Shown here: positions 1-64,000 of the stretch, piece by piece
How positions within the stretch are numbered: position 1 is the stretch's first letter
Layout of the letters: every line of letters begins with the position of its first letter
NCBI GenBank assembly: GCA_963823335.1
Contig: CAWGLD010000004.1
Location: forward strand, 1 to 64,000
DNA: 64,000 nucleotides
Source of the DNA: an uncultured delta proteobacterium
GTDB taxonomy: Bacteria > Desulfobacterota > Desulfobacteria > Desulfobacterales > B30-G6
Direction: 5' to 3'
The notes under the pieces: model-generated
Told to the model about the DNA's origin: nothing
What the model saw: the letters and a program-made list of their open reading frames with translations, nothing else
Databases searched by the model: none
Program-made: the position numbers and the translations under genes

Positions 1-110
1 GAATAATAACCACCTTGTCAATGGGGTGAAGATAAAAACAGTTTTGGTTTTGTTGATAGTATTATTACTACCAATATACTCCAATACCTTTCATTCTTGC
101 GTTTTCCAAT

Positions 111-1865
111 TTGATGATATCTTTGTCAAATAGGAATATGATTTACGAAAAAAGACAAAATTTTCTCACGGTTGCGCTGGCGGTGCTCATGACTGTTTAT
201 ATTATTTCCATCATCATTCTTGCCTCGGTCCCACCGGTGAGCCGTGACGCGCTGACCCACCATCTCGCAGTTCCCAAGCTTTGGATAAAGCATGGCGGTA
301 TTTATGAAACGCCAGATCTGACGTTTTCATACTACCCCATGAACCTGGATCTTCTCTACGTCATCCCGTTATATTTTGGAAACGACATCATCCCGAAATA
401 TATCCACTTTGCCTTTGCTCTTGCAACTGCATGGCTGATTTTCAAATATTTATGTGGCAAATTTAATCGATGGTATGCTTTTGCAGGCGCTTTATTTTTT
501 CTGACAACACCGGTCATTGTGAAGCTTTCAATTACAGCGTATGTCGATCTGGGTTTGATTTTTTTTACCACATTGTCGCTGCTGTATTTGATCAAGTGGG
601 GGGACAGCGGGTTCCGCATAACGTACCTGATTGTGTCTGCGGTTTCATGCGGTTTGGCCATCGGCACAAAATACAATGGCTTGATTTCAATATTTCTTTT
701 AGCCTTTATACCGCCATATGTATATCTCAAATGGTCCAAAACAAACCCGAACAAAAAAACCATTCGCTATCAATTAAAAGCATTGGGGTACGGCATACTT
801 TTTGTCTGCATTGCATGCATGGTATATCTGCCATGGATGGCAAGAAATCATATCTGGACCGGAAATCCCTTATACCCGCTTTTCAACAAACAAATGCAAG
901 CACCGCACCCAATTGACGATAAGACGCACAACCGCTGGTCGGGTATCATCCGGTTCTGTTGAAGATGAACAACCTAAACTCCCACCGAAGTCACCGGAAA
1001 TCGACAGCCACTTTATTGTGCGAAAGCTGGTATACGGGGAGTCCTGGCGGGAAACCGCTTCGATACCGCTCAGGGTTTTTTTTCAAGGCCGGGATGACAA
1101 TCCAAAATTCTTCGATGGGAAACTCAATCCATTCCTGCTGCTGCTGCCCTTGTTTGTTTTTTATCGATCGAATAAATGTTCGGTACGGTTCAACAGGGAA
1201 ATAATGTTATTGGGTCTCTTTTCGATACTGTATTTGCTGTTTGTTTTTTTTCGTATCGATATGCGCATCCGTTGGATCTCACCCATTATTCCACCACTTG
1301 TTATCCTTTCGGTTATCGGGTTGTTTCGAATGAAACAGATTTGCGATGCGTACACCAAAACAACAGAGGTCAATCTGTTCAAGGGGTTCTTCTGGCTCAT
1401 TCTGACCGCCATGTTTATGTTGAACATCGTCTATATGGTTAATCTTTACAAAGTGGTCGATCCACTTAGCTACCTGTCCGGTGGCGTACCAGTCGTGACG
1501 CCTATATCCAACGATTCCTCCCGGAGTACAGTGTTCTAACGTTTGCGAACCAGAACACACCACAAGATTCGGTAATTTTATGTCTCTTTCTCGGAAACAG
1601 GGGATATTACAGCGACAGGAAAATGAATTTTGATTATGGTCTTTTTGAACTTGCAACCCGAAACTCAGCATCGGCCAAAGATGTTGCCGATTTGCTGCAG
1701 GCCGGCGGAATTACCCACCTGACGGTTCGGCACGACTTGTTCAAAAAGTGGCAGCGCGATAATTTTACGCAATCAGAAAAAAAGGTGATTTCTTTGTTTT
1801 TTGATACGTATACGGAAACGCTTTATTCCAAAAACGGTTATACGCTATTGAAGATCAAATTATAA
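111..1865 (+). pseudogene. GT-C/PMT (ArnT-like, family 39-type) membrane glycosyltransferase split into three frames (pseudogene or sequencing indels)
   Basis: ORF 111-962 has many TM helices plus DALTHHL...YYP, YVDLG and GTKY motifs. ORF 802-1539 continues the membrane protein (RWISP). A third frame opens near 1486 (RTSRDAYIQRFLPEY...LGNRGYYSDRK) and runs into ORF 1623-1865. Frame changes fall near 900-950 and near 1483. Confidence 0.7.
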
Positions 1866-1907
1866 GGAAAATGTCCGGTCGTTAGAAATTCGCATCAAGC
1901 CCGCGCT

Positions 1908-3341
1908 TTAGCGCCCGATGCTTTTTACAAGGGTTGCAAACCCGGTAAAATACTTTTTGATGTCATTGAAGGATCTGATCGATTTCAAAAAACGAAAAAT
2001 AACTGTCGGGCGCATGTAAAAAACACGCAGGGCCTTTTTTTGCAATTCGCTCAATTCTTCGATGGTTCGCCCCTCAGCCACAAAGGGGATGTCCTTCTCT
2101 CCTTTCCAGCCTGACCAGGTATTGTATCTTGACCAGTCGTAGGTTCTTATCTGTCCTTTTTGGTCCAGATCGTCAAACATGGCCGTTCCCGGATAGGGGA
2201 TTGTTATGGTAAATTGGGCCCATAGCGGATTGAGTTTTTTGGCAAAAGCGATTGTATCGAGGCTTTCCTGACGGGTTTCAGTGGGAAGCCCCAGCATGAA
2301 AAACCCGCGGATCGATATGCCCGTTTTTTGGGTTATCTTGAACGTCTCTTCGACTTGTTTCAGGGAGATCGATTTGTTGATACTGTCAAGCAAGCGCTGG
2401 CTGCCGGTTTCAACACCGTAGCTGATCTGCCAGCACCCGGCTTTACGCATCAGCTGCAACAGGGGCTCATCCACCGTATCGACCCGGCTTTCACAGGTCC
2501 ATCGGATCTTTCGACTGATGCCGCTTGAAATCATTTCGTTTAAAAGGCTTGTTAAAAATTTCTTGTTGGCTGTCAGGGTGTCGGCTTCTATATTGATCTG
2601 CGAAACATGATAGTTGTCAATAAGAATCCTTATCTCATCGATGATGCGGCCAATGCTGTGAGCACGAAAACTTCGCCCGAAAGTACGGGAGCAATACGTA
2701 CACTTGAAGGGGCAGCCCCTGGCAACGATGATGGTGGGGCAATATGAGTCACCGGAGACACGCGAAGCGGTCAAATGGTACTTTTCCATCGGCAGAAGAT
2801 GTCGGGCCGGCGGTGGTATTTGATCCAAATCTTTCAGAAAGGGTCTTGGGTCTGTTTTTATAATCGTATCTTTTTTCCTGAAACAGATACCGTTTACCTT
2901 ATCAAGCTGGTCCCGATTTTTGACGATGTCCGCCATGGTCAACTCCCCTTCGCCAATACCCACCACATCGGCTTCGGGGATTTCCCTCAAGGTTCTTTCC
3001 GGCAGGGCACTGCAATGGGGGCCGCCAAGTACGATCATGCCTTCAAAGTTAGCGGTCCTTAACGCCCTGCACAGTTTTTGAGCCGCCACAAAGACCGGCG
3101 TTAAAACCGAAATCCCGATAAGCGCATCTTTGTGGTGTAAAATCTTTTCAACCAGATCATCGACACCCAGGTTTTCAGCCTGGGCGTCGATGATCTGCAC
3201 GGTAATACCTTGCAATTCAAGATAAGCAGCAATATAGGCAATGCCCAAAGGCTCGCTCACGGCGCCGAATTTTTTCATGTCTTCGCCATAACGCTCCTTA
3301 AGGCTAAACGGCGGGTTGACCAGGACAACAGATGATTTCAT
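1908..3341 (-). CDS. B12-binding (class B) radical SAM protein
   Basis: N-terminal EPLGIAYIAA and LGGPH cobalamin-binding region; ARGCPFKCTYC CxxxCxxC; GVETGS motif. Confidence 0.9.
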   Translation of the reverse strand: MKSSVVLVNPPFSLKERYGEDMKKFGAVSEPLGIAYIAAYLELQGITVQIIDAQAENLGVDDLVEKILHHKDALIGISVLTPVFVAAQKLCRALRTANFEGMIVLGGPHCSALPERTLREIPEADVVGIGEGELTMADIVKNRDQLDKVNGICFRKKDTIIKTDPRPFLKDLDQIPPPARHLLPMEKYHLTASRVSGDSYCPTIIVARGCPFKCTYCSRTFGRSFRAHSIGRIIDEIRILIDNYHVSQINIEADTLTANKKFLTSLLNEMISSGISRKIRWTCESRVDTVDEPLLQLMRKAGCWQISYGVETGSQRLLDSINKSISLKQVEETFKITQKTGISIRGFFMLGLPTETRQESLDTIAFAKKLNPLWAQFTITIPYPGTAMFDDLDQKGQIRTYDWSRYNTWSGWKGEKDIPFVAEGRTIEELSELQKKALRVFYMRPTVIFRFLKSIRSFNDIKKYFTGFATLVKSIGR

Positions 3342-3414
3342 TTCAATGTTTTCCTTTCGCGAAGAAGCGGCATCGTCGCGTTCGATAAAATTTTCCTGCG
3401 ATTTTATCGACGTA

Positions 3415-4188
3415 TCAGTCAGCTTTATCGGCTACTACCATGTAGGCCGAGCCAAGATCGGTGTTTAAAAACAGCCTTTGTATAAAGTAAAACGGCATCG
3501 TGAAAATCTCTTTTGAGGCGATTTTGGTCAGCGTATTTTTTTTGCGCTTGATGCCGCTTTTTTTGGTGCGCTCCTCCTTGGCCATCTCTTTGCTCATTTC
3601 CACCTCATCAGCACGGTTTAAGTGAATAAGCGGGTCCAAAATCAGCGTAAGGGGATACCCGTAACACCAGATATGATTCACCTTAAAACCGGACAGGGCA
3701 AGTTTTTTAGCCAGGGATGTCTTTTCATAGCGGCGATAATGGCCAGCCCAAACGTCGTTGGTACCCCATTTTGACATGCGCGACGGTACCGACAAGATCA
3801 TTTTGCCACTGGGCTTGAGGTAACTGCCAAATCGCCGCAGGGCTTTCATGTCGTCGCCAATGTGCTCAAGCACTTCAAAAGCCGTGAGATAGTCGTAAGC
3901 GTGGCGCTTAATTTCATTTTCAGCGTCCAGAAGGGTTATTTTATTTCGAATATCCTGGTGGTATGTTGCGATGCGATTGGCGGTGTTTTGATACGCATCT
4001 TTTGAAAAATCATACCCCTCGACAACAAGCCCCATTTGGGCAAACATAATCAGCATGTCACCCGGACCGTATCCGATCTCGATACATTTTTTGGCGCTTA
4101 AATTTTCTTTTTTAAGTACCGTTTTAACCAGGTTTTTACGCATGAAATACCTGGGCATCGGCATCCAGTCATCATTTTTAATTGCCAC
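3415..4188 (-). CDS. Class I SAM-dependent methyltransferase
   Basis: IEIGYGPG motif I; FEVLEHI; GHYRRY motif typical of glycan-cluster methyltransferases. Confidence 0.85.
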   Translation of the reverse strand: MAIKNDDWMPMPRYFMRKNLVKTVLKKENLSAKKCIEIGYGPGDMLIMFAQMGLVVEGYDFSKDAYQNTANRIATYHQDIRNKITLLDAENEIKRHAYDYLTAFEVLEHIGDDMKALRRFGSYLKPSGKMILSVPSRMSKWGTNDVWAGHYRRYEKTSLAKKLALSGFKVNHIWCYGYPLTLILDPLIHLNRADEVEMSKEMAKEERTKKSGIKRKKNTLTKIASKEIFTMPFYFIQRLFLNTDLGSAYMVVADKAD

Positions 4189-5113
4189 TTCTTACTTCCT
4201 TTGGCCTCAGACGCAGCATCAACCCTCCCAGTCCTGCAGACAGAAGATCAATTGCGGTTTGCAGTAATCTCAGACACACAACCACTATGGCGGCCATTTC
4301 AGCACCAATCAAAGGGCTCAAAAACAAAAAATATATCCCGTCTCTAACACCTATCCCGGCTGGACTGAAAACAGCCAAAAGCCCCATGGTGCCGGCCAGG
4401 GCCGTTATCGATATAATGGCAGGCGCCACGTCAATCGCCATCGGGGCAAAGGCATTCACAAAACACCAGGTGGACATACCGGCGCAGATGCACTGTCCCA
4501 GTACAACACCAATGCCGCCCATGGCCTGTTTAACGCTAAAACCTGTTTCGATGGGTGTATATCCCATCTTGTTCAACAAATAATTGCCCGGTTTGATAAA
4601 TAGATGGGGTCGAACCGCCATGGCACTTGTCAGGATAAAGAAGACGACCATAACTTTGGCAAAAACGGCCATCTCATCGGCCAACGATGAAAACAAAAGC
4701 GGCATTGAAAGCAAAAGCGCTACCGCAATCGTCATGATGGTGGCCATGACAGGCACAACAGCGGTGATACTGCGCTGCACATTGTAACGGGACAGCAGAT
4801 AAACGGCACTGCCCAAGACAGCGACCTTACCCGGAACGTATTTACCCAAAAAAGATATCCAGCTGATTGCTATCGCCACAATCATATCAAGCGGTTCATT
4901 AAAATATCTTAACAGCAGGCCATAAAGCAGCCCGACAAACAATCTGGTCGCGATCTCAAAAAGCGCGCTCAACCCCAGAAAGCGCACGTCAACATCAAGC
5001 TCGTTAAAGCTTACATTTACAATGGCGCCTAAAATCGCCTTGCCGACGAAATAAAGCACGACGGCCAGTAAAAGTACTTTTAAAAGCCGGACCCACAATA
5101 GCCTTTTGCCCAT
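4178..5113 (-). CDS. Flippase-like protein (LPG synthase TM / YbhN family)
   Basis: Hydrophobic with GKYVPG and PAGIGVRDG motifs. Confidence 0.8.
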   Translation of the reverse strand: MGKRLLWVRLLKVLLLAVVLYFVGKAILGAIVNVSFNELDVDVRFLGLSALFEIATRLFVGLLYGLLLRYFNEPLDMIVAIAISWISFLGKYVPGKVAVLGSAVYLLSRYNVQRSITAVVPVMATIMTIAVALLLSMPLLFSSLADEMAVFAKVMVVFFILTSAMAVRPHLFIKPGNYLLNKMGYTPIETGFSVKQAMGGIGVVLGQCICAGMSTWCFVNAFAPMAIDVAPAIISITALAGTMGLLAVFSPAGIGVRDGIYFLFLSPLIGAEMAAIVVVCLRLLQTAIDLLSAGLGGLMLRLRPKEVRSGN

Positions 5114-5162
5114 TTGTATAAGAATTTTTTTACCTTTATTTTTTTAAAACGCCTAAACCTTT

Positions 5163-6296
5163 TCAAACGGCTATCGCTTTAAAAATAATTTTTTCAATTT
5201 GAGCTTTGATAATTTGATTGGACAATCGGCGATGATACAATTTATTTCCTTTTTTCCCGATATCAGCGGCCATCTCCGGGTTCTGCGCCAGTTTTAAAAC
5301 GGCTTTTGACAAATCGAGCGGGTCGTCTAAATTGACCAGCAGTGCATCGTCGCCATCGGTAAACACTTTTTCACATGCGCGCGTGCGAGCCGTGATCAGA
5401 GGCTTGGCAGAGGCCAAGGACTGATAAGCCTTGTATGGAATAACCCGTTGGGCCTTTTCGGTATTGCCGAACACGCCTAAACAACAGCCTGCAGTTTCAA
5501 CATGTTTGCTGATCTCCGGCAATGGAATAAATCTGTTAATCCACGTTAGGTTTTTCAATTTCAGCTTTTCCAATAACATAGCGAAGTCTTGTCCGAGTTG
5601 TCCGTTGCCGATGACCAGAAACTTTATGTCCGTATGTTTTTCTTCAAGCAGCTTGGCCGCATGTGCCACAACTTCGGCACCATGTAATGGGATAAACGTG
5701 CTCCAGAAAACCACCTGAAACAGTTTGCCCGAAGGGAAGCTAACAGGTGTCCAGAGTGATTCATCGACACCCACCGGGACCACAGTTATCCGTTCGGAAT
5801 CAATGTTGAAATCGTTTATGAACATTGCCGCGTTATCATCGGTATCCACCAAAACAGAATCAGCCGCCCGCAGCAAGCATTTTTCATAGTGCCAGATCAA
5901 TCTGGCCGGCAGACTCGTTTTTTTAATTGTCTTGCGGTCTCGCACAGCCGTATCATAGATGCCGTAAAAAGCATCCAGCACCACCGGTTTTTTTCTTAAA
6001 CCGGCTAACATCAGCACCAGCCAGGCATCGGTGTGGGAGGGGTACGGTACAAAAACCAGATCGTGGGGGGGAAGGGTCAGGTATTTCAAGCCAAGCCACA
6101 GCCATCGCAAAGGTGCATGGACCAAGGCATGGACAATTTTGTTAAGCGGCTTGGCATCGGGGCGGGCAAATCCAAAATTGATCGTGCAATAGGAGGTGCG
6201 CGAACAAATTTGCGAAAAAGCCCGGCATAAAACCGAATTACGCGCCGCCTCCGGTCCATTGTTGGACAGTCCGAATATCACAACATGTTTCATCAC
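5163..6296 (-). CDS. Glycosyltransferase family 4
   Basis: GT-B features: STFIPLHG, IPYKAYQSLASAKPLIT. Confidence 0.85.
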   Translation of the reverse strand: MMKHVVIFGLSNNGPEAARNSVLCRAFSQICSRTSYCTINFGFARPDAKPLNKIVHALVHAPLRWLWLGLKYLTLPPHDLVFVPYPSHTDAWLVLMLAGLRKKPVVLDAFYGIYDTAVRDRKTIKKTSLPARLIWHYEKCLLRAADSVLVDTDDNAAMFINDFNIDSERITVVPVGVDESLWTPVSFPSGKLFQVVFWSTFIPLHGAEVVAHAAKLLEEKHTDIKFLVIGNGQLGQDFAMLLEKLKLKNLTWINRFIPLPEISKHVETAGCCLGVFGNTEKAQRVIPYKAYQSLASAKPLITARTRACEKVFTDGDDALLVNLDDPLDLSKAVLKLAQNPEMAADIGKKGNKLYHRRLSNQIIKAQIEKIIFKAIAV

Positions 6297-6423
6297 AAAT
6301 CGCTTTCACTACCAGACCCCAAATAGCTGAGGTACGGAATTTTTATTGCTGGCATCACCACATGCTAACGTTCATGCTTATTGAGATGTTGCATTGTCAT
6401 GACATATTTCCCTGTGTTTATTA

Positions 6424-7272
6424 CTATTTATCAAATCGCATCTGGCAGATCTGCTCCGAAATAAGCCCCAGCATAAAAATTAGAATAGAGGTGGTAAATA
6501 AAAGCATGCTCATGTTGGTAAAACGGCCCTGTGTAAAAAAAGTATAGCCATAATAGCATAACCCCATCAAAAACATGACAAAACTGGCCGGAAGAAAAAT
6601 CCGAAGGGGGGAGTAGAGTGTGCAGATTTTGACAATCACCATAATGAAATTGACACCATCCTTCAAGATATTGATATTGCTCCTTCCTTTATTTCGTTGG
6701 TGAACGGGTACAGGTAGGTATTTCACGCTTCTTCCCGTTCTGAGAACACCCAATGTCAAGGTGGTGGGATAGGAATAAGTGTTTGGCAGCAAATATAAAA
6801 ATTCTCTCGCGACATCTGCCTTTAGGGCCCTGAACCCAGATGTCAGATCTTTAATTTTAAATTTTGCAACATAAGAGGCCAGTTTGTTGTACAGTGAGTT
6901 ACCAAAAGCCCGCAGCCATGAGGCATGGCTCTTCAGTGTCCTTTCACCGACGACCATGTCAAATTCCGAAAGAAATTTCACCATTGGTTCAATATCCCGG
7001 GGGTCGTGCTGGCCATCCCCATCCATAAAGACAAGATATTGAGCTCGGGATATCCGGATACCGGTTTTTACTGCTGCGCCATTCCCTATATTGTACGGAT
7101 GGGAATGCACCTGGGCACCGGCGTTTTTTGCAAGGTCAGCAGTCTTATCCGTGGAACCATCATCCACCACAATTATGTGGTAGTCGGGGTAGATGTCACG
7201 TATTTTTCTTACGATATTGCCAATAGAGTGTTCTTCATTGTACGCTGGAATAATAATAGAAACTGGGTGCAT
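6424..7272 (-). CDS. Glycosyltransferase family 2 (DPM1-like) with C-terminal TM helices
   Basis: IIIPAYNEE, VDDGSTD, DGDGQH, DLTSGFR. Confidence 0.9.
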   Translation of the reverse strand: MHPVSIIIPAYNEEHSIGNIVRKIRDIYPDYHIIVVDDGSTDKTADLAKNAGAQVHSHPYNIGNGAAVKTGIRISRAQYLVFMDGDGQHDPRDIEPMVKFLSEFDMVVGERTLKSHASWLRAFGNSLYNKLASYVAKFKIKDLTSGFRALKADVAREFLYLLPNTYSYPTTLTLGVLRTGRSVKYLPVPVHQRNKGRSNINILKDGVNFIMVIVKICTLYSPLRIFLPASFVMFLMGLCYYGYTFFTQGRFTNMSMLLFTTSILIFMLGLISEQICQMRFDK

Positions 7273-7650
7273 AGTGTTATTTTAACCTGTTGGGGAAGAT
7301 GATTTATGTTGATTTGTGACAGCTTCTTGCGTCACGGCTTTTGATTCGATGAATAGTAGCATTAATAGGCAATACATGCAAGCTGCACAAAGCTACGGGA
7401 ACGACCATCCTCGAAGCGGGTTGCGAGGTTCTTCAATTCTCCGATGGTAATGAGTTAAAAAAACTATTTGTGCATTCAGCAGGTCTCTGCCTTAAAAAAT
7501 GAATCCTGGTATTGATAATGGGTATCAGGTTATGATAGCATAGTGAATTCAGCGTGATCGACTCAGATAATAAGCTGGGAAATGTAAATTCTTCAATAAT
7601 TTCCGGGAAGGACAAGGCGGTACTTTCAAGGGGTTGAACAATGTCGAAGG

Positions 7651-7727
<77 letters not shown>

Positions 7728-7834
7728 ACAAGGGGTGGATTGAAAGCTCGACCGGTGCATAACATATGTTGAAATTCATGTCCATATAAATCCGTGCCAA
7801 AAGGAACCGGGCCGGAGTTACAAACAAATCACAG

Positions 7835-8842
7835 GTGATTGCCGACGTGACAAAAAAAAATAAATCTTCGAAAAAACCGCCAAAAAGGGCTACCCCTGAT
7901 AAAAGGACTGCCAAAGAGTCTAAATCAACAATGAATACAAACGCAAAAAAGGATGCATCCGCTGAAAAATCGGTGGTCAAGTATGATCCGCTCCAGCGCT
8001 ATCTGAATGAAATCAGTCAATATAATTTATTGACACGGGATGAAGAAAGAGAACTCGGCGCCCTGGTTCAGGAACACGGTGACTCAAAAGCTGCTTACAG
8101 ACTGGTAACTTCGAACCTCCGTCTGGTGGTTAAAATTGCATTGGAATTCCAAAGGGTCTGGATGCAGAATCTTCTGGACCTGATTCAGGAAGGCAACATC
8201 GGGCTCATGCAGGCAGTTAAAAAATTCGACCCTTATAAAAATGTAAAGTTTTCCTATTATGCGTCGTTCTGGATCAAAGCCTATATTTTAAAGTTCATCA
8301 TGGACAACTGGCGCCTTGTTAAAATCGGAACGACCCAGGGACAACGAAAACTTTTTTTCAAACTGAAAAAAGAGAAGCAGCGGCTGATAGATGAAGGTTT
8401 CGATCCCAAACCGAAACTGCTTTCAGAGAAACTGGGTGTGTCTGAACGTGAAATCGTCGACATGGATCAACGTCTGAACGGTTGGGATGTGTCGCTGGAT
8501 GCACCCCTGAAAGACGATTCCGATACCGAACGGATCGAGTTTCTGAGTACGGAAACAGCTTCCATCGAAGACAACGTAGCCAAAAAGGAGATGGAATTTC
8601 TGTTGCATGCCAAAATCGCGGAATTCAGGAAAAAAATGACCAAGCGTGAACTCGAAATATTCGATCAGCGCATTTTTTCTGATAGCCCGGTAACGTTACA
8701 GGAAATCGGGGATCGATACGGCATATCCAGAGAAAGGGTTCGCCAGGTCGAAAAAAGTGTTGTCAAAAAAATGAGAGAGTTTTTCAAAAAAGAAATACCT
8801 GATTTCGACGTATACGCATATACGAACAGTCCTGAGACATGA
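7835..8842 (+). CDS. rpoH: RNA polymerase sigma-32 family factor
   Basis: SNLRLVVKIA, DLIQEGNIGLMQAV, RpoH box QRKLFFKL, TLQEIG...SRERVRQ. The start codon is uncertain. Confidence 0.9.
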   Translation: MIADVTKKNKSSKKPPKRATPDKRTAKESKSTMNTNAKKDASAEKSVVKYDPLQRYLNEISQYNLLTRDEERELGALVQEHGDSKAAYRLVTSNLRLVVKIALEFQRVWMQNLLDLIQEGNIGLMQAVKKFDPYKNVKFSYYASFWIKAYILKFIMDNWRLVKIGTTQGQRKLFFKLKKEKQRLIDEGFDPKPKLLSEKLGVSEREIVDMDQRLNGWDVSLDAPLKDDSDTERIEFLSTETASIEDNVAKKEMEFLLHAKIAEFRKKMTKRELEIFDQRIFSDSPVTLQEIGDRYGISRERVRQVEKSVVKKMREFFKKEIPDFDVYAYTNSPET

Positions 8843-10554
8843 TGAAGCTATATTTCCCCCGCCAATTGACGGCCGCAATACTGACAATGTCCATTCTTGC
8901 CTGCGTACCAGCTGTTTCCAATGCACCACATGGAGGACTTGCGCCCGAAGACGTCTCCTTACGGATGGATAACAGTTATTATTATTTTACCGAGGCACAA
9001 CTGGCACTCAAGAAGGGCCAGGTGGATCACGCCATTCAGCTTCTTCAGAAAGCCACCGAGATCGACCCCGGATCGGTTTTTCTTTATCAGGAGCTCGCTT
9101 CTCTCTATCTGAGTCAAAAAAAGACCACGGAAGCCTTGCTCGCCCTTGAAAAAGGGCTTGCCATGAACCCGGATCATGTGGAAGCGCTTATACTTTACGG
9201 CAATATCAACCACACCCTCAAGCAGTTGGACAAAGCAAAGCAGGCCTATAAGAGGGCCATCGAATTAGCCCCGCAAAAGGAAGAACGGGTATATTTACTC
9301 CTGGGAGGTATCCTGATGGAGGAGGGTGAGCTCGACGACGCCTTTGATCTCTACCAGCAGTTAGTGGAATTATTTCCAGCATCGTTTGCCGGCCATTTCT
9401 TTTTAGGAAAAATCCATGCTGAACAGGGTCGTTCCGATGAAGCGGAGGCCGCCTTCACCAGAGCGCTTGAACTGGAACCGGATCTTGAAGAAGGCCGTTT
9501 CGAACTGCTCAAAATCTACCAGGCCGAAGGCGACAACGAAAAGGTACGTACCCTTTATCTGGAACTGCTCGATAATAATCCGAACAATACACACGCTGCC
9601 ATGGAACTGGGTCTTTTCTATCAGAACAACGGGTTCATGGAAGAGGGTGAAATTCTGTTGAAAGATCTTGGTCTAAGAAGTGAACAGGATCCGGAGATCA
9701 TCAGAAAGATTGTTCAGCTCTATATCGACCCCAAACAATACGACGATGCCATTGTCATACTCGAAGGCATGCTGAAGGGCATGCCGGGCAACTCGGATTT
9801 ACAATACCTGGCAGGGGTTTCCTACGATGGAAAAGGGGATGACGACAAAGCCATGGCGTATTTTAAGATGGTCACACCCGGCAACCGGTTCTATGAGAAT
9901 GCCGTTGTGCACATCTCGATCCTTTATCAGGAGCAAGAAAAAATAACGGAGGCTATCGCCTACCTCAAGACAGCCATCGAGCATTACCCCGACAGCCCTG
10001 AATTCCTGCTTTATTTAGGATCTTTTTATGAAGAGATCGAGGCTTACGGTGACGCGGAAACGGCATTGAAAAAAGGTCTGGAGATCGACCCTGGTCATGC
10101 CCGGATTCAATTCCGACTGGGTGTCGTATATGACAAGTGGGGCAAGAAATCAGATTCCATCACTCATATGCGAAAGGTTATCGCCCTGGAGCCTGAAAAC
10201 GCCAATGCCTTGAATTACCTGGGATACACCTATGCCGATATGGGTGAAAATCTGGATGAAGCAGAATCCCTGATCCGCGAAGCATTGAAATTTAAACCCG
10301 ATGACGGTTATATCACCGACAGTCTGGGCTGGGTTCTCTACAAAAAAGGTCTTTTTCAGGAAGCATTGATATATCTCGAAAAAGCTGTGAAACTGACCTC
10401 GGATGACCCCATTATCCTGGAGCATCTGGGTGACGTCTATTTACAAATCCATGACAAGGAAAATGCTTTAAAATATTACCAAGAGTCACTGCAAAAGAAA
10501 ACCGAGGACACTGAAATTCTCGAGAATAAAATCAGTGATCTCCTGGAGCCGTGA
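8839..10554 (+). CDS. TPR-repeat lipoprotein
   Basis: Lipobox-like ILAC, many TPRs, NALNYLGY...DSLGW C-terminal motif. Confidence 0.85.
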   Translation: MMKLYFPRQLTAAILTMSILACVPAVSNAPHGGLAPEDVSLRMDNSYYYFTEAQLALKKGQVDHAIQLLQKATEIDPGSVFLYQELASLYLSQKKTTEALLALEKGLAMNPDHVEALILYGNINHTLKQLDKAKQAYKRAIELAPQKEERVYLLLGGILMEEGELDDAFDLYQQLVELFPASFAGHFFLGKIHAEQGRSDEAEAAFTRALELEPDLEEGRFELLKIYQAEGDNEKVRTLYLELLDNNPNNTHAAMELGLFYQNNGFMEEGEILLKDLGLRSEQDPEIIRKIVQLYIDPKQYDDAIVILEGMLKGMPGNSDLQYLAGVSYDGKGDDDKAMAYFKMVTPGNRFYENAVVHISILYQEQEKITEAIAYLKTAIEHYPDSPEFLLYLGSFYEEIEAYGDAETALKKGLEIDPGHARIQFRLGVVYDKWGKKSDSITHMRKVIALEPENANALNYLGYTYADMGENLDEAESLIREALKFKPDDGYITDSLGWVLYKKGLFQEALIYLEKAVKLTSDDPIILEHLGDVYLQIHDKENALKYYQESLQKKTEDTEILENKISDLLEP

Positions 10555-10615
10555 TCTGCGCCGTGCAGAAAAGGTGCCTTCGGAAATTCGATTGTCTTTC
10601 GAATGAAATCCCCTC

Positions 10616-11407
10616 ATGATGAAACAATTCTTAGCCACATGCAGTGCCGTTCTTTTTATTCTCTCAGGATGTGCAGGACTAAAGGACCCGGGTGCGATAA
10701 AACCGATACAACCGGAATCGATACCGGGTCAAGAAATTGATCCGGCATCCGTTTTTGCCGATCTTGAGCAGACCAATTCCCGACTCGTCTCTTTTAAAGG
10801 TATTGGAAGGATCAAACTATGGAAACCTGATGGCCTGCAGAGCACACGGGTCGTATGGGCCGGATATCAATCGGAAAAGCTGCGACTGGAAATACTGGGT
10901 GTCGGCGGAAGGCCTTTTTCGAGTATTGTCTATGACGGCAGCCGACTTTATCTATCTCTCCATTCAGAACGCCGTTTCTATCAAAAAATGACACGTCAGG
11001 CAGACCTCAGCCGTCTCATATCACTGCCGGTAACGGTCCATGATGTTCTTTGCATACTTGCCGGTCGTGTGCCACTCCTGAAGAATGCCACCCTGACCCT
11101 TGAAAGTGAATCCATCGGAAACCGCTATGTCCTTATTTTAAGAAAAGGATGGTTAAAAAAACGAACAGGAAAAATTTACCTGCTCGAAGACATGAAAACA
11201 GTCTGGAAATACGAGCTGTTTCAGGGAACGGATACACTTCTGTATCGGGTTGAATTTTTACGTCGCAAGCCATACGGTGAATATCAACTCCCGGATATCC
11301 TGTTGTTTTCCAATGACCTGCAGACCAAAATCCGCATCGACGTCGACAACATATGGCCTGATGCAAATTTGCCATCCTCTGTTTTTGTACTCAAACCGCC
11401 GGAATAA
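10616..11407 (+). CDS. Lipoprotein, LolB/DUF4292-like
   Basis: Lipobox LSGC; beta-rich LolA/LolB-like pattern; usual position after the TPR gene. Confidence 0.6.
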   Translation: MMKQFLATCSAVLFILSGCAGLKDPGAIKPIQPESIPGQEIDPASVFADLEQTNSRLVSFKGIGRIKLWKPDGLQSTRVVWAGYQSEKLRLEILGVGGRPFSSIVYDGSRLYLSLHSERRFYQKMTRQADLSRLISLPVTVHDVLCILAGRVPLLKNATLTLESESIGNRYVLILRKGWLKKRTGKIYLLEDMKTVWKYELFQGTDTLLYRVEFLRRKPYGEYQLPDILLFSNDLQTKIRIDVDNIWPDANLPSSVFVLKPPE

Positions 11408-11410
11408 TCG

Positions 11411-12193
11411 ATGAATGAAGCCAGGCACATAGCTTTAGAATCACGTCTCTCTCACTGTGAAAATGTTATCACCCTCGGTGTTAAACCTAACCTGGAGGAT
11501 TATTCCAGCGAGGCTATGGCGCTGATTCGAAATGCAAATAAAATATATTATCCGTCCTCCTTTCATGCGGAACTGTTCCACGCCATGGGTAAGGAAACAT
11601 TTCCCAGTCCTCATAACTATTCGTTTGCACAAGATAAAATAAAACAGACCGCGCTGTTCAAACTACTGAATATTCCCCACCCCCGTACCAGGGTTTTTTA
11701 TGGAAAACATCAAAAAACCTCGATTTTAAAACACTTTCAATTTCCTTTCATCGCAAAAATCCCGCGGGGATCTGCCATGGGGCGCGGTGTTTTTCTGATA
11801 CAGAACCAGACTGACTGCCATCGCTATCTGTCCCTGGACACCCCCGCCTATATCCAGGAATATCTGTCCCTGGACCGCGATATACGGGTTGTGGTAATCG
11901 GCAAGGAAGTTGCACACGCTTACTGGCGGATCGCTGCCAAAGGTGAGTTTAGAAGCAACGTTGCCGCAGGCGCCAGCATCAGCCTTGAGCCCGTTCCCAG
12001 AGAAGCACACGCCCTGGCACTGCAGACTGCTCAAGCATGTCGCTGGAATGACGTGGGTATCGATATCTGCTCCCACAACGGGAAATTATTTGTCCTGGAA
12101 GCCAATATGAAGTATGGAAAAGAAGGATTTAGAGCCGCAGGCATGGATTATGTGAACATGATGGCACACAAGATCGCTAACGGCGCCATATAG
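11411..12193 (+). CDS. RimK-family ATP-grasp ligase
   Basis: QDK, GSAMGRGV, IQEYL, DIRVVVIG, FRSNV, GID, LEAN motifs. Confidence 0.85.
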   Translation: MNEARHIALESRLSHCENVITLGVKPNLEDYSSEAMALIRNANKIYYPSSFHAELFHAMGKETFPSPHNYSFAQDKIKQTALFKLLNIPHPRTRVFYGKHQKTSILKHFQFPFIAKIPRGSAMGRGVFLIQNQTDCHRYLSLDTPAYIQEYLSLDRDIRVVVIGKEVAHAYWRIAAKGEFRSNVAAGASISLEPVPREAHALALQTAQACRWNDVGIDICSHNGKLFVLEANMKYGKEGFRAAGMDYVNMMAHKIANGAI

Positions 12194-12196
12194 AGA

Positions 12197-12246
12197 AGGG
12201 TTCAAGGGTCCCGGGGGAGGGTGATACAAGGGTTCGAGGGTAGCTG
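12197..12246 (+). repeat. Family D G-rich octamer array (AGGGTTCA-like), copy 1
   Basis: AGGGTTCAAGGGTCCCGGGGGAGGGTGATACAAGGGTTCGAGGGTAGCTGA, 4 nt after the RimK-like stop; similar to 24382, 41477 and 54833-54868(-). Confidence 0.8.
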
Positions 12247-12286
12247 ACAGCTATCAGCGGCTTATCCGAACTGGGAGGAAAAATAT

Positions 12287-13468
12287 TTGAAGAAAATCAG
12301 AAATATGATGCGTGCCTTGAATGAAACCGAAACCGAAAGGTTTTCATCCACGGCAACAAAAAGCGGTCAGGGAATCAGACGCCGCCATGAGGCGCGGCTT
12401 GATTCTGACTACCGGCAACCCTTTTCTCTGGACGTGGATAGAATCCTGCACTCCCGGGCGTATGCCCGCTATATTGACAAAACCCAGGTTTTCTACCTGA
12501 TACAGAATGACCACATCACCCACCGTGTTCTGCACGTTCAGCTGGTATCCAAAATTGCCCGTACTGTTGGCCGGTTTTTAAGATTAAACGAAGACCTTAT
12601 TGAAGCCATCGCCCTGGGTCACGATATTGGCCATACACCCTTTGGTCATGATGGCGAACGGTTCCTTTCGGATATCTGTCATGCCAACGGCATTGGCCAT
12701 TTTTTGCACAACATTCAGAGCGTCCAGTTTCTTGACCGGGTGGAACGATCTGGAAAAGGGTGGAATCTGTGTCTGCAAACCTTGGATGGGATCCTCTGCC
12801 ACGATGGCGAAATACATAATATGTTACTTGAACCTATAGTAGATAAGACATTTGAATTACATGATATAGAAATATCAAACAAAAAGAAAGATCCCGACTA
12901 TTCCCTAACGCCCATGACCATGGAGGGATGTGTGGTCAGGATGGCTGACACCATCAGCTATATCGGCCGGGATATTGAAGATGCAATTCGTCTGGGGGTT
13001 ATCCGACGGACTGATCTGCCGCATAATTGTGTTCAGCGCTTAGGAGACACCAACGGAACGATTGTTTACAGCCTCGTCACCGATGTCATTGAAAACAGCT
13101 TCCATCAACCGCACATAAGCTTCAGCAGACCCGTTTCCGAGGCCTTGAAAGAACTCAAACAATTCAACCTCGAAAGAATCTATCTCAGCCCTCTGGTTAA
13201 AAAACATTATGAAGATATCAAATCCTTGTTCCATCTTCTGTTTGAACGGTTTTTATATGATGTAAAGAATGACAACAAGAATTCAATCATTTTTTCAGCG
13301 TTCCTGGAAAATAAATCAGATGTCTACGTGGCTTCCCATCGATCCGAAGAGGTCGTAAGAGATTTCATTTCCGGCATGACGGATCGTTTTTTTCTCCGTC
13401 TGTGCCCTGACAAGATAAAACCCCTCATGAAAACCAATATCTTGGAATCTTATTGGGAAAACGGTTAG
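12287..13468 (+). CDS. HD-domain phosphohydrolase, dGTP triphosphohydrolase-like
   Basis: DRILHS, KTQV, HRVLH, HDIGHTPFGH, ADTISY, DFISGMTD. Confidence 0.85.
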   Translation: MKKIRNMMRALNETETERFSSTATKSGQGIRRRHEARLDSDYRQPFSLDVDRILHSRAYARYIDKTQVFYLIQNDHITHRVLHVQLVSKIARTVGRFLRLNEDLIEAIALGHDIGHTPFGHDGERFLSDICHANGIGHFLHNIQSVQFLDRVERSGKGWNLCLQTLDGILCHDGEIHNMLLEPIVDKTFELHDIEISNKKKDPDYSLTPMTMEGCVVRMADTISYIGRDIEDAIRLGVIRRTDLPHNCVQRLGDTNGTIVYSLVTDVIENSFHQPHISFSRPVSEALKELKQFNLERIYLSPLVKKHYEDIKSLFHLLFERFLYDVKNDNKNSIIFSAFLENKSDVYVASHRSEEVVRDFISGMTDRFFLRLCPDKIKPLMKTNILESYWENG

Positions 13469-13479
13469 CTATCTATTCC

Positions 13480-14217
13480 ATGCACCAGGAACGCACATAT
13501 CGTAATCAACTATACCATGAGCGCTTGTGTTCTTTTCGAACCATCGTGAAAGAAACAGACCTGTTTATTCAGACCTGCATGAACCTGGATTCCGAGGCAA
13601 AAGAATCCATACTGTCGCACAGGGGCTGTATTGAATCTTTTGTCCAACAGCGTCCTGATTTCCTGACATCCCTGGTGCCCCTGCAAATCTCCAGTCCGGT
13701 TCCGGACATCATCGCGGACATGATGAACGCCGCCAACCGGTCCGGGGTCGGCCCCATGGCAGCCGTTGCCGGTGCTATCGCGGAACGTGTCGGTCATGAC
13801 CTGCTGAAATTTTCAGGGGAAGTGATCATAGAAAACGGTGGAGATATCTTCATTCGAACCAACAAGCCTGTGACCATCGGGATCTTTGCCAACCGCTCGC
13901 CATTGAGTATGCGCATCGGTCTTAAAATCGATAGCCATGATCGCCCCATGGCCGTTTGCACCTCTTCTGGAACCGTAGGTCACTCCCTCAGCTTTGGTAC
14001 AGCCGATGCCGTGACCGTGGTTTCGCGATCATGCTCGCTGGCCGACGCAGCCGCTACCGCTATCGCAAACCGGGTGAAACAAAAAGCAGATCTGAAGGAT
14101 GCTATATCTTTTGCTAAAAATATCAAAGGGGTAAAAGGATTGATTGTCATTAAAAATGATAACGCAGGCATGTGGGGCGATCTGGATGTTGTACAGCTTA
14201 AACAAAATAATGGTTGA
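13480..14217 (+). CDS. UPF0280 / ApbE-superfamily protein
   Basis: VGPMAAVAGAIA, ENGGD, CTSSGTVGHSLSFG, ADAAATA. Confidence 0.9.
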   Translation: MHQERTYRNQLYHERLCSFRTIVKETDLFIQTCMNLDSEAKESILSHRGCIESFVQQRPDFLTSLVPLQISSPVPDIIADMMNAANRSGVGPMAAVAGAIAERVGHDLLKFSGEVIIENGGDIFIRTNKPVTIGIFANRSPLSMRIGLKIDSHDRPMAVCTSSGTVGHSLSFGTADAVTVVSRSCSLADAAATAIANRVKQKADLKDAISFAKNIKGVKGLIVIKNDNAGMWGDLDVVQLKQNNG

Positions 14218-14267
14218 GTTTTAACCGTTTAAAAGGTAATAAACACACATGATAACATCCAATATAA

Positions 14268-14777
14268 ATGGCAACGGACGATAAATTGAAGACGATGTGG
14301 GCACCTTGGCGCATGGAATACATCCTTGGAGACAAGGAGAAATCCTGTATCTTCTGCGATGCTCTGGATAAAAAAGATGACTTGACGCTCTATAAAGGAT
14401 CGACAACCCTGGTTGTTATGAACAAATTTCCATACATCAATGGTCATCTTCTGGTTGCGCCCGTAAGACATCTCGCATCCCTGGATCAGCTGAATCACAT
14501 GGAGATGAGGGATCTGCTGCTCACCGTGGAGCGAGCCATTGATAATCTCAAGCAGCAGATGGCACCGGATGGATTCAATGTGGGCCTGAATCTGGGGCGG
14601 GTGGCAGGTGCCGGCGTGGAAGAGCATCTTCACTTTCATATTGTACCAAGGTGGTTCGGCGACGTGAACGCCCTGGCCGTTTTTGCTGATGTGCGTGTGA
14701 TACCCGAACATTTGCAGGCCACCTACCAGAGCTTGAAGCCGCTCTTTAAAAGGCTTCCCGAAAACATCTGTCAATGA
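14268..14777 (+). CDS. HIT-family hydrolase (Ap4A phosphorylase type)
   Basis: WAPWR, CIFC, NKFPY, HLHFHIVPRW. Confidence 0.92.
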   Translation: MATDDKLKTMWAPWRMEYILGDKEKSCIFCDALDKKDDLTLYKGSTTLVVMNKFPYINGHLLVAPVRHLASLDQLNHMEMRDLLLTVERAIDNLKQQMAPDGFNVGLNLGRVAGAGVEEHLHFHIVPRWFGDVNALAVFADVRVIPEHLQATYQSLKPLFKRLPENICQ

Positions 14778-14803
14778 ATTATCTTCAAACAGGGAGATTA
14801 GAA

Positions 14804-15193
14804 ATGAAAAAAGCAAAGATCGCTTTCTGGTTGATCCTTTTAGGTTTTATTGCTTTGCTGTCCTATCAAAACTGGGATTTTTTCATGTCCGAGCATCGCC
14901 TTAGATTAGACCTGTTTGTGACGGACGAGTTCAGCACTCCGAACTTGCAAAACGCCATTCTCTTTCTAATTTTTTTCTTCCTTGGTCTTCTTGTCTCTTA
15001 TTTCATCACCCTGGTTGAGCGCTTCAAATCAAGAAAAACCATCAAAATGTTAAATACCGCCCTGGAAATGAATCAGAAACAAATGGATGAATTAAAGAAA
15101 GAAATCCTGCTGTTTAAGGGTGAAACACCTCCCATTGCCAACCCCGATGTCACCACAGACCAAACTGAAGTCAAGGATTCTGATGTTTCATGA
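14804..15193 (+). CDS. LapA (DUF1049)-family membrane protein
   Basis: TM-QN...TM followed by a coiled coil; GGGAG RBS upstream of ATG 14804. Confidence 0.65.
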   Translation: MKKAKIAFWLILLGFIALLSYQNWDFFMSEHRLRLDLFVTDEFSTPNLQNAILFLIFFFLGLLVSYFITLVERFKSRKTIKMLNTALEMNQKQMDELKKEILLFKGETPPIANPDVTTDQTEVKDSDVS

Positions 15194-17850
15194 ACCCTTC
15201 TAGCGCTACCCCGATGATACAACAGTATCTGGCGGTCAAAGAAGAATACCCGGATGCCATCCTTTTATATCGAATGGGTGATTTTTTCGAAATGTTCTTC
15301 GAGGATGCTGAAAAAGCATCCAGACTTCTGGATATCACTCTGACTTCGCGAAACAAGAAAGCAGACACCCCCATACCCATGTGTGGCGTACCACACCGCG
15401 CGGTTCAAGGCTACATCGCACGATTAATTGAAAAGGGCTACAAAGTCGCCATATGTGACCAGGTGGAGGATCCAAGTACGGCCAAAGGACTCGTGAAACG
15501 TGAAGTTGTTCGTGTCGTCACACCGGGGATGATTCTTGAAAATGAATTGTTAGACGAAAAATCAAACAATTATGTTCTTTCCGCAATATTCGAAAACAAT
15601 CGGATCGGTTTATCTTATCTCGACATTTCCACGGGTACTTTTCGCATGATGGAAACCGGTGACATAGGGGCTGTCATCGAAGAAACCTTTCGTGTTTCAC
15701 CCAGTGAAGTCATTCTTCCACCGCAGGAAGCTGTCGATCCTGATCTTGCTCGCTACCTCGAGGCCGTAAAAGAATTCCACCCCACCATTCTTGAAGCAAA
15801 AGCTTTTGAATACAGACCAGCCAGGGACCGTCTGCTCAAATCATTCGGAACTGTTTCTCTCGAAGGCTTTGGCTGTGAGAAGCTGCGGCAGGGCGTTCGT
15901 GCCGCCGGTGCACTGGTATTTTATGTTCAGCAGACCCAGAAACAGAAACTTGAACACATACGTCACATCGAGGTCTACAGTCTTGACAGTTACCTGTTCA
16001 TGGATGACCAGTCTTATCAGAATCTAGAGGTTGAAAAGAACCTGCATTCCAGGACCCGTAAGGGCTCTTTGCTCAATACCATGGACATGACCATGACCGC
16101 CATGGGCAGCCGTATGCTGAAACAGTGGCTGCGTTACCCCCTGACGGATCCAACACAGATCATATCTCGGTTTGACGCGCTTGACGAGTCCAGAAACCAG
16201 TATCAATCCACACGTGAGATACGTGATCACCTGCACAGGATTTACGATATTGAACGCCTGAGGAGTAAAATTTCCATGGGGCACGCCAATGCCCGGGATC
16301 TCCTGTCTTTGAAACAGTCGTTGCAAAATCTGCCGACCATCAGCGGCCTTCTCGCTACATTCCAGTCACCGCTGTTTGAGCTGTCTTTCGACCTGCAATC
16401 TTTAGAATCGATTGCCCGGCATATTGAACAGGCCATCCGGGAAGATGCGCCGCCCACACTCCATGAGGGTGGTATTGTCAGGGAAGGTTTCGACCCGGCT
16501 TTGGACGAACTCATACAGATCACCCGCGAAGGAAAAAGCTGGTTGGTAAACCTGGAAAAACAGGAAAGGGAGCGCACAGGCATCACGGCCTTGAAAGTGC
16601 GTTACAACAAGGTCTTTGGCTATTATCTTGAAATTCCAAAAACACGTTTGAATGCCGTTCCAGCCCACTACATTCGAAAACAGACTCTTGTAAACGCCGA
16701 GCGTTTCATTACCGAAGAGCTGAAAACATTTGAAGATAAAGTGATTGGTGCCGAAGACAAACGTGCTGAAATGGAGTTCGAAATATTGAACACCATCAAA
16801 GCACTGGTCATCGGAAAAAATGACGACCTGGAGACAGCGGGAGCTTTTCTGGCGCGTCTTGACTGTCTTCTTACCCTAGCTGTTCTTTCCCTGGAAAACA
16901 ATTACACAAGACCCGATATCAACACAGAAGGTCTCTTGCATATCCAAGATGGCCGGCATCCTGTCATAGAAAAAATGATCGCAGGGGAAAGATTCGTTCC
17001 CAATACCCTGTCCATGGATAATCACCAAAACCAGGTTCTCATTATCACGGGACCCAATATGGCAGGCAAATCGACAATTCTACGCCAAGTGGCTCTGACG
17101 GTCCTGATGGCACAGATGGGTTCTTTTGTCCCGGCAAAAAAAGCTTCCATCAGTGTGACGGATCGCATTTTTACGCGGGTTGGTGCGCTGGACAACCTGG
17201 CACAGGGTCAGAGTACCTTTTTGGTTGAAATGCAGGAAACAGCCAACATTCTCAACAATGCGTCGAGTGCGAGTCTGGTGATCATGGACGAAATAGGACG
17301 CGGCACAAGTACATTCGATGGGTTAAGTATTGCATGGGCGGTAGCGGAGTTTCTGCACGACATCCACGGAACCGGAGTTAAAACACTTTTTGCCACTCAC
17401 TACCACGAACTGACAGAGTTGGCCAAGGATAAGGAACGGGTAAAAAATTTCAATATCACCGTTAAAGAGTGGAATGATGAGATTATTTTTCTGCGGAAGC
17501 TGGTGGAAGGTGGAACCAACCGCAGTTATGGCATTCAAGTTGCGAGACTCGCCGGAATACCCAGGACAGTGATTCAGCGCGCAACACGAATCCTTGCCGA
17601 TATTGAAAGCAATAGCCCCACACTTCCACGTATGCGGGACCGGCGCAGGCCGACTGGAGGAGAACAGCCATCTCAGGTTCAACTGGAGCTATTTAAAGGA
17701 TATGACGATATTGTCATCAAGGAGATTCAAGCGTTGGATACGGCCCGTATGACACCGCTGGATGCACTCAATTTTCTCCATTCGATACAGGATAAAATAA
17801 AGCCGAGACCGTTCGGGCATGACAGCGAAGCTCTACCTAAAAGGAATTGA
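15190..17850 (+). CDS. mutS: DNA mismatch repair protein MutS
   Basis: TPMIQQY, RMGDFFEMF, TGPNMAGKST, DEIGRGTS, FATHYHEL, SYGIQVA. Confidence 0.98.
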   Translation: MNPSSATPMIQQYLAVKEEYPDAILLYRMGDFFEMFFEDAEKASRLLDITLTSRNKKADTPIPMCGVPHRAVQGYIARLIEKGYKVAICDQVEDPSTAKGLVKREVVRVVTPGMILENELLDEKSNNYVLSAIFENNRIGLSYLDISTGTFRMMETGDIGAVIEETFRVSPSEVILPPQEAVDPDLARYLEAVKEFHPTILEAKAFEYRPARDRLLKSFGTVSLEGFGCEKLRQGVRAAGALVFYVQQTQKQKLEHIRHIEVYSLDSYLFMDDQSYQNLEVEKNLHSRTRKGSLLNTMDMTMTAMGSRMLKQWLRYPLTDPTQIISRFDALDESRNQYQSTREIRDHLHRIYDIERLRSKISMGHANARDLLSLKQSLQNLPTISGLLATFQSPLFELSFDLQSLESIARHIEQAIREDAPPTLHEGGIVREGFDPALDELIQITREGKSWLVNLEKQERERTGITALKVRYNKVFGYYLEIPKTRLNAVPAHYIRKQTLVNAERFITEELKTFEDKVIGAEDKRAEMEFEILNTIKALVIGKNDDLETAGAFLARLDCLLTLAVLSLENNYTRPDINTEGLLHIQDGRHPVIEKMIAGERFVPNTLSMDNHQNQVLIITGPNMAGKSTILRQVALTVLMAQMGSFVPAKKASISVTDRIFTRVGALDNLAQGQSTFLVEMQETANILNNASSASLVIMDEIGRGTSTFDGLSIAWAVAEFLHDIHGTGVKTLFATHYHELTELAKDKERVKNFNITVKEWNDEIIFLRKLVEGGTNRSYGIQVARLAGIPRTVIQRATRILADIESNSPTLPRMRDRRRPTGGEQPSQVQLELFKGYDDIVIKEIQALDTARMTPLDALNFLHSIQDKIKPRPFGHDSEALPKRN

Positions 17851-17853
17851 ACC

Positions 17854-19893
17854 TTGCAGTATTTTTTGCAGAAACATCTGAGTCCTAAAACAAGCCACCT
17901 GTATCTGATCGTGGTCCTGTTGCTCATCAGCCTTGCAATCGGACTCTGCTCATCCGATATCGCCTTGGCCAAAACAGCCAAACACACATATATTGAAGCA
18001 AACAAGAAATATGCTTACCTGAAAAAAAACCCGAGGCTTCAGAAGTATCGGGATAAATGGTTTGCATGCATTGATCTGTTCAAGGACGTCTACCGAAAAG
18101 ATCCTGATGGCCCCTGGGCAGCCGCCGGTATGTACAAGACCGGAGAACTCTATTACGAACTATACAAAATATCTTACAAGCCCTCCGATAAAACAGAGGC
18201 ACTCGACACATTTCAACGCATCGTGAAACGATACCCGAACAGCCGATACAACCCAAAAGCCAAGGCCTTCATTGCCGCCGTCAATGGCAAGGTCGAACCG
18301 CCTCCGCAAAACAACTCCACTAACCAGGCCCAGCTCTTGAAGGATGCGGAAAATTGCTATCAGCATCTTCTCCGCAACACCTCATTGCAAAAATACCGAG
18401 ACCGATGGCTCTCTTGTATCGACAAATACAAGGCAGCTCACTCCGCCGATCCCAATGGCCCCCATGCAGCGGAAGCCATGTATCATTCCGGTGTATTGAC
18501 TCACGAGCTCTACAAGCGATCTTTTGCATCTTTTGACAAGGCCAACACCCTGACACTGTTCAACAAAACGCTCCAGTCCTATCCTGACAGTTCGTATGCT
18601 CGTGAAGCTGAAAAATATATTGCAGCCATTACAGGAAAGCCCGCAGAAACCGACCCCGCCGATGCCATCCAGCAGGTCATCGCTGAATCAGAGGCATCAC
18701 CACCAGAGGACTTGCAAACCGTCACATTGGATAGCGGGTCTCACACCCTGATTCAGGGGCTGCGTCATTGGTCCAATCCGAGTTACACACGAATCGTCAT
18801 CGATGCAAACAGGGAGACATCCTACCAGCATAGGCTTTTGAATCAAGACCCTTCCATCAACAAACCCAAACGACTCTATGTGGATCTCGATCAAAGCCGC
18901 CTCGGTGAAGACTTTGAAAAAGTTGTGCCCATCAACGACGACCTGCTCAGCAATGTGCGCGCAGGTCAATACACCAGCGAGTCCGTCAGGGTTGTCGTCG
19001 ATATCAAGTCATTCAAGACATATAAGATTTTTTCATTACGCAACCCGTTCAGAATCGTCATCGATGTTTGGGGAATTGCCACCGCTTCCAGCCCGCCGGC
19101 GGCAACCACCAAGGATATTTATCAGGATACGGCTAAAATTTCACCAAGCGCTCTGGCCAAGCAACTGGCGCTCGGTGTCAGCAATATTGTCATCGATCCT
19201 GGACATGGTGGACGGGATTATGGTGCCCCTGGATATTACAAGGGCGTCCACGAAAAAAAGATAGCCCTTGAACTCGCAAAAAAATTAGCCCAAAAAATTC
19301 GAACTGAACTTGCCTGTAACGTCTTCCTGACAAGGGAAACAGACAAGTACCTCACCCTGGAAGAAAGAACCGCAATCGCCAACACGAAGAATGCGGACCT
19401 ATTTATCTCCATTCATACAAATTCGGCTAAAGATCGAAGAGCCTTTGGCCTCGAAACGTATTTCCTGAATCTGGCAACGGATAATGAGGCCATTCGTGTG
19501 GCAGCATTTGAGAATGCGACTTCGGAAAAAAACATCAGTGACCTTCAGACCATTCTGACAGACCTCATGCAGAATGCAAAGATTAACGAGTCGAGTCGTC
19601 TGGCCGCACATGTGCAAAGCGAGTTGTCCCAACACCTGAAAAAATCATATAGCAAGATAAAAAGCAAAGGTATCAAGCAGGCACCCTTTTATGTATTACT
19701 CGGTGCCCAGATGCCGGCCATATTGATTGAAACGTCCTTTATCAGCAATCCACGCGAATGCAAGCGTTTATCGGACAGCCACTACCAGACCAAGTTATGC
19801 GAGGGCATCGTCAACGGCATACGGGAGTATATCAAAGAAACCAACCCAACTGCATTGTTGAAAATCTCCCCCAAAACAAAAGTGAAAGGTTGA
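17854..19893 (+). CDS. N-acetylmuramoyl-L-alanine amidase (duplicated TPR-like N-terminus, AMIN, Amidase_3)
   Basis: IDPGHGG, HEK, SIHTN, LIETSFISN; AMIN-like RIVID segments. Confidence 0.92.
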   Translation: MQYFLQKHLSPKTSHLYLIVVLLLISLAIGLCSSDIALAKTAKHTYIEANKKYAYLKKNPRLQKYRDKWFACIDLFKDVYRKDPDGPWAAAGMYKTGELYYELYKISYKPSDKTEALDTFQRIVKRYPNSRYNPKAKAFIAAVNGKVEPPPQNNSTNQAQLLKDAENCYQHLLRNTSLQKYRDRWLSCIDKYKAAHSADPNGPHAAEAMYHSGVLTHELYKRSFASFDKANTLTLFNKTLQSYPDSSYAREAEKYIAAITGKPAETDPADAIQQVIAESEASPPEDLQTVTLDSGSHTLIQGLRHWSNPSYTRIVIDANRETSYQHRLLNQDPSINKPKRLYVDLDQSRLGEDFEKVVPINDDLLSNVRAGQYTSESVRVVVDIKSFKTYKIFSLRNPFRIVIDVWGIATASSPPAATTKDIYQDTAKISPSALAKQLALGVSNIVIDPGHGGRDYGAPGYYKGVHEKKIALELAKKLAQKIRTELACNVFLTRETDKYLTLEERTAIANTKNADLFISIHTNSAKDRRAFGLETYFLNLATDNEAIRVAAFENATSEKNISDLQTILTDLMQNAKINESSRLAAHVQSELSQHLKKSYSKIKSKGIKQAPFYVLLGAQMPAILIETSFISNPRECKRLSDSHYQTKLCEGIVNGIREYIKETNPTALLKISPKTKVKG

Positions 19894-19903
19894 TGGGTTC
19901 CCC

Positions 19904-20803
19904 ATGATCTCCCTCATCCATAACGATGCAGCCAGGATACATCCTTATTTCATATTGATCAGTGGCATACTGGCGATTTCCACAGGGGCCGTCTTTGTGC
20001 GCATGGCCGATGCACCCTCCCTGGTAATTGCCGCCTATCGCGTCGGGCTTGCTTCACTGCTGCTTGTGCCAATAGCATGCTGGAAAACCCGCAACGAGTT
20101 ACGCGGTCTTTCTTCGAAAGACCTTAAAACGGCTTTCCTGGCCGGTGCTTTTCTGGCCCTGCATTTTGCTACATGGATTTCCTCTCTAGAGTTTACAGCC
20201 ATCTCCAACAGCGTTGTTCTCGTCAGCACAAGCCCTCTATGGGTGGGGATCCTTGCGCCGCTCTTCATCAAGGAAAAAATAAAGCCCATGACCCTGTTAG
20301 GCATCCTTTTGAGCATTATCGGTTGTGTTATCATCGGGTCCGGGGATTTTGCCACTGGAGGAAGGGCACTCTGGGGAGACTTTTTGGCACTGATGGGCGG
20401 TCTTTGCGCTGCCGGGTATCTCATCCTGGGTAAAGCACTCCGCCAAAAACTTTCCCTGCTCGTTTATGTCTCTCTATGCTACGGCAGTGCCGCCATTATT
20501 CTCTGGGCCGTGGTTCTGGTGATGGGCTTTCGGGTTTCAGGATTCAGCAACCAGACGATTGGGGCCATCTGGGCCATGGCATTGATTTCACAAATTATCG
20601 GGCACAGCTGTTATAACTGGGCCTTACGATATTGCCGCACCACCTTGGTTGCCTTGAGCTTTCTGGGTGAACCGGTTGGCAGCACAATCCTGGCATATTT
20701 TATTTTCCGTGAAGAACTGACACTCACAAAAGCCGTCGGTGGACTCATTATTTTAGGTGCCATCTACCTGGCAGCCAGAAGTGAATCTGTTGCGGGAGAA
20801 TAG
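19904..20803 (+). CDS. DMT/EamA family transporter
   Basis: About 10 TM helices; LALHFATW, GH, GEPV. Confidence 0.9.
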   Translation: MISLIHNDAARIHPYFILISGILAISTGAVFVRMADAPSLVIAAYRVGLASLLLVPIACWKTRNELRGLSSKDLKTAFLAGAFLALHFATWISSLEFTAISNSVVLVSTSPLWVGILAPLFIKEKIKPMTLLGILLSIIGCVIIGSGDFATGGRALWGDFLALMGGLCAAGYLILGKALRQKLSLLVYVSLCYGSAAIILWAVVLVMGFRVSGFSNQTIGAIWAMALISQIIGHSCYNWALRYCRTTLVALSFLGEPVGSTILAYFIFREELTLTKAVGGLIILGAIYLAARSESVAGE

Positions 20804-20839
20804 AAATTGACAAAAACTATATGTACGGAGGAACAAACT

Positions 20840-21631
20840 ATGGCATATGAGCACATTATTTTTGAAATCGAATCAGTATTGGCCACCATAACCTTTAACA
20901 GACCCAGGGCAATGAATGCGTTAAACAATGCCCTCATCGAAGAATTTTCCATGGCCCTCGACACGATCGCTTCCAATGAGGATATCCGGGTGCTGATACT
21001 CACTGGGGCAGGTGATAAATCCTTCGTAGCCGGAGCTGACATCAATGAACTGGCCACATTTAACCCGCTTGAAGCAAAATTGTTCAGCAAGAATGGCCAC
21101 CAGGCCATTCACAAACTCCAGACCCTGCCAATCCCGGTCATTGCCGCAGTTAATGGCTTTGCACTGGGGGGCGGAAGCGAGATCGCGCTGGCTTGTGACT
21201 TTATTTATGCGTCCAAGAATGCAAAATTCGGTCTACCCGAAATTACGCTCGGTATCATACCTGGTTTCGGCGGGACCCAGCGACTTCCGAGGCTTATCGG
21301 TAAAAACTTGGCCAAAGAGCTTATTTTCAGCGGAAAGATGATCAATGCCGAGGAAGCCAAGCAGATGGGTATCGTTAACCAGGTCCACGAAGCAGAATCC
21401 CTGATGGAAGCAGTTCATACAACAGCCAACATGATTGCAACCAAAGGAAAGACGTCTCTTCGTGCAGCAAAGGAAGCCATAAACAGAGGCATGGACGTCG
21501 ATCTTCATACAGGTTGCCAAATGGAAATCGATGCGTTTGCTCTGTGTATGGCAAGTGCGGATGCAAAAGAGGGTACCCATGCGTTTCTTGAAAAGCGTAA
21601 AGCACTTTTCAAGGGGTCCTTGACCGGATAA
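20840..21631 (+). CDS. Enoyl-CoA hydratase (crotonase)
   Basis: FVAGADI, GFALGGGSE, GLPE, PGFGGTQRL; GGAGGA RBS. Confidence 0.93.
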   Translation: MAYEHIIFEIESVLATITFNRPRAMNALNNALIEEFSMALDTIASNEDIRVLILTGAGDKSFVAGADINELATFNPLEAKLFSKNGHQAIHKLQTLPIPVIAAVNGFALGGGSEIALACDFIYASKNAKFGLPEITLGIIPGFGGTQRLPRLIGKNLAKELIFSGKMINAEEAKQMGIVNQVHEAESLMEAVHTTANMIATKGKTSLRAAKEAINRGMDVDLHTGCQMEIDAFALCMASADAKEGTHAFLEKRKALFKGSLTG

Positions 21632-21694
21632 TTATTTGACACAACACGCAATTTTGCGCTACAGTGGCCCTGTTTCCAACAATGTCACGCACCA

Positions 21695-21785
21695 TTGAAA
21701 GTTTTTTTCGCAACAATTTGCGAGGAATGTTCTGCCGTCCGGCAGTGCTTCGCAGCGACCGCAAGGAATTCTGTCTAACTCAGAT
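21695..21785 (+). repeat. Family B palindromic miniature element, 5' half
   Basis: CGAGGAATGTTCTGCCGTCCGGCAGTGCTTCGCAGCGACCGCAAGGAATTCTGTCTAA matches the copies at 32293 and 45739. Confidence 0.8.
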
Positions 21786-22035
21786 GCCAAAAAGAAACTC
21801 GCCACTACAGTTGAGGTGGGGAATATTGCTGCTTCTTGCAGGTCTGGGTGTTTTTTTTATGACACCCCAGAAAATGCAAGAGATTGAAAAGATAGAGCAC
21901 TTTTCTTCATATATTCCTTTTATCTGGTTCTGTTTTTACTTTATGAGCATTCTGCTCATCGGCGGCGGGGTCAAAAAAATCTATCATAATTGTCGGCGCT
22001 CTGAGAATTCGAATGAAGCCGAAAACCAAAAATGA
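21784..22035 (+). CDS. Small two-TM membrane protein
   Basis: Two hydrophobic helices and a GGGVKK tail; the upstream ORF extension lies in repeat B. Confidence 0.6.
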   Translation: MPKRNSPLQLRWGILLLLAGLGVFFMTPQKMQEIEKIEHFSSYIPFIWFCFYFMSILLIGGGVKKIYHNCRRSENSNEAENQK

Positions 22036-22080
22036 AATCGTAACATGATTTTATGAAACAAAAGGGTAACGGGTAACCCC

Positions 22081-24378
22081 ATGGCAAATAGTGTAGATGC
22101 ATCAACACAGGATGTCCAGAATCTCAAGACCGAAGTGGAATATCGCACCAAACTTCAGGAGATCGGGAACAAGCTGAACTCAGCCATAAATCTGGATGAA
22201 ATCTTCATTGATCTTCAGGACGATGTAACATCACTTTTTGAGGCAAAGCGAATGACGGTGTATGTCGTCGATGGTGTCAAAAGGGAACTTGTATCACGCT
22301 TTAAAACTGGCGATGAGATTTCAGAAATACGTATCCCTGTCTCGAAAAGCAGTATCGCCGGTTACGCTGCTTTTAAACAAAAGGCCGTCAATATTACAAA
22401 CGTCTACGACAACGAGGAAATTGCATCCATTGATCCCGATCTGCAGTTCGACAGCAGCTGGGATCAAAAAACCGGCTTTGTCACCAAGCAGGTCATCGCC
22501 CACCCGATCATTTTTCAAAAATACCTTCTGGGAGCGCTCCAGCTCGTAAACAACAAACAAGACCGCCCCTTTACCACCATCGATGATAAATATCTCGATG
22601 AACTGGCCAAGATTTTTGGTATCGCCCTGTACAACCAGAAACGTATCGCCAAAGGCAAAAACACAAAGTTTGACTATCTGTTGGAAAATCATCTGATCAC
22701 CCAGAAAGAACTCAACAACGCCATTGCGGATTCTCGTAAAGGAAAACGATCCGTCTCCGATGTCCTGATGAAAGACCTCAAGATCAAAAAGGGGGAAATC
22801 GGAAAATCCCTGAGTCGCTATTACAAGACCCCGTTCATCGAGTACAACGCCAGGATTCCTATCCCGGGCGAACTGCTTTCGGGGATCAAAATTCCTTTTA
22901 TGAGAAACAATCATTTCGTTCCAATCCGAATTGAAGAAGGAAAGCTGCTGATAGCCGTCGACAATCCCAATGACCTGCAGAAAATGGATCAAATAAAGGT
23001 CCTGTTTCCCGGGAAACAGATAAAATTCTGCGTTTCCCTCGAGGAAGACATCCTCAGTTTCATCAAGCTCTTTACACAAGATGATAAACAGATGGCCGAG
23101 ATCGATGATATTCTCAGCCAGCTACAGAATGAAGCCGAGGAAATCGAAGAAGCGGAATCCGCCGTTGGAGATGAAGACAGTGCTGTGGTTCAGGTTGTCA
23201 ACAAGATTATTATTGACGCCTACAATCGCGGGGCTTCTGATATTCACATTGAACCGTATCCGGGAAAACAGAATACAGAAGTCCGGATTCGAATCGATGG
23301 CGCCTGCACGCTGTATCAAACGATTCCTTTCAGTTACAAGGCCGCAGTGGTTTCACGTATCAAAATCATGTCCGACCTCGATATTGCTGAACGAAGAAAA
23401 CCCCAGGACGGCAAGATAAAATTCAAGAAATATGGCGGCAAGGATATCGAGCTCCGGGTGGCGACCGTTCCCACCCAGGGTGGTCTCGAAGATATCGTCA
23501 TGCGTATTCTCGCAGCGGGGGAACCGCTCCCATTGAACAAAATGGGGTTTTCAGAAAGCAACTACGATAACTTTATCAGCATCGTGACACAACCGTATGG
23601 CATTATCTTTGTCTGCGGGCCAACTGGTTCCGGAAAGACCACCACGCTGCATTCCGCCCTGGGCTACATCAATAAAACTGAAACCAAAATATGGACAGCC
23701 GAAGACCCGGTGGAAATCACACAGCGCGGTCTTCGACAGGTTCAGGTCAAACCCAAGATCGGTTTCGATTTTGCGGCTGCCATGCGCGCTTTTTTGAGGG
23801 CGGATCCCGATGTCATCATGGTGGGTGAAATGCGGGACAAGGAAACAACCTCCATCGGTATCGAAGCTTCCCTGACAGGCCATCTGGTTTTTTCGACCCT
23901 GCATACCAACAGCGCGCCGGAAAGCATTACAAGATTACTGGATATGGGCATGGATCCCTTTAATTTTGCCGACGCCATTCTCGGCATCATGGCCCAGCGT
24001 CTGGTTCGAACTCTTTGTAAAGAATGCAAAAAGGCTTACAATCCCTCCAAAGAGGAATATGACGAACTGCTTAGGGAATACGGCGAAGAAGAGTTCAACA
24101 AAAACGTCAAGATTCCCTTCTCGGACGATCTTACCCTGTACAAAGTAGAAGGGTGCGAAGCCTGTCACAGTACCGGGTATCGCGGTCGGATGGCACTCCA
24201 TGAGCTGCTCATGGGTACGGATGAAATGAAGAAATTGATTCAATCAAAAGCACAAATGGAAACTATCCGCAAACAAGCGCTTTTAGATGGCATGACCACA
24301 TTGAAACAGGACGGTATTCAAAAAGTGTTTGGCGGGAATGTTGACTTGATGCAAGTAAGAAAGGTTTGTATCAATTAA
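22081..24378 (+). CDS. GspE/PilB-family secretion ATPase with N-terminal GAF domain
   Basis: GAF motifs (SIAGY, NVYD, WDQKTGF, LQLVNNK); ASDIHIEP, PQDGKI, GPTGSGKTTT, EDPVE, DPDVIMVGEMRD, TGHLVFSTLHTN, CxxC...CxxC. Confidence 0.92.
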   Translation: MANSVDASTQDVQNLKTEVEYRTKLQEIGNKLNSAINLDEIFIDLQDDVTSLFEAKRMTVYVVDGVKRELVSRFKTGDEISEIRIPVSKSSIAGYAAFKQKAVNITNVYDNEEIASIDPDLQFDSSWDQKTGFVTKQVIAHPIIFQKYLLGALQLVNNKQDRPFTTIDDKYLDELAKIFGIALYNQKRIAKGKNTKFDYLLENHLITQKELNNAIADSRKGKRSVSDVLMKDLKIKKGEIGKSLSRYYKTPFIEYNARIPIPGELLSGIKIPFMRNNHFVPIRIEEGKLLIAVDNPNDLQKMDQIKVLFPGKQIKFCVSLEEDILSFIKLFTQDDKQMAEIDDILSQLQNEAEEIEEAESAVGDEDSAVVQVVNKIIIDAYNRGASDIHIEPYPGKQNTEVRIRIDGACTLYQTIPFSYKAAVVSRIKIMSDLDIAERRKPQDGKIKFKKYGGKDIELRVATVPTQGGLEDIVMRILAAGEPLPLNKMGFSESNYDNFISIVTQPYGIIFVCGPTGSGKTTTLHSALGYINKTETKIWTAEDPVEITQRGLRQVQVKPKIGFDFAAAMRAFLRADPDVIMVGEMRDKETTSIGIEASLTGHLVFSTLHTNSAPESITRLLDMGMDPFNFADAILGIMAQRLVRTLCKECKKAYNPSKEEYDELLREYGEEEFNKNVKIPFSDDLTLYKVEGCEACHSTGYRGRMALHELLMGTDEMKKLIQSKAQMETIRKQALLDGMTTLKQDGIQKVFGGNVDLMQVRKVCIN

Positions 24379-24381
24379 TAC

Positions 24382-24421
24382 AGGGTTCAAGGGTCCGAGG
24401 GTGATACAAGGGTTCGAGGGT
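24382..24421 (+). repeat. Family D G-rich octamer array, copy 2
   Basis: AGGGTTCAAGGGTCCGAGGGTGATACAAGGGTTCGAGGGT, 4 nt after the stop codon. Confidence 0.8.
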
Positions 24422-24441
24422 GTGTTCTGGGGGAGGGTGAT

Positions 24442-24464
24442 GTAGCGCGGCGCTTTAGCGCTGC
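24442..24464 (+). repeat. GTAG-type REP-like palindrome
   Basis: GTAGC-GCGGCGCT-TT-AGCGCTGC; same layout as 53721. Confidence 0.55.
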
Positions 24465-24478
24465 ATTACTCGTTTTCA

Positions 24479-24517
24479 TTCGATGTTGGATGTTCAGCGT
24501 TCGATGTTGGACGTTCA
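24479..24517 (+). repeat. Heptamer tandem array (TTCGATG/TTGGATG) x about 5.5
   Basis: ttcgatg ttggatg ttcagcg ttcgatg ttggacg ttca. Confidence 0.8.
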
Positions 24518-24578
24518 TCTTCATGATATCATGACAGAAGGCCCTGTCTTCTTTCTCGGACTGATTCCGCCAGAAAAA

Positions 24579-26420
24579 TTATCTCTGCCCATCCCCAACC
24601 GCCAGCGCCTCCTCGAATCTCGCTATCTGCTCCTGGTAATAGACCCGGTCCTTTTTTGCAATCGCCAGGGCTTCCTTCTCTATTGCCAGGGCGGCCTCAG
24701 TCTCACCATTGATAAAATAGCTTTCGGCAAGTGTGTCCAGAACATGGGCTTCCCTTTCAAGGCCAACGGCTCTTTTGGCCAGGGTAAGTGCTCTTTCCGG
24801 ATTGCGAAAGTTTTTATCTTCACATGTGGCGTAAAGCCATGCCAGATTATTGAGTGCTCTTGAATGCTGCCCGGCCAGTTCAATGGCTTTTTCGTATTGG
24901 AATGCCGCATCACCATAGTTGTTTCTGCTGAAATAAAGATCTCCCATCAGGGTATACAGATCCGCATTGTCAGGCGTTTTTGCAAGCTCCTTTCCAATAA
25001 CCTTTTCAAAATAATGGGTATTGAGTACCGCTCCGGCTTCACCGTAATTGAGTTGATACCCAACACCGCCTATCAGAACGAGCCCCACCAGATATACCCC
25101 GATGAACTTGCGCACTTTGCTGTCATGCCTGCCGACATGGGTTCGATTTTTCTCACATTTTTGTAAAAACTCGATCCGTTCGGCAATGCTGAAATGATGC
25201 CAATTGGGTTTGTCGGGTGATTGCCTGCCGGCTATGGATATCTTTTTCAGGGTACTGATAAGGGGTACGGCGGTGTCGAATATCGTGTACACATACGCAT
25301 CGGCCTGGCGTTCAAAATTGCGCATGAAAAAACCAAAAATAAAACGAAAATAAGTTAGAAAGGTCGCAATAATGACCAGACTGAAGAGAATAGATGTGAC
25401 CGTGACCGGGTTGAAACCCATGCGGTTAAAAGCCCTGACAAGAGGGTCGACGTAAATCATGGCATAGACAATCAAATCCAGAAACGAGAATGAAATGATC
25501 ATGTAGCCCACGAAAAAGAAGAGGTAAAACAACAGATGGCGCTTTTTTACGTGTCCTATTTCATGGGCGATAACGGCGTCCACTTCCTGTGGATCCAGGA
25601 AATTCAGCAGAGCACGCGTCACCAGAATATAGCGGAACCTCTTTAACAGTCCCATGACACCGGCCGTGATGATCCTGCCTTCAAAAATCGGCCAGTTGAG
25701 TATATCCCGGTATCCCAGATTAACAGATTGGCAGAGTTTTTCGATGCGGGTGCGGTGCTCCCCCTGTGCCAGGGGCCCGCAACCCCAGAACTTTTGGATC
25801 AACAGGGGACCCATCATGGCAACGATGACCAGAAAGACCATAAAATATAAGATTTCACCCTCCGGGGTGGAGAGAAAACGTGTGAAAACTCCCATGGGCA
25901 GGATATGAATAATATCGGAGAAGCCTGAAATAAAGACCCAGGGGAGTAGTACCGGCATGGAAAAAGAAATATTGGATGTCACATAAGCCCGCCTGCCGAT
26001 CCTGGCATGATACAGCATTTGATAGGATCGGTGAGCACATGCCCAGAGAACGGACAGGTAGGCAATAAACAGCAGTATGAACAGGATTGCCTGCAATGTT
26101 GGAAAAAGAACAAAAAGACGGAAGTTCGATACAAAGGATGAGATATTCAGCCCGTATATATCCACGGCAAAGATGAGAATGGCCAAAATTGAGTGCCGGG
26201 TGAGCAGCGATGTGAACCGGGAGTCAATCTCCGCATCACCACGGGGTGTTATCCTTCGGTTCAAACGCTGGAATTGTCGCCATGTATATACCGTGTAGAC
26301 AAACAGCAAAAATAGAAATAAAAAAAGACTCTGGAGTGCCGTAAAGTTGGTTGTGTCGGATGGCTGATAGGTGGAGTAGACCAGCAGGGCGATAATAAAA
26401 TAGAAAAAATTAGCAAACAT
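24579..26420 (-). CDS. M48-family (HtpX/Ste24-like) membrane zinc metalloprotease with C-terminal TPR
   Basis: AHEIGH HExxH, ERQAD, WHHFSIAERI, ALNNLAW...DTLAE. Confidence 0.9.
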   Translation of the reverse strand: MFANFFYFIIALLVYSTYQPSDTTNFTALQSLFLFLFLLFVYTVYTWRQFQRLNRRITPRGDAEIDSRFTSLLTRHSILAILIFAVDIYGLNISSFVSNFRLFVLFPTLQAILFILLFIAYLSVLWACAHRSYQMLYHARIGRRAYVTSNISFSMPVLLPWVFISGFSDIIHILPMGVFTRFLSTPEGEILYFMVFLVIVAMMGPLLIQKFWGCGPLAQGEHRTRIEKLCQSVNLGYRDILNWPIFEGRIITAGVMGLLKRFRYILVTRALLNFLDPQEVDAVIAHEIGHVKKRHLLFYLFFFVGYMIISFSFLDLIVYAMIYVDPLVRAFNRMGFNPVTVTSILFSLVIIATFLTYFRFIFGFFMRNFERQADAYVYTIFDTAVPLISTLKKISIAGRQSPDKPNWHHFSIAERIEFLQKCEKNRTHVGRHDSKVRKFIGVYLVGLVLIGGVGYQLNYGEAGAVLNTHYFEKVIGKELAKTPDNADLYTLMGDLYFSRNNYGDAAFQYEKAIELAGQHSRALNNLAWLYATCEDKNFRNPERALTLAKRAVGLEREAHVLDTLAESYFINGETEAALAIEKEALAIAKKDRVYYQEQIARFEEALAVGDGQR

Positions 26421-26506
26421 GGGAGCCTTTGGTTTAACCCGAACATTTCATGAAACTTGACGATGAATTCTAAATTTGAATTTGCATCATTAGGTTTCAT
26501 TATGCA

Positions 26507-26650
26507 AGAAGCCATTTCAAAAATAGGATTTTGGTTTTAGATCAAGGCGAGATTGAGTTTCAACCCGGAGGAATACTATAGTATTTCGAGGAGTTGGAAG
26601 TTAATCTCAACGCAGAGATTGGGCCAAAAGACAGTTTTGAAAAGGCTTCT
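26507..26650. mobile_element. MITE-like element (about 144 bp) with about 16-bp terminal inverted repeats
   Basis: AGAAGCCATTTCAAAA ... TTTTGAAAAGGCTTCT (15/16); inner palindrome GAATACTATAGTATTT; abuts the queH stop. Confidence 0.65.
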
Positions 26651-27176
26651 ATTTGTAGTATCTCTCTTTCTCACTATATATACACCCGCAGTAAGACTGT
26701 CGATACATCTTGAGCGCTTTTGAAGTTTCAATACCTTCTTTCCAGCCGGTCCGGAAGTCCTGATAGTAAAACGGTATGCCCATGGCTTTGCCCACGGATT
26801 CACCGATGGATTTGATCTCCTCGTGTTTCTGGTATTTACTGTACAACAGGCTGCTGGTAAAATAGTCGAATTTGCCGTGTATTGCCATACGGGCCGTGGA
26901 ACTGAGGCGATCATGGTAGCAGTAGGTACAGCGGTCTTTCTCCCTAAAGGCAACATTTCGAAGAAATTTTTCCATCTCGTATCCTTCCGAATAGATAACA
27001 CGCAGCCCAATGGAATCCGCGTATGTCTCAAGGGTCTTTCTTCGTTTCAAACACTCCGTATAGGGATGGATATTGTGGCCGTAAAAATATCCCATCACGT
27101 CAAAATCTGCCTGTTGTAACAGCCCGATGGGGACAATGGCACAGGGTGCGCAGCAGGTGTGCAATAATATTTTCAT
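26649..27176 (-). CDS. queH: Epoxyqueuosine reductase QueH
   Basis: LLHTCCAPC, NIHP..E, RCTYCY, YRQSYCGCIYS. Confidence 0.93.
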   Translation of the reverse strand: MKILLHTCCAPCAIVPIGLLQQADFDVMGYFYGHNIHPYTECLKRRKTLETYADSIGLRVIYSEGYEMEKFLRNVAFREKDRCTYCYHDRLSSTARMAIHGKFDYFTSSLLYSKYQKHEEIKSIGESVGKAMGIPFYYQDFRTGWKEGIETSKALKMYRQSYCGCIYSEKERYYK

Positions 27177-27856
27177 GCGCGTTCTCCAAAAATGGCTGTC
27201 CCGATACGAACAAAGGTGGCACCTTCCTGAATGGCCACCTCAAAATCGCCGGTCATTCCCATGGAAAGCTCGTCCATTGCAACACCTGGGATCTTCATGG
27301 CACGAAGTTGATCCCCTAGTTGTCTCAAGGTCTTGAAATAGGGTCGCGCCTTTTCCGGAGCGTTAAAATAGGGCGGCATGGTCATGAGGCCCTTGACTTG
27401 AAGATGGGGTAGTTGACTCATCTCGGTCACGAGCCGGGCCGTGTCCTCCAAGAGAACACCGGACTTGCTGGTTTCTTCTGCGATGTTGACCTGAACCAGC
27501 ACGTTCTGTATTTTGCCGATCTTCCCGGCCTGTTTGTCTATTTCTATTGAAAGTTTCAGGGAATCGACGGAATGGATCAGATCGAATATTTTTACCACGT
27601 ATCTGGCTTTGTTTGACTGAAGGTGCCCGATAAAATGCCAGGAAAGAGGATGCGCATAGAGGGCATTGAATTTATCCCGGGCTTCTTGAACATAGCTTTC
27701 ACCCAACACAGTTAGGCCCAGTTCGATGGCTGTCAGAAGCCTTTCAACGGGTACGGTTTTAGTCACGGCAACCAGTTGGACATCCTCGGGCCGTCGCCCG
27801 GAATCTGCAGCTGCTGTCGCGATTCTACGCCTTACCATTGATAATCGGTCTTTCAA
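27173..27856 (-). CDS. yggS: PLP homeostasis protein (YggS/PROSC)
   Basis: LVAVTK, WHFIGHLQSNK, GLMTMPP, LSMGMTGDF, VRIGTAIFGER. Confidence 0.96.
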   Translation of the reverse strand: MKDRLSMVRRRIATAAADSGRRPEDVQLVAVTKTVPVERLLTAIELGLTVLGESYVQEARDKFNALYAHPLSWHFIGHLQSNKARYVVKIFDLIHSVDSLKLSIEIDKQAGKIGKIQNVLVQVNIAEETSKSGVLLEDTARLVTEMSQLPHLQVKGLMTMPPYFNAPEKARPYFKTLRQLGDQLRAMKIPGVAMDELSMGMTGDFEVAIQEGATFVRIGTAIFGERA

Positions 27857-28449
27857 TATATCTCCCTTTCTATGATGCCGTTTTTCAAAAGATGCTCAAG
27901 CACCTCACAGACCGGCAGCCCAACGACATTGGTATACGACCCGCAAATCCGCTTGACCAGAAACGAACCCAGCCCCTGAATGGCATATGCGCCGGCTTTG
28001 TCATAGGGCTCTTGGGTCTGAATGTACCATTCGATGTCCGCTTGACTGAGATTCCTGAAATGAACATCTGTTTTTTCAACACCGGAGATACAGGTTTGCG
28101 TGGCTTCACAAAAAATGGCATACCCGCTAAAAACTTCATGGATCTGTCCATTCAATTGCTGAATCATCCGCCGGGCTGTTTCAATGGAATCCGGTTTACC
28201 TAGAATCTCGCCCTGAATGAGAACAATGGTGTCGGCACCGATGACCCAGCTTTCAGGGTAAGCAGCGGCAACGTCCCTGGCCTTGGCCTCCGCCAGAGTC
28301 TTAACAAGCTTTTCAGGTGTCCTGATATCGATACCGTTCTCATCCACGCAACTTGGAATGACCGCAAAAGTGAGACCCGCCTGCTCCAGAAGATCTTTGC
28401 GCCTGGGAGATTTGGATGCCAGAATGAGAGGAGGGGATTTCGTTTTCAT
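27853..28449 (-). CDS. maf: Maf-family nucleotide pyrophosphatase
   Basis: LILASKSPRR, GADTIV, LGKP, DKAGAYAIQG, NVVGLP. Confidence 0.95.
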   Translation of the reverse strand: MKTKSPPLILASKSPRRKDLLEQAGLTFAVIPSCVDENGIDIRTPEKLVKTLAEAKARDVAAAYPESWVIGADTIVLIQGEILGKPDSIETARRMIQQLNGQIHEVFSGYAIFCEATQTCISGVEKTDVHFRNLSQADIEWYIQTQEPYDKAGAYAIQGLGSFLVKRICGSYTNVVGLPVCEVLEHLLKNGIIEREIY

Positions 28450-28679
28450 ATGGGTTGATGCCCTTGATCCCAAAAACGACAACGTCGCGTCATATAAATT
28501 TATAAAACAAATTTATTATCAGATGCTCTTCCGCTTAGCAAGCATCGATACATGGTTCTGGCCGGCAATACAAACCGGTATAAAAATCTGATTGACTTTG
28601 TGCTGACCTTCAGAAAACCCAAACATCTTGGCTTGACAATGGTTTCGTTAATCGATACATCTCAATCCATCCAAAATAC

Positions 28680-28768
28680 GCCTGGGTGGCGGAATAGGTA
28701 GACGCAAGGGACTTAAAATCCCTCGGCCCTTAGTGGCTGTACGAGTTCAATTCTCGTCCCGGGCACCA
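28680..28768 (+). tRNA. tRNA-Leu(UAA)
   Basis: GCCTGGGTGGCGGAATAGGTAGACGCA-AGGGA-CTTAAAA-TCCCT, long variable arm, ACGAGTTCAATTCTCGT, CCCGGGCACCA; TTGACA at 28633 upstream. Confidence 0.97.
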
Positions 28769-28776
28769 TGATATCA

Positions 28777-28810
28777 AGGGGTTAGCCGACATGCTGGCCC
28801 TTTTTTCTTT
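28777..28810 (+). terminator. Probable intrinsic terminator after tRNA-Leu
   Basis: AAGGGGTTAGC-CGACAT-GCTGGCCCTT hairpin followed by a T-tract. Confidence 0.6.
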
Positions 28811-29032
28811 AGGTGTTGACTTGAATTTACACAATCGTATTTGTCCAGATTGTCCCACCGATGAACAGTTGTATCACCCAAAAGTGTTTGCACTGACATA
28901 ATTCAAACCGTAGGTTTAATGATAAAAACTGACCTTGCGCGGCAAGCTTCAAATCTTTAGTTTGCCACAATTCTTTAGCGATAACGTAATATTACTCTGG
29001 CCTGATTATGCTTTCCATAAATATTCCGGTAG

Positions 29033-29116
29033 CCGGTGTGCGAAAATAATCACAACTGGTCAAAGCTTGTATTCATAGGCCCCTCCGTGGTACGCTGGGC
29101 ATGACCAGATGGTATC
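29033..29116 (+). repeat. Duplicated motif of about 85 bp, copy 1 (copy 2 at 31999-32082)
   Basis: Shared blocks CCGGTGTGCGAAAATAATCA, TTGTATT and TACGYTGGGCATGACCAGATGGTATC at equal spacing. Confidence 0.8.
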
Positions 29117-29221
29117 AGCTTGATAAATGGGCATCTCCATTTATCACCACTTGGCATAATCTTGTAATACTGGCAAGTAATCTCAGGTTTGATAATCTAT
29201 TTTGTATCGTAGGATCTGTTT

Positions 29222-29659
29222 ATGAAAATTACCTATATATTTTTTGGATCTGTTTATGGGATTTTTATCTTATTTGTCAGTATTGGCAGTGCAGCCAATT
29301 ACACATTTACCTGTGACAAACCCCATCGAAATGACAATGTAATTGGATACAAGGTCTATTACAGGTTGAATTCCGGTACATACGATGGAGAATTTGAGCG
29401 GTGTCAAACTACCGATCCGAAATTTGATCGTGTTAAACATACTGGAAAATCGATTTGCCGGATGTTGCTGAAGAATACTGTTTTGCCGCTACAGCTTGGG
29501 AGCTGATGATTTCGAAAGCAATCCTTCCTAATGAAATTGGCTACGGTACGACCTGCGGTCAAATAAATTACGTAACAATCGGTGGAGCATGGTGGTGGCG
29601 ATGGAGGCGGCGGCGGTGGTGGTGGTGGATGTTTTATTGGGGCGATGGAAGTGGAATGA
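29222..29659 (+). pseudogene. Frameshifted paralog of the downstream FN3-like / CFI-box exported protein
   Basis: Pieces in different frames align to 29672-30112: signal peptide, NDNVIGYKVYYR, LPDVAEEYCFAATA, NEIGYGTTCGQI, then GGGDGGGGGGGGGCFIGAMEVE*. Confidence 0.75.
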
Positions 29660-29671
29660 TAAAGGACGATT

Positions 29672-30112
29672 ATGAAAATTGCCTTTATGTTTATTGTATC
29701 CGTTCTGGGATTATGTATCTTTTCCGTCAATGTAGGTCGTACAGGCGAATACCACTTTGTCTGGGATCCACACCCCAATGACCAGGTTGTTGAATTTAGG
29801 ATCTATTACAGGATTAATTCCAGTCTTTACAATAAGACAGATTTTGAACCGGTGCAAATTAGCAATCCGAAATATAATCCAACCAAGCCAGACTGGATAT
29901 TAGTATTGCCGGATGTTACTGAAGAATACTGTTTTACCGTTACAGCGGTCGACGATAATGGTTATGAAAGTCATCATTCCAATGAAATAGGCATGGGCAC
30001 GACATGCGGTCAAATAGTTAATGATGGCAGTGTAAATGATGGTAGGAGCGGAGGTGGCAGATGTTTTATTTTACAGGGCATTCTACATGACAAACGATGG
30101 GATTCTTATTAA
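29672..30112 (+). CDS. Small exported FN3-like protein with Gly-rich CFI-box-like C-terminus
   Basis: Signal peptide; FN3-like pattern WDP...FRIYY...YCFTVTAVDDNGYES..SNEI; C-terminal GGGRCFI. Confidence 0.7.
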   Translation: MKIAFMFIVSVLGLCIFSVNVGRTGEYHFVWDPHPNDQVVEFRIYYRINSSLYNKTDFEPVQISNPKYNPTKPDWILVLPDVTEEYCFTVTAVDDNGYESHHSNEIGMGTTCGQIVNDGSVNDGRSGGGRCFILQGILHDKRWDSY

Positions 30113-30578
30113 ATCTTTTGTTTTCGGTCCTGCCTTGGAATCCGATTACGGGTCAAGTTTAGAAATACTCTACAAAATACTTAAGGGAAAATACCCGATG
30201 GTGCCAAAACTTGGTTTCGAGATTGTAGACGTCAGGGATGTTGCCGCTCTACACCGCTTGGCATACGAATCTCCCGATGCTATAGGAAGACGCTTTCTCT
30301 GTTCAAGTGGGTTTCGGTGGTTGAAGGACATGTCTATATTTATTCGTGAAAAATTTCCTGAACATCGGGAAAAGATATCTGTCAGGGAAATGCCGAATTT
30401 ACTTTTCAAAATCATTTCATTTTTCGATGGTAGTGCTGCCAGGTTTGTACCCTATTTGGAAATTAAAAGAGAGATGGATATCAGCCCTGCACGGGAGGTG
30501 CTTGGATGGAATCCCAGGTCGCCAGAAGAATCTATTAAATCAGGTGCTCGTAGCCTTATTGATTTTGGGATTGTATAG
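30110..30578 (+). pseudogene. C-terminal fragment of an extended SDR (dihydroflavonol/aldehyde reductase-like)
   Basis: VFGP, VDVRDVAALHRLA, GRRFLCS, AREVLGWNPRS are present; the N-terminal Rossmann GxxGxxG region is absent. Confidence 0.75.
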
Positions 30579-30654
30579 GCAAAATATAATTTAGATTTCC
30601 AAAATGGGAAGGATCCAAAACAATACTATCTATAGCTTTAACCGGGAGGAAAGT

Positions 30655-31191
30655 ATGACATCACTCACAGACCGAATGATTCGGGCAGCAAAACTGGATA
30701 CAAGCCTTTATGAAGAGGTCGAAGCGGATAAAGAGGCCATGGGACAAGCCATGACAGTTGTTATTCTTTCCAGTGCTGCAGCAGGAATCGGAACTATCGG
30801 TGCAGCAGGGCTGAAGGGTCTTATTTTCGGAACCATAGCTGCTCTTGCAGGCTGGTTTATCTGGGCGTATTTGACATATGCTATTGGGACAAAGTTATTA
30901 GCTGAGCCACAAACAAAAGCAGACTATGGGGAATTACTGCGTACTATCGGTTTCTCCAGCTCTCCTGGAGTGCTTCGTATTTTTAGTATCATTCCCATGC
31001 TTGGGAACATCCTAAATTTGATTTGCGGTATCTGGATGCTGGTAGCGATGGTCATTGCCGTAAGACAAGCACTTGACTATAAAAGTACTTGGCGGTCAGT
31101 TGCTGTTTGCCTTATTGGTTTTATTGTTCAACTAATTGTTTTTGGTTTGTTTTTTCGGTTGGTAGGGGGATTCGGACCTTCACAACCATAG
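30655..31191 (+). CDS. YIP1-family membrane protein
   Basis: RMIRAAKLD..LYEEVEAD, about 5 TM helices, AVRQALD; GGGAGGA RBS. Confidence 0.8.
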   Translation: MTSLTDRMIRAAKLDTSLYEEVEADKEAMGQAMTVVILSSAAAGIGTIGAAGLKGLIFGTIAALAGWFIWAYLTYAIGTKLLAEPQTKADYGELLRTIGFSSSPGVLRIFSIIPMLGNILNLICGIWMLVAMVIAVRQALDYKSTWRSVAVCLIGFIVQLIVFGLFFRLVGGFGPSQP

Positions 31192-31249
31192 TTTATATTT
31201 TAGGCTTTTCTCCCGATTTGTTGTAGAAATGCTGTTGGTGGAAGCCTTG

Positions 31250-31283
31250 TCGAAATCGGGATCGCTATCGGGATCGGGATCGA
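31250..31283 (+). repeat. Left arm of a 34-bp inverted repeat built from ATCGGG hexamers
   Basis: TCGAAATCGGGATCGCTATCGGGATCGGGATCGA; 30/34 identical to the reverse complement of 31785-31818. Confidence 0.92.
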
Positions 31284-31284
31284 G

Positions 31285-31680
31285 ATGGTATTAGGTCATG
31301 AAAAATTAGACGTTTACCGCCTTTCAATCGGCTATGTCGCATGGGTTTATGAAAAGTGTGCCAGGCTGAGAGGCGTCCATCGTTCAGCAAGAGACCAGTG
31401 GCTTCGAGCCAGCCAGTCGATTGCGCTTAATATTGCAGAAGGCAACGGTAAGACAGCGAAGGCTGATCGGCGGCGATATTTCGAAATAGCGCGTGGGTCG
31501 GCATTGGAGTGTGCCGCAATCCAAGATGTCTTGGTAGTCGGAAAAGGTTTGGATAAAGTAGAAAGCCGGCAGCGCAAAGGTGAATTGGACCGCATTGCTG
31601 CAATGCTTAGTCGATTGGGCGGCAGGGGTTATAGCGTAAAGGAAGGGTTCGGGGAATACGGCTATACTGAACGGCAATAG
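31285..31680 (+). CDS. Four-helix-bundle protein (23S rRNA IVS-protein / bAvd-like family)
   Basis: HEKLDVY, DQWLRASQSIALNIAEGNGK, RYFEIARGSALECAA, AMLSRL. Confidence 0.92.
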   Translation: MVLGHEKLDVYRLSIGYVAWVYEKCARLRGVHRSARDQWLRASQSIALNIAEGNGKTAKADRRRYFEIARGSALECAAIQDVLVVGKGLDKVESRQRKGELDRIAAMLSRLGGRGYSVKEGFGEYGYTERQ

Positions 31681-31783
31681 CGAGCGCATTCCCCGTAGCT
31701 TGCTGCGGGGTTAGCGAGCGAATCAAATAGATAAAATCCTTACCGCGAAGATTCCCTGCAGCTTGCTGCAGGGTACTCTTCAA
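31667..31783 (-). mobile_element. Family B palindromic miniature element inserted in the 3' end of the four-helix-bundle gene
   Basis: Reverse complement reads TTGAAG..CCCTGCAGCAAGCTGCAGGG..GATTCGCTCGCTAACCCCGCAGCAAGCTACGGGGAATGCGCTCGCTATTGCCGTTCAG, matching 32293-32435. Confidence 0.85.
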
Positions 31784-31784
31784 T

Positions 31785-31818
31785 TCGATCCCGATCCCGA
31801 TCCCGATAGCGATTTCGA
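31785..31818 (-). repeat. Right arm of the 34-bp hexamer inverted repeat
   Basis: TCGATCCCGATCCCGATCCCGATAGCGATTTCGA. Confidence 0.92.
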
Positions 31819-31863
31819 TAAGATATAGCCCGAGCTGTATTTCTCTTGACCCGAATTTTGGAG

Positions 31864-31896
31864 CCCTTTCCTCCAACTAAATTGGGAGAAGATCCA
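31864..31896 (+). repeat. Isolated right end of family A element
   Basis: CCCTTTCCTCCAACTAAATTGGGAGAAGATCCA matches the right ends at 33144 and 38836. Confidence 0.8.
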
Positions 31897-31998
31897 TATT
31901 TTATTCCCGCATTATAATAGATATCTCCTAATTTCCGAGATCTCAATAGAATGCGATACAGCTCCAACAAAACAAGGTTAACAGACCCCTAAATATTT

Positions 31999-32082
31999 CC
32001 GGTGTGCGAAAATAATCATCACCGACCACTTTTTGTATTGATGGGGATCTTCGCTATACGTTGGGCATGACCAGATGGTATC
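31999..32082 (+). repeat. Duplicated motif of about 85 bp, copy 2
   Basis: See 29033-29116. Confidence 0.8.
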
Positions 32083-32292
32083 GGTAATAATTTTCTTGAC
32101 ATTGCCCGGAGCCCATAATATTTAAATTTTAATGTCGTGCTCATCTGAAGCTCAATCTCACCTCCAATGCGACCTACATCTTCTAGCTCTAATTTCGCTA
32201 ATTTAATTCTGCATCGTACCGCACTTTCTGAACCTCTCCGCTAAAGTAGATAACGGTTTCTCGCATTTTTTTACCTAATAATCAGGTGAGGA

Positions 32293-32435
32293 TTGAAGAA
32301 CCTCGCAGCAAGCTACGAGGAATGTTCTGCTGTGCGACAGTGCTTCGCAGCGACCGTAAGGAATTCTGTCTAATTTAGATTCGCTCGCTAACCCCGCAGT
32401 AGGCTACGGGGAATGCGCTCGCTGTTGCGGTTCAA
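32293..32435 (+). mobile_element. Family B palindromic miniature element (full, 143 bp)
   Basis: TTGAA...TTCAA ends; two related hairpins CCTCGCAGCAAGCTACGAGG and CCCCGCAGTAGGCTACGGGG; near-identical to 45739-45905. Confidence 0.85.
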
Positions 32436-32465
32436 TAAACCGTAAACGAGAGGTGAATAGACAAT

Positions 32466-32723
32466 ATGAAGACATTAGACGAACGCAAAAAAGAGTTTGC
32501 TATCACTTCTGATAATCTGACAGCGTATTGGAGAGAAGGTAAAAGAGATCTAAAACGATTCAATAAACTTGTGAAGCTGTATAAGATTGCCGGTGATAAT
32601 TTAACCAACCACCCAGACTATGAAGAGCCTATGCTCCGGCTGGCAAGCGAGCATTATTATAGGCGATACTACTGGCTGGCGGGTATTTACCGGCACAATC
32701 ATACCGAGAAGCATGTCAGATGA
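32466..32723 (+). CDS. Hypothetical protein (85 aa)
   Basis: GAGGTG RBS upstream; no recognised family. Confidence 0.5.
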   Translation: MKTLDERKKEFAITSDNLTAYWREGKRDLKRFNKLVKLYKIAGDNLTNHPDYEEPMLRLASEHYYRRYYWLAGIYRHNHTEKHVR

Positions 32724-32810
32724 TTCTTTAGGTACTACGACCGCCGTGTATCTATAAAGACCATACACGCATCACACCACGCTTTAGCCTGCGTATGAAT
32801 TTAATTATAA

Positions 32811-33144
32811 TGGATCATCTCCCAAAGAGTTGATCCAAATTAAGGATTCAAGGATTCCAGGGGCCCAGGGGTCGAGTGAGATGAAGTGAGGTGCCAGCTA
32901 AATGCTTAAGAATTATAAAGAGTTAAATGTCTGGAAAAAAGCGTATAAACTTTGTTTGGATAAACGATGATATCCGGTGATTTGGATTATATGAACAAGG
33001 AAAAGCTTCAGGGTTTAAGAGAGGCGCTTGGGAATGTAGAGAGAATGCTAAAAGCCATGATCACATCCCTGGAAAACAAACACTTGAATCCTTGAATCCT
33101 GGATTCCTTGAACCCTTTCTCCCAACTTATTGGGAGAAGATCCA
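32811..33144 (+). mobile_element. Family A element copy 1 (334 bp): TIR, octamer arms and an internally deleted four-helix-bundle gene
   Basis: TIR TGGATCATCTCCCAA / TTGGGAGAAGATCCA (14/15); inverted AGGATTCA-type arrays at about 32843-32878 and 33081-33116. Confidence 0.88.
32902..33095 (+). pseudogene. Internally deleted four-helix-bundle gene
   Basis: MLKNYKELNVWKKAYKLCLD (family N-terminus) is joined out of frame to ISGDLDY...NVERMLKAMITSLENKHLNP* (family C-terminus); the core SNIAEG helices are missing. Confidence 0.8.
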
Positions 33145-33166
33145 TATATTTTAACGAGGTGAGTTA

Positions 33167-33400
33167 ATGGATGCCTTGGCAATTGCAATTGTCTTATCAT
33201 TAGTGGGTCTGCTGCTTCTTCTGTTTTTAGATATGCGAAATGTACTCTTCCGTAGAATAAATATAAAGCGTTCAAGAAGAGAACGACGTAAAAGTTTTAT
33301 TGCTTCAAAAAACCGCATGAGGAGATCTGGTAATGATCGCAGACAGTCAGCGCAAAGCCTAAGTTATAGTAACGAAAAATTGAAATTCAGAGGTCTATAG
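33167..33400 (+). CDS. Small membrane-anchored Arg-rich protein
   Basis: GAGGTG RBS; N-terminal TM helix; RRERRK...RRSGNDRR. Confidence 0.6.
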   Translation: MDALAIAIVLSLVGLLLLLFLDMRNVLFRRINIKRSRRERRKSFIASKNRMRRSGNDRRQSAQSLSYSNEKLKFRGL

Positions 33401-33408
33401 TGGTTGAA

Positions 33409-33536
33409 ATGCGGAACGGCAAAGAGCGCAGGCTCATAAAGAAAAGAGATGTGGCCGTACTTCTTCATACAGTGGCCCAGAAAGAAGGGCTATCAAGTAC
33501 CGCAGAAGTGACAAAGACAGGAGGTTAAAAGATTAG
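33409..33536 (+). pseudogene. Probable frameshifted Arg-rich micro-protein with a YSGPERR motif
   Basis: MRNGKERR from 33409; the frame from 33435 reads HKEKRCGRTSSYSGPERRAIKYRRSDKDRRLKD*. Confidence 0.45.
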
Positions 33537-33829
33537 GATTTCACATCATCATAGGGGTGCTTATTGTTGGGACATAAGAGGTACCCGTGATAGGATGATC
33601 TCTCTAAATATTTTAGTTTTGCCCATGGGCTGTGCTTGTCGCAGCCCTATTTATTTTGTTCATAAATTGACATGCCCAGCAGAATATGATCATTTAAAAT
33701 AAATACCCCACAAGTATTAACCTGATTCTATTCAGAAATATTATTACATAAAATTCTTGTTTCAGCCGACACTACTATATCTGATTATCAAGTGCCATGG
33801 ATAAAACACCTCAAAAGGAAGGCGATGAT

Positions 33830-34790
33830 ATGAGTAGGACAACGAAAAAACTTCTTGTAATAGTTCCTGTAATCATTCTTTTGGTCTTAATTTCCTGTTA
33901 TTTTTTATTCCCAGGAGCTATCTTTAAAACTCTGGTAAAAATGGAAAGAAATGCGGCTGGTCTTGAACAAAGAAGCATAGAAGTGGGCAATCTGCACATC
34001 GAATATTTAGAAGGTGGCAAAGGGGAAGTGTTGGTATTACTGCACGGATTTGGTGGAAATAAAGACAATTGGACACGAGTGGCAAAGTATCTCACACCTC
34101 ATTTTAGGGTAATTGCCCCTGATCTTCCAGGTTTTGGAGAAAGTTCAAGTGATATGGGGGCTTCATACACCTATGCCGCACAAGTTGACCGACTGCATGA
34201 ATTTATTAGGGCGTTAGAGTTGGGTGTATTCCATCTTGCAGGCAATTCGATGGGAGGTAATATTGCTGGCAATTATACAGCAAAATTTAATGATGAAATT
34301 AGTAGCTTGTGGCTTATTGCTACAGGTGGGATTATTTCATCACAACCAAGTGAACTGAGCCAAAGATTAAAATCAGGCGCCCGGAATCCTTTTGGTCGTG
34401 GAAAATACGGAAGAATACGATCAGCTATTAGATTTCATTTTTGTTAATATACCTCCTATTCCTGGCGCAATAAAACGGTACCTCACTCAGGAAGCCATAG
34501 ATCATCGTCCGCTTAATGAAATAATCTTTAAGCAAATTACATCTACTGATACTGATAATTTTGTTCCTCTCGAAGTGCTGCTTAAGAATGCGCAAACCAA
34601 AACCTTAATTTTATGGGGGGATAATGATAGAGTACTACATATGTCTGGAGCTAAAATTCTCGAATCAGTCATGCCAAATGCAAAAAGTGTTATCATGAAA
34701 AATATTGGTCATGTTCCTATGGTGGAAAAACCTCAAGAATCTGCGAATATTTTTTTGAACTTTATCGGGAAAAAGGACTCGCAAGTCTAA
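33830..34790 (+). pseudogene. Alpha/beta hydrolase (lipase/esterase) with one frameshift near 34390
   Basis: LLHGFGG, PDLPGFG and GNSMGG in the first frame; WGDND and GHVPM in the second; removing one T from CCTTTTGG restores NPLVVENTEEY. Confidence 0.85.
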
Positions 34791-34998
34791 GTTGTCTTGA
34801 ATTGAACTTGTGATGTGGATAGTTGGTACGATCCTACAGATGTATCAGTACTTTTGCTATACCCACCAAGATAGGGCGTTTGTCATAATAACCTTCCGAT
34901 AGCGGCGGTTTTTTGAGCCCGCAAGGGAGTATATATGACATCTAATATGGCATATGGTTCCGTAAACGTCTAGTTTTTTTGTTGATGAAATCAACACC

Positions 34999-35097
34999 TA
35001 GCGGTTGTCACCATCTGAATAATTTCACCTGCACGTGCCCAAAACCTGCCTGATCGTAAATTAGACCAAACGGAATATATTTTAATGACAACCGCTA
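34999..35097. repeat. 99-bp segment bounded by a perfect 12-bp inverted repeat (MITE-like)
   Basis: TAGCGGTTGTCA ... TGACAACCGCTA. Confidence 0.55.
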
Positions 35098-35225
35098 TAA
35101 ACTCATCCATATTTCCATACAATGTGACCTTTTATACATAAACCATTAACAATGGAAATGAATATCATTCCATGAAACTTACTATTATAACTATAAATAA
35201 TTGTATTTAAAAATGTCATTTATGA

Positions 35226-35241
35226 TGGCATTATTATTGCT
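35226..35241 (+). promoter_or_regulatory. Candidate sigma-54 (-24/-12) promoter
   Basis: TGGCATTATTATTGCT (GG-N10-GC) about 55 nt upstream of the PilZ gene, with an AT-rich upstream tract. Confidence 0.6.
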
Positions 35242-35293
35242 TATTAATAGGATAACTCACAATTGATGTGCTTAACATATTTAGGATAGGAGA

Positions 35294-35581
35294 GTGCATA
35301 AAATGGAAGCAGCATATGACTTTGATGGATATAGAAGAATAAATGAAAGGAAAAACTACCATAAGGAAGTATCATTTTCCACAGAATCGATGATTTTTCC
35401 TGCAACGATAAAAAATCTTAGCATGGGGGGCGCGCTTGTTGGCACCACAAGTATACCTAAAATAAAAACAGGGATAAAAATAATTATTACTATTCCTTTT
35501 GCAAACAAACCAGGCTGTATGAAAAGAAAAGCAATAGTCTTGTGGGCCGAAAATGATCAATTTGGCATTCAGTTTATTTGA
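35294..35581 (+). CDS. Stand-alone PilZ-domain protein
   Basis: RRINER (RxxxR), NLSMGG (N/DxSxxG), terminal FGIQF. Confidence 0.85.
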   Translation: MHKMEAAYDFDGYRRINERKNYHKEVSFSTESMIFPATIKNLSMGGALVGTTSIPKIKTGIKIIITIPFANKPGCMKRKAIVLWAENDQFGIQFI

Positions 35582-35748
35582 AAAATGCAAGAAAATATTC
35601 TGATTCTATTGTTACCAATGTATAACCAACCGGGGTGTCACTCATGAGATTGGCAGGCATAGATTGGCTGATTTTATCCAAGAAATAACCCGGCATGTGC
35701 GATTTAATGGTTAGATGGAACTTATCAGACCAATAGGAGAATAATTAA

Positions 35749-35889
35749 ATGTATTTTTACGATTTTCAATGTCAAGGATGTGGTTGGGACATGGAGAGAT
35801 TGGTATCTCGCTATGTGATCGAGATTAAATGCCCGATGTGCGGCTACATGTCACAGAAACAGATGGCAGCACCCAAAAAGGAAAATTAA
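35749..35889 (+). CDS. 46-aa zinc-ribbon protein (FmdB-like)
   Basis: AGGAGA RBS; MYFYDFQCQGCG...IKCPMCG...; too short for the supplied ORF track. Confidence 0.75.
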   Translation: MYFYDFQCQGCGWDMERLVSRYVIEIKCPMCGYMSQKQMAAPKKEN

Positions 35890-36291
35890 AAGGCCAATAA
35901 CGTAAGATTGTATTTACAATTCTCAAATCTGCGATACCTCCAAAACCTGTGATATTTATTATTCACATATCATGAAACGCCATTTTCCGGTTAGGCTTCC
36001 TACGCCCCGTGAGGCGATGTCTCCCCGGCATCATGGCCGGGTGCCCACACTTATGAACGCTTCGGGCCGTTCATTATTCACCACGGATTTCAATTTCAAA
36101 GAGCACAATGTTAATGAATCGCTTATCCCAAAAACAAAAATCATCAAAAAAATCGGAGCCAGATTATATATGTTACCAATGGGGGGTAGGCATTTGGCCC
36201 CCGGTAGTGGGCTATCAAAATATTTTTTTTATTGTTCTCTTGTCTTAACAGCATTGGTGATATCGGACGATATAAATAACGATTGGAGAAA

Positions 36292-37215
36292 CTAAAAACG
36301 TGAGATGTGAGACGTAAGACGTGAGACGGGGAGCAGAGGGTATGTCGTCAAAACATCAATTTGATGAATCAGGTAATCAGAAAAAAAAGCGTCAGACCAA
36401 AGACTCAACTTATCTTGATGCGCTACATTCCTCAAGAATGGCTCAACGTCTTTTTTGGCCAGATCGAAATCAATCTCCTTGATCTTGGCAGACAGCAGTT
36501 CAAGCAGTTTTTCTCTGGTCAACGCCTCGGAGGTATCAATATGACCTGTTTGCACCATCTTGTTTTTAAGAAATCCCAGATCACATGGGGTATTGTTTTT
36601 CACAAACCAAACTAAATCATACCAATCCCGGCCCTTGATGTTGGTTCTCACGGTTCGGCACAATAGTGCATGCATTTTGCCGGCAAGCAGACAGGGCAGT
36701 GTCATGGTTTTAATGGTAAACGGAATCGGATTCAGATGATATTTGGTGTCACTGGCAAACCCTGTGACCGGATCTTGATCAATTTCCAATTTGATCTTCA
36801 TCACGGCATTTTTATGGGTTTTCAGATTTGAATCAATTTTTAATAAATGGATCAGTGTATTGGCTTTTATAAAAGCCGAGTCTACCGTGCTTTTATTCTT
36901 TTTGTTGATTTCTTCTGTGGAAACCTCAAAACCCCACAACGCCAGCTCTGATTTTACCGCTTCAAGATACTTTTTAAGGTTGAAGTCCTTTTCCGGCTGA
37001 ATTAGAGAAAAATCTACATCCTCGGAGAAACGATCCAACTTGTGAAGAATTCGTAATGCGCTTCCCCCGTAAAAAACAGCTTTTTCATAAAATTTTGAAC
37101 GCCATAAACCAAGCAGAATGATCTCCTGTATGATCTCTTTCAACGCATTTTCATGATCATGAATTGTGTGCAATTCATACCTGCGGAGCATTTGATCAAC
37201 CTTATCATCAAACAT
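36292..37215 (-). CDS. abiEii: AbiEii-family nucleotidyltransferase toxin (type IV TA)
   Basis: FYGGSALR...RFSEDVDF, KLEID, AGKMHA, KGRDWYD. Confidence 0.9.
   Translation of the reverse strand: MFDDKVDQMLRRYELHTIHDHENALKEIIQEIILLGLWRSKFYEKAVFYGGSALRILHKLDRFSEDVDFSLIQPEKDFNLKKYLEAVKSELALWGFEVSTEEINKKNKSTVDSAFIKANTLIHLLKIDSNLKTHKNAVMKIKLEIDQDPVTGFASDTKYHLNPIPFTIKTMTLPCLLAGKMHALLCRTVRTNIKGRDWYDLVWFVKNNTPCDLGFLKNKMVQTGHIDTSEALTREKLLELLSAKIKEIDFDLAKKDVEPFLRNVAHQDKLSLWSDAFFSDYLIHQIDVLTTYPLLPVSRLTSHISRF
36298..36332 (+). repeat. Heptamer tandem array (ACGTGAG) x5 overlapping the 3' end of abiEii
   Basis: acgtgag atgtgag acgtaag acgtgag acgggga. Confidence 0.8.
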
Positions 37216-37825
37216 GGCCTTCCTTTACGCAGTTGACCAGCAGCTTTATGCCCTGCCTGCCATATACGGCTGAGATTTCTTCCAACAATGATATTTCAAG
37301 ATTCCTGCCGCCACTGTAATCCAATCGCATCAATTCCAGGTATTCCTTCATTTCATTTTTTGTTGAAATATGAGGCTGTGCCGCTGTGATATCGCATAAC
37401 GCTTTTTCAGGGGAAGCAATCAGGATATTTTTATGATCCCCTGCATCCTCAAGCCGAATACCAATATTGAACGCTGCCTTTGGACAATACAAATAAGAAA
37501 ATCGGCCCACCTGAGTCTCAAACTGCTTTTTTCTTTTTGCCGTCATGCTGATGATGAGCTCAACACGCTCTGGTATCATGTCCCAGAATGCCAATGCAGT
37601 TTGACCCGTGATGTAAGACGGTCCATAAATCAGATTTGCCAAGACAAACTTGTTGTATGGCTTGTTATACACCTTGCCCAGTACGTAAAGCCCTTTTTTA
37701 ACCCTTAAAATATCTTTATTCTGGATGAGACTTCGGATCTTGTCTCTGGGTTTTTTGTAATCCCTTAACGCGTGCAGCAGCAAATTGTAATCAAATTCCG
37801 CAGGTAGTTGTATTAAGTTATTCAT
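37208..37825 (-). CDS. abiEi: AbiEi-family antitoxin
   Basis: RVKKGLY, PSYIT...ALAFWDMIPE, IASPEKALCD; overlaps the toxin gene. Confidence 0.88.
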   Translation of the reverse strand: MNNLIQLPAEFDYNLLLHALRDYKKPRDKIRSLIQNKDILRVKKGLYVLGKVYNKPYNKFVLANLIYGPSYITGQTALAFWDMIPERVELIISMTAKRKKQFETQVGRFSYLYCPKAAFNIGIRLEDAGDHKNILIASPEKALCDITAAQPHISTKNEMKEYLELMRLDYSGGRNLEISLLEEISAVYGRQGIKLLVNCVKEGHV

Positions 37826-37832
37826 AGTTTTG

Positions 37833-37868
37833 CAACCAGTATGTCTAATTTTTTGGACATATTGGTTG
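37833..37868. promoter_or_regulatory. Inverted repeat, candidate AbiEi operator
   Basis: CAACCAGTATGTCTAA ... TTGGACATATTGGTTG (14/16), just upstream of the abiEi start. Confidence 0.65.
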
Positions 37869-37917
37869 ACTATAAGGTAATATGAGTGAATTTGTCAATG
37901 AAAAAGTTCAGGTCGTC

Positions 37918-37967
37918 TATGCCCGGTGGTGTGAGAGAGGGGGGTCGTGAGGCCTCCCCTACTCGAT
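37918..37967 (+). mobile_element. Group II intron 3' remnant (3' strand of domain V plus domain VI)
   Basis: TATGCCCGGTGGTGTGAGAGAGGGGGGTCGTGAGGCCTCCCCTACTCGAT follows the class C-like ...CGGTGGTGTGAGAG...CCTACTCGAT 3' consensus; the 5' half of DV and the RT are absent. Confidence 0.75.
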
Positions 37968-38081
37968 ACTGGATTGTGCAGCTTGATATATGGATGGTAA
38001 CCTGTTTTTTTCATCTTGATCATCTCCAACAACCATGGCAGTATCTCAACAGCACCAATCCTCTTCCAAGGAGGTCCCACC

Positions 38082-38315
38082 ATGTCCAGCCACGCATCCA
38101 ATGCTAAGCTACTCTTCACCAATTGTATCAATCTCAACTCAAGAAGCTGCCGGTATACAAAGAAACCTGAAACTATCCTGTCCCTGTTCAGCGATCCAGA
38201 AAATTTCGCGGTCAGTGATCAGAAGATTCACGAACTGAACGACATATGTTCCCAATGTGATTCATACCATATGCCTGACAAATTAAAAGATTTGGATCAT
38301 CTCCCAAAGAGTTGA
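38082..38315 (+). CDS. Small Cys-containing hypothetical protein; C-terminus supplied by element A copy 2
   Basis: AAGGAGGT RBS; CINLNSRSC and CSQC; last codons and stop fall inside the TIR. Confidence 0.55.
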   Translation: MSSHASNAKLLFTNCINLNSRSCRYTKKPETILSLFSDPENFAVSDQKIHELNDICSQCDSYHMPDKLKDLDHLPKS

Positions 38316-38555
38316 TCCAAATTAAGGATTCTAGGATTCCAGGAGTCCAGGGTTCGAGTGAGATGAAGTGAGGCATCAGCTAAATGCTTAAGAAGTATAA
38401 AGAGCTAAAAGTCTGGAAAACAAACACTTGAATCCTTGAATCCTGGACTCCTTGTACCCTTTCTCCCAACTAACCCTCATGTCCGGGGCGGTCACAACGA
38501 AGGATGAAAATATTGATGAGAATGATGGCTATTTTCATATAAATTGGGAGAAGAT
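38293..38555 (+). mobile_element. Family A element copy 2 (deleted form with a nested 66-bp insertion)
   Basis: Same TIR and arms as 32811; lacks 138 bp between two CTGGAAAA; insert 38474-38539 is flanked by TAA. Confidence 0.88.
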
Positions 38556-38639
38556 TAAAAGATTTGCAGTGACCGTTGCGATTCGTGCTATTTATACTTG
38601 CCTTATCTGCTTCCTGTAACTATATTGGATGATTAATTT

Positions 38640-38836
38640 TGGATCATCTCCCAAGGAGTTGATCCAAATTAAGGATTCAAGGATTCCAGGGGTCCAGGGC
38701 TCGAGTGAGATGAAGTGAGGCATCAGCTAAATGCTTAAGAATTATAAAGAGTTAAAAGTCTGGAAAACAAACACTTGAATCCTTGAATCCTTGACTCCTT
38801 GAACCCTTTCTCCCAATCTAATTGGGAGAAGATCCA
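38640..38836 (+). mobile_element. Family A element copy 3 (197 bp, deleted form)
   Basis: TGGATCATCTCCCAA...TTGGGAGAAGATCCA; same CTGGAAAA junction as copy 2. Confidence 0.9.
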
Positions 38837-38862
38837 TAACTTTTTACAGAGGAGGATAGACA

Positions 38863-39219
38863 ATGAAGGAGTTTGATGTAGCGCTGAAAGCAGTAGCAGA
38901 AGGTCTGAAAACCATAGCGCAGGGCATGGAGAAGATAGCTGAGAAATTGGAGGAAAGTGTTCCCGATAAACAGGCCAAGGCTCAGCCTGCGCGTAAACCT
39001 GCCAAAAAACCAAAGAAAGTACCGGCAAAGAAAGCTGTGAAAAAAACTGCGGCAGATGCAGTGTTGGCGATAGTCAACAGATCAAAAAAGGGTGTCAATG
39101 GTGCGACTCTTGCGGAAAAGACAGGCTACGACAGCAAAAAAGTTGCCAATATTGTTTTCAAATTGAGGAAGCAGGGCAAGATTAAGAGCGTTGGTCGGGG
39201 TGTTTACGCGAAGGCGTAA
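38863..39219 (+). CDS. Small basic DNA-binding protein (coiled coil, PAKK linker, winged helix)
   Basis: GAGGAGG RBS; PARKPAKKPKKVPAKK; LAEKTG...L..QGKIKSVGRGVY. Confidence 0.75.
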   Translation: MKEFDVALKAVAEGLKTIAQGMEKIAEKLEESVPDKQAKAQPARKPAKKPKKVPAKKAVKKTAADAVLAIVNRSKKGVNGATLAEKTGYDSKKVANIVFKLRKQGKIKSVGRGVYAKA

Positions 39220-39271
39220 ATAGTGGAAAATTCCGACGCTTTCTCTAACCATTCGCACGGATGGCAGTTGC

Positions 39272-39300
39272 TTGACAAAAAGGTCATTTTTATGTAGCAT
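39272..39300 (+). promoter_or_regulatory. Candidate sigma-70 promoter
   Basis: TTGACA-N17-TAGCAT upstream of the PilZ gene. Confidence 0.5.
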
Positions 39301-39436
39301 AAATGTTCCACTGTCTGGAATAATGCTTTTTAGGACACAAGGTAACTTGTTGCGGTTTTCATTAGAAGTTATCTCAAAAGAGTTTTTTGGCCCAGTTGAT
39401 GACTTCTAATAAGATGCCTTATAGCCCGGTGAAACG

Positions 39437-39823
39437 ATGATTATCCATTTTTTAAAAAGACTTCTCACCCTTAGATTCCGTAAACGGCCGCGATTCAACG
39501 CACGGGACGGTGTGTATGTCATCATGGAAAACTCGGCCAGATCAAACCAGATCCACAACATCAGTATGGGAGGGCTGGCTTTTGATTATGAAGATACCGG
39601 TTATCTCATCGGACAAAGAGCCTATGAATTAAAAGTTATGAGTGACCAGAATCTAAAACTCGATCGCATACCCTTCAAGAGGGTTTCTGATTTTTCGGTG
39701 GGCGAAGTGTTGTATCCCTACCGGAAAATAAAGCGACAGTCTGTACAGTTTGGAGGATTGACGAGCTCCCAGAAAGTGCAACTCAAGCATTTCATCAAAA
39801 ACAACACCATCGGCAGGGCCTGA
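39437..39823 (+). CDS. Stand-alone PilZ-domain protein
   Basis: RKRPR, NISMGG, VQFGGLT..Q..L..FI. Confidence 0.85.
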   Translation: MIIHFLKRLLTLRFRKRPRFNARDGVYVIMENSARSNQIHNISMGGLAFDYEDTGYLIGQRAYELKVMSDQNLKLDRIPFKRVSDFSVGEVLYPYRKIKRQSVQFGGLTSSQKVQLKHFIKNNTIGRA

Positions 39824-39858
39824 ACACGACAGGGTGCCCTTAAATAATTGTATTTGTT

Positions 39859-39888
39859 AAGCAGGGCTGTTTGCGCTGCTTTTTTTTT
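39859..39888 (+). terminator. Probable intrinsic terminator
   Basis: AAGCAG.GC...GC.CTGCTT hairpin followed by a long T run. Confidence 0.55.
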
Positions 39889-39910
39889 GTAACGTTCCTC
39901 ATGGTCCTAC

Positions 39911-40111
39911 ATGGAAAATATCGTTAATATTATCAAAACTATCCCCATCCTGATAGCCGCCATCCTGCTCGGCAACTGGTTTCTGTCTGAACTCAAACGT
40001 GCCAATGCAACCGGCAAACCCTGGTACACGGCCTATATTTCGATACCGGGATTGTTGATACTGCTGGCCATACTCGTAACCCCCCTAGTCCTATGGCTGA
40101 TGTCACATTGA
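39911..40111 (+). CDS. Small two-TM membrane protein
   Basis: Two hydrophobic helices, KPWY..Y.SIPG; overlaps the helicase start. Confidence 0.65.
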   Translation: MENIVNIIKTIPILIAAILLGNWFLSELKRANATGKPWYTAYISIPGLLILLAILVTPLVLWLMSH

Positions 40112-41466
40112 AAATCGTGCTGTCCAAAGACCTGAAGCTTTCCGATCTTCCCAAAGCACTCAAGACAGAACTCATCGGCAAACTGACCATTCCCAATCCC
40201 AAATGGCTCGAAAACGCCAGAATGGGAAGATGGAACCGGAATGTTCCCAAACTGCTTCGCTTTTTCCACCGTTACAAAGAAACTCTTTGGATTCCCAGGG
40301 GATACCTGCGACAGTTAATTATGATGTGCCGGCATTACAATATTTCATACCAGATGGAGGATCTCAGACGAAACCTGCCATCAGCAAATTTTTCGTTTCA
40401 GGGTGAATTAAAACCTTTTCAGAAAAAGGCTGTCGACAAAATGCTCAGCAGAGATTTTGGGACGCTGAATTCACCTACAGGCAGCGGCAAGACCGTCATG
40501 GGTCTCTTTATGATCGCCCACAGACAGCAACCTGCACTGGTGGTCGTTCACACAAAAGATCTGGCCTATCAGTGGATTGAACAAATTATACGCTTTTTGG
40601 GAATCCCGGAATCGCAAATCGGAATGATTGGATCCGGAAAAAAACAGATTGGGGATGCGATTACCGTCGCACTCGTCCAGTCCCTTTATCGTTGTGCAGA
40701 TGTCGTATCAAAGAGGGTGGGGCACATCATCGTTGACGAGTGCCATCGGACTCCGAGCCGGACCTTCACGGACGCTGTGACCGAATTTGATGCGAGATAC
40801 ATGCTTGGCCTGTCAGCCACCCCTTTTCGCAGGGACAACCTTTCAAATTTGATATTCTGGCATCTGGGTGATGTGCACCATTCTGTGGACAAAGCCCATC
40901 TGATCGAGGAAGGGCATATTCTCGAAGCTGAAATTATCCTTCGTGAAACTGATTTCGAACCATACCACGACCCTGTGAACAGCTACAGCAAAATGCTGTT
41001 GGAATTGACCATGAACGATGAGCGAAACCATCTCATTGCATCGGACGTGGTCAAAGAGATTCAAAAGGGTGATGGCATCTGCCTCGTGCTTTCAGACAGA
41101 AAGAGACATTGTGAAACACTGCTGTCGCTTCTGCGGTATAAACATCGTGTGGAGGCCGATCTCTTGACGGGTGATCTGTCCAACGAGCAGCGGCAACACG
41201 TGCTTCAGCGGATCAAGGCCGGCCTGGTCCCGGTTGTAATTGCCACCGGCCAGTTGGTGGGGGAGGGGTTTGACTGCCCCAATCTGACAACTCTTTTCCT
41301 GGCCACACCGATCCGTTTCAGCGGGAGGGTCCTTCAATATCTTGGAAGGGTTCTCAGGCCAGCGACCGACAAAAGAAGCGCCAGGGTCTACGATTATGTC
41401 GACGTCAAAGTCGGTGTACTCCAGTCCGCCGCAAAGCATCGGCAAAAAGTCTATGCAGGCATGTGA
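40093..41466 (+). CDS. SF2 DEAD/DEAH-box helicase (ResIII/XPB-like)
   Basis: PTGSGKT, DECH, GLSATP, GEGFDCP, QYLGRVLR. Confidence 0.92.
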   Translation: MADVTLKIVLSKDLKLSDLPKALKTELIGKLTIPNPKWLENARMGRWNRNVPKLLRFFHRYKETLWIPRGYLRQLIMMCRHYNISYQMEDLRRNLPSANFSFQGELKPFQKKAVDKMLSRDFGTLNSPTGSGKTVMGLFMIAHRQQPALVVVHTKDLAYQWIEQIIRFLGIPESQIGMIGSGKKQIGDAITVALVQSLYRCADVVSKRVGHIIVDECHRTPSRTFTDAVTEFDARYMLGLSATPFRRDNLSNLIFWHLGDVHHSVDKAHLIEEGHILEAEIILRETDFEPYHDPVNSYSKMLLELTMNDERNHLIASDVVKEIQKGDGICLVLSDRKRHCETLLSLLRYKHRVEADLLTGDLSNEQRQHVLQRIKAGLVPVVIATGQLVGEGFDCPNLTTLFLATPIRFSGRVLQYLGRVLRPATDKRSARVYDYVDVKVGVLQSAAKHRQKVYAGM

Positions 41467-41476
41467 GTGGCAAATA

Positions 41477-41522
41477 AGGGTTAAAGGGTCCGAGGGTGAT
41501 ACAAGGGTTAGAGGGTGGCTGA
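41477..41522 (+). repeat. Family D G-rich octamer array, copy 3
   Basis: AGGGTTAAAGGGTCCGAGGGTGATACAAGGGTTAGAGGGTGGCTGA, 11 nt after the stop. Confidence 0.8.
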
Positions 41523-41533
41523 CGGCGATGAAC

Positions 41534-41787
41534 CTCCACCCGAGGATCGGGTGGGCTCAAGAAGCCCCCTCGAAGGGGGCTGGAATATCCAATATCGAAT
41601 ATCGAATACATGAATTTCGAAGTGATGCTTCCCGGTTTTTAGAATAAAGGAAGATAGAGCGCAGCGATACAACACTTCAATATTGAACATTCCTTGTTCG
41701 ACATTCGATATTTTCCTTTTTAATTTTCACCGTATCGGTAGAACCTTTCCGGGTTCTCCACCATGGTTGGAAGTTTTTAGATCAGAA
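41534..41787 (+). repeat. Family C composite repeat, copy 1 (GC hairpins plus inverted GAATATC heptamer arms)
   Basis: GCCCCCTCGAAGGGGGC; core AAGATAGAGCGCAGCGATAC; shared with 43784, 47104 and 42800(-). Confidence 0.85.
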
Positions 41788-41799
41788 CAAGCGGACAGC

Positions 41800-41835
41800 A
41801 GCATCCCAGCTTCCCAGCAGTCTAGCTTCCCAGCA
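41800..41835 (+). repeat. Octamer tandem array (GCTTCCCA-like) x4
   Basis: gcatccca gcttccca gcagtcta gcttccca gc; same unit as 56018-56060. Confidence 0.7.
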
Positions 41836-41844
41836 TAAAAAGGC

Positions 41845-42756
41845 TTAGTCGAGTCGGGTGATACCCTCGGTTTTTGCAGCAGTCAGGGCATCCATAAACT
41901 CGTTTCTGGACACGGCTCTTTGAAGCGCTTTGGCACCCATGGCACTTCCACAAGGCCGGTACTGTGACATGATGTTGACATAGGTGTTGGTGGATATTTC
42001 CCGGGCGATAAATCGCATGATTTCACGTGTACCAGCCTTTCCTTCGGGCAATACAAGATGGCGAACCAGCAAGCCCCTCCGAGCGTTACCCTGTTTGTCG
42101 AGAACCAGATCCCCAACCTGGCGGTACATCTCCCGTATAGCTTTCCTGGCGACTTCTGCATAGTCCGGCGCCTGACAGGTCATTTCAGCGATATCTGAAT
42201 CCCAGAACTTGAAATCCGGCATGTAGATGTCAAAGACACCGTCCAGCAGCCTCAGTGTTTCGACCCGGTCATACCCCCCTGAATTGTAAACCAGTGGTAT
42301 GGTCAGCCCCTGGTTACATGCCATTTCCACCGCGGACAATATCGACGGCACGACATGAGACGGTGTCACGAAGTTGATATTCCGGCAGCCTTCATTCTGC
42401 AGTGAGAGCATCATGGATGCCAGTTGCGCGTCGGTTACCTCATGGCCGAAGCCCTGGTGACTGATATCAAAATTCTGGCAGAAGTCGCACAGCAAGTTGC
42501 AATGAGTAAAGAATACGGTTCCGGAACCATGCAATCCAACAAGAGGTGTTTCTTCTCCAAAATGAGGGTGAAAACTGGAAACCCACGCCTTTTCGAATGT
42601 TTTGCAGACACCTGTTTTCCGGCGGTCTGTACGGTCCACATTACACTGGCGGGGACACAAACAGCAGGAGCGCAACCGGCGTCTGGCCTCCTTTACCCGC
42701 TGTCTGAGCTGGCCCGAGCGATGACTTCTCATATAGGCAGGTTCAAAATCGGTCAC
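41845..42756 (-). CDS. Radical SAM protein, PflX family
   Basis: CCLCPRQC, HFGEE.PL, GSGTVFF, CNLLCDFCQN, INFVTPSH, DIYMPDFKF, RHLVLP; likely GTG start at 42756. Confidence 0.9.
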   Translation of the reverse strand: MTDFEPAYMRSHRSGQLRQRVKEARRRLRSCCLCPRQCNVDRTDRRKTGVCKTFEKAWVSSFHPHFGEETPLVGLHGSGTVFFTHCNLLCDFCQNFDISHQGFGHEVTDAQLASMMLSLQNEGCRNINFVTPSHVVPSILSAVEMACNQGLTIPLVYNSGGYDRVETLRLLDGVFDIYMPDFKFWDSDIAEMTCQAPDYAEVARKAIREMYRQVGDLVLDKQGNARRGLLVRHLVLPEGKAGTREIMRFIAREISTNTYVNIMSQYRPCGSAMGAKALQRAVSRNEFMDALTAAKTEGITRLD

Positions 42757-42799
42757 AAACAAACCCCTTTGGATATACTGTCCGTACCGGCTTTCGTTC

Positions 42800-42905
42800 T
42801 TCTGACCTAAAACCACAACCTATGGTGGAGGATCGAAAAGGTTCAAGCGATCCGGTGTAAATTGAAAGATAACTATCGAATGTCGAACAAGAAATGTTCA
42901 ATTAT
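42800..42905 (-). repeat. Family C repeat, partial inverted copy
   Basis: Reverse complement ATTGAACATTTCTTGTTCGACATTCGATA...CACCGGATCG...CTCCACCAT...TTTTAGGTCAGAA aligns to 41681-41787. Confidence 0.8.
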
Positions 42906-42971
42906 GATTTTTCTTAAATATTCCATAGGCCACCCTACGGCGGACACGCTTTTGGATATTTTTTAAGGCTT

Positions 42972-43412
42972 CTACCTGGAGAACAGCGTCTTAAGATAAG
43001 AACTGTCTGACGCTTTTTCATAGACCATATCCTGCAGAATGCCCTGGGGGCTGAACCAAAAGATCAGCGTATCGTAGCGTGCCAACGCACCTGTTGCTGA
43101 AAATTCAACAGTTCCGCCTGTGGCCACATCGAGCACCGGAAGCCCCAGGGAAAGACCGCTCTCCTGAAACAGGGAGCGCCGGTAGACGAGCAGATCCGTG
43201 TTGTCGAGAGAATGGATCTCATCGGGTGCCCCCAGACTGATCAATACATCGCCGATGGTTGTCTTGTCTAAAGGGTAAGCATCACCCGGATCTTCGATCT
43301 CCAGGCCCTCAACCCTGCGTTCGTAACGGTAGGAAAGGCATCCCGTGAGACCCAGCAGAAGACTGCCGATCAAGACCGTCATTATGAAAGAATGATTAAA
43401 ACGGCAAGCCAT
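42972..43412 (-). CDS. Lipoprotein, BamE/SmpA-like
   Basis: Lipobox LTGC; TT..DV...LGAP...Y motif. Confidence 0.7.
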   Translation of the reverse strand: MACRFNHSFIMTVLIGSLLLGLTGCLSYRYERRVEGLEIEDPGDAYPLDKTTIGDVLISLGAPDEIHSLDNTDLLVYRRSLFQESGLSLGLPVLDVATGGTVEFSATGALARYDTLIFWFSPQGILQDMVYEKASDSSYLKTLFSR

Positions 43413-43776
43413 ATCCAGCCTTATCTGCATTCAAACTCGCACCATAGTGCGTCAAGAGATCGTTCTGGTCAAAGAAAAAAACAATCTGATCGACCTGGGT
43501 GTCGTAATTTGCAAAACTGAGGAGCACCAGCCATATCAGTGTCGCTTTGGCAACTGAGCGACGATAAATATATGCGTTCCCATTGGACAACTCCACCACA
43601 CGCGTGGGCGCGCCGAACAGTCCAGAGATATCTGCAGCCGTTGTTGTACCCGGCTCAATCGACTCGATAACATCGGGATCGAATGAATGGTAATCCTTAT
43701 TGGTGCCAAAGACAAAACACCCTGTACAAAGAAGTATGAATCCTATGGCCAATGGAAATAAGAATCTGTGGATCAT
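43396..43776 (-). CDS. Lipoprotein, BamE/SmpA-like
   Basis: Lipobox CTGC; IEPG.TT...I..LFGAP; FFD..D; GAGGAG RBS. Confidence 0.75.
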   Translation of the reverse strand: MIHRFLFPLAIGFILLCTGCFVFGTNKDYHSFDPDVIESIEPGTTTAADISGLFGAPTRVVELSNGNAYIYRRSVAKATLIWLVLLSFANYDTQVDQIVFFFDQNDLLTHYGASLNADKAGYGLPF

Positions 43777-43783
43777 GTGCTTA

Positions 43784-43942
43784 GTTCTCCTCAGCTTATG
43801 GAACAAAAGAAGATAGAGCGCAGCGATACAACACGTCAATATTCTACATTCCTTGTTCGATATTCATTATTCTCTTTTGTTTTCACCGGATCGGTAGAAC
43901 CTTTCCGGGTCCTCCACCGGAGGTGGAGCTTTTAGATCAGAA
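43784..43942 (+). repeat. Family C repeat, copy 2 (3' part)
   Basis: Near-identical to 47198-47307 and similar to 41650-41787. Confidence 0.85.
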
Positions 43943-44213
43943 ATAAAGTACCAGCCCCACCGATAAATGCAACCGAAATATGTTTACAATATATGGCAAA
44001 ATTGCCAAATCTGTGTTAATGCAGGACGAGACTATCAACTAAATCGTTACACAACTTTACCAAAGGCGACGTTCTCGCTTCTATGGGAGTCAAAGGAGAC
44101 GGCATGTCTCCGTAAGTTCAGGTTCGGAACCGCGTGCCAAGCACGCGGTTTGTAGAACAATAAATTCTTGATTAATTTATAACCAACGCAACATACTGTT
44201 CAAGGAGAAAAAA

Positions 44214-44606
44214 ATGAAAATTATGGTTTGCTTTGATGGTTCCAATTCATCCAAAGAGGCAGTTCGTCTGGCCACTGAGCATGCGCGGGCCTTTGGTGCA
44301 TCAATCGATATTGTCACATCGATGGTGAAAGGGACCGAGTCTGAAAGAGAAGATATCGGTAAGGCGGAGCTCGATCTTGAATATGAAAAAAACATCATCG
44401 TCAATGAAGGTGTTCCATGTGAATACCACCTGTTGATCCGGGGTCTTTCCGCTGGAGAAGATCTCCTTCGCTATGCTGAAGAACAGAAAATCGACGAGAT
44501 CATCATCGGCATCAAACGCCGCTCCAAGGTTGAAAAAATTGTATTTGGCTCGACGGCTCAATATATCATTCTAAAGGCGCTTTGCCCGGTAGTCACGGTT
44601 AAATAA
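44214..44606 (+). CDS. Universal stress protein
   Basis: MKIMVCFDGS, IIIG..RRS, FGSTAQ, CPVVTVK; AAGGAG RBS. Confidence 0.93.
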   Translation: MKIMVCFDGSNSSKEAVRLATEHARAFGASIDIVTSMVKGTESEREDIGKAELDLEYEKNIIVNEGVPCEYHLLIRGLSAGEDLLRYAEEQKIDEIIIGIKRRSKVEKIVFGSTAQYIILKALCPVVTVK

Positions 44607-44734
44607 CACCTAAGAGAAGCGACTGCCGATCTTACCGTATCTACGGCGTCAGATGCCATACCGCATAGTTCACTATAGCGGAACAACATCTTCCTTGTAA
44701 CTACGGCAACCTCGACAATCGCTCAATCTTGGTG
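44607..44734 (+). mobile_element. Family E MITE-like element
   Basis: Imperfect TIR CACCTAAGAGAAGCGACTGCCGA / TCGACAATCGCTCAATCTTGGTG; ACGGCAACCTCGACAATCGCTC is shared with 63857-63969(-). Confidence 0.65.
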
Positions 44735-44772
44735 ACAGTAAAATTGTTACACGATTTTATAGGGGATCACGA

Positions 44773-45654
44773 ATGAATGGAAATTTGTTTCTGAAACTGG
44801 TGAATGACAGAATCGTTTTCTTTGACGGTGCCATGGGAACCATGCTGATGGAAGCCGGCCTTCAACCCGGCGGTGTCCCGGAAATGTGGAATCTCGAGAA
44901 ACCCGAGCTTGTCATGGGTGTTTACCAGCAATATTACACTGCCGGTGCCGACGTTGTTCACACCAACACTTTTGGTGGGTCAGCACTCAAGCTCAGCATC
45001 AAGGGTCACGCCGATCAAATGGAAGCGATCAACCTGGCAGCGGTCCGACTTGCCAGACGCGTATGCCCGGAAAACGCCTTTGTGGCAGGTGACATCGGGC
45101 CAAGCGGAAAGATGCTAAAACCCATGGGGGAGGCGACATTCGAATCATTGGAAGATGCTTTCTTTTTCCAGGCCTCGGCACTCATCAAAGGTGGCGTTGA
45201 CATCATCAGCATCGAAACCATGTTTTCCCTTGATGAAGCGACCGCTGCACTCAAAGGCGCCAAACGCGCAGGTGATATCCCTGTCATTGCCGGTATTACC
45301 TACAACAGGACACCCAATGGTTTCTTCACCATGATGGGCGAAACCATTGAGCAATGTGCCACAAGACTGGCGGAGAATGGCGCGGATGCCGTGGCCTGCA
45401 ATTGTACACTCGGCAGCAGCGAGATCATTGAACTCACACGGGAACTGCGCAAAGCCACCACCAAGCCCATTTTGATTCAACCCAACGCCGGGAAACCAGT
45501 CCCAAAAGACGACATCATCATTTATGAACAGACACCATCGGAGTTTGCCGCTGATATAAAACGGATCATCGATGAAGGCGCTGACATGGTGGGAGGCTGT
45601 TGTGGTACCAATGCCGCATTTGTCAAAGAAATGGTCAGGACCCTCGGCAAATAA
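44773..45654 (+). CDS. Homocysteine S-methyltransferase family protein (stand-alone MetH N-terminal domain)
   Basis: DGAMGTML, TNTFG, GDIGP, IETM, NC, QPNAG, GGCCGT. Confidence 0.92.
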   Translation: MNGNLFLKLVNDRIVFFDGAMGTMLMEAGLQPGGVPEMWNLEKPELVMGVYQQYYTAGADVVHTNTFGGSALKLSIKGHADQMEAINLAAVRLARRVCPENAFVAGDIGPSGKMLKPMGEATFESLEDAFFFQASALIKGGVDIISIETMFSLDEATAALKGAKRAGDIPVIAGITYNRTPNGFFTMMGETIEQCATRLAENGADAVACNCTLGSSEIIELTRELRKATTKPILIQPNAGKPVPKDDIIIYEQTPSEFAADIKRIIDEGADMVGGCCGTNAAFVKEMVRTLGK

Positions 45655-45738
45655 ATTCGCTTTGCAAATTTATTAAATGCGACTTCGTCGCTTCTATCGA
45701 CGAAAGGTAGATAACGGATCCAAAAGGCCCGGCACTGA

Positions 45739-45905
45739 TTGAAGAACCTCGCAGCAAGCTACGAGGAATGTTCTGTCGTGCGACAGTGCTTCGCAGCGAC
45801 CGTAAGGAATTCTGTCTAATTTAGATTCGCTCGCTAACCCCGCAGCATGCGAAGCACTGCCGGACGGCAGAACCTACGGGGAATGCGCTCGCTGTTGCGG
45901 TTCAA
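45739..45905 (+). mobile_element. Family B element with an extra inverted segment in its second hairpin loop
   Basis: Near-identical to 32293-32435 except TGCGAAGCACTGCCGGACGGCAGAAC at about 45848-45873. Confidence 0.88.
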
Positions 45906-46057
45906 CACTACATTCGAATTTGGATCATTAGGTATTGTTCAGGACTTCGAATTTTGTGCTTCGGATTTAAGTATATAGCGATATCGGCACAGCCAAACAT
46001 CTCTGGCATGACCCAAAGAGCCAGGTTTTAAATGATAGAACAAAGGGAGGTAGAAAA

Positions 46058-47050
46058 ATGAAAAGAATGACATTTTTATGGACTGCCATCACAATCCTCG
46101 GTCTGGTCTTGCCGATGACTGTGTCCGCCGAAATGATTCGCATCGGGGAAGCACAGATTGTTTCGCACCCGGCCCTGGATAACGATTCCAAGGGTTTCAA
46201 AATCGCCCTGGAAGAAGAAGGCTTCATCGAGGGTCAGAACATCATTATCGATCGTCAGAATGCCCAGGGCGAACAACCGAATTGTGCCATCATTGCAAGG
46301 AAATTCGAAGATGACAGGGTTCACTTGATTCACGCCATCAGCACACCCAATGCCCAGGCTTCGGTGAAAGTATCAAAAACCATCCCGATCGTTTTTTCAT
46401 CTGTGACGGATCCTGTCGCCACCGGCATCGTACCAAAACTCGGTCCCACTGGGACCCATGTTACGGGCGTAAGCGACCGCTGGCCCATCGAGCTGCAGTG
46501 CAGAATGTACCAGGATCTGGTCCCTTACGCTAAACGGTGGGGAACCATCTACAACCCTGGTGACGTCAACGTGACGTTTCATATCCAGGAAATGAAATCC
46601 GCCGTCGAGAAAATGGGTGCAAAACTGGTGGAGGCCCATATATCCAACAGTTCAGAGGTATTGCAGGCCGCACAAAGTCTGGTGGGTCGTGTAGATGCCA
46701 TCCATATAACATCGGACAACACAGCAGTTTCGGCCTTCGAGTCCATTACCAAGGTTTGCAATGACAACAATATTCCTCTCTTTGCCGGTGACCGTGACAG
46801 CACAGCCAGAGGTGCCGTGGCAGCCTATGGGCTCGACTATTTCATGATCGGCTACACGGCCGGGAAAAAAGCTGCCCAAATACTCAAAGGTGAAGATCCC
46901 GCCCAGATACCTGCGGGTCTGGCCTCGGGGTACAGTTTGTGGGTCAGTCTGAAACACGCCCAGGAACAAGACCTGAAACTACCGCGCACATTGATCGAAA
47001 AAGCATCCGACAAACTCTGGGACGAGCAGGGACAGGTTATTAAACAATAG
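46058..47050 (+). CDS. ABC transporter substrate-binding protein (ABC_sub_bind / TrpX-like)
   Basis: Signal peptide, QIVSHPALD, NAQG, VTDPV, VTGVSD, DNT. Confidence 0.9.
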   Translation: MKRMTFLWTAITILGLVLPMTVSAEMIRIGEAQIVSHPALDNDSKGFKIALEEEGFIEGQNIIIDRQNAQGEQPNCAIIARKFEDDRVHLIHAISTPNAQASVKVSKTIPIVFSSVTDPVATGIVPKLGPTGTHVTGVSDRWPIELQCRMYQDLVPYAKRWGTIYNPGDVNVTFHIQEMKSAVEKMGAKLVEAHISNSSEVLQAAQSLVGRVDAIHITSDNTAVSAFESITKVCNDNNIPLFAGDRDSTARGAVAAYGLDYFMIGYTAGKKAAQILKGEDPAQIPAGLASGYSLWVSLKHAQEQDLKLPRTLIEKASDKLWDEQGQVIKQ

Positions 47051-47068
47051 GATGAGTGTTTCAAATTT

Positions 47069-47307
47069 TGGATCATCTCCAGAAGAGTTAATCCAAACTG
47101 AGTCTCCACCCGCGGAGCGGGCGGGCTCAGGATGCCCCCTCGAAGGGGGCTATAATATCCAATATCGACTATCGATTACATGAATTTCGAAGTGATGGTT
47201 CTCAGCTTATGGTACAAAAGAAGATAGAGCGCAGCGATACCACACGTCAATATTCTACATTCCTTGTTCGATATTCATTATTCTCTTTTATTTTCACCCG
47301 ATCGGTA
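47069..47307 (+). repeat. Composite repeat: family A left end (47069-47097) followed by family C copy 3 (47104-47307)
   Basis: TGGATCATCTCCAGAAGAGTTAATCCAAA, then CTCCACCCG...GCCCCCTCGAAGGGGGC...AAGATAGAGCGCAGCGATAC. Confidence 0.85.
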
Positions 47308-47329
47308 TTCGTAATTATTTGGTGGCAGG

Positions 47330-48232
47330 ATGTTTTTCGAAGGTATATTGAGAGTTGTGCCGGTTTCTCTTGAGTTGGGTCTCGCCTATGCGCTGGTTGC
47401 GTTGGGCATCGTCATCAGCTTTCGAATTCTTGCATTTCCGGACCTGACGGTAGACGGAAGTTTTGCATTGGGGGGCGCCGTTACCGCCCGTCTGATCATA
47501 GAGGGCGTCTCCCCCCTTTACAGTATTCTTGTTGCCGTTGTCTGTGGATTTGTTGCCGGCTGTTGTACGGGTTTTCTCAATACCCGTTTAAAAATCAACA
47601 GCCTCCTGGCCGGTATTCTGATGATGACCATGCTCTATTCCATCAATCTGCGCATCATGGGCCGGTCCAACATTCAATTATTGACAGTCGATACCATCCT
47701 GACCCCCCTTGAAAATCTGGATATCAATCGCTTTATCCCCATCATTCTCTTTTTTCTCTTTGTTACCATCGTGATGAAGATACTCCTGGATCTCTTTCTG
47801 CACACCCAGATTGGTTTCGCCATGCGGGCCACAGGTGACAACGAACAGATGATACGCACACTAGGCGTAAATACGGACCACATGACCATTCTCGGGTTGG
47901 GTATTTCCAACGCTTTCGTGGCATTGTCCGGCGCCCTGGTATCGCAGGATCAAGGCTTTGCAGATATCGGTATGGGGATCGGCATGATCGTATCCGTGCT
48001 GGCGGCCATCATTATCGGGGAGACCCTCATCAAGGCAAAATCCGTACAGCGCATGACACTGGCGGCCATTATCGGATCGATTATTTACAAGCTGATTATT
48101 TCCATCGGCTTACGGCTTGGCCTGGCCCCCACCGATTTGAAAATGGCCACTGGCATCATGGTCATTTTGGCTCTCGGTATACCTGCCCTGAAAAAAGGGA
48201 AGGAAGAAAAGATACATCTGAGAGGCATATGA
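47330..48232 (+). CDS. ABC transporter permease (BPD_transp_2)
   Basis: FPDLTVDGSF, YSINLRIMG, MRATGDN, GFADIGMG. Confidence 0.92.
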   Translation: MFFEGILRVVPVSLELGLAYALVALGIVISFRILAFPDLTVDGSFALGGAVTARLIIEGVSPLYSILVAVVCGFVAGCCTGFLNTRLKINSLLAGILMMTMLYSINLRIMGRSNIQLLTVDTILTPLENLDINRFIPIILFFLFVTIVMKILLDLFLHTQIGFAMRATGDNEQMIRTLGVNTDHMTILGLGISNAFVALSGALVSQDQGFADIGMGIGMIVSVLAAIIIGETLIKAKSVQRMTLAAIIGSIIYKLIISIGLRLGLAPTDLKMATGIMVILALGIPALKKGKEEKIHLRGI

Positions 48233-49014
48233 TGCTGCAACTGAAAGCTATCAGGAAAGTGTTCAATGCCGGGACCCCGGATGAGAAAGTTGCCATTGAC
48301 GATATCCATCTTTCATTGAAGAATGGTGATTTTGTCACCATTATCGGCAGCAACGGGGCCGGAAAAACCACCTTGTTGAACCTAATCACCGGAACCTGCC
48401 TGGCGGACGATGGCAGTGTTTTCATCGATGGACTGAATGTCACCCACCTCCCGGAACACAAACGCGCAGCCTACATGGGGCGTATTTTTCAAAATCCTCT
48501 CATGGGAACGGCTTCCTCCATGACCATCGAGGAAAACCTCGGCATGGCTGATCTGAGGGGCAGAACCCGAACCTTGCGATGGGGTGTTTCCCGGGCCCGG
48601 CGTGCGCACTACATCCAGTTGTTGAAAAAAATGAAATTAGGCCTGGAAGACCGCTTGAAACAGTCGGTAAACCTCCTTTCCGGTGGTCAGCGCCAGTCTT
48701 TGACACTCCTGATGGCAACCTTGTCGCTTCCCAAGCTGTTGCTCATGGATGAACATACCGCTGCGCTCGATCCCAAGACCGCCGTGCGGGTGATGAAACT
48801 GACGGCGGAAATCGTTCACCAGCATCAACTCACCGCCATCATGGTGACGCACAACATGGAACAGGCCATCAAATACGGTAATCGCCTGATCATGCTGCAT
48901 GAAGGCAGGGTGAAGATGGACATCCATGGCAAAGAAAAGGAATCCTTTACGGTGGAAGAGGCGGTCAAACGATTTGGTTCAACCCTCAAAGACGAGACCC
49001 TGCTGTCCTGCTGA
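48229..49014 (+). CDS. ABC transporter ATP-binding protein
   Basis: GSNGAGKT, LSGGQRQ, LLMDEHTAALDP, VTH. Confidence 0.95.
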   Translation: MMLQLKAIRKVFNAGTPDEKVAIDDIHLSLKNGDFVTIIGSNGAGKTTLLNLITGTCLADDGSVFIDGLNVTHLPEHKRAAYMGRIFQNPLMGTASSMTIEENLGMADLRGRTRTLRWGVSRARRAHYIQLLKKMKLGLEDRLKQSVNLLSGGQRQSLTLLMATLSLPKLLLMDEHTAALDPKTAVRVMKLTAEIVHQHQLTAIMVTHNMEQAIKYGNRLIMLHEGRVKMDIHGKEKESFTVEEAVKRFGSTLKDETLLSC

Positions 49015-49100
49015 CATGGCCAGAGGACCAGGTTTTTTCAATGATAAAGTAAAAGAATTGATCCGGATCTCAAAAACCAGGCAAAAAAAGAATTGCAACC

Positions 49101-50384
49101 ATGAGAATCATCACCACCCATCGAAATTCAGATTTTGACGCGCTGGCGTCTGTAATGGCTGTCAGAATTCTCTTTCCCGACGCAATTCCCGTTCTTCCTA
49201 AACAGATCAATCCCAATGTAAAGGCATTTTTGTCGATCCACAAGGATGTTTTCGATACCCATACCGTCAATGAGGTGGATCTGGCCCTGGTGGGGCACCT
49301 GATGGTCGTTGATACCAACAAATGGGAGCGCCTGGAGGGGATGGAGAGCCTCAAGACAAGAAACGATCTCGATATCCAGCTCTGGGATCATCACCCCATA
49401 CGTGGCAATATCGACACCCCCTGGATGGTCAGTGAGCTTACCGGAGCCACCATTACCCTGCTGCTCCGCAGAATCAAACAGGAGCGAAAGATTCTAAGCC
49501 CCATTCAGGCAACCCTTTTTCTCCTGGGGATCTACGAAGACACGGGCAATCTGACCTTCCCATCAACCACGGCGGAAGATGCATATGCTGCGGCCTATTT
49601 GTTGGAGCGAAAAGCCGATTTGATGGTGGCCACATCCTTTTTACGGCCGGCTTATGGTGAAAAACAGAAAGAGATTCTTTTCAACATGCTTCAGGATGCC
49701 GAACGTATTCATGTAAAGGGCCACACCATCAGTGTCTGTCACATAGATATCGACGGTCATGTAGAAAGCCTGGCGGTGGTCATGCGCATGTATCGCGAGA
49801 TATTGAATGTCGATGCCGCCGTCGGAATCTTCGCCAACAAGCAGCGAAATACCTGCATGGTCATCGGCCGGAGCCATGCTGATGAAATCGACATCGGTCT
49901 TGTCATGCGGGGTCTTGGCGGTGGTGGGCACCCTGGGGCCGGCTCTGCCATGTTGAAAGACAGTCATCCGGACACTGTTCGTGAAAAGATCATGGCCCTG
50001 ATTCAGGGAAATCAGCCGGCATCGGTTCAAATAAGCGACATCATGTCTTTTCCGGTGGTAACGGCGCGCTCCAGCGACAGTATGGAAGAAGTGGCTTTTC
50101 TGTTGCGTAATAAAGGATGTACGGGCGTACCGATACTGGAAAACGATGAACTTGTGGGGATTATCTCCAGACGGGATTTTAGAAAAATAAAAAAAGCGAC
50201 CCAGCTGAAATCGCCGGTAAAGGCGTATATGAGCAGAAATATCGTCACCATTTCTCCGGGCACGAGCCCGACCCAGGCAGCAAACCTGATGGTGAAATAC
50301 GATGTTGGGCGGCTTCCTGTGGTGCAAAACAACCGGGTTATCGGAATTGTGACCCGCTCTGATACGATGCTTTACTTTTACTGA
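49101..50384 (+). CDS. DHH/DHHA1 phosphoesterase with a CBS pair
   Basis: H...DFD, VVDT, DHH, EDTG, GGGGH, then two CBS domains. Confidence 0.88.
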   Translation: MRIITTHRNSDFDALASVMAVRILFPDAIPVLPKQINPNVKAFLSIHKDVFDTHTVNEVDLALVGHLMVVDTNKWERLEGMESLKTRNDLDIQLWDHHPIRGNIDTPWMVSELTGATITLLLRRIKQERKILSPIQATLFLLGIYEDTGNLTFPSTTAEDAYAAAYLLERKADLMVATSFLRPAYGEKQKEILFNMLQDAERIHVKGHTISVCHIDIDGHVESLAVVMRMYREILNVDAAVGIFANKQRNTCMVIGRSHADEIDIGLVMRGLGGGGHPGAGSAMLKDSHPDTVREKIMALIQGNQPASVQISDIMSFPVVTARSSDSMEEVAFLLRNKGCTGVPILENDELVGIISRRDFRKIKKATQLKSPVKAYMSRNIVTISPGTSPTQAANLMVKYDVGRLPVVQNNRVIGIVTRSDTMLYFY

Positions 50385-50462
50385 TCAATTACCAGGGGTT
50401 TTCGTCAGCCCACGCCTTGTTCTTGGGTGCGATCTGGCATTTAAACCACTTAGGCTAATCAT

Positions 50463-50975
50463 TCAGCGTTTGGTCTCATGTTGCTGAATTATATGCTGTA
50501 TTTTTTCTTCAACATAGGCGCTAAGATCCGCAATGGTTTCAGAGGATATGTACCCTATATCCCGGGCCAGGCTTTCCACTTTTTCTTCATCGATGCCTGT
50601 GACCTTGTTGACCAGAAAAGCGTCAACTTCTCCTTCTTCCAGGCATTTTCCACAGGCCCCTACAGCACCGATAAAATTATCCTCCACAAAAACCGGCACC
50701 ACAATCTTGACAATACCGGCATCGCACTCCTCAACAACCGTCTGCCGGCTGTTGCGAGCCATGACAGCCAGGTTCATGTGCGCCACTGCACAAATAAAGC
50801 TTTGGCCCTTGTCAGTCGCTTTGATCTCCGGACACAAGCGGTTCACCCAGGATTTATAAGGTGTAATCCGAATGCCTTCCGTGTTGAAGACATTGGTATC
50901 CAGCCCATATCGTTCATGAATCTCTTTCTCCAAATTCATCCATTCTTCCACCGACAAAAGATCATTCAATTCCAT
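50463..50975 (-). CDS. Stand-alone PocR ligand-binding domain protein
   Basis: Conserved Cys pattern (LC..IK...IC...ECDAG), VVPV...GAVGACG. Confidence 0.8.
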   Translation of the reverse strand: MELNDLLSVEEWMNLEKEIHERYGLDTNVFNTEGIRITPYKSWVNRLCPEIKATDKGQSFICAVAHMNLAVMARNSRQTVVEECDAGIVKIVVPVFVEDNFIGAVGACGKCLEEGEVDAFLVNKVTGIDEEKVESLARDIGYISSETIADLSAYVEEKIQHIIQQHETKR

Positions 50976-52005
50976 GTTCCATCCAATCCTTTAGTTTCTT
51001 CAATCCCTCCGTTAGCGAGACTTCCGGTACATAACCCAGATCCCTTTTAGCGGCCCCGATGTCGAACCAGTGACTTTTGGAGAGCTCGTTGGCAAGAAAG
51101 CGGGTCATTCGGGGTTCAGAAGCGATTCCAAGACTTTTATAAACACATTCCAGAACCCAGCCGATGGCGTACGCCAGACCTTTGGGAATCGATTTCCTTA
51201 CCGGAGGCTGACCGGCTGCAGCCAACAGGTGGTTCACCATGTCCCACAGATAAACAGGCTCTCCCTGGCTGATAAAATAGATACGGCCTGAAAGCTGCGG
51301 GTTTGTCATCAGCTTTTCGGCAGCCAGGATATGGGCCTGGGCCGCATTATCGATATAGGTTGTGTCGATACGGTTTTTTCCGTCACCAACCCGCCTGAGA
51401 GTCTTGGCCTGTTTGATAATTCTAGGCACAAACTGGGTGTCTCCCGGTCCCCATATCAAATGGGGTCGCAGTATGATTGCCCGCACGACATCTTTCTCAC
51501 ATGCCTGGACAACAAGCTGTTCAGCCTTGGCTTTTGTTTTCTGGTAGGAGGTCTGATAGCGACCGGGGTAGGGGGCCGACTCATCCACACCCATCACGTC
51601 GGCATCCCCGTCATAAACCACACTGGGCGAACTGGTATGAATCAGATAGCCAATCTCTTGCCGTTCGCAGGCTTCTACAATGTGGTGGGTACCAACGACA
51701 TTGGTCTCATGATATCCTTGATAGGGACCCCACATCCCGCCGGTTTTGGCCGCCACATGAAACACAAGATCCCTTTCCTGACAAGCCCGTTCCACGGCGA
51801 CCGGATCACTGATATCTCCCTGAATCTGTTCTATTCTGAGTAGATCGAGTTCCGGATATAGCTTGCGGCTCATGGATCTGACATTTGGCGTATATCCCAA
51901 AAGGCGTTTGACAATCGCTTTTCCAAGAAACCCACCGCCGCCCGTCACAAGTACCCGTGCGTCTTTAAGAGGGGTGATCCCTGCACTTGTTCCATCGGTT
52001 TTCAC
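50962..52005 (-). CDS. oleD: OleD 2-alkyl-3-oxoalkanoate reductase (3-beta-HSD-like SDR)
   Basis: VTGGGGFLG, TSSPSVV, YQKTK, RPHLIWGPGD; likely GTGA overlap with the oleC stop. Confidence 0.88.
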   Translation of the reverse strand: MKTDGTSAGITPLKDARVLVTGGGGFLGKAIVKRLLGYTPNVRSMSRKLYPELDLLRIEQIQGDISDPVAVERACQERDLVFHVAAKTGGMWGPYQGYHETNVVGTHHIVEACERQEIGYLIHTSSPSVVYDGDADVMGVDESAPYPGRYQTSYQKTKAKAEQLVVQACEKDVVRAIILRPHLIWGPGDTQFVPRIIKQAKTLRRVGDGKNRIDTTYIDNAAQAHILAAEKLMTNPQLSGRIYFISQGEPVYLWDMVNHLLAAAGQPPVRKSIPKGLAYAIGWVLECVYKSLGIASEPRMTRFLANELSKSHWFDIGAAKRDLGYVPEVSLTEGLKKLKDWMEHGIE

Positions 52006-53666
52006 CGCACTCTGGCCTCCGCCCAAACTGTCAGCTTCTCACGAAATATCTTTGAATTGTGCCGTATATCCACTGGAAATGCCTTGTGAAACAAGAAGGT
52101 GTCGATTTCCTGGGTAAGGACAGACTCTTTGGCGAGTTCCAACAGCTCTTCGATTATCTTGCGCTTGTTTTTCTTCTGACGGTTTTTTTCCAGTTCAATG
52201 CATATAACCGGTTTTTGGTTAGGGCGCGGCCTCACCCCCACCAGGGCACTTCTGAAAACCTGGGGATGACGATTGAATATCGCCTCACAGGGAATGGTAA
52301 ACAGGGTCTGGGTCTTTGTTATGATACGGTGGCTTTTTCTTCCGCAAAACCAGAGTCGTTTTTCCCTATCGATCCACCCAAGATCTCCCATGCGGTGCCA
52401 CAGACTGGTGCTCTCTTCTATTTTGGAAAGCAAGTCATCCCGTTTTCTTTCAAAATACTGGTGGGTTACCAGATCACCTTTGACCGTAATCTCGCCGATT
52501 TCACCGTCCGGAACAACCAGATCATTGGACCATTGGGGAATCATGTCGTCACTTATGCGGATGATACGTACCTTCAATCCCGGCAAAACCCGACCGACGC
52601 AGATTCCATAACCCTGTTCGCTCAACTGGCGTGTCTTTTCCAGGATCTCATGGCTCCCCATGACCGATACCGGCATGGCTTCGGTGGCCCCGTATCCGGG
52701 AAAAATTTCGGTTTCCGGTTCCAGAAGGTGACTGAAACGCTCAAGGTTGTCGGGTAATGCCGGCGCACCAGCCGAAATCACCCTTTTCAGTGATGGAAGC
52801 TTGATGTTCAGAGCCTGACCGTATCGTCCCACCCGGTTGAGCAGTGCCGGAGACGCAAACATATTTGTCACACCATGATTCAGAATCAGCTCGATAATAC
52901 GTTCAGGGTTCACCTGTGCCGGTTTGGTGGGATCCATGTCCGGTATCACGGCAGTCATACCGAGCGCTGGATCGAACAGTGCAAACAGCGGAAATGTCGG
53001 CAAATCGATTTCACCGGGCGCAATCTCAAATCGCTCCCTGATATGTCGTACCTGGGCATCGAAGATGCCGTGGGTATAGACAACACCCTTTGCCGGTCCT
53101 GTACTGCCGGTGGTAAAGAGAATTGCCGCTGTTTCGTCCTTGTGGGTTTTTGCCATTGGAAATGGTTTCCAGGGTGTTCTGCGAATATCTGAAAGCCTGG
53201 GGCCGCCCCAAAACCATCGCTTACCGACCGTTATGGACATATTCAATGATTTAAAATAACTGGGCGTGCACATACGCAATGCATGGGCCAGGGGTATACC
53301 GATAAAAGCGGTTGCTTTGCTCTCTGACAGACAGTTGAGCATTCTCTTGATTCCCATTCCCGGATCCACCACCACGGGTACCGCGCCGGTCTTAAAAAGA
53401 GCAAACGTCAGGGCAAAGAATTCAAGACCCGGTTTTAGCATCAGAATAGTCCGGGTACCCTGTTTGATACCATGTCGAATGAGGCCGTGTGCCAGGCAAT
53501 CGGACTCCCTGTCCAACTGTCGGAAGGTGAGATGAGCGTAGGCGATTCCCCTGTCCCGGTTCTGCGGCAACGGGCAAACCACAGCCCGGGTGTAGGGTTG
53601 CTTGCGTGCCATTTCCCGAAGCAGGGAGGCCACATTCACCATTCTATCTTCTGGTATTTCATTCAT
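52002..53666 (-). CDS. oleC: OleC beta-lactone synthetase (AMP-binding)
   Basis: DPGMG, FTTGSTGPAKG, DLPTFPLFALF, YGATEAMPV, WHRMGD, FPVDIRHNSKI. Confidence 0.92.
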   Translation of the reverse strand: MNEIPEDRMVNVASLLREMARKQPYTRAVVCPLPQNRDRGIAYAHLTFRQLDRESDCLAHGLIRHGIKQGTRTILMLKPGLEFFALTFALFKTGAVPVVVDPGMGIKRMLNCLSESKATAFIGIPLAHALRMCTPSYFKSLNMSITVGKRWFWGGPRLSDIRRTPWKPFPMAKTHKDETAAILFTTGSTGPAKGVVYTHGIFDAQVRHIRERFEIAPGEIDLPTFPLFALFDPALGMTAVIPDMDPTKPAQVNPERIIELILNHGVTNMFASPALLNRVGRYGQALNIKLPSLKRVISAGAPALPDNLERFSHLLEPETEIFPGYGATEAMPVSVMGSHEILEKTRQLSEQGYGICVGRVLPGLKVRIIRISDDMIPQWSNDLVVPDGEIGEITVKGDLVTHQYFERKRDDLLSKIEESTSLWHRMGDLGWIDREKRLWFCGRKSHRIITKTQTLFTIPCEAIFNRHPQVFRSALVGVRPRPNQKPVICIELEKNRQKKNKRKIIEELLELAKESVLTQEIDTFLFHKAFPVDIRHNSKIFREKLTVWAEARVR

Positions 53667-53720
53667 AGGCAGTAAGCAGTCAATGTCATTGATGTAAGGT
53701 GATTCCCGGTACCGTGTAAT

Positions 53721-53743
53721 GTAGCGCAGGTCTTCAGACCTGC
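53721..53743 (+). repeat. GTAG-type REP-like palindrome
   Basis: GTAGC-GCAGGTCT-TC-AGACCTGC, perfect 8-bp stem. Confidence 0.6.
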
Positions 53744-53782
53744 AAAAAAGCTCTGCGCTAGATCATTAAGTTAACGGCATTG

Positions 53783-53841
53783 AGCAAGCAGCAAGTTGCA
53801 AGCAGCGTATCGCTTGAGGCTTAGAGCTTCAAGCCTCAACT
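53783..53841. repeat. Inverted pair of NNNAAGC heptamer arrays
   Basis: agcaagc agcaagt tgcaagc ... gcttgag gcttaga gcttcaa gcctcaa. Confidence 0.65.
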
Positions 53842-53912
53842 TTCGGTTTTATCATCGATAGCTTAACGCTTATTGTTAACTGCTAACAGTTTTAATTACA
53901 ACAAGTTATAGA

Positions 53913-54833
53913 TCAATCTCTTAAACTGTCTTCTAACATGAAGTTACGGATGCGGTCAATGACTGTCTCTGCGGCATCCTCCAGGATATAATGACCGGCA
54001 TCCGCAAAGGTATGCACACGGGCGTCGGGAAACCGATGACGCCACTCATGGAGATATGCCTTCGTAAAAACAAAATCCTTCATGCCCCAGCAGATAAGCA
54101 TGGGCAAATTTCTCAGACGGTGCAATTCGTTCTGTACCGCTTTCACCGTTTTAAAACTTGGATCGCCTGGTTTGATAGGGATGTCTTCCACAAACTTGAG
54201 GGTTGCAATCCGGTTCTGCCAGCAGTTGTATGGCGCCAGTAGCCCCGATCTCACATCACCGGGCAGACCCTTGGTCGTTGCCATGAAAAGGGCGCTGCGT
54301 GCAAAAGCGTTGAATCCTAAAACCGCCAGTTTTGCAAAGGGCTTGACATGGCGGATCAATCGCAGCCTGAAGGGCAGGGAACGGCCCTGGGGGGGGAAGA
54401 ACGCTGCGGTGTTGAGCAGGATAATTTTATCTATGCGCTCCAAATGCCTGAGAGCATAAGCGATACCGATCATACCGCCCCAATCGTGGAGTACTAAGGT
54501 TATTTTCTCTTTTATTTCCAAGTGATGGATGAAGCTTTCCAGATCGTCGACCCGGCAGTCAAGCGTATAACCATAGTGCTCCAGGCCTGGTTTCTCTGAT
54601 AACCCACAGCCGATATGATCCACTGCGATCGCCCTGAAGTCCGGAGAGAGATCCTGAATGAGTCTGCGGTAATAAAACGACCAGGTCGGGTTGCCATGCA
54701 CCATGATGACCGGCGGTCCTGCCCCTTGGTCCACATAGTGATACTTGAACCCATTCACGTCCATAAAACGGGATTCGAATGGATACAGGTGCCGGCATTT
54801 CGATAAATCAATGGGCTTTGGTTTTATTTTCAT
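53913..54833 (-). CDS. oleB: OleB beta-lactone decarboxylase (haloalkane dehalogenase-like)
   Basis: HGNPTWSF, DHIGCG.S, HDWGG, WGMKDFVF, GHY.LED. Confidence 0.9.
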   Translation of the reverse strand: MKIKPKPIDLSKCRHLYPFESRFMDVNGFKYHYVDQGAGPPVIMVHGNPTWSFYYRRLIQDLSPDFRAIAVDHIGCGLSEKPGLEHYGYTLDCRVDDLESFIHHLEIKEKITLVLHDWGGMIGIAYALRHLERIDKIILLNTAAFFPPQGRSLPFRLRLIRHVKPFAKLAVLGFNAFARSALFMATTKGLPGDVRSGLLAPYNCWQNRIATLKFVEDIPIKPGDPSFKTVKAVQNELHRLRNLPMLICWGMKDFVFTKAYLHEWRHRFPDARVHTFADAGHYILEDAAETVIDRIRNFMLEDSLRD

Positions 54834-54868
54834 CAGCTACCCTCCAAACCTCAGACCCTCCAACCCTC
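54833..54868 (-). repeat. Family D octamer array, copy 4, filling the oleA-oleB gap
   Basis: Minus strand reads GAGGGTTGGAGGGTCTGAGGTTTGGAGGGTAGCTGA; its end equals GAGGGTAGCTGA of copy 1. Confidence 0.7.
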
Positions 54869-54876
54869 TGTTTCTA

Positions 54877-55917
54877 TCACCACTTTATTCCCAGCATCAA
54901 ACAATTCAACCCGCTACCGATACCCAGCATCCCCACCAGATCACCTGCCTTGAAAAAATCACGCTCGGCGGCGATGGCGGCTGTAATGGGCAGGGATACG
55001 GTCCCGATATTGCCCAGGTACTGAAAGGTTGCAAAATCGCGTTGTCTGGGAATACCGATGGCTCTCAGGATCGTGTCCTGGTGGGTCGAACCGACCTGGT
55101 GGCAGACAGTTCTGTCTGGTTGTTCTGCGGTAAGTGAGAGCGTCTGGCGAAATTCCCGGTATGTCTCTATACCCAGTGCGACGCCATGCTTCAAAACCCC
55201 CACAGAGTCCGTGTTCATGACCTGTTTTCCCACAGCAGATATCCCGCTGTCAGGTCCCCAGGTGCAGAGATTGTGGTGTTCGGTGGCGCATCGACAGGCC
55301 CCCCCCAGGAGTCGGTGATCTTGATCAGACAGGGACGCATCCGTCAGGAGTACGGCAACAGCCCCTGACCCGCCCGTCAGGGTGGCGACTGTCTGCTTGA
55401 ACACATCCATGTTTCCGGCGCTCAGCATTCTTTGGATGGTGCTGTCGACAATCTCACGGGCGGATTCACAGGACACCACAAGCCCGGCAGATACCTGGCC
55501 GAGTTCGATGGCATTGGCCACCTGAACCAAACCATTCAGGATTCCGAGACATGCATTGGAAACATCGTAAACCACTGTGTCCGGTCCGAGACCCAGACCG
55601 TTGGATACAGCACACGCTGTAGCCGGTTCCAGGTTATCGCGACACACACCGCCGTACACCAGCATCTGGATTGATCGGGGGTCTATGCCAGCCGCGGCAA
55701 TGGATTTTTCCCCCGCAAGAATCGCTCCCTGTGCCATCCGGAACCCCGGATCCCAGAATCTTCTTTCGCGAATACCCGTGAGGGACTCCAACTGCCCTTT
55801 CTGAAAGTGAAGCACATCGTACAGCGGCGCCAGACGCTTTTCCAGATCCGCTGACGTCACGACATTCGGCGGAAGTTCATATCCAAAGGAGGCAATACTG
55901 ACTTTTGAGTATTTCAT
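54877..55917 (-). CDS. oleA: OleA acyl-CoA:acyl-CoA alkyltransferase (thiolase/FabH fold)
   Basis: TGIRERR, LEPATA (catalytic Glu), NACLG (Cys), HQVG, GNIG, GIGSGLNC; start placed at MKYSKV. Confidence 0.92.
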   Translation of the reverse strand: MKYSKVSIASFGYELPPNVVTSADLEKRLAPLYDVLHFQKGQLESLTGIRERRFWDPGFRMAQGAILAGEKSIAAAGIDPRSIQMLVYGGVCRDNLEPATACAVSNGLGLGPDTVVYDVSNACLGILNGLVQVANAIELGQVSAGLVVSCESAREIVDSTIQRMLSAGNMDVFKQTVATLTGGSGAVAVLLTDASLSDQDHRLLGGACRCATEHHNLCTWGPDSGISAVGKQVMNTDSVGVLKHGVALGIETYREFRQTLSLTAEQPDRTVCHQVGSTHQDTILRAIGIPRQRDFATFQYLGNIGTVSLPITAAIAAERDFFKAGDLVGMLGIGSGLNCLMLGIKW

Positions 55918-55921
55918 GTTT

Positions 55922-55975
55922 TTTGGTGTTTGGTGTTTGGTGTTTTGTGTCTGGTGTTTTGTGTTTGGTGTTTGT
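55922..55975. repeat. Heptamer tandem array (TTTGGTG) x about 7 directly upstream of oleA
   Basis: tttggtg tttggtg tttggtg ttttgtg tctggtg ttttgtg tttggtg. Confidence 0.9.
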
Positions 55976-56017
55976 TTTAGGGCTAAACGCATCAATGATG
56001 ACATCGAGCTGTAATCA

Positions 56018-56060
56018 GCATCCCGGCTTCCCGGCCTTATAGCCTCATGGCCTCCCAGCT
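56018..56060. repeat. Octamer tandem array (GCYTCCCR) x5 abutting the PKS stop codon
   Basis: gcatcccg gcttcccg gccttata gcctcatg gcctccca gc. Confidence 0.7.
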
Positions 56061-59000
56061 ATCTGTCAAGCGGGACCAGCCCGATGGAAAATTGTTCCAT
56101 ATGATAGATGGGCAGCCCGTCGACTGTCAACAGGCCATCGGCGGTGAGCACGGGAAATGGCTCTTCCACCACGTTTGTCACCAGGGCAAGAAGCTCGATA
56201 TGCCTGTTTTCTGGTGTGATTTGTCCACGATAGGTCCATCGATGACGGATATCCGATTTCAAGGTAAAGCAGTGATCGTCCCCCAGATGCGGCCATCGAT
56301 CCAGGGCCATGAATTTCAGCACTTGTATCAGAGACTCCAGACCCAGCGACCCCGGGCAGACCGGATCACCCAGAAAATGAGCCTTGAAAAACCATTCCTT
56401 GGGCAGAACTTTTTTGGAGGCCCGGATGATACCGTATCCATGGGGTCCGCCTTCCGGGAAATAGGCCTCGATGTTATCGATCATGCGTATGGCCCGTCCC
56501 GGCAACACCGCATTTTCATGGACATGACCGGATAAATCGTCCGGTGCCGTGGGTGTATGATCCACCATCGCTGTCTGCCTGTTGGTCACCGAATCCTCAG
56601 GCAGGGTATAGCGAGACATATCGATCTGATGCAATCCTACCTGCGCTGCGAGAGCTTCCTGGGTAAAAAAACCGAAATGTGTCTGCCCCTGATAAATCTT
56701 CTGCCCGGATTGTAATATCTGGAAATCAAAGTGCTCGATAATCATGTCACCGGCTTCAGACACCTGGGTCAGACGCGCTCGCGTGGTCAGGGGTCCTTTT
56801 TTTGCAGGCACATCCCTGCATAGTTCAGCAATACCACCCAGATTTCTGAATCTGAGATCTTTTTCACTTTGTAAGGCCGAACCCAGGTATGCCGCCAGCC
56901 AGCCGCAGGGCTGAAGCGCAATTTCATTCAAAACGCAAAATGGCATAACAGGTGTACGGTTGGCCCTGAAAAACCAGTCACCCGGGTCGATATCCACCTC
57001 GGACTCGATCCAATCACCGGGTTTTAATACCCAGGGCTCCGGTGCAACGTCAACCACCCGGTCCATGAAAAGATAGGGCGGTCTGGGCAACCTGGCAATG
57101 AAGCGCTGTTTGTCAAATACCTGATAGGGTTTTCCAAATGCTATAGAGGGTCTGCCGAACGAGAATTCCTCCAGCAGTTTCCGACTGAATGTTCTTGTAC
57201 CGTTCTCTTTTTTTTCGGAAGGGTAGCGTTTTTCTGTGGTGATCTGCTGTGGGCCGATTTTCCAAATGCGTTCGATCTCTTCACGCGTGCCCTGGGTCAG
57301 TTTCATGGAAATACTGTCAAAATAAACAATGTACGACCCATCGGCGGTCATGTGGGCATCGGCAATCGCATATGGCTCCGGGTCATAGCCCATCTCTTTG
57401 ATGTCGATTTCATATACAACATGTCGGGTGTTCGGTGTTACCGGTCCACGGCATTTCAGCACACTTTCAACCCCCACAACCGGTTCATAGCAGGCGCTTT
57501 CATTTTCACTGATCCATCCGATACGTTGCAGAAATATCCGCAATGTGTGTGCACAGCATTCGTACATGAGCGTGCCCGGCATGACCATGTCATCGACGAA
57601 ATGACAGGTCAGGTACCAATCGTCCGGATGAATATCCGCTTCGGCACGTATCAAGCCCTTACCAAAGGTCCCTCCATAGGGGTCGAATGTGAGAACACGA
57701 TCGATGAGGTGCATGCGCCCGCCCGGCAGCCACAGAGAAGAAGCGATGCTTTTACCCTGAAACGCAGTACCAAATGCGTCCCCGAGTCGGCCTGACCTCA
57801 GGGCATCCAGGGCGGCCTCGGAAAATGTTTCAATTGTTACCGGGGCCGGATGCCGCCACTCAGCACCAAAATCTTCTTGCCTGCGAGTTCCATCCATCTT
57901 TTTAGCGACAATACCCCCGGAATTCCGCACCTCCTCCTCGGTAAAGAAGCCTGCACAGCCGTTTTTCATCTGAATGAACAGGTTGTCTTCGATAAACCCT
58001 TTGAATTTAAAGAAGAAAAGGTGCGTGTCTCCCTGACGGATAAATTTTTCGATCTCGATGTCGTAGCGAATCGTCTCGCCCGGCTGTGGCAGTCCCCTGA
58101 AAAACGTCACACAGGCATCCAGCAACCGATAGGTTCTGCGGCCCTTGACCACATGATCGATCCCCAGATACGAACTGAGGAACAAATCTGCCTGACCAGC
58201 CTCCACCGAGATACAGGCAGGCGCGCGGTTACCATCCAGATACCAGGCCTCTGGAAGAACATCGTGTTCGGTCACAATCCGGCCAGTGCCCAGAGAACAC
58301 TTTTCACCCACAAGGGAAACAACCCGATCCACGAGCATGAGGGGTTCGTCCGGAAGCCGCACCCGGGCCTGGTAGGTGTCGACCACCTGGAATTCAGGAC
58401 CGAATACCTCGGCCACAGATCCTGTAGCAAAAGTCAGACAGTCTTTCCTGGAATAAAGCGGGGTAACCCCTGATGAGGTCTGGTGCGTCCCGGGGCCTTT
58501 GGCAATGACCCCGGTTTTACGGATCTGCTTCATATGACCGGACAGGAGCTGGGCCTGCAGTGCCATGGCCTCCTGGTAGCCCTTTGTCATCTGGCTGGAA
58601 AATTCCAGGAACTGCTTGTGTGTTTCGGTGGTTGTCTGGGCATTTTCCTGAACAGACCGCATGAGGTCCCGGACTATCTGGCTGGAGACACTTTCGTGCA
58701 GCGGCCCTGAAATGGAATCCCTCCCCAACGGACGCTCGTTGGGTTCATGGATTTTCGATTTTTCCCCAGCTGAAATGCGTGAATCAATATGGCCCGGCAG
58801 TAAAGGTGGCGGCCCGGGGAAGGGCAGGGGAGCACCGACACGCAGATGGATTTGACGCGATGATTCTTTTTTGGATCCGGTTGCCGGTCCTGACAATGTA
58901 TCATCATATACCTGATTCATTTCAGGAGGATACGAAAGACCTCCATATAATTTGTCGAGATGGACACCCACTTTTGCTGCGCTGAGCGCGCCCAACAGCT

Positions 59001-62000
59001 TCAATATTGAAAGGTATTCGTTGTCTTGGCTTGAACTGACAGCCAAAGCAAGATGGGGGCGACCTTCGAGCGTCTGCCCTATCATTCGTGTGCAGGATGC
59101 CCGGGGTCCCATTTCGACAAAAACACGGATACCATCGTCATAGGCCTGTTCAATGGTGCGGGTAAAGTCGAACCCGTTGCGTGCCTGATCCAGTATGGAT
59201 GCAGCAGCGTTTTCACTGGTCAGGTCATATGTATGGCCCCATGCACAACTGTAAAAACGCATAGTTGCGGATATGTCAGTGGGGTACAGATGAAGTTGGC
59301 GGTAAGCCTCCTCCACAGGTCTGAGCGCATCACAGTGAACCGTCACGACACCGTCAAGGGGAACGGCGTTACACCCCAGCATTTTGACGACCTTCCAGAT
59401 TGATTCTTTCTCGCCGCCTAACACCGATTCCCTGGGTGAATTAATGATCAGCAGACGGGTCATGGGAAATTGTTTAACAACAGACATGACCTCGTCTGCC
59501 GCCCGATCAACCGCAACCACCTGCCATTCAAATCGTTTTTCAGGTTCGATGTTCCACGCCTTCCGGAGGGATAGACAGGGCCCGGTCAAGTCTGTCTTGA
59601 ACAATGGTGATTCGAGCATCCGTTTCAAAAGCCGGTCTTGACCTTTCCAGACACCCATGGCAACCAAGCCAGCGGTTTCCCCGAGGCTGTACCCGATGAC
59701 CGCCCTGGGTGGCGCCATGAACTGCTGCATCAGTCTGGCCGTGACAACCCCGTGCATTACCTGCCCGAAAATCGCCAACAGCGGATCGGCATGGATCCGA
59801 TGCAAGGCCTGTATTTCCCATTGGTTTTCCCAGGACATCCGATAAGGCACAAAGCATTCGGGAATCATTTGCCTTTTCAATTGCCCGGTTTCTGCATCCA
59901 CCTGACCTATAAGCAATGGCCATTGGACCCCCATGTCCCGTCCCATACCAAGATAATGGTTTCCGGAGCCAGGAAAAACAAAGGCAATGCCGGCCGACTC
60001 CCCCAGGGGCTCGGGTGTGTAAAAGATGTTTGCATGCCCCGGAGAAGCGTCTGTCTTCCCTGAAGAAACGAGCTGTTTGGCTCTAAGAATCATGTTTTCG
60101 GCATCGTGAATATCTTTGACCACCAGGCTGAGCGCTCTTTTCTTACCCGGGGGTCTAGGTCTCTTATTTTCGTACCAGACCCGCGCGAGCCACTCCAGGG
60201 GTACGTCCATGGAATCCCATTTCCGGATCTGTTTCCAAAGGGTTTCCAGACCATCTAAAATCTCCTGGTCATGATCGCCTTCCACGACAAAAAGACCGCT
60301 GGACTGGTATCCCAGAGGGCGAAGTTTTTCCTGAACGAATCCAGGGGGCGATACCATCCCGGGGTCTTCATACCCTTCCAGAAGGACATGCATGCAGTTT
60401 CCATCGGACGTCATGGCACCCACACAGGCCCGGCGAGGATTGGTTTCCCGATCCCGATACCAGTACTGAGGTTTGATGGGAACATGAAAACGTTCTTCCC
60501 ATGCGATATCTCCGGGCCGTCGATAATCCGGCATGGGTGGTAAAAGGGCATGGTAAAGACACAGGCTTGTTTTCACAAGGGAAGACAAGCCTGATGCGGC
60601 ACCCATGTGTCCCACAATCGCTTTGGTGCTGCTGACGGCGCAATGCAAGCCCTTTTCGGTCAAAACGGTATTCAATACCTTTGATTCCACGACATCTTCG
60701 GTAGGAATACCGCTTCCGTGTGCCTCATAGAGGCTGATATCCGACGACCCCACACGAGCATCCTGAATGGCACGCTCCAGGGAAACTTGGTATGCTTCCT
60801 GTGTTACGCCCCCACCTTCCGTCGCCATCCCACTGGCAGCGCCGAAGCCATTGACAATCGCATAAATACGATCTTTTTCCGCAATGGCGTCTTCCAGGCG
60901 TTTGAGCACCAGTGCCAGGCCGCCTTCTCCGGGAAGCGTCCCCTTAGCAGATGAATCAAAGGGCAATACAGGCGCTGTCTCGGAACAGGGTCGGGTCTGA
61001 TGGTGTGTGGCCAGATATCTGATATCTCCGGTAAAATCCACAGCACCCACCAGCATCATGTCTGTGTCATTGTCCTGCAAGGCCCGGACACCTATTTCGA
61101 GGGCTTTGATACCGGAAGCTTCTTCGCAGGAGACAACAAAACTGGGCCCACCCAACAGAAATTCCTTGGCAATCCGGCTTGCAATGACACTGGTCAATGC
61201 ACCCAGAGTCCGGTTGGATGTCAACGGTCGGCTTATAGAAGCTTTCAGGGAACGGACCCACTGGGCGGCATGGGGGTCCTGAAGGTTCAAGCCATATTTT
61301 TTTTCCCATCGGCGGATGCTTTCATTCACGATCCATCTTAAATGAAAATTGGTGGCCTCAAAGTCAAAATCCGCTCCCACCATCACGCCCATGCGTGTCC
61401 GTTTCTCCCTGAGGGCAACACCGGCATCGATGAGAGCGTTTCGACAGAGCTTCATCATGAGCAGATGCTGCGGCAGAATATCCGGTATTTCATTGGGGGG
61501 AACGTGAAACAGACCCATATCCAGGGCAACATCTTCCATGAACGCACCGTGTTCCGGAACCACCTGCCGGAAATAGGTATCCGGTCCGATTTGTGTGCCC
61601 CGAAGACGAGAGTGATGTTCGATGATGGATTGCCCCTTGAAAACAGCCTCCTGAAAAGCCCTCAGGGTCGACAGTTTCCCCATGGCAGCGCTCATTCCGA
61701 TAATCGCCACCAGGGGTTTTTCACTTGTCGATGTTTTAGAATAACCGTCTTCATCACCGTTCCCGGGGACAGCGTGATGTTGCAGATTTATGGTACCTCC
61801 AGCTCGCCTATTGGGACGGGTCCATTCTTCCAGAAGCATGTGGGCATTGATACCGCCGAATCCAAATGCGCTCACAGCGGCACGACGGGGGGTGTCGGCA
61901 TCTCGTAGACCCCAGTCGGTCACTTCGGTCTGGACCCTAAAAGGACTGTCGATCAAAGGACTGTTATCTGTCGGCTCCGAATAGTTGTTTGATGGCGGTA

Positions 62001-63198
62001 TGTTTTTATGTTTTAATGCAAGTAATACTTTAAGTGTTCCGGCTGCCCCGGCACCTGTTAGCAGATGCCCGATAGTAGCTTTGACCGAGCCGATGGGACA
62101 GACACCGGCATGGGTTGCAATGCCCTGCCACAGGGTTGCGAGACTGCTCAGTTCGGTATGATCCCCAAGGGGTGTGCCTGCCCCGTGGCATTCAATCAGG
62201 TCGACCTGATCCGGTGTCCACCCGGTGGTGTCATAGGCCATGCGCATGGCCCTTACCTGGCCTTCGCTCTTGGGCGCCAGGAGACTACCCCCCATATCGT
62301 TGGAAAGCCCGATGCTTTTGATGACCGCCAGTATATTGTCCTGGTCCCTTACAGCATCCTTCACCCGTTTCAGCACAAACATGCCGGCACCTTCCCCGAC
62401 AACCAAACCATCCGCAGATTTGTCAAAAGGTGCGCAACGACCCGACGGTGACAACGCGCGAAGCTGGGAGAACCCAACCTGCGTGTAAAGGCAGTCAGGC
62501 CGGGAGACCCCCCCCACCAACATGGCATCTGCCCTGTGTTGTGCCAGGGCATCGCAGGCAAGTTTGAATGCCACCAGCGATGATGCACAGGCCGCATCCA
62601 GGGTATATGTACCGTTTCCGAGACCAAGGCCTTTGGCCAGCAACGCTGCTGGAAAACCGGTCATTTTGCCGGCCAGGCACTGGTTTCTGGTCAAAACCGA
62701 CGCAATATCCCGGATCATGGGATCAAATAATCGTTTTTCGAGATAAGCCCCCAGAATTTTCTCCGCAACCAAAGAGGAAGCCTGCGTAGGAAGGGCGATG
62801 GCGGCCAGAATCACACCGGTTCGTTTCCGGTCGATGAATTCATGCCTGGCAGTGTAAAAAGCCTCTCTACCTGCGTGCAGCACGATTCGGTGAAGTGGGT
62901 CAAGATCACGAACCAGGTCCTGGTCAAGATCCATATTGTCAAAACAGTAGTCGATATCCCGGTTCAGAAGGCAGGCTATCCTGGATATGGCTTTGTCGGG
63001 CCGCAGTTTATCTGCGGTCATCACAGCAGGGCCAACCCGCCAACGATCTTTTCCAACCACCTGGCAGGCATCTCTTTTATGAAGCAGATTATCCCAGAAG
63101 ACATCCAGGGTGGTCGCGCCGGGTAAGAGTCCGGCCATACTGACAATGGCGATATTGTATGGCCGGGATGTTTGCATATATTTGGTATCTTTCTGCAT
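56059..63198 (-). CDS. pfaBC: PUFA-synthase-type iterative PKS subunit, PfaB/PfaC fusion (KS-CLF-AT-FabA-like DH repeats)
   Basis: KS DAACASS/CHGAGT/GHLL; second KS with Glu in place of Cys (SCEEAS, chain-length factor); AT PGSG and GYSLG; DH CHFVDDMVMPG and AHFLGDPVCPG; no ACP, KR or ER. Confidence 0.88.
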   Translation of the reverse strand: MQKDTKYMQTSRPYNIAIVSMAGLLPGATTLDVFWDNLLHKRDACQVVGKDRWRVGPAVMTADKLRPDKAISRIACLLNRDIDYCFDNMDLDQDLVRDLDPLHRIVLHAGREAFYTARHEFIDRKRTGVILAAIALPTQASSLVAEKILGAYLEKRLFDPMIRDIASVLTRNQCLAGKMTGFPAALLAKGLGLGNGTYTLDAACASSLVAFKLACDALAQHRADAMLVGGVSRPDCLYTQVGFSQLRALSPSGRCAPFDKSADGLVVGEGAGMFVLKRVKDAVRDQDNILAVIKSIGLSNDMGGSLLAPKSEGQVRAMRMAYDTTGWTPDQVDLIECHGAGTPLGDHTELSSLATLWQGIATHAGVCPIGSVKATIGHLLTGAGAAGTLKVLLALKHKNIPPSNNYSEPTDNSPLIDSPFRVQTEVTDWGLRDADTPRRAAVSAFGFGGINAHMLLEEWTRPNRRAGGTINLQHHAVPGNGDEDGYSKTSTSEKPLVAIIGMSAAMGKLSTLRAFQEAVFKGQSIIEHHSRLRGTQIGPDTYFRQVVPEHGAFMEDVALDMGLFHVPPNEIPDILPQHLLMMKLCRNALIDAGVALREKRTRMGVMVGADFDFEATNFHLRWIVNESIRRWEKKYGLNLQDPHAAQWVRSLKASISRPLTSNRTLGALTSVIASRIAKEFLLGGPSFVVSCEEASGIKALEIGVRALQDNDTDMMLVGAVDFTGDIRYLATHHQTRPCSETAPVLPFDSSAKGTLPGEGGLALVLKRLEDAIAEKDRIYAIVNGFGAASGMATEGGGVTQEAYQVSLERAIQDARVGSSDISLYEAHGSGIPTEDVVESKVLNTVLTEKGLHCAVSSTKAIVGHMGAASGLSSLVKTSLCLYHALLPPMPDYRRPGDIAWEERFHVPIKPQYWYRDRETNPRRACVGAMTSDGNCMHVLLEGYEDPGMVSPPGFVQEKLRPLGYQSSGLFVVEGDHDQEILDGLETLWKQIRKWDSMDVPLEWLARVWYENKRPRPPGKKRALSLVVKDIHDAENMILRAKQLVSSGKTDASPGHANIFYTPEPLGESAGIAFVFPGSGNHYLGMGRDMGVQWPLLIGQVDAETGQLKRQMIPECFVPYRMSWENQWEIQALHRIHADPLLAIFGQVMHGVVTARLMQQFMAPPRAVIGYSLGETAGLVAMGVWKGQDRLLKRMLESPLFKTDLTGPCLSLRKAWNIEPEKRFEWQVVAVDRAADEVMSVVKQFPMTRLLIINSPRESVLGGEKESIWKVVKMLGCNAVPLDGVVTVHCDALRPVEEAYRQLHLYPTDISATMRFYSCAWGHTYDLTSENAAASILDQARNGFDFTRTIEQAYDDGIRVFVEMGPRASCTRMIGQTLEGRPHLALAVSSSQDNEYLSILKLLGALSAAKVGVHLDKLYGGLSYPPEMNQVYDDTLSGPATGSKKESSRQIHLRVGAPLPFPGPPPLLPGHIDSRISAGEKSKIHEPNERPLGRDSISGPLHESVSSQIVRDLMRSVQENAQTTTETHKQFLEFSSQMTKGYQEAMALQAQLLSGHMKQIRKTGVIAKGPGTHQTSSGVTPLYSRKDCLTFATGSVAEVFGPEFQVVDTYQARVRLPDEPLMLVDRVVSLVGEKCSLGTGRIVTEHDVLPEAWYLDGNRAPACISVEAGQADLFLSSYLGIDHVVKGRRTYRLLDACVTFFRGLPQPGETIRYDIEIEKFIRQGDTHLFFFKFKGFIEDNLFIQMKNGCAGFFTEEEVRNSGGIVAKKMDGTRRQEDFGAEWRHPAPVTIETFSEAALDALRSGRLGDAFGTAFQGKSIASSLWLPGGRMHLIDRVLTFDPYGGTFGKGLIRAEADIHPDDWYLTCHFVDDMVMPGTLMYECCAHTLRIFLQRIGWISENESACYEPVVGVESVLKCRGPVTPNTRHVVYEIDIKEMGYDPEPYAIADAHMTADGSYIVYFDSISMKLTQGTREEIERIWKIGPQQITTEKRYPSEKKENGTRTFSRKLLEEFSFGRPSIAFGKPYQVFDKQRFIARLPRPPYLFMDRVVDVAPEPWVLKPGDWIESEVDIDPGDWFFRANRTPVMPFCVLNEIALQPCGWLAAYLGSALQSEKDLRFRNLGGIAELCRDVPAKKGPLTTRARLTQVSEAGDMIIEHFDFQILQSGQKIYQGQTHFGFFTQEALAAQVGLHQIDMSRYTLPEDSVTNRQTAMVDHTPTAPDDLSGHVHENAVLPGRAIRMIDNIEAYFPEGGPHGYGIIRASKKVLPKEWFFKAHFLGDPVCPGSLGLESLIQVLKFMALDRWPHLGDDHCFTLKSDIRHRWTYRGQITPENRHIELLALVTNVVEEPFPVLTADGLLTVDGLPIYHMEQFSIGLVPLDR

Positions 63199-63428
63199 TA
63201 TTGGGCTCTACATACCCGAGTCATACCCATATTTCAACTACGAATAAATTCGCTTCACGAATTTATAATACTGGTTTTAAATACGTACTATATGCGAATT
63301 TTTGCAGGATTGCATTTTGATTTGGTTATGGGAAACTGACCATACTACGCCTGCCGGCAGAACAGATGGGCCTGACATGCTGATGCCTTGTCAGGCAAAA
63401 TACGAATCTCTAATAGGAGGAAAACGCC

Positions 63429-63710
63429 ATGATGAGAACACAGAAATGGATCACGATTTTTATGCTGATAACCCTGGTCATGCTTACGGGCAGTTATGCA
63501 CTGGCCGAGGAACAGGGAAAAATCAACATCAATACAGCCACGGTGGAAGAACTGGTACAACTGGAGCGTGTCGGTCCCAGATACGCAGAAAAAATAGTTG
63601 CCTTTCGTCAGGAGAACGGTCCCTTTAAGGCGCCTGAGGAGATCATGCTGGTAGCGGGCATCGGTGAGAAGACCTTCGAAATCAATAAAGACCGGATCGT
63701 CATTAAATAA
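63429..63710 (+). CDS. comEA: ComEA-family helix-hairpin-helix DNA-binding protein
   Basis: Signal peptide, KININTAT.EEL..L..VG, NGPF, V.GIGEK; AGGAGG RBS. Confidence 0.92.
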   Translation: MMRTQKWITIFMLITLVMLTGSYALAEEQGKININTATVEELVQLERVGPRYAEKIVAFRQENGPFKAPEEIMLVAGIGEKTFEINKDRIVIK

Positions 63711-63856
63711 TAATGCCTGGACTGTAGACAACTGATAGTGTGCGACCCCGCGGGCTCCCGTCCTATCATCTCAAAGGAGTCATTTCATTCGATCAAGGCA
63801 ATGCGTTAGCCTTTCCCGCTATTTCATCCCGCGGGGTCAGCCGTTCAGGTCAGGAA

Positions 63857-63969
63857 CACCGAATCGAGCGATTGTCGAGGTTGCCGTTCGGCAAGGCAGC
63901 TGCGGGTTCCGCGAATGTAAACTAGCGGGATCGTACGGACGCTGCAGACTGCGGTACGTCAGCAGTCCC
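63857..63969 (-). repeat. Family E element, diverged inverted copy
   Basis: Reverse complement contains GACTGC...GCGGAAC...CCTTG...ACGGCAACCTCGACAATCGCTC...GGTG, colinear with 44620-44734. Confidence 0.65.
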
Positions 63970-64000
63970 AGCGGGTTGCAGATTTTGAATTAAATGAATC

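Follow-up and report, generated by a model that had tools for sequence, protein, structure and literature searches.

A gene whose four-helix-bundle product belongs to the PF05635 family lies between inverted tandem arrays of a six-letter word in the window, the whole 64,000-nucleotide stretch of DNA from an uncultured delta proteobacterium that was analysed here. The locus raises the question of which piece of DNA is mobile, how it moves, and what the arrays do. PF05635 is familiar mainly from rRNA intervening sequences (IVSs) and for its structural kinship with DGR Avd, and we know of no stand-alone function for this very large family. The open reading frame (ORF) scores above the cut-offs of both family models (PF05635, E 1.3e-18 and 67.6 bits against 33.8; TIGR02436, 62.6 bits against 24). 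A PADLOC search gave no match. A sequence-only reading had proposed a transposase-less mobile cassette that carries the gene and is bounded by the arms. Our analysis keeps the cassette and moves its borders outward.

The genome holds five near-identical copies of a 693-bp unit, and their shared identity spans 31203-31895, with unrelated sequence outside. All five copies are flanked by a perfect 8-bp duplication of AT-rich target sequence (AAAAAAGA, ATATTTTA, AAAAAAAT, TTATTTTT and AAAAAAAT). The unit has imperfect terminal inverted repeats and no transposase gene, and the PF05635 ORF is the sole family match within it. We conclude that it is very probably a non-autonomous transposon with the ends of an ISL3-family insertion sequence, which may be called a mobile insertion cassette or a large MITE (Table 1). 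The copies and their target duplications thus bear out the proposed gene-bearing cassette. The arms, in contrast, are not its boundaries, as identity continues past them in every copy, for 43 nt on the left and 73 nt on the right, until it reaches ISL3-type terminal repeats with their 8-bp duplications. The family A right end noticed earlier is real, and the matching left end had been overlooked. This left end is diverged relative to the right one; its 27-mer occurs five times in the genome at no more than one mismatch, and the two terminal repeats pair together in the RNA fold of the unit.

Table 1. Features of the mobile unit and its surroundings (window coordinates; a dot marks features listed without a strand)
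Feature	Position	Strand	Evidence
Yip1-domain membrane protein gene, left neighbour	30604..31191	+	PF04893, E 1e-10
Target-site duplication, left copy, ATATTTTA	31195..31202	.	Sequence and copy alignment
Left terminal inverted repeat, family A, ISL3 type, diverged	31203..31229	+	Identity of the five copies starts sharply
Left arm, TCGAA and five hexamers (ATCGGG/ATCGCT/ATCGAG), up to the start codon	31246..31284	+	
Four-helix-bundle gene, 131 aa	31285..31680	+	PF05635, TIGR02436
Nested family B repeat, 112 nt, two GC-rich hairpins	31670..31781	.	Missing from the C7 and G132 copies
Right arm, hexamers CCCGAT/AGCGAT/TTCGAT	31785..31822	+	
Right terminal inverted repeat, family A, ISL3 type	31862..31895	-	Identity of the copies stops sharply
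Target-site duplication, right copy, ATATTTTA	31896..31903	.	Sequence, copy alignment, empty-site comparison
Sister family A element, 8-mer arms AAGGATTC / CTTGAATC	32812..33143	+	Tandem-repeat and end search
Two further 8-mer-family deletion derivatives	38294..38835	+	Tandem-repeat and end search

The insertion can also be read against an unoccupied site. Matches to the Yip1 gene in genomes of the same genus stop at 31197-31202, which is the left border of the unit. As had been anticipated, an empty orthologous site exists, in the same-genus genome G129, where one ATACTTTA comes after the Yip1 stop, and the sequence beyond it can be aligned with the right flank of the window copy. This alignment is short (52 columns), and its score of 35 compares with a maximum of 24 in 200 shuffles. 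The empty site was readable in this one of the seven orthologous Yip1 loci compared, downstream synteny being lost in the relatives. At another of these loci (L121), a different family A remnant occupies the same spot behind Yip1.

The ends of the unit point to the enzyme that may move it. In genomes of the same order, elements that encode a PF01610 transposase share the end type and the 8-bp duplications of the unit (L087, L088, L090 and L095); L087 measures 1356 bp with the duplication TTAATCTT, and L090 measures 1334 bp with the duplication CAATTTAA. The right end of each of the four sister copies begins with 24 nt that are identical to the end of L088, a transposase-bearing ISL3 element (24/24). 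The unit therefore resembles ISL3 insertion sequences in its near-identical terminal repeats and in its AT-rich 8-bp duplications, and differs from these 1334-1356-bp elements in being 693 bp long and devoid of a transposase. A PF01610 transposase had no match in this assembly, whose completeness is 93.9%, and among nine other genomes of the genus it appeared merely as a fragment in one. Because of this, we infer a transposase that acts in trans: the unit would be moved by an ISL3-type enzyme such as those of the elements above. An arrangement of this kind is described in PMC3913671 for MIC231 of Bacillus cereus, for which the IS231A transposase supplies mobility in trans. MIC231, the qnrD 'mic' and MITEs are like the unit in combining inverted-repeat brackets, a target duplication and a passenger gene with the lack of a transposase. 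The unit differs from these systems in that its ends are of ISL3 rather than IS231/IS4 type, in that its passenger is always a PF05635 gene within inverted word arrays, and in that its family has decayed into many gene-less copies that retain the arrays. A search of the literature on MITEs derived from ISL3 elements yielded no usable result.

This decay is visible both in the window and beyond it. The family A end motif has 43 matches genome-wide, and when these ends are paired they delimit elements between 79 and 693 bp long. Inspection of 12 other paired elements revealed a perfect 8-bp duplication in five and a 7/8 match in one. The short elements retain the arms and just the first and last codons of a PF05635 gene. 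The sister element downstream of the unit is such an internal-deletion derivative, having lost all but the opening and closing codons of a different PF05635 gene, and the two further members of the 8-mer family lie at 38294 to about 38555, where an insert splits the right end, and at 38641-38835. In the same-genus genome G134, 125 matches to the unit were found, and the nine that were aligned are 365-400-bp derivatives without the middle of the ORF.

The nested family B repeat had been interpreted as a later insertion, and comparison of copies agrees, since it is missing from the copy at C7:100288-100873 and from a 98% identical copy in the same genus (G132:C20). It occurs genome-wide as 103 BLAST pieces, 25 of them at least 90 nt long, and one contig of run X16 connects 31670 with 31784. 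Four of the five unit copies carry the insert, which separates the gene from its right arm, and these four are identical; therefore, the element continued to transpose once the two had been parted. In the uninterrupted form, the ORF runs through the right arm, which makes up its 3' end, and the native stop is the TAG at 31826-31828. Owing to the family B insert, the acidic tail native to the protein (..EFDPDPDPDSDFDKI in the copy from C7) has been swapped in the window protein for one that ends in ERQ and a stop codon, and the helical core is intact.

The inverted tandem-hexamer arms around the PF05635 gene are real, with ATCGNN arrays on both sides. Positions 31246-31283 are complementary to 31785-31822 (38 nt, 87%), and Tandem Repeats Finder reports a period of 6 with 5.3 copies at 31255-31286 and with 3.7 copies at 31786-31807. 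The left arm reads ATCGGG ATCGCT ATCGGG ATCGGG ATCGAG, and the right arm, when reverse-complemented, consists of ATCGAA ATCGCT ATCGGG ATCGGG ATCGGG ATCGAA; these orders place the variant ATCGCT differently in each arm, as had been observed. The distance from the last unit to the ORF is 0-1 nt, not the 2 nt given before. All 10 arrays of at least four ATCGNN units in the 4.37-Mb genome are arms of the five copies. The suggestion that arms change unit by unit also held, with five units in some genome copies and six in the C7 copy, and in one metagenome-assembled genome (MAG) otherwise identical genes carry 5, 6, 11 and 13 arm units. Moreover, inverted arrays are far commoner around PF05635 genes than around control genes, and this is a family-wide property in this genome: an inverted-repeat score of at least 15 between the 200-nt flanks was reached at 16 of 20 PF05635 loci, five of which are the non-independent unit copies, and at 3 of 400 randomly chosen ORFs with a length of 90-220 aa. 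Each PF05635 lineage of the genome owns a word of its own, comprising six words of 7-8 nt in addition to the hexamer.

The association of gene and arms extends well beyond this genome. Protein searches returned, for this lineage alone, 7624 relatives at E <= 1e-5, the best 120 at 78-98% identity, and genomic searches returned 433, of which the best 80 share 72-98% identity and span about a dozen phyla. Among these best 80, 59 have at least three hexamer units on each side when a strict pattern is applied, with medians of 6 and 5 units per arm. The units are mostly ATCGAA, ATCGGG and ATCGCT, and across the hexamer lineage this vocabulary is conserved while the order of units and the matching of one arm to the other are not. 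Median pN is 0.117 and median pS 0.757 over 2775 pairs, with synonymous sites saturated. Asp codons are GAT 255 times and GAC 220 times in the body of the relatives' genes, and 397 and 66 times in the right-arm tail. Purifying selection on the module is strong, and its words are conserved as nucleotide sequence. ISL3 ends occur in only one of the best 80 relatives, and the gene-plus-arms module is older and far more widespread than its ISL3 vehicle.

Elsewhere, in other phyla, the module lies in integron-type cassettes. Five relative loci (L014, L041, L047, L006 and L040) have an attC-like end, which consists of an xCCCAAC / GTTGGG pair followed by a stem with two single-base bulges; these features were called from our own folds and motifs rather than by a dedicated attC model. 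Three relative loci have a second attC-like site directly upstream. An integron integrase above the curated cut-off is encoded in three of the five attC-type genomes and in none of 14 control genomes. In a Verrucomicrobiota MAG, five copies extend past the arms; they start with GTTGGGG and finish in an attC-like site. As judged from these features, the module is carried by at least two unrelated vehicles, ISL3 ends and integron cassettes.

Several other accounts of mobility at this locus were weighed. The gene and its hexamer arms might themselves be the mobile or excisable unit, with the arms as its ends and a stem formed by them looping out exactly the gene, as in 23S IVSs. The arms do enclose the gene precisely and accompany it through many phyla in any surroundings, and known ORF-bearing IVSs are bordered by complementary ends that RNase III cuts, as PMC4990558 describes. 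However, no copy is bounded at the arms, those of the Verrucomicrobiota MAG included; transposition went on after family B had split the gene from its right arm; and rRNA neighbours none of the 80 related loci. DNA mobility bounded at the arms is contradicted by identity that reaches the ISL3-type ends, and we regard this account as highly improbable. ORF-bearing 23S IVSs of Coxiella burnetii and Leptospira share with the unit the PF05635 family and complementary sequences that enclose the gene and can form a long stem. Such IVSs sit in helix 9, 25 or 45 of 23S rRNA, whereas the unit lies outside rRNA, between Yip1 and other DNA, builds its stem of tandem words, and has separate transposon ends that explain its mobility as DNA. 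In the Coxiella burnetii S23p IVS, RNase III cuts a stem of 28 bp, and PMC4990558 terms the origin of such ORF-bearing IVSs unclear. The 23S gene of the present genome (C5:36999-40034) contains no PF05635 match.

Movement could instead depend on the four-helix-bundle protein, which would recruit a host or foreign recombinase, so that full-length copies would be 'autonomous' and gene-less ones their dependants. Full-length and internal-deletion copies do coexist, in the manner of IS/MITE pairs, five identical copies are found although the assembly has no transposase, and the same gene rides in two unrelated kinds of vehicle. PMC4990558 also cites Ralph and McClelland 1993 for the old view of the IVS ORF as a mobility component. 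Against this, the 131-aa helical bundle has no nuclease or recombinase signature, and the ISL3 ends are ordinary, as in elements that carry just a transposase. MAGs, moreover, commonly miss transposases. Such a role for the protein is thus very unlikely. Nor does the window copy look like an integron cassette that was placed at a secondary site by an integron integrase. This account takes its appeal from the relatives described above (75-87% protein identity), with their attC-like 3' ends, their integrase-bearing genomes, and an arrangement that is in some cases tandem or behind another attC-like site. In contrast, the attC-like tail is absent after the right arm in the window copy and in its 98% twin L001, no integron integrase is encoded in the genome, where the top TIGR02249 score is 88.5 bits against a cut-off of 265, and an integrase does not produce 8-bp duplications or terminal inverted repeats. 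The integron reading is contradicted for the window copy, where it has almost nothing to recommend it, and is valid for relatives in other phyla. A non-autonomous transposon on ISL3-type ends remains the preferred account.

The structure of the protein bears on what the arrays may do. The predicted model (mean pLDDT 80.6) has helices at residues 4-25, 30-54, 59-85 and 91-113, and its best fold matches are 2GSC and 2RLD, with DGR Avd chains next. The target-normalised TM score is 0.86 for 2GSC_E (rmsd 1.6), 0.83-0.88 for the 2RLD chains, and 0.74-0.78 for the Avd chains 8UB7_B and 4DWL_D. A sequence search of the PDB gave 2GSC as its single match and, unlike the fold comparison, no Avd. In further contrast to DGR Avd, no reverse transcriptase adjoins the gene, since no ORF in 29000-34000 exceeds 216 aa. 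Among solved structures the nearest relative is 2GSC from Xanthomonas, which contains five chains and is termed a homopentameric toroid in PMC4990558.

Our first guess for the role of the arms is an RNA stem, and our second is a set of binding sites for the element's own protein. Action of the arms in the transcript is a tentative but real possibility. The left arm touches the start codon and the right arm forms the 3' end of the ORF. If the arms paired, the message would be enclosed by a long stem with mismatches at regular intervals. This stem could insulate the message or process it out of any host transcript, and limit its translation, by analogy with the stems of ORF-bearing 23S rRNA IVSs that RNase III processes. 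Folded as RNA, the unit reaches -271.8 kcal/mol (z -5.5) with arm paired to arm, and no sigma-70-like promoter site was found within it. When elements were folded whole, the sense strand was favoured in 21 of 25, against 20 of 45 control gene stretches, a control set with a large spread; counted by arm family, it was favoured in only 6 of 8. This predicted strand bias is no more than suggestive. The energy of the arm duplex did not differ between sense and antisense RNA (30 vs 24 loci, p 0.83). In the best register, the fraction of identical arm units is 0.457, compared with 0.379 for arms taken from different loci, and 2 of 59 loci match in full. Such weak unit-for-unit matching is at odds with simple selection for a perfect stem. 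The read evidence consists of assembled Logan contigs, which preserve no molecule ends, and RNA-library contigs over the ORF are uninformative on transcription or cuts. None of the contigs spans the insertion site of the unit. Joints between left-arm and right-arm words, with sides of 21-28 nt, probably derive from other hexamer arrays or organisms, and one X16 contig in which 31885 is connected to 31203 via 14 letters could represent a tandem pair or a circle junction. Alternatively, the word arrays may be mainly RNA or DNA binding sites through which a ring-shaped protein regulates itself or packages its own message or locus, a reading that we consider somewhat doubtful. It would account for a separate word in each PF05635 lineage and for a hexamer vocabulary that is conserved while unit order and arm matching are not. 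The medians of 6 and 5 units per arm and the five chains of 2GSC also speak for it, and the Avd chains among the fold matches belong to the DGR ribonucleoprotein. However, word periods of 6, 7 and 8 nt suit no single geometry, and a pure binding-site model does not call for the inverted orientation that the arrays invariably have.

In a literature search that left subscription journals largely uncovered, we found no paper on a gene of this family in ISL3-type cassettes, in integron cassettes or between word arrays. Three findings make the family tractable. Here, a PF05635 member is very probably the cargo of a recently active transposon, the ends of which name the enzyme to test. Together with its word arrays, the gene has been co-inherited over about a dozen phyla, with selection at both the protein and the nucleotide level. 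The module also rides in at least two unrelated vehicles, and these findings bear on how ORF-bearing intervening sequences spread. It is an unlikely idea that protein and inverted arrays form one self-recognising module, in which a ring protein binds its own words in RNA or single-stranded DNA. If so, the module could live without a promoter in any transcript and join unrelated vehicles, and ORF-bearing 23S intervening sequences would be the same module landed in rRNA, which would give a concrete, testable answer to the 30-year-old question of where intervening sequences of this type come from.

The window gene belongs to the four-helix-bundle family PF05635, as its 131-residue ORF matches that profile with 67.6 bits (cut-off 33.8) and TIGR02436 with 62.6 bits (cut-off 24). 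The ORF is enclosed by an inverted repeat, both halves of which are six-letter tandem arrays. The gene boxed by inverted hexamer arms that the sequence-only reading described is therefore real, as is the different placement of its variant ATCGCT unit in the two arms. The ORF was also correctly placed close behind the left arm, although the exact gap was not, since the start codon directly follows the last unit. Arrays of at least four ATCGNN units number 10 in the 4.37-Mb genome, all of them arms of five copies of one element. More generally, inverted tandem arrays were seen by eye on both sides of 18 of the 20 PF05635 loci in the genome, which use at least eight different arm words of 6-8 nt. 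An inverted-repeat score of at least 15 between the flanks was found at 16 of the 20 loci (five of the 20 being non-independent copies) compared with 3 of 400 random ORFs, so that inverted arrays are far commoner around this family than around control genes, a comparison that the sequence-only reading had proposed as a check. Just past the window end, two tandem genes without flanking arrays are the only ones of the 20 to depart clearly from this pattern. Elsewhere in the window, a GAATATC array with its inverted partner 90 nt off forms a gene-less hairpin, and two further arrays, ACGTGAG and TTTGGTG, for which no nearby partner was found, serve as arm words at PF05635 loci in other parts of the genome.

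Coordinates and sizes of the features discussed (window positions unless a contig or locus is named)
Feature	Position	Size	Remark
Hexamer-arm element	31203-31895	693 bp	8-bp direct repeat ATATTTTA
Inverted repeat around ORF	31246-31283 and 31785-31822	38 nt	87% complementary
PF05635 ORF	31285-31680	131 aa	
Family B, nested in element	31670-31781	112 nt	
Family B, second	32290-32432		
Short family A element	32812-33143		
Short family A element	38294 to about 38555		
Short family A element	38641-38835		
ACGTGAG array	36298-36328		4.4 units
GAATATC array and partner	41583-41608 and 41697-41712		3.7 units
TTTGGTG array	55922-55974		7.6 units
Tandem PF05635 genes	C4:64095-64409 and 64521-64838		contig of own genome
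ISL3 element	L087	1356 bp	8-bp duplication TTAATCTT
ISL3 element	L090	1334 bp	8-bp duplication CAATTTAA
ISL3 element	L088	1355 bp	
ISL3 element	L095	about 1345 bp	

Five of the 20 PF05635 matches have identical scores, and alignment of these loci with 400-nt flanks yielded a single element, identical from 31203 to 31895 in unrelated surroundings. Its ends are imperfect inverted repeats, and a perfect AT-rich direct repeat of 8 bp borders each of the five copies. Gene and arms had been proposed to form a mobile unit with the arms as its ends; given five copies with 8-bp duplications, the mobility holds in substance, but the real borders are 31203 and 31895 and not the arms. The copy on another contig of the genome, C7, has one ATCGGG unit more in its left arm and lacks the 112 nt of the nested family B repeat, which is therefore a later insertion between gene and right arm, as had been suspected. 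In this uninterrupted form, the ORF continues across the right arm and ends in an acidic tail. The four copies carrying family B are identical among themselves, which indicates at least three further transpositions after gene and right arm were separated.

Family B itself, a repeat only about 112-140 nt long, carries two GC-rich hairpins and is represented in the genome by 103 BLAST pieces, 25 of which are at least 90 nt long; in sediment metagenomes, the depths of its contigs add up to thousands. Where nested in the transposon, it removes the acidic tail of the protein. In the RNA-library run X16, one contig links the right end of the element at 31885 to the left end at 31203 through 14 letters, about eight of which complete the right end; such a joint might arise where two copies lie head to tail or where a circle has closed.

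Comparison of seven orthologous loci of Yip1, the left neighbour of the element, places the end of their similarity at window 31197-31202, which is the left border. In one of the seven, from the same-genus genome G129, a single ATACTTTA follows the Yip1 stop and leads into sequence alignable to the window's right flank from the second ATATTTTA onward (score 35 versus a maximum of 24 in 200 shuffles). An empty orthologous site, as expected for a mobile unit, is thus present within the genus. In the genome G132, a different family A remnant occupies the Yip1 insertion spot, and a copy of the hexamer element, 98% identical and without family B, is found in the same genome. A third genome of the genus, G134, contains 125 matches to the element; the nine that were aligned are 365-400-bp derivatives that have lost the middle of the ORF and kept the arms and, mostly, the ends.

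The ISL3 transposase profile PF01610 has no match in the element's own genome (completeness 93.9%). Matches occur in 30 of 121 genomes sampled from the same order, in 4 of 15 of the taxonomic family, and in one of nine other genomes of the genus, there as a fragment only. Four of the 30 PF01610 loci fetched contain an element, whole or nearly so, whose ends are those of the window element, and in the four sister copies the right end equals the first 24 nt of the L088 end. Because its ends are shared with these transposase-bearing ISL3 elements, the window element is classed as an ISL3-type mobile insertion cassette or MITE, using the definition of mobile insertion cassettes in excerpts of PMC3913671. 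It represents an IS-derived cassette, a known class in a new variant, and the transposase acting on it would be of ISL3 type, supplied in trans. Such family A ends are frequent, with 43 matches to the end motif in the genome and 71 to a looser pattern, part of them by chance, and in pairs they delimit elements of 79 to 693 bp. Among 12 other paired elements that were read, five have a perfect 8-bp duplication, one a 7-of-8 match and six none. In the short elements the ends and 8-mer arms persist, but a different PF05635 gene is reduced to its first and last codons. In the short element starting at 38294, the right-end hairpin (window 38455-38535) is split by an insert of about 60-70 nt that sits in the hairpin loop.

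Relatives of the protein number 7624 at E <= 1e-5, with 78-98% identity in the best 120 clusters, and their C-termini read D-x-D-x, that is, the right arm translated. Relatives are encoded in 433 stretches when each species is represented by a single genome, and the best 80 of these (72-98% identity) carry MAG labels of Desulfobacterales, Desulfuromonadales, Verrucomicrobiota, Kiritimatiellia, Lentisphaerota, Acidobacteriota, Nitrospirota, Planctomycetota, Gammaproteobacteria, Hydrogenedentes, Chitinispirillaceae, Chitinophagales and Zixibacteria. A strict pattern of at least three hexamer units on both sides is present in 59 of the 80, and contig ends truncate at least four of the remaining 21. 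Left arms are built mostly from ATCGAA (138), ATCGGG (101) and ATCGCT (50), with a median of six units on the left and five on the right. The number of units changes fast, and four otherwise identical genes of one MAG have 5, 6, 11 and 13 left units. The protein is under strong purifying selection, with a median pN of 0.117 and pS of 0.757 (75 sequences, 2775 pairs; synonymous sites saturated). The arm words stay fixed despite this saturation: Asp codons are GAT 255 and GAC 220 in the body, whereas in the tail the split is 397 to 66 (Fisher p 2e-27).

Of the 80 loci, only L001 shows ISL3-type ends at its gene; this is a contig of 1132 bp with 98% identity to the window. Five near-identical copies in a Verrucomicrobiota MAG share a unit that begins with GTTGGGG immediately before the left arm and terminates about 60 nt past the right arm, just before GTT. 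The tail of this unit and those of 18 other loci, chosen by eye, were called attC-like from ssDNA folds and motif layout: an xCCCAAC / GTTGGG pair is followed by a stem with two single-base bulges. A stricter generic scan places attC-like sites at 7 of the 80 loci, and in L006, L014 and L027 such a site lies directly upstream of the cassette. In L014, a contig of an uncultured Ectothiorhodospiraceae MAG, two hexamer-arm four-helix-bundle cassettes stand head to tail (2386-3030), separated solely by an attC-like site, with one more upstream. An integron integrase above the curated cut-off is present in three of the five genomes holding attC-like loci, the other two having partial matches, compared with none of 14 control genomes; the window's own genome has none above this cut-off. 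As a separate observation, the terminal repeats of family A and of the L087/L088/L090 ISL3 subgroup each contain their own small palindrome (TCTCCCAA ... TTGGGAGA), which resembles the xCCCAAC / GTTGGG pair bounding the integron-type cassette; this may be coincidence.

In the predicted structure (mean pLDDT 80.6), the protein forms four helices, and from residue 115 onward its tail is disordered. Its top fold matches are 2GSC and 2RLD, followed by 4DWL and the Avd (accessory protein) chains of the diversity-generating retroelement ribonucleoprotein; a sequence-based structure search finds 2GSC alone, and PADLOC gave no match for the protein. The arms may act as an RNA stem in the transcript, close to the stem of 23S rRNA intervening sequences (IVSs) that the sequence-only reading had in mind, or the protein may recognise the arm words themselves. 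Consistent with an RNA stem, the left arm runs up to the start codon, the right arm forms the 3' end of the ORF, the cassette form leaves a promoter no space between its GTTGGGG start and the left arm, and no promoter-like site was found within the element. The arms also pair mutually in the RNA fold (z -5.5), and the sense fold is stronger than the antisense in 21 of 25 elements compared with 20 of 45 controls. However, a simple stem sits poorly with the low unit-by-unit agreement between the arms (0.457, compared with 0.379 across loci; 2 of 59 are perfect) and with the lack of strand preference in their duplexes. A vocabulary that is conserved while the order of units is not would be explained about equally well if the protein recognised the words. 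RNA-library contigs from X16 cover the ORF (31267-31625, 3 differences), a coverage that says nothing on transcription, ends or cuts.

As described in excerpts of PMC4990558, an IVS with an ORF has complementary sequences at its two ends, which RNase III cuts, and Xanthomonas S23p forms a homopentameric ring; the same excerpts state that the origin of IVSs is unclear and mention old proposals of a transposon origin or of a mobility factor encoded by the ORF. A literature search found no paper that places PF05635 genes on ISL3-type cassettes or in integron cassettes, or that describes word arrays on either side of them. The part worth experiments is the conserved module of gene plus word arrays, which also rides in integron cassettes.

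Follow-up and report, generated by a model that had tools for sequence, protein, structure and literature searches.

A probable ISL3-type mobile insertion cassette with a four-helix-bundle gene and its MITE-like derivatives in a genome of the Desulfobacterales

An example of a mobile insertion cassette (MIC) is MIC231 of IS231, found in Bacillus cereus. PMC4133298 defines both MICs and MITEs that descend from insertion sequences (IS); it also gives ISPpu12 as a member of the ISL3 family with passenger genes. According to PMC4990558, S23p open reading frames (ORFs) are found in intervening sequences of 23S rRNA in Leptospira and Coxiella burnetii; these sequences are regarded there as a selfish element, whose origin and mobility have been open since the early 1990s. 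The same paper cites work on S23p of Xanthomonas, which forms pentamers. Avd, the accessory protein of diversity-generating retroelements, is reported to belong to the same Pfam family (PMC10053308).

The repeats described here, termed family A, were analysed in a window of 64,000 nucleotides, the whole stretch of DNA under study, and throughout the assembly to which it belongs. Like MICs and MITEs, family A has IS-type inverted ends, no transposase gene, many copies and shorter derivatives devoid of the gene; as in MICs, the full form carries a passenger gene and the target duplication has the length seen with the parental IS. It departs from known MICs and MITEs in its ISL3-type ends and in a PF05635 four-helix-bundle passenger gene that brings along inverted octamer arrays, and no cognate transposase was found in the assembly. 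The PF05635 ORF is enclosed by complementary termini able to form a long stem, as in the 23S rRNA intervening sequences. In contrast to these, family A copies are located at the ends of protein-coding genes or in the spaces separating them and not in a 23S helix (9, 25 or 45), each of their arms repeats a single octamer in tandem, and they are bounded by IS ends with target duplications. The protein shares with Avd a four-helix-bundle fold family with pentameric relatives, but no reverse transcriptase was detected among the eight neighbouring ORFs covered by the scan.

Copies, ends and target duplications

Three copies of family A are present in the window (Table 1), in surroundings that are protein-coding or intergenic. 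An alignment unites them over their whole length, and the nested layout proposed in a preliminary description of this DNA was located with its parts in all three; the N- and C-terminal remnant peptides of copy 1 had also been read correctly. Copies 2 and 3 have one gap of 138 columns in common relative to copy 1, in which CTGGAAAA is found at both borders. The right end of copy 2, previously placed at 38555, carries the terminal bases ATTA in place of ATCC, and the loop of its hairpin contains a 70-bp insert (38472-38541) that is single-copy genome-wide. The insertion point of this copy lies three codons ahead of the stop of ORF 38016-38315, and the identity of its flanks extends to 12 nt (ATTAAAAGATTT) because the right end is ATTA and not ATCC. 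Copy 3 precedes ORF 38863-39219, 27 nt separating it from the start of this ORF. Its predicted RNA fold of -70.8 kcal/mol (z = -5.4, 200 shuffles) contains the arm stem and both end hairpins, in agreement with the local folding of the ends described earlier. Flanking 8-mers are identical at six of eight positions for copy 3 and at three of eight for copy 1. Promoter and terminator predictions in 31100-39300 were at the level of shuffled sequences, none being inside the elements. Rfam searches revealed no rRNA in 30500-39500 and no family at or near the gathering score in the window region and eight related loci.

Table 1. Family A copies and related features in the window
Feature	Position	Strand	Description
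Sister element	31203..31895	+	693 bp; ISL3-type ends as in family A; REP-like insert
Sister element gene	31285-31680		intact 131-aa PF05635 gene inside (GGGATC)n hexamer arms
Family A copy 1	32812..33143	+	332 bp; deletion class 131-312 of the 489-bp full element
Copy 1, left end	32812-32842		
Copy 1, left octamer arm	32843-32876		
Copy 1, ORF start remnant	from 32902		
Copy 1, C-terminal remnant ORF	32967-33095		
Copy 1, right arm	33083-33117		
Copy 1, right end	33118-33143		
Copy 2, target duplication AAAGATTT	38286..38293	.	repeated at 38558-38565; 8/8
Family A copy 2	38294..38557	+	264 bp; deletion class 103-414; parts as in copy 1
Family A copy 3	38641..38835	+	195 bp; deletion class 103-414, junction as in copy 2; parts as in copy 1
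Family A solitary left-end fragment	47069..47105	+	about 37 bp; end and local hairpin only, then unrelated sequence

A BLAST search of the whole assembly with copies 1 and 3 revealed 71 clusters, 29 of them of at least 150 bp and representing 30 copies, so that the count called for earlier amounts to 30 such copies plus many fragments. Copies of this size are present on contigs C1, C2, C4 and C6-C8 and additional fragments on C3, C5 and C9, a spread over about eight contigs. With up to two mismatches, the 15-mer end occurs 66 times in the genome, compared with about eight occurrences expected by chance according to a hand estimate. The element ends read GGATC(A/T)TCTCCCAA ... TTGGGAGA(A/T)GATCC. 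GG and CC are the true limits and the outer T/A belongs to the flank; the terminal inverted repeat (TIR), originally given as 15 bp, is therefore 14 bp long. Tabulating the flanks in this register revealed the target duplication looked for: 8-mers were identical at all eight positions in nine of 23 two-ended copies and at seven positions in three more. While 12 of 23 real pairs reached 7-8 matches, only 8 of 506 permuted left/right flank pairs did so, and registers shifted by 1-4 nt left 0-1 of the 23 copies with matching flanks. Most duplicated bases are A or T (160/184). For six of the 23 copies, copy 1 included, the flanks matched at four positions or fewer, and these insertions are individually unsupported by duplication.

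The search for a full-length version yielded one intact copy, C2:127685-128173, of 489 bp with a 123-aa PF05635 gene (E = 4e-39). It is the only one of the 30 copies with an intact gene; one further full-length copy is interrupted by a TAG stop. Apart from the four-helix-bundle gene or its remnants, no ORFs were found within family A copies, and a DDE_Tnp_ISL3 transposase ORF is absent from every one of them. Since no copy encodes a transposase, mobility has to be provided in trans, as had been proposed. Two lone ends had been reported as well. The one at 47069 is a true solitary left-end fragment; the one at 31864 belongs to the sister element as its right end. Four full copies of this element with 99.6-100% identity exist in the genome, all flanked by perfect 8-bp duplications (ATATTTTA for the copy in the window).

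Public contigs from four metagenome runs were compared with 37900-39300. None spans an empty site or all of this region, and their summed depth is 170-700 in the repeat parts compared with 3-8 in the unique flanks. Presence/absence variation of copies 2 or 3 was not apparent in these contigs, a result of little weight because they break at the repeat. At orthologous sites of two genomes of the same family the repeats alone match, the unique flanks being too diverged.

Deletion classes

At least six deletion classes were recognised, each at two to five different loci, and six more junctions occur once. The classes are 131-312 (4-5 copies, 74-93% identity within the class), 103-414 (4 copies, 89-94%), 100-291 (4-5 copies, 93.5-95%), 256-379 (3 copies, 98-99%), 138-358 (2 copies, 89%) and 139-384 (2 copies, 98%). 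Copy 1 shows 82-93% identity to the rest of its class. The junction of copies 2 and 3 was also detected at C7:335105 and C7:11592 with unlike flanks; together with the five other classes, this bears out the view that copying went on after loss of the gene. The shared 138-bp junction at CTGGAAAA was correctly recognised from the start. Its reading as a further, sequential loss is possible, but the 103-414 deletion could equally have occurred in one step from a full-length ancestor within that subfamily. Short direct repeats border at least two of the deletions, CTGGAAAA in the class of copies 2 and 3 and ATAGAG in class 256-379, and the deletions presumably arose by slippage or illegitimate recombination.

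In every multi-copy class both arms are retained. If deletions were random between the ends, the chance of this would be about 1% by a rough hand estimate, and the arms may therefore contribute to the success of the elements. The suggestion that ends or arms suffice in cis holds for the ends. It does not hold for the arms, which are almost wholly gone in three family A copies of 54-79 bp. From the IS-type ends and the 8-bp duplications it follows that the cis-acting parts are the ends, not the arms.

Match to ISL3 elements and rival explanations

Elements with an ISL3 DDE domain (PF01610) were detected in 31 of the 151 genomes examined from this order. Among 30 fetched PF01610 loci, four contain a complete IS of 1334-1356 bp bounded by GGTTCTTCTCC(C/A/G)A(A/T)TT..., and one such end is present at five more. 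The complete IS share the end-internal palindrome of family A (TTCTCCAA..TTGGAGAA), and perfect 8-bp AT-rich duplications surround three of them (CAATTTAA, TTAATCTT, GAAAATTT), resembling those around family A. The first 14-16 bp of their ends (L030 in G067, 1334 bp; L027 in G040; L028; L039) are identical or nearly identical to those of family A, and the L030 variant GGTTCTTCTCCCAA is the end of the family A copy at C1:412354. In total, about 25-30 bp of each end match, internal palindrome included, and PF01610 is the sole long ORF in the end-matching elements. In genome G040, L027 occurs together with four full-length copies of family A whose ends match. Unlike ISL3 elements, family A is without a PF01610 gene and is thus a derivative rather than a member; its usual left end also differs in the second palindrome half, which reads TTGATCC instead of TTGGAGAA. 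Because its ends match complete ISL3 elements, family A can be described as an ISL3-derived MIC with MITE-like derivatives, and the special mechanism implied by the preliminary description gives way to IS ends and duplications of a familiar kind, an outcome which that description had itself named as a refutation.

A transposase bounded by the same TIR, which had been suggested as a target for searches, thus exists in genomes of the same order, but none was detected in this assembly. The PF01610 profile gave no match here or in the remaining two genomes of this family, and the best tblastn hit of two ISL3 transposases from related genomes to the assembly had E = 1.1; the assembly consists of 11 contigs and is 93.9% complete, and the transposase could lie in the missing part. 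A profile search for the four-helix-bundle gene in the 30 ISL3 loci (L019-L048) gave no match. Among the ISL3 and family A matches listed in 151 genomes, none were within a few kb of each other on inspection by eye.

It is very probable that two ISL3-family IS ends of about 30 bp form the framework of family A, a non-autonomous DNA transposon family which started from a gene-bearing founder, is mobilised in trans and is decaying into MITEs. The founder form would have been a MIC. An ISL3 transposase from elsewhere, the presumed mover, would bind the ends, insert the element into AT-rich targets and duplicate 8 bp. Internal deletions would then have taken away parts of the gene, and the deletion forms would have multiplied as MITEs in bursts of different age, each of them continuing to multiply because transposition would require the ends alone.

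The ends of the GGATCATCTCCCAA type could instead derive from another family duplicating 8 bp (e.g. IS1595, IS6, IS256 or IS66), or a resident IS110 or IS5/DUF772 transposase could move the elements. An all-against-all comparison of 2966 ORFs of at least 200 aa, with Pfam searches of the 18 repeated ones, revealed an IS110-type pair and a DUF772 pair as the only transposase-like ORFs among these, which together with the absence of the cognate ISL3 enzyme would fit such an origin. However, the long match of both ends to elements with PF01610 as their only long ORF makes it improbable. IS110-type elements are not known to have such inverted ends or 8-bp duplications, and the duplications made by IS5-type elements usually measure 3-4 bp.

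Still less likely is a mechanism of the cassette's own, in which the inverted octamer arrays would be cis sites for the four-helix-bundle protein or a host enzyme, the ISL3-like ends being incidental. Gene and arms do occur without ISL3 ends in the relatives L059, L060 and L065, and such ends were found near only seven of the best 80 relatives in public genomes. One orthologous intergenic site in three congeneric genomes is empty (G090), filled (G143) or decayed (G004), all without ISL3 ends, and the retention of both arms in all multi-copy deletion classes would also be in accordance with this mechanism. In family A, however, the duplicated 8-mers adjoin the GG...CC ends and lie some 30 bp beyond the arms, which the shortest copies have lost; a gene intact in a single copy, and its 123-aa product without a known nuclease or recombinase domain, likewise speak against it.

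Local duplication, recombination or gene conversion, or single-strand elements with hairpin ends, such as REP/RAYT or IS200/IS605, are hardly credible: copies 2 and 3 are merely 83 bp apart, both ends form local hairpins and the genome has eight Y1_Tnp (PF01797) matches, but the two copies have unlike flanks, as the preliminary description had held, and separate duplications (8/8 and 6/8), the family is dispersed over the contigs, inverted termini with 8-bp duplications are present, and the Y1_Tnp genes are unlinked to family A copies. Y1-transposase elements (IS200/IS605) are not known to have terminal inverted repeats with 8-bp duplications.

The cargo gene and its arms

The idea of a general architecture of gene plus inverted unit arms is strongly supported. 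Inverted tandem arrays of a 7-8-nt unit flank 54 of 72 relatives of the four-helix-bundle gene from many phyla, compared with 1 of 129 control windows. The arrays are polar: on the coding strand, the upstream one is G-rich (RGG) and the downstream one C-rich. No description of such polar arrays around PF05635 genes was found in the literature searched. The best sequence match among solved structures is PDB 2GSC, and the closest solved relatives are uncharacterised. RNA-specific pairing of the arms was not apparent, mismatches of the G-U type (73) and the A-C type (78) showing no asymmetry. Position-specific pairing of unit variants was not detected either by the score sum (713 compared with 692 in shuffled and 704 in reversed order) or locus by locus (mean z 0.30; z >2 in 2 of 38 informative loci), both comparisons having limited power. 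The arrays resemble iterated recognition sites and not a stem paired position by position; the putative ligand is possibly the pentameric four-helix-bundle protein, or the arrays possibly act as a G-quadruplex or Shine-Dalgarno-like array.

Two unrelated cassette lineages in this genome appear to have been captured between ISL3 ends. As a tentative proposal, more doubtful than the origin of family A itself, PF05635 genes across phyla could form one class of selfish cassettes with inverted, lineage-specific arrays of about four 7-8-nt units. Family A, carried by ISL3 ends, and the intervening sequences of rRNA would be two special cases of this class, and capture by ISL3 would mean that the cassette has an affinity for DNA able to form hairpins and was not caught by chance.

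As an element, family A is of an ordinary kind; its cargo is unusual. Its behaviour as a transposon, an IS-derived cassette decaying into MITEs, is textbook, and its value lies in the cargo. Here an S23p-type gene is found within a vehicle that is defined and testable; one copy is intact, the deletions form a dated series and relatives have a matching transposase. The natural deletion mutants demonstrate that spread does not require the gene, and the survey of relatives adds that polar arrays of 7-8-nt units form arms around PF05635 genes in most lineages.

Family A copies in the window and the genome

The three stretches of the window assigned to family A, elements with octamer arms and a PF05635 four-helix-bundle gene or its remnants, could be aligned end to end, in agreement with the preliminary description. 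Every window copy consists of a left end of about 30 bp with a local hairpin inside, a left arm in which the octamer AAGGRKTC is repeated about four times, a short leader with GAGG 10 nt ahead of the ATG, remnants of the four-helix-bundle ORF, a right arm with the octamer array in inverted orientation that contains the stop codon of the ORF, and a right end of about 26 bp with its own 9-bp hairpin. RNA folding of copy 3 yielded exactly three structures, the two end hairpins and the arm stem (-70.8 kcal/mol, z = -5.4). A gap of 138 columns relative to copy 1 is common to copies 2 and 3, and in copy 1 it is bordered on both sides by CTGGAAAA. The AbiEii-type toxin gene located between copies 1 and 2 is paired with an overlapping upstream ORF of 205 aa without Pfam match.

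For the assembly (4.37 Mb, 11 contigs; the window is C4:1-64000), whose nearest public relatives are Desulfobacterales metagenome-assembled genomes, Blast searches with copies 1 and 3 produced 102 and 114 HSPs, respectively, which were merged into 71 clusters. Twenty-nine clusters of at least 150 bp represent 30 copies, and the remaining ones correspond to half elements, to solitary ends, or to remnants of arms alone. Family A is real, as had been recognized from the sequence alone, and many-membered. The sole full-length intact copy specifies a 123-aa protein (PF05635, E = 4e-39). The best solved relatives of the family A protein are the uncharacterised XCC0516 from Xanthomonas (2GSC, E = 2e-30) and 2RLD. 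In the second full-length copy the left half is duplicated: a complete palindromic ISL3-type end precedes a left arm with leader, after which come another left arm and the complete ORF with a TAG stop, the whole being flanked by the perfect duplication TTATTTTT. In public runs X1-X4 (sediment or aquatic metagenomes, four studies), repeat parts within 38276-38840 reached summed depths of about 170-700, compared to 3-8 for the unique flanks in contigs of these runs. Family A is abundant in these communities.

Coordinates of family A copies and of features in or near them
Feature	Position	Remarks
Copy 1	window 32812-33143	flanking 8-mers match at only 3/8, so that insertion is not individually verifiable
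Copy 2	window 38294-38557
Insert in copy 2	window 38472-38541	70 bp, in right-end hairpin loop; unique in the genome
Copy 3	window 38641-38835	flanking 8-mers match at 6/8
Full-length intact copy	C2:127685-128173	489 bp
Composite full-length copy	C1:412354-412912
Copy with extra insert	C6:151417-151850	about 120 bp with several GC-rich hairpins, within the ORF remnant; the insert is a different small repeat
Hexamer-arm element	window 31203-31895	693 bp
Hexamer-arm element without REP-like insert	C7:100288-100873
REP-like repeat	window 31665-31780 and 32297-32437	inverted copies
REP-like repeat	C1:792966-793401
REP-like repeat	C7:11592-11923
AbiEii-type nucleotidyltransferase toxin gene	window 36292-37825, minus strand	PF08843, E = 7.6e-28

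ISL3-type ends and target duplications

Boundaries were set at GG...CC, and 23 copies of family A with both ends were considered. The flanking 8-mers are identical in nine of them, differ by one base in three, and match at 6/8 positions in three more. Matches of at least 7/8 were obtained in 8/506 permuted left/right flank pairs and in 0-1 of 23 copies when the register was shifted by 1-4 nt. Duplicated bases are mostly A or T (160/184). Family A transposes, and its boundaries are the GG...CC ends. Copy 2 is flanked on both sides by AAAGATTT. As ATTA takes the place of ATCC at its right end, the identity extends to 12 nt, which reflects two substitutions at the terminus or, alternatively, a duplication of 10 bp and loss of the terminal CC. 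When copy 2 is removed along with one repeat, an ORF with the end ...KDLQ* is regained, which places the insertion point three codons ahead of the stop.

An ISL3 element with matching ends would be bounded by GG(A/T)TC(A/T)TCTCCCAA. No ISL3 transposase was found in this assembly (PF01610, no match; best tblastn E value 1.1), and PF01610 is present in 31/151 sampled genomes of the same order. Thirty loci were fetched, four of which harbor complete ISL3 elements of 1334-1356 bp with the transposase as the only long ORF, and one ISL3-type end is present at five further loci. The inverted ends of the complete elements, GGTTCTTCTCC(C/A/G)A(A/T)TTAGT(T)GGAG..., are those of family A including the internal palindrome; the local fold noticed earlier at the family A ends is real, and it is this palindrome. 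Perfect AT-rich 8-bp duplications surround three of the four elements. One genome of the order, G040, contains one such ISL3 element as well as four full copies of family A whose ends match. Family A is therefore an ISL3-derived mobile insertion cassette with MITE-like derivatives (for definitions see PMC4133298, in which an ISL3 member carrying passenger genes is also mentioned). The special mechanism of mobility originally implied is not supported, a match of the ends to a known IS having been named beforehand as its refutation; the mobility of family A has an ordinary explanation.

The same kind of ends delimits the hexamer-arm element, whose right end had been taken for a lone end (31864). 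Four copies of this element with 99.6-100% identity and perfect 8-bp duplications are present in the genome, which implies very recent activity of an ISL3 transposase in the lineage.

The majority of the 104 Blast rows obtained with the hexamer-arm element belong to a REP-like repeat family with palindromic units of the CCCCGTAGCTTGCTGCGGGG type, which is represented by dozens of copies in both other genomes belonging to the taxonomic family of this organism. Insertions of this repeat occur in two family A copies, just ahead of the ATG, and in the hexamer-arm element. A REP/RAYT-type system is possible, because the genome has eight Y1_Tnp (PF01797) matches.

Deletion forms and the arms

At least 12 distinct internal deletion junctions were mapped onto the 489-bp full element, in which the ORF extends from 70 to 441. 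The classes differ in age, which suggests that various deletion forms multiplied in successive bursts.

Multi-copy deletion classes of family A
Junction	Members	Loci	Within-class identity
131-312	copy 1 and 3-4 others	4-5	74-93%
103-414	copies 2 and 3, C7:335105, C7:11592	4	89-94%
100-291		4-5	93.5-95%
256-379		3	98-99%
138-358		2	89%
139-384		2	98%

The 103-414 junction lies within an 8-bp repeat (CTGGAAAA in copy-1-like sequence), and the 256-379 junction within ATAGAG. The 197-bp form may be derived from a copy-1-type element, as first proposed, or equally from a full-length one. In three copies of 54-79 bp, little is left beyond the two ends. Both arms are kept in every multi-copy class. 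If deletions were placed at random, the chance of this would be about 1% (estimated roughly by hand from the junctions), which weakly suggests that the arms are of some use.

Mismatches between the arms showed no excess of G-U over A-C (73 versus 78), and the order of unit variants is not mirrored beyond shuffled order (713 versus 692; mean z 0.30). That both arms consist of one unit, arrayed in opposite orientations, therefore accounts for their complementarity. The data are as compatible with a register-tolerant stem as with iterated binding sites. For rRNA intervening sequences that carry an S23p ORF, complementary termini cleaved by RNase III are described (Coxiella; PMC4990558), and according to that source the origin and mobility of these sequences remain unclear. 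Neither tandem-unit arms nor a link to ISL3 is described in the full-text literature searched under the family's names and accession, a body of text outside of which most subscription journals lie.

The four-helix-bundle cassette beyond family A

Twenty-two PF05635 matches were detected in this genome. Nearly all full-length genes are flanked by inverted short-unit arrays, the unit differing from gene to gene, and most arrayed genes are without ISL3 ends. A scan with one genome per species revealed 595 relatives of the family A protein, the best 80 of which (L068-L147; Desulfobacterota, Nitrospirota, Bacteroidota, Planctomycetota, cyanobacteria, and other phyla) were examined. Among the 72 loci with both flanks present, the gene is enclosed by a significant inverted repeat in 54, compared to 1/129 windows shifted by 900 bp. 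Arm units recur every 7 nt (28 loci) or 8 nt (25 loci), and at one locus every 9 nt. Arms are polar, the upstream arm containing at least three RGG triplets on the coding strand in 42/54 loci and the complement in none of the 54. Upstream arms usually comprise about four units with the RGG core (AGGCACT, TAGGGTA, AGGGAAC, or AAGGTTC, for example), a spacing that would be compatible with G-quadruplex formation or with a series of Shine-Dalgarno-like sites. The last arm unit of the intact family A gene provides the only AGGA ahead of its ATG.

ISL3-like ends were detected near the gene in only seven of the best 80 loci, all in delta-proteobacterial genomes, and capture by the ISL3 vehicle is therefore lineage-specific. 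An orthologous intergenic site with the same two flanking genes is empty in one of three congeneric genomes (L150 in G090), filled with a full cassette without ISL3 ends in the second (L148/L059 in G143), and decayed in the third, with the left arm and the first approximately 50 nt of the ORF only (L149 in G004). The cassette therefore spreads, or once spread, by another route too. The cargo is the general thing, and the flanking arrays deserve study in their own right.
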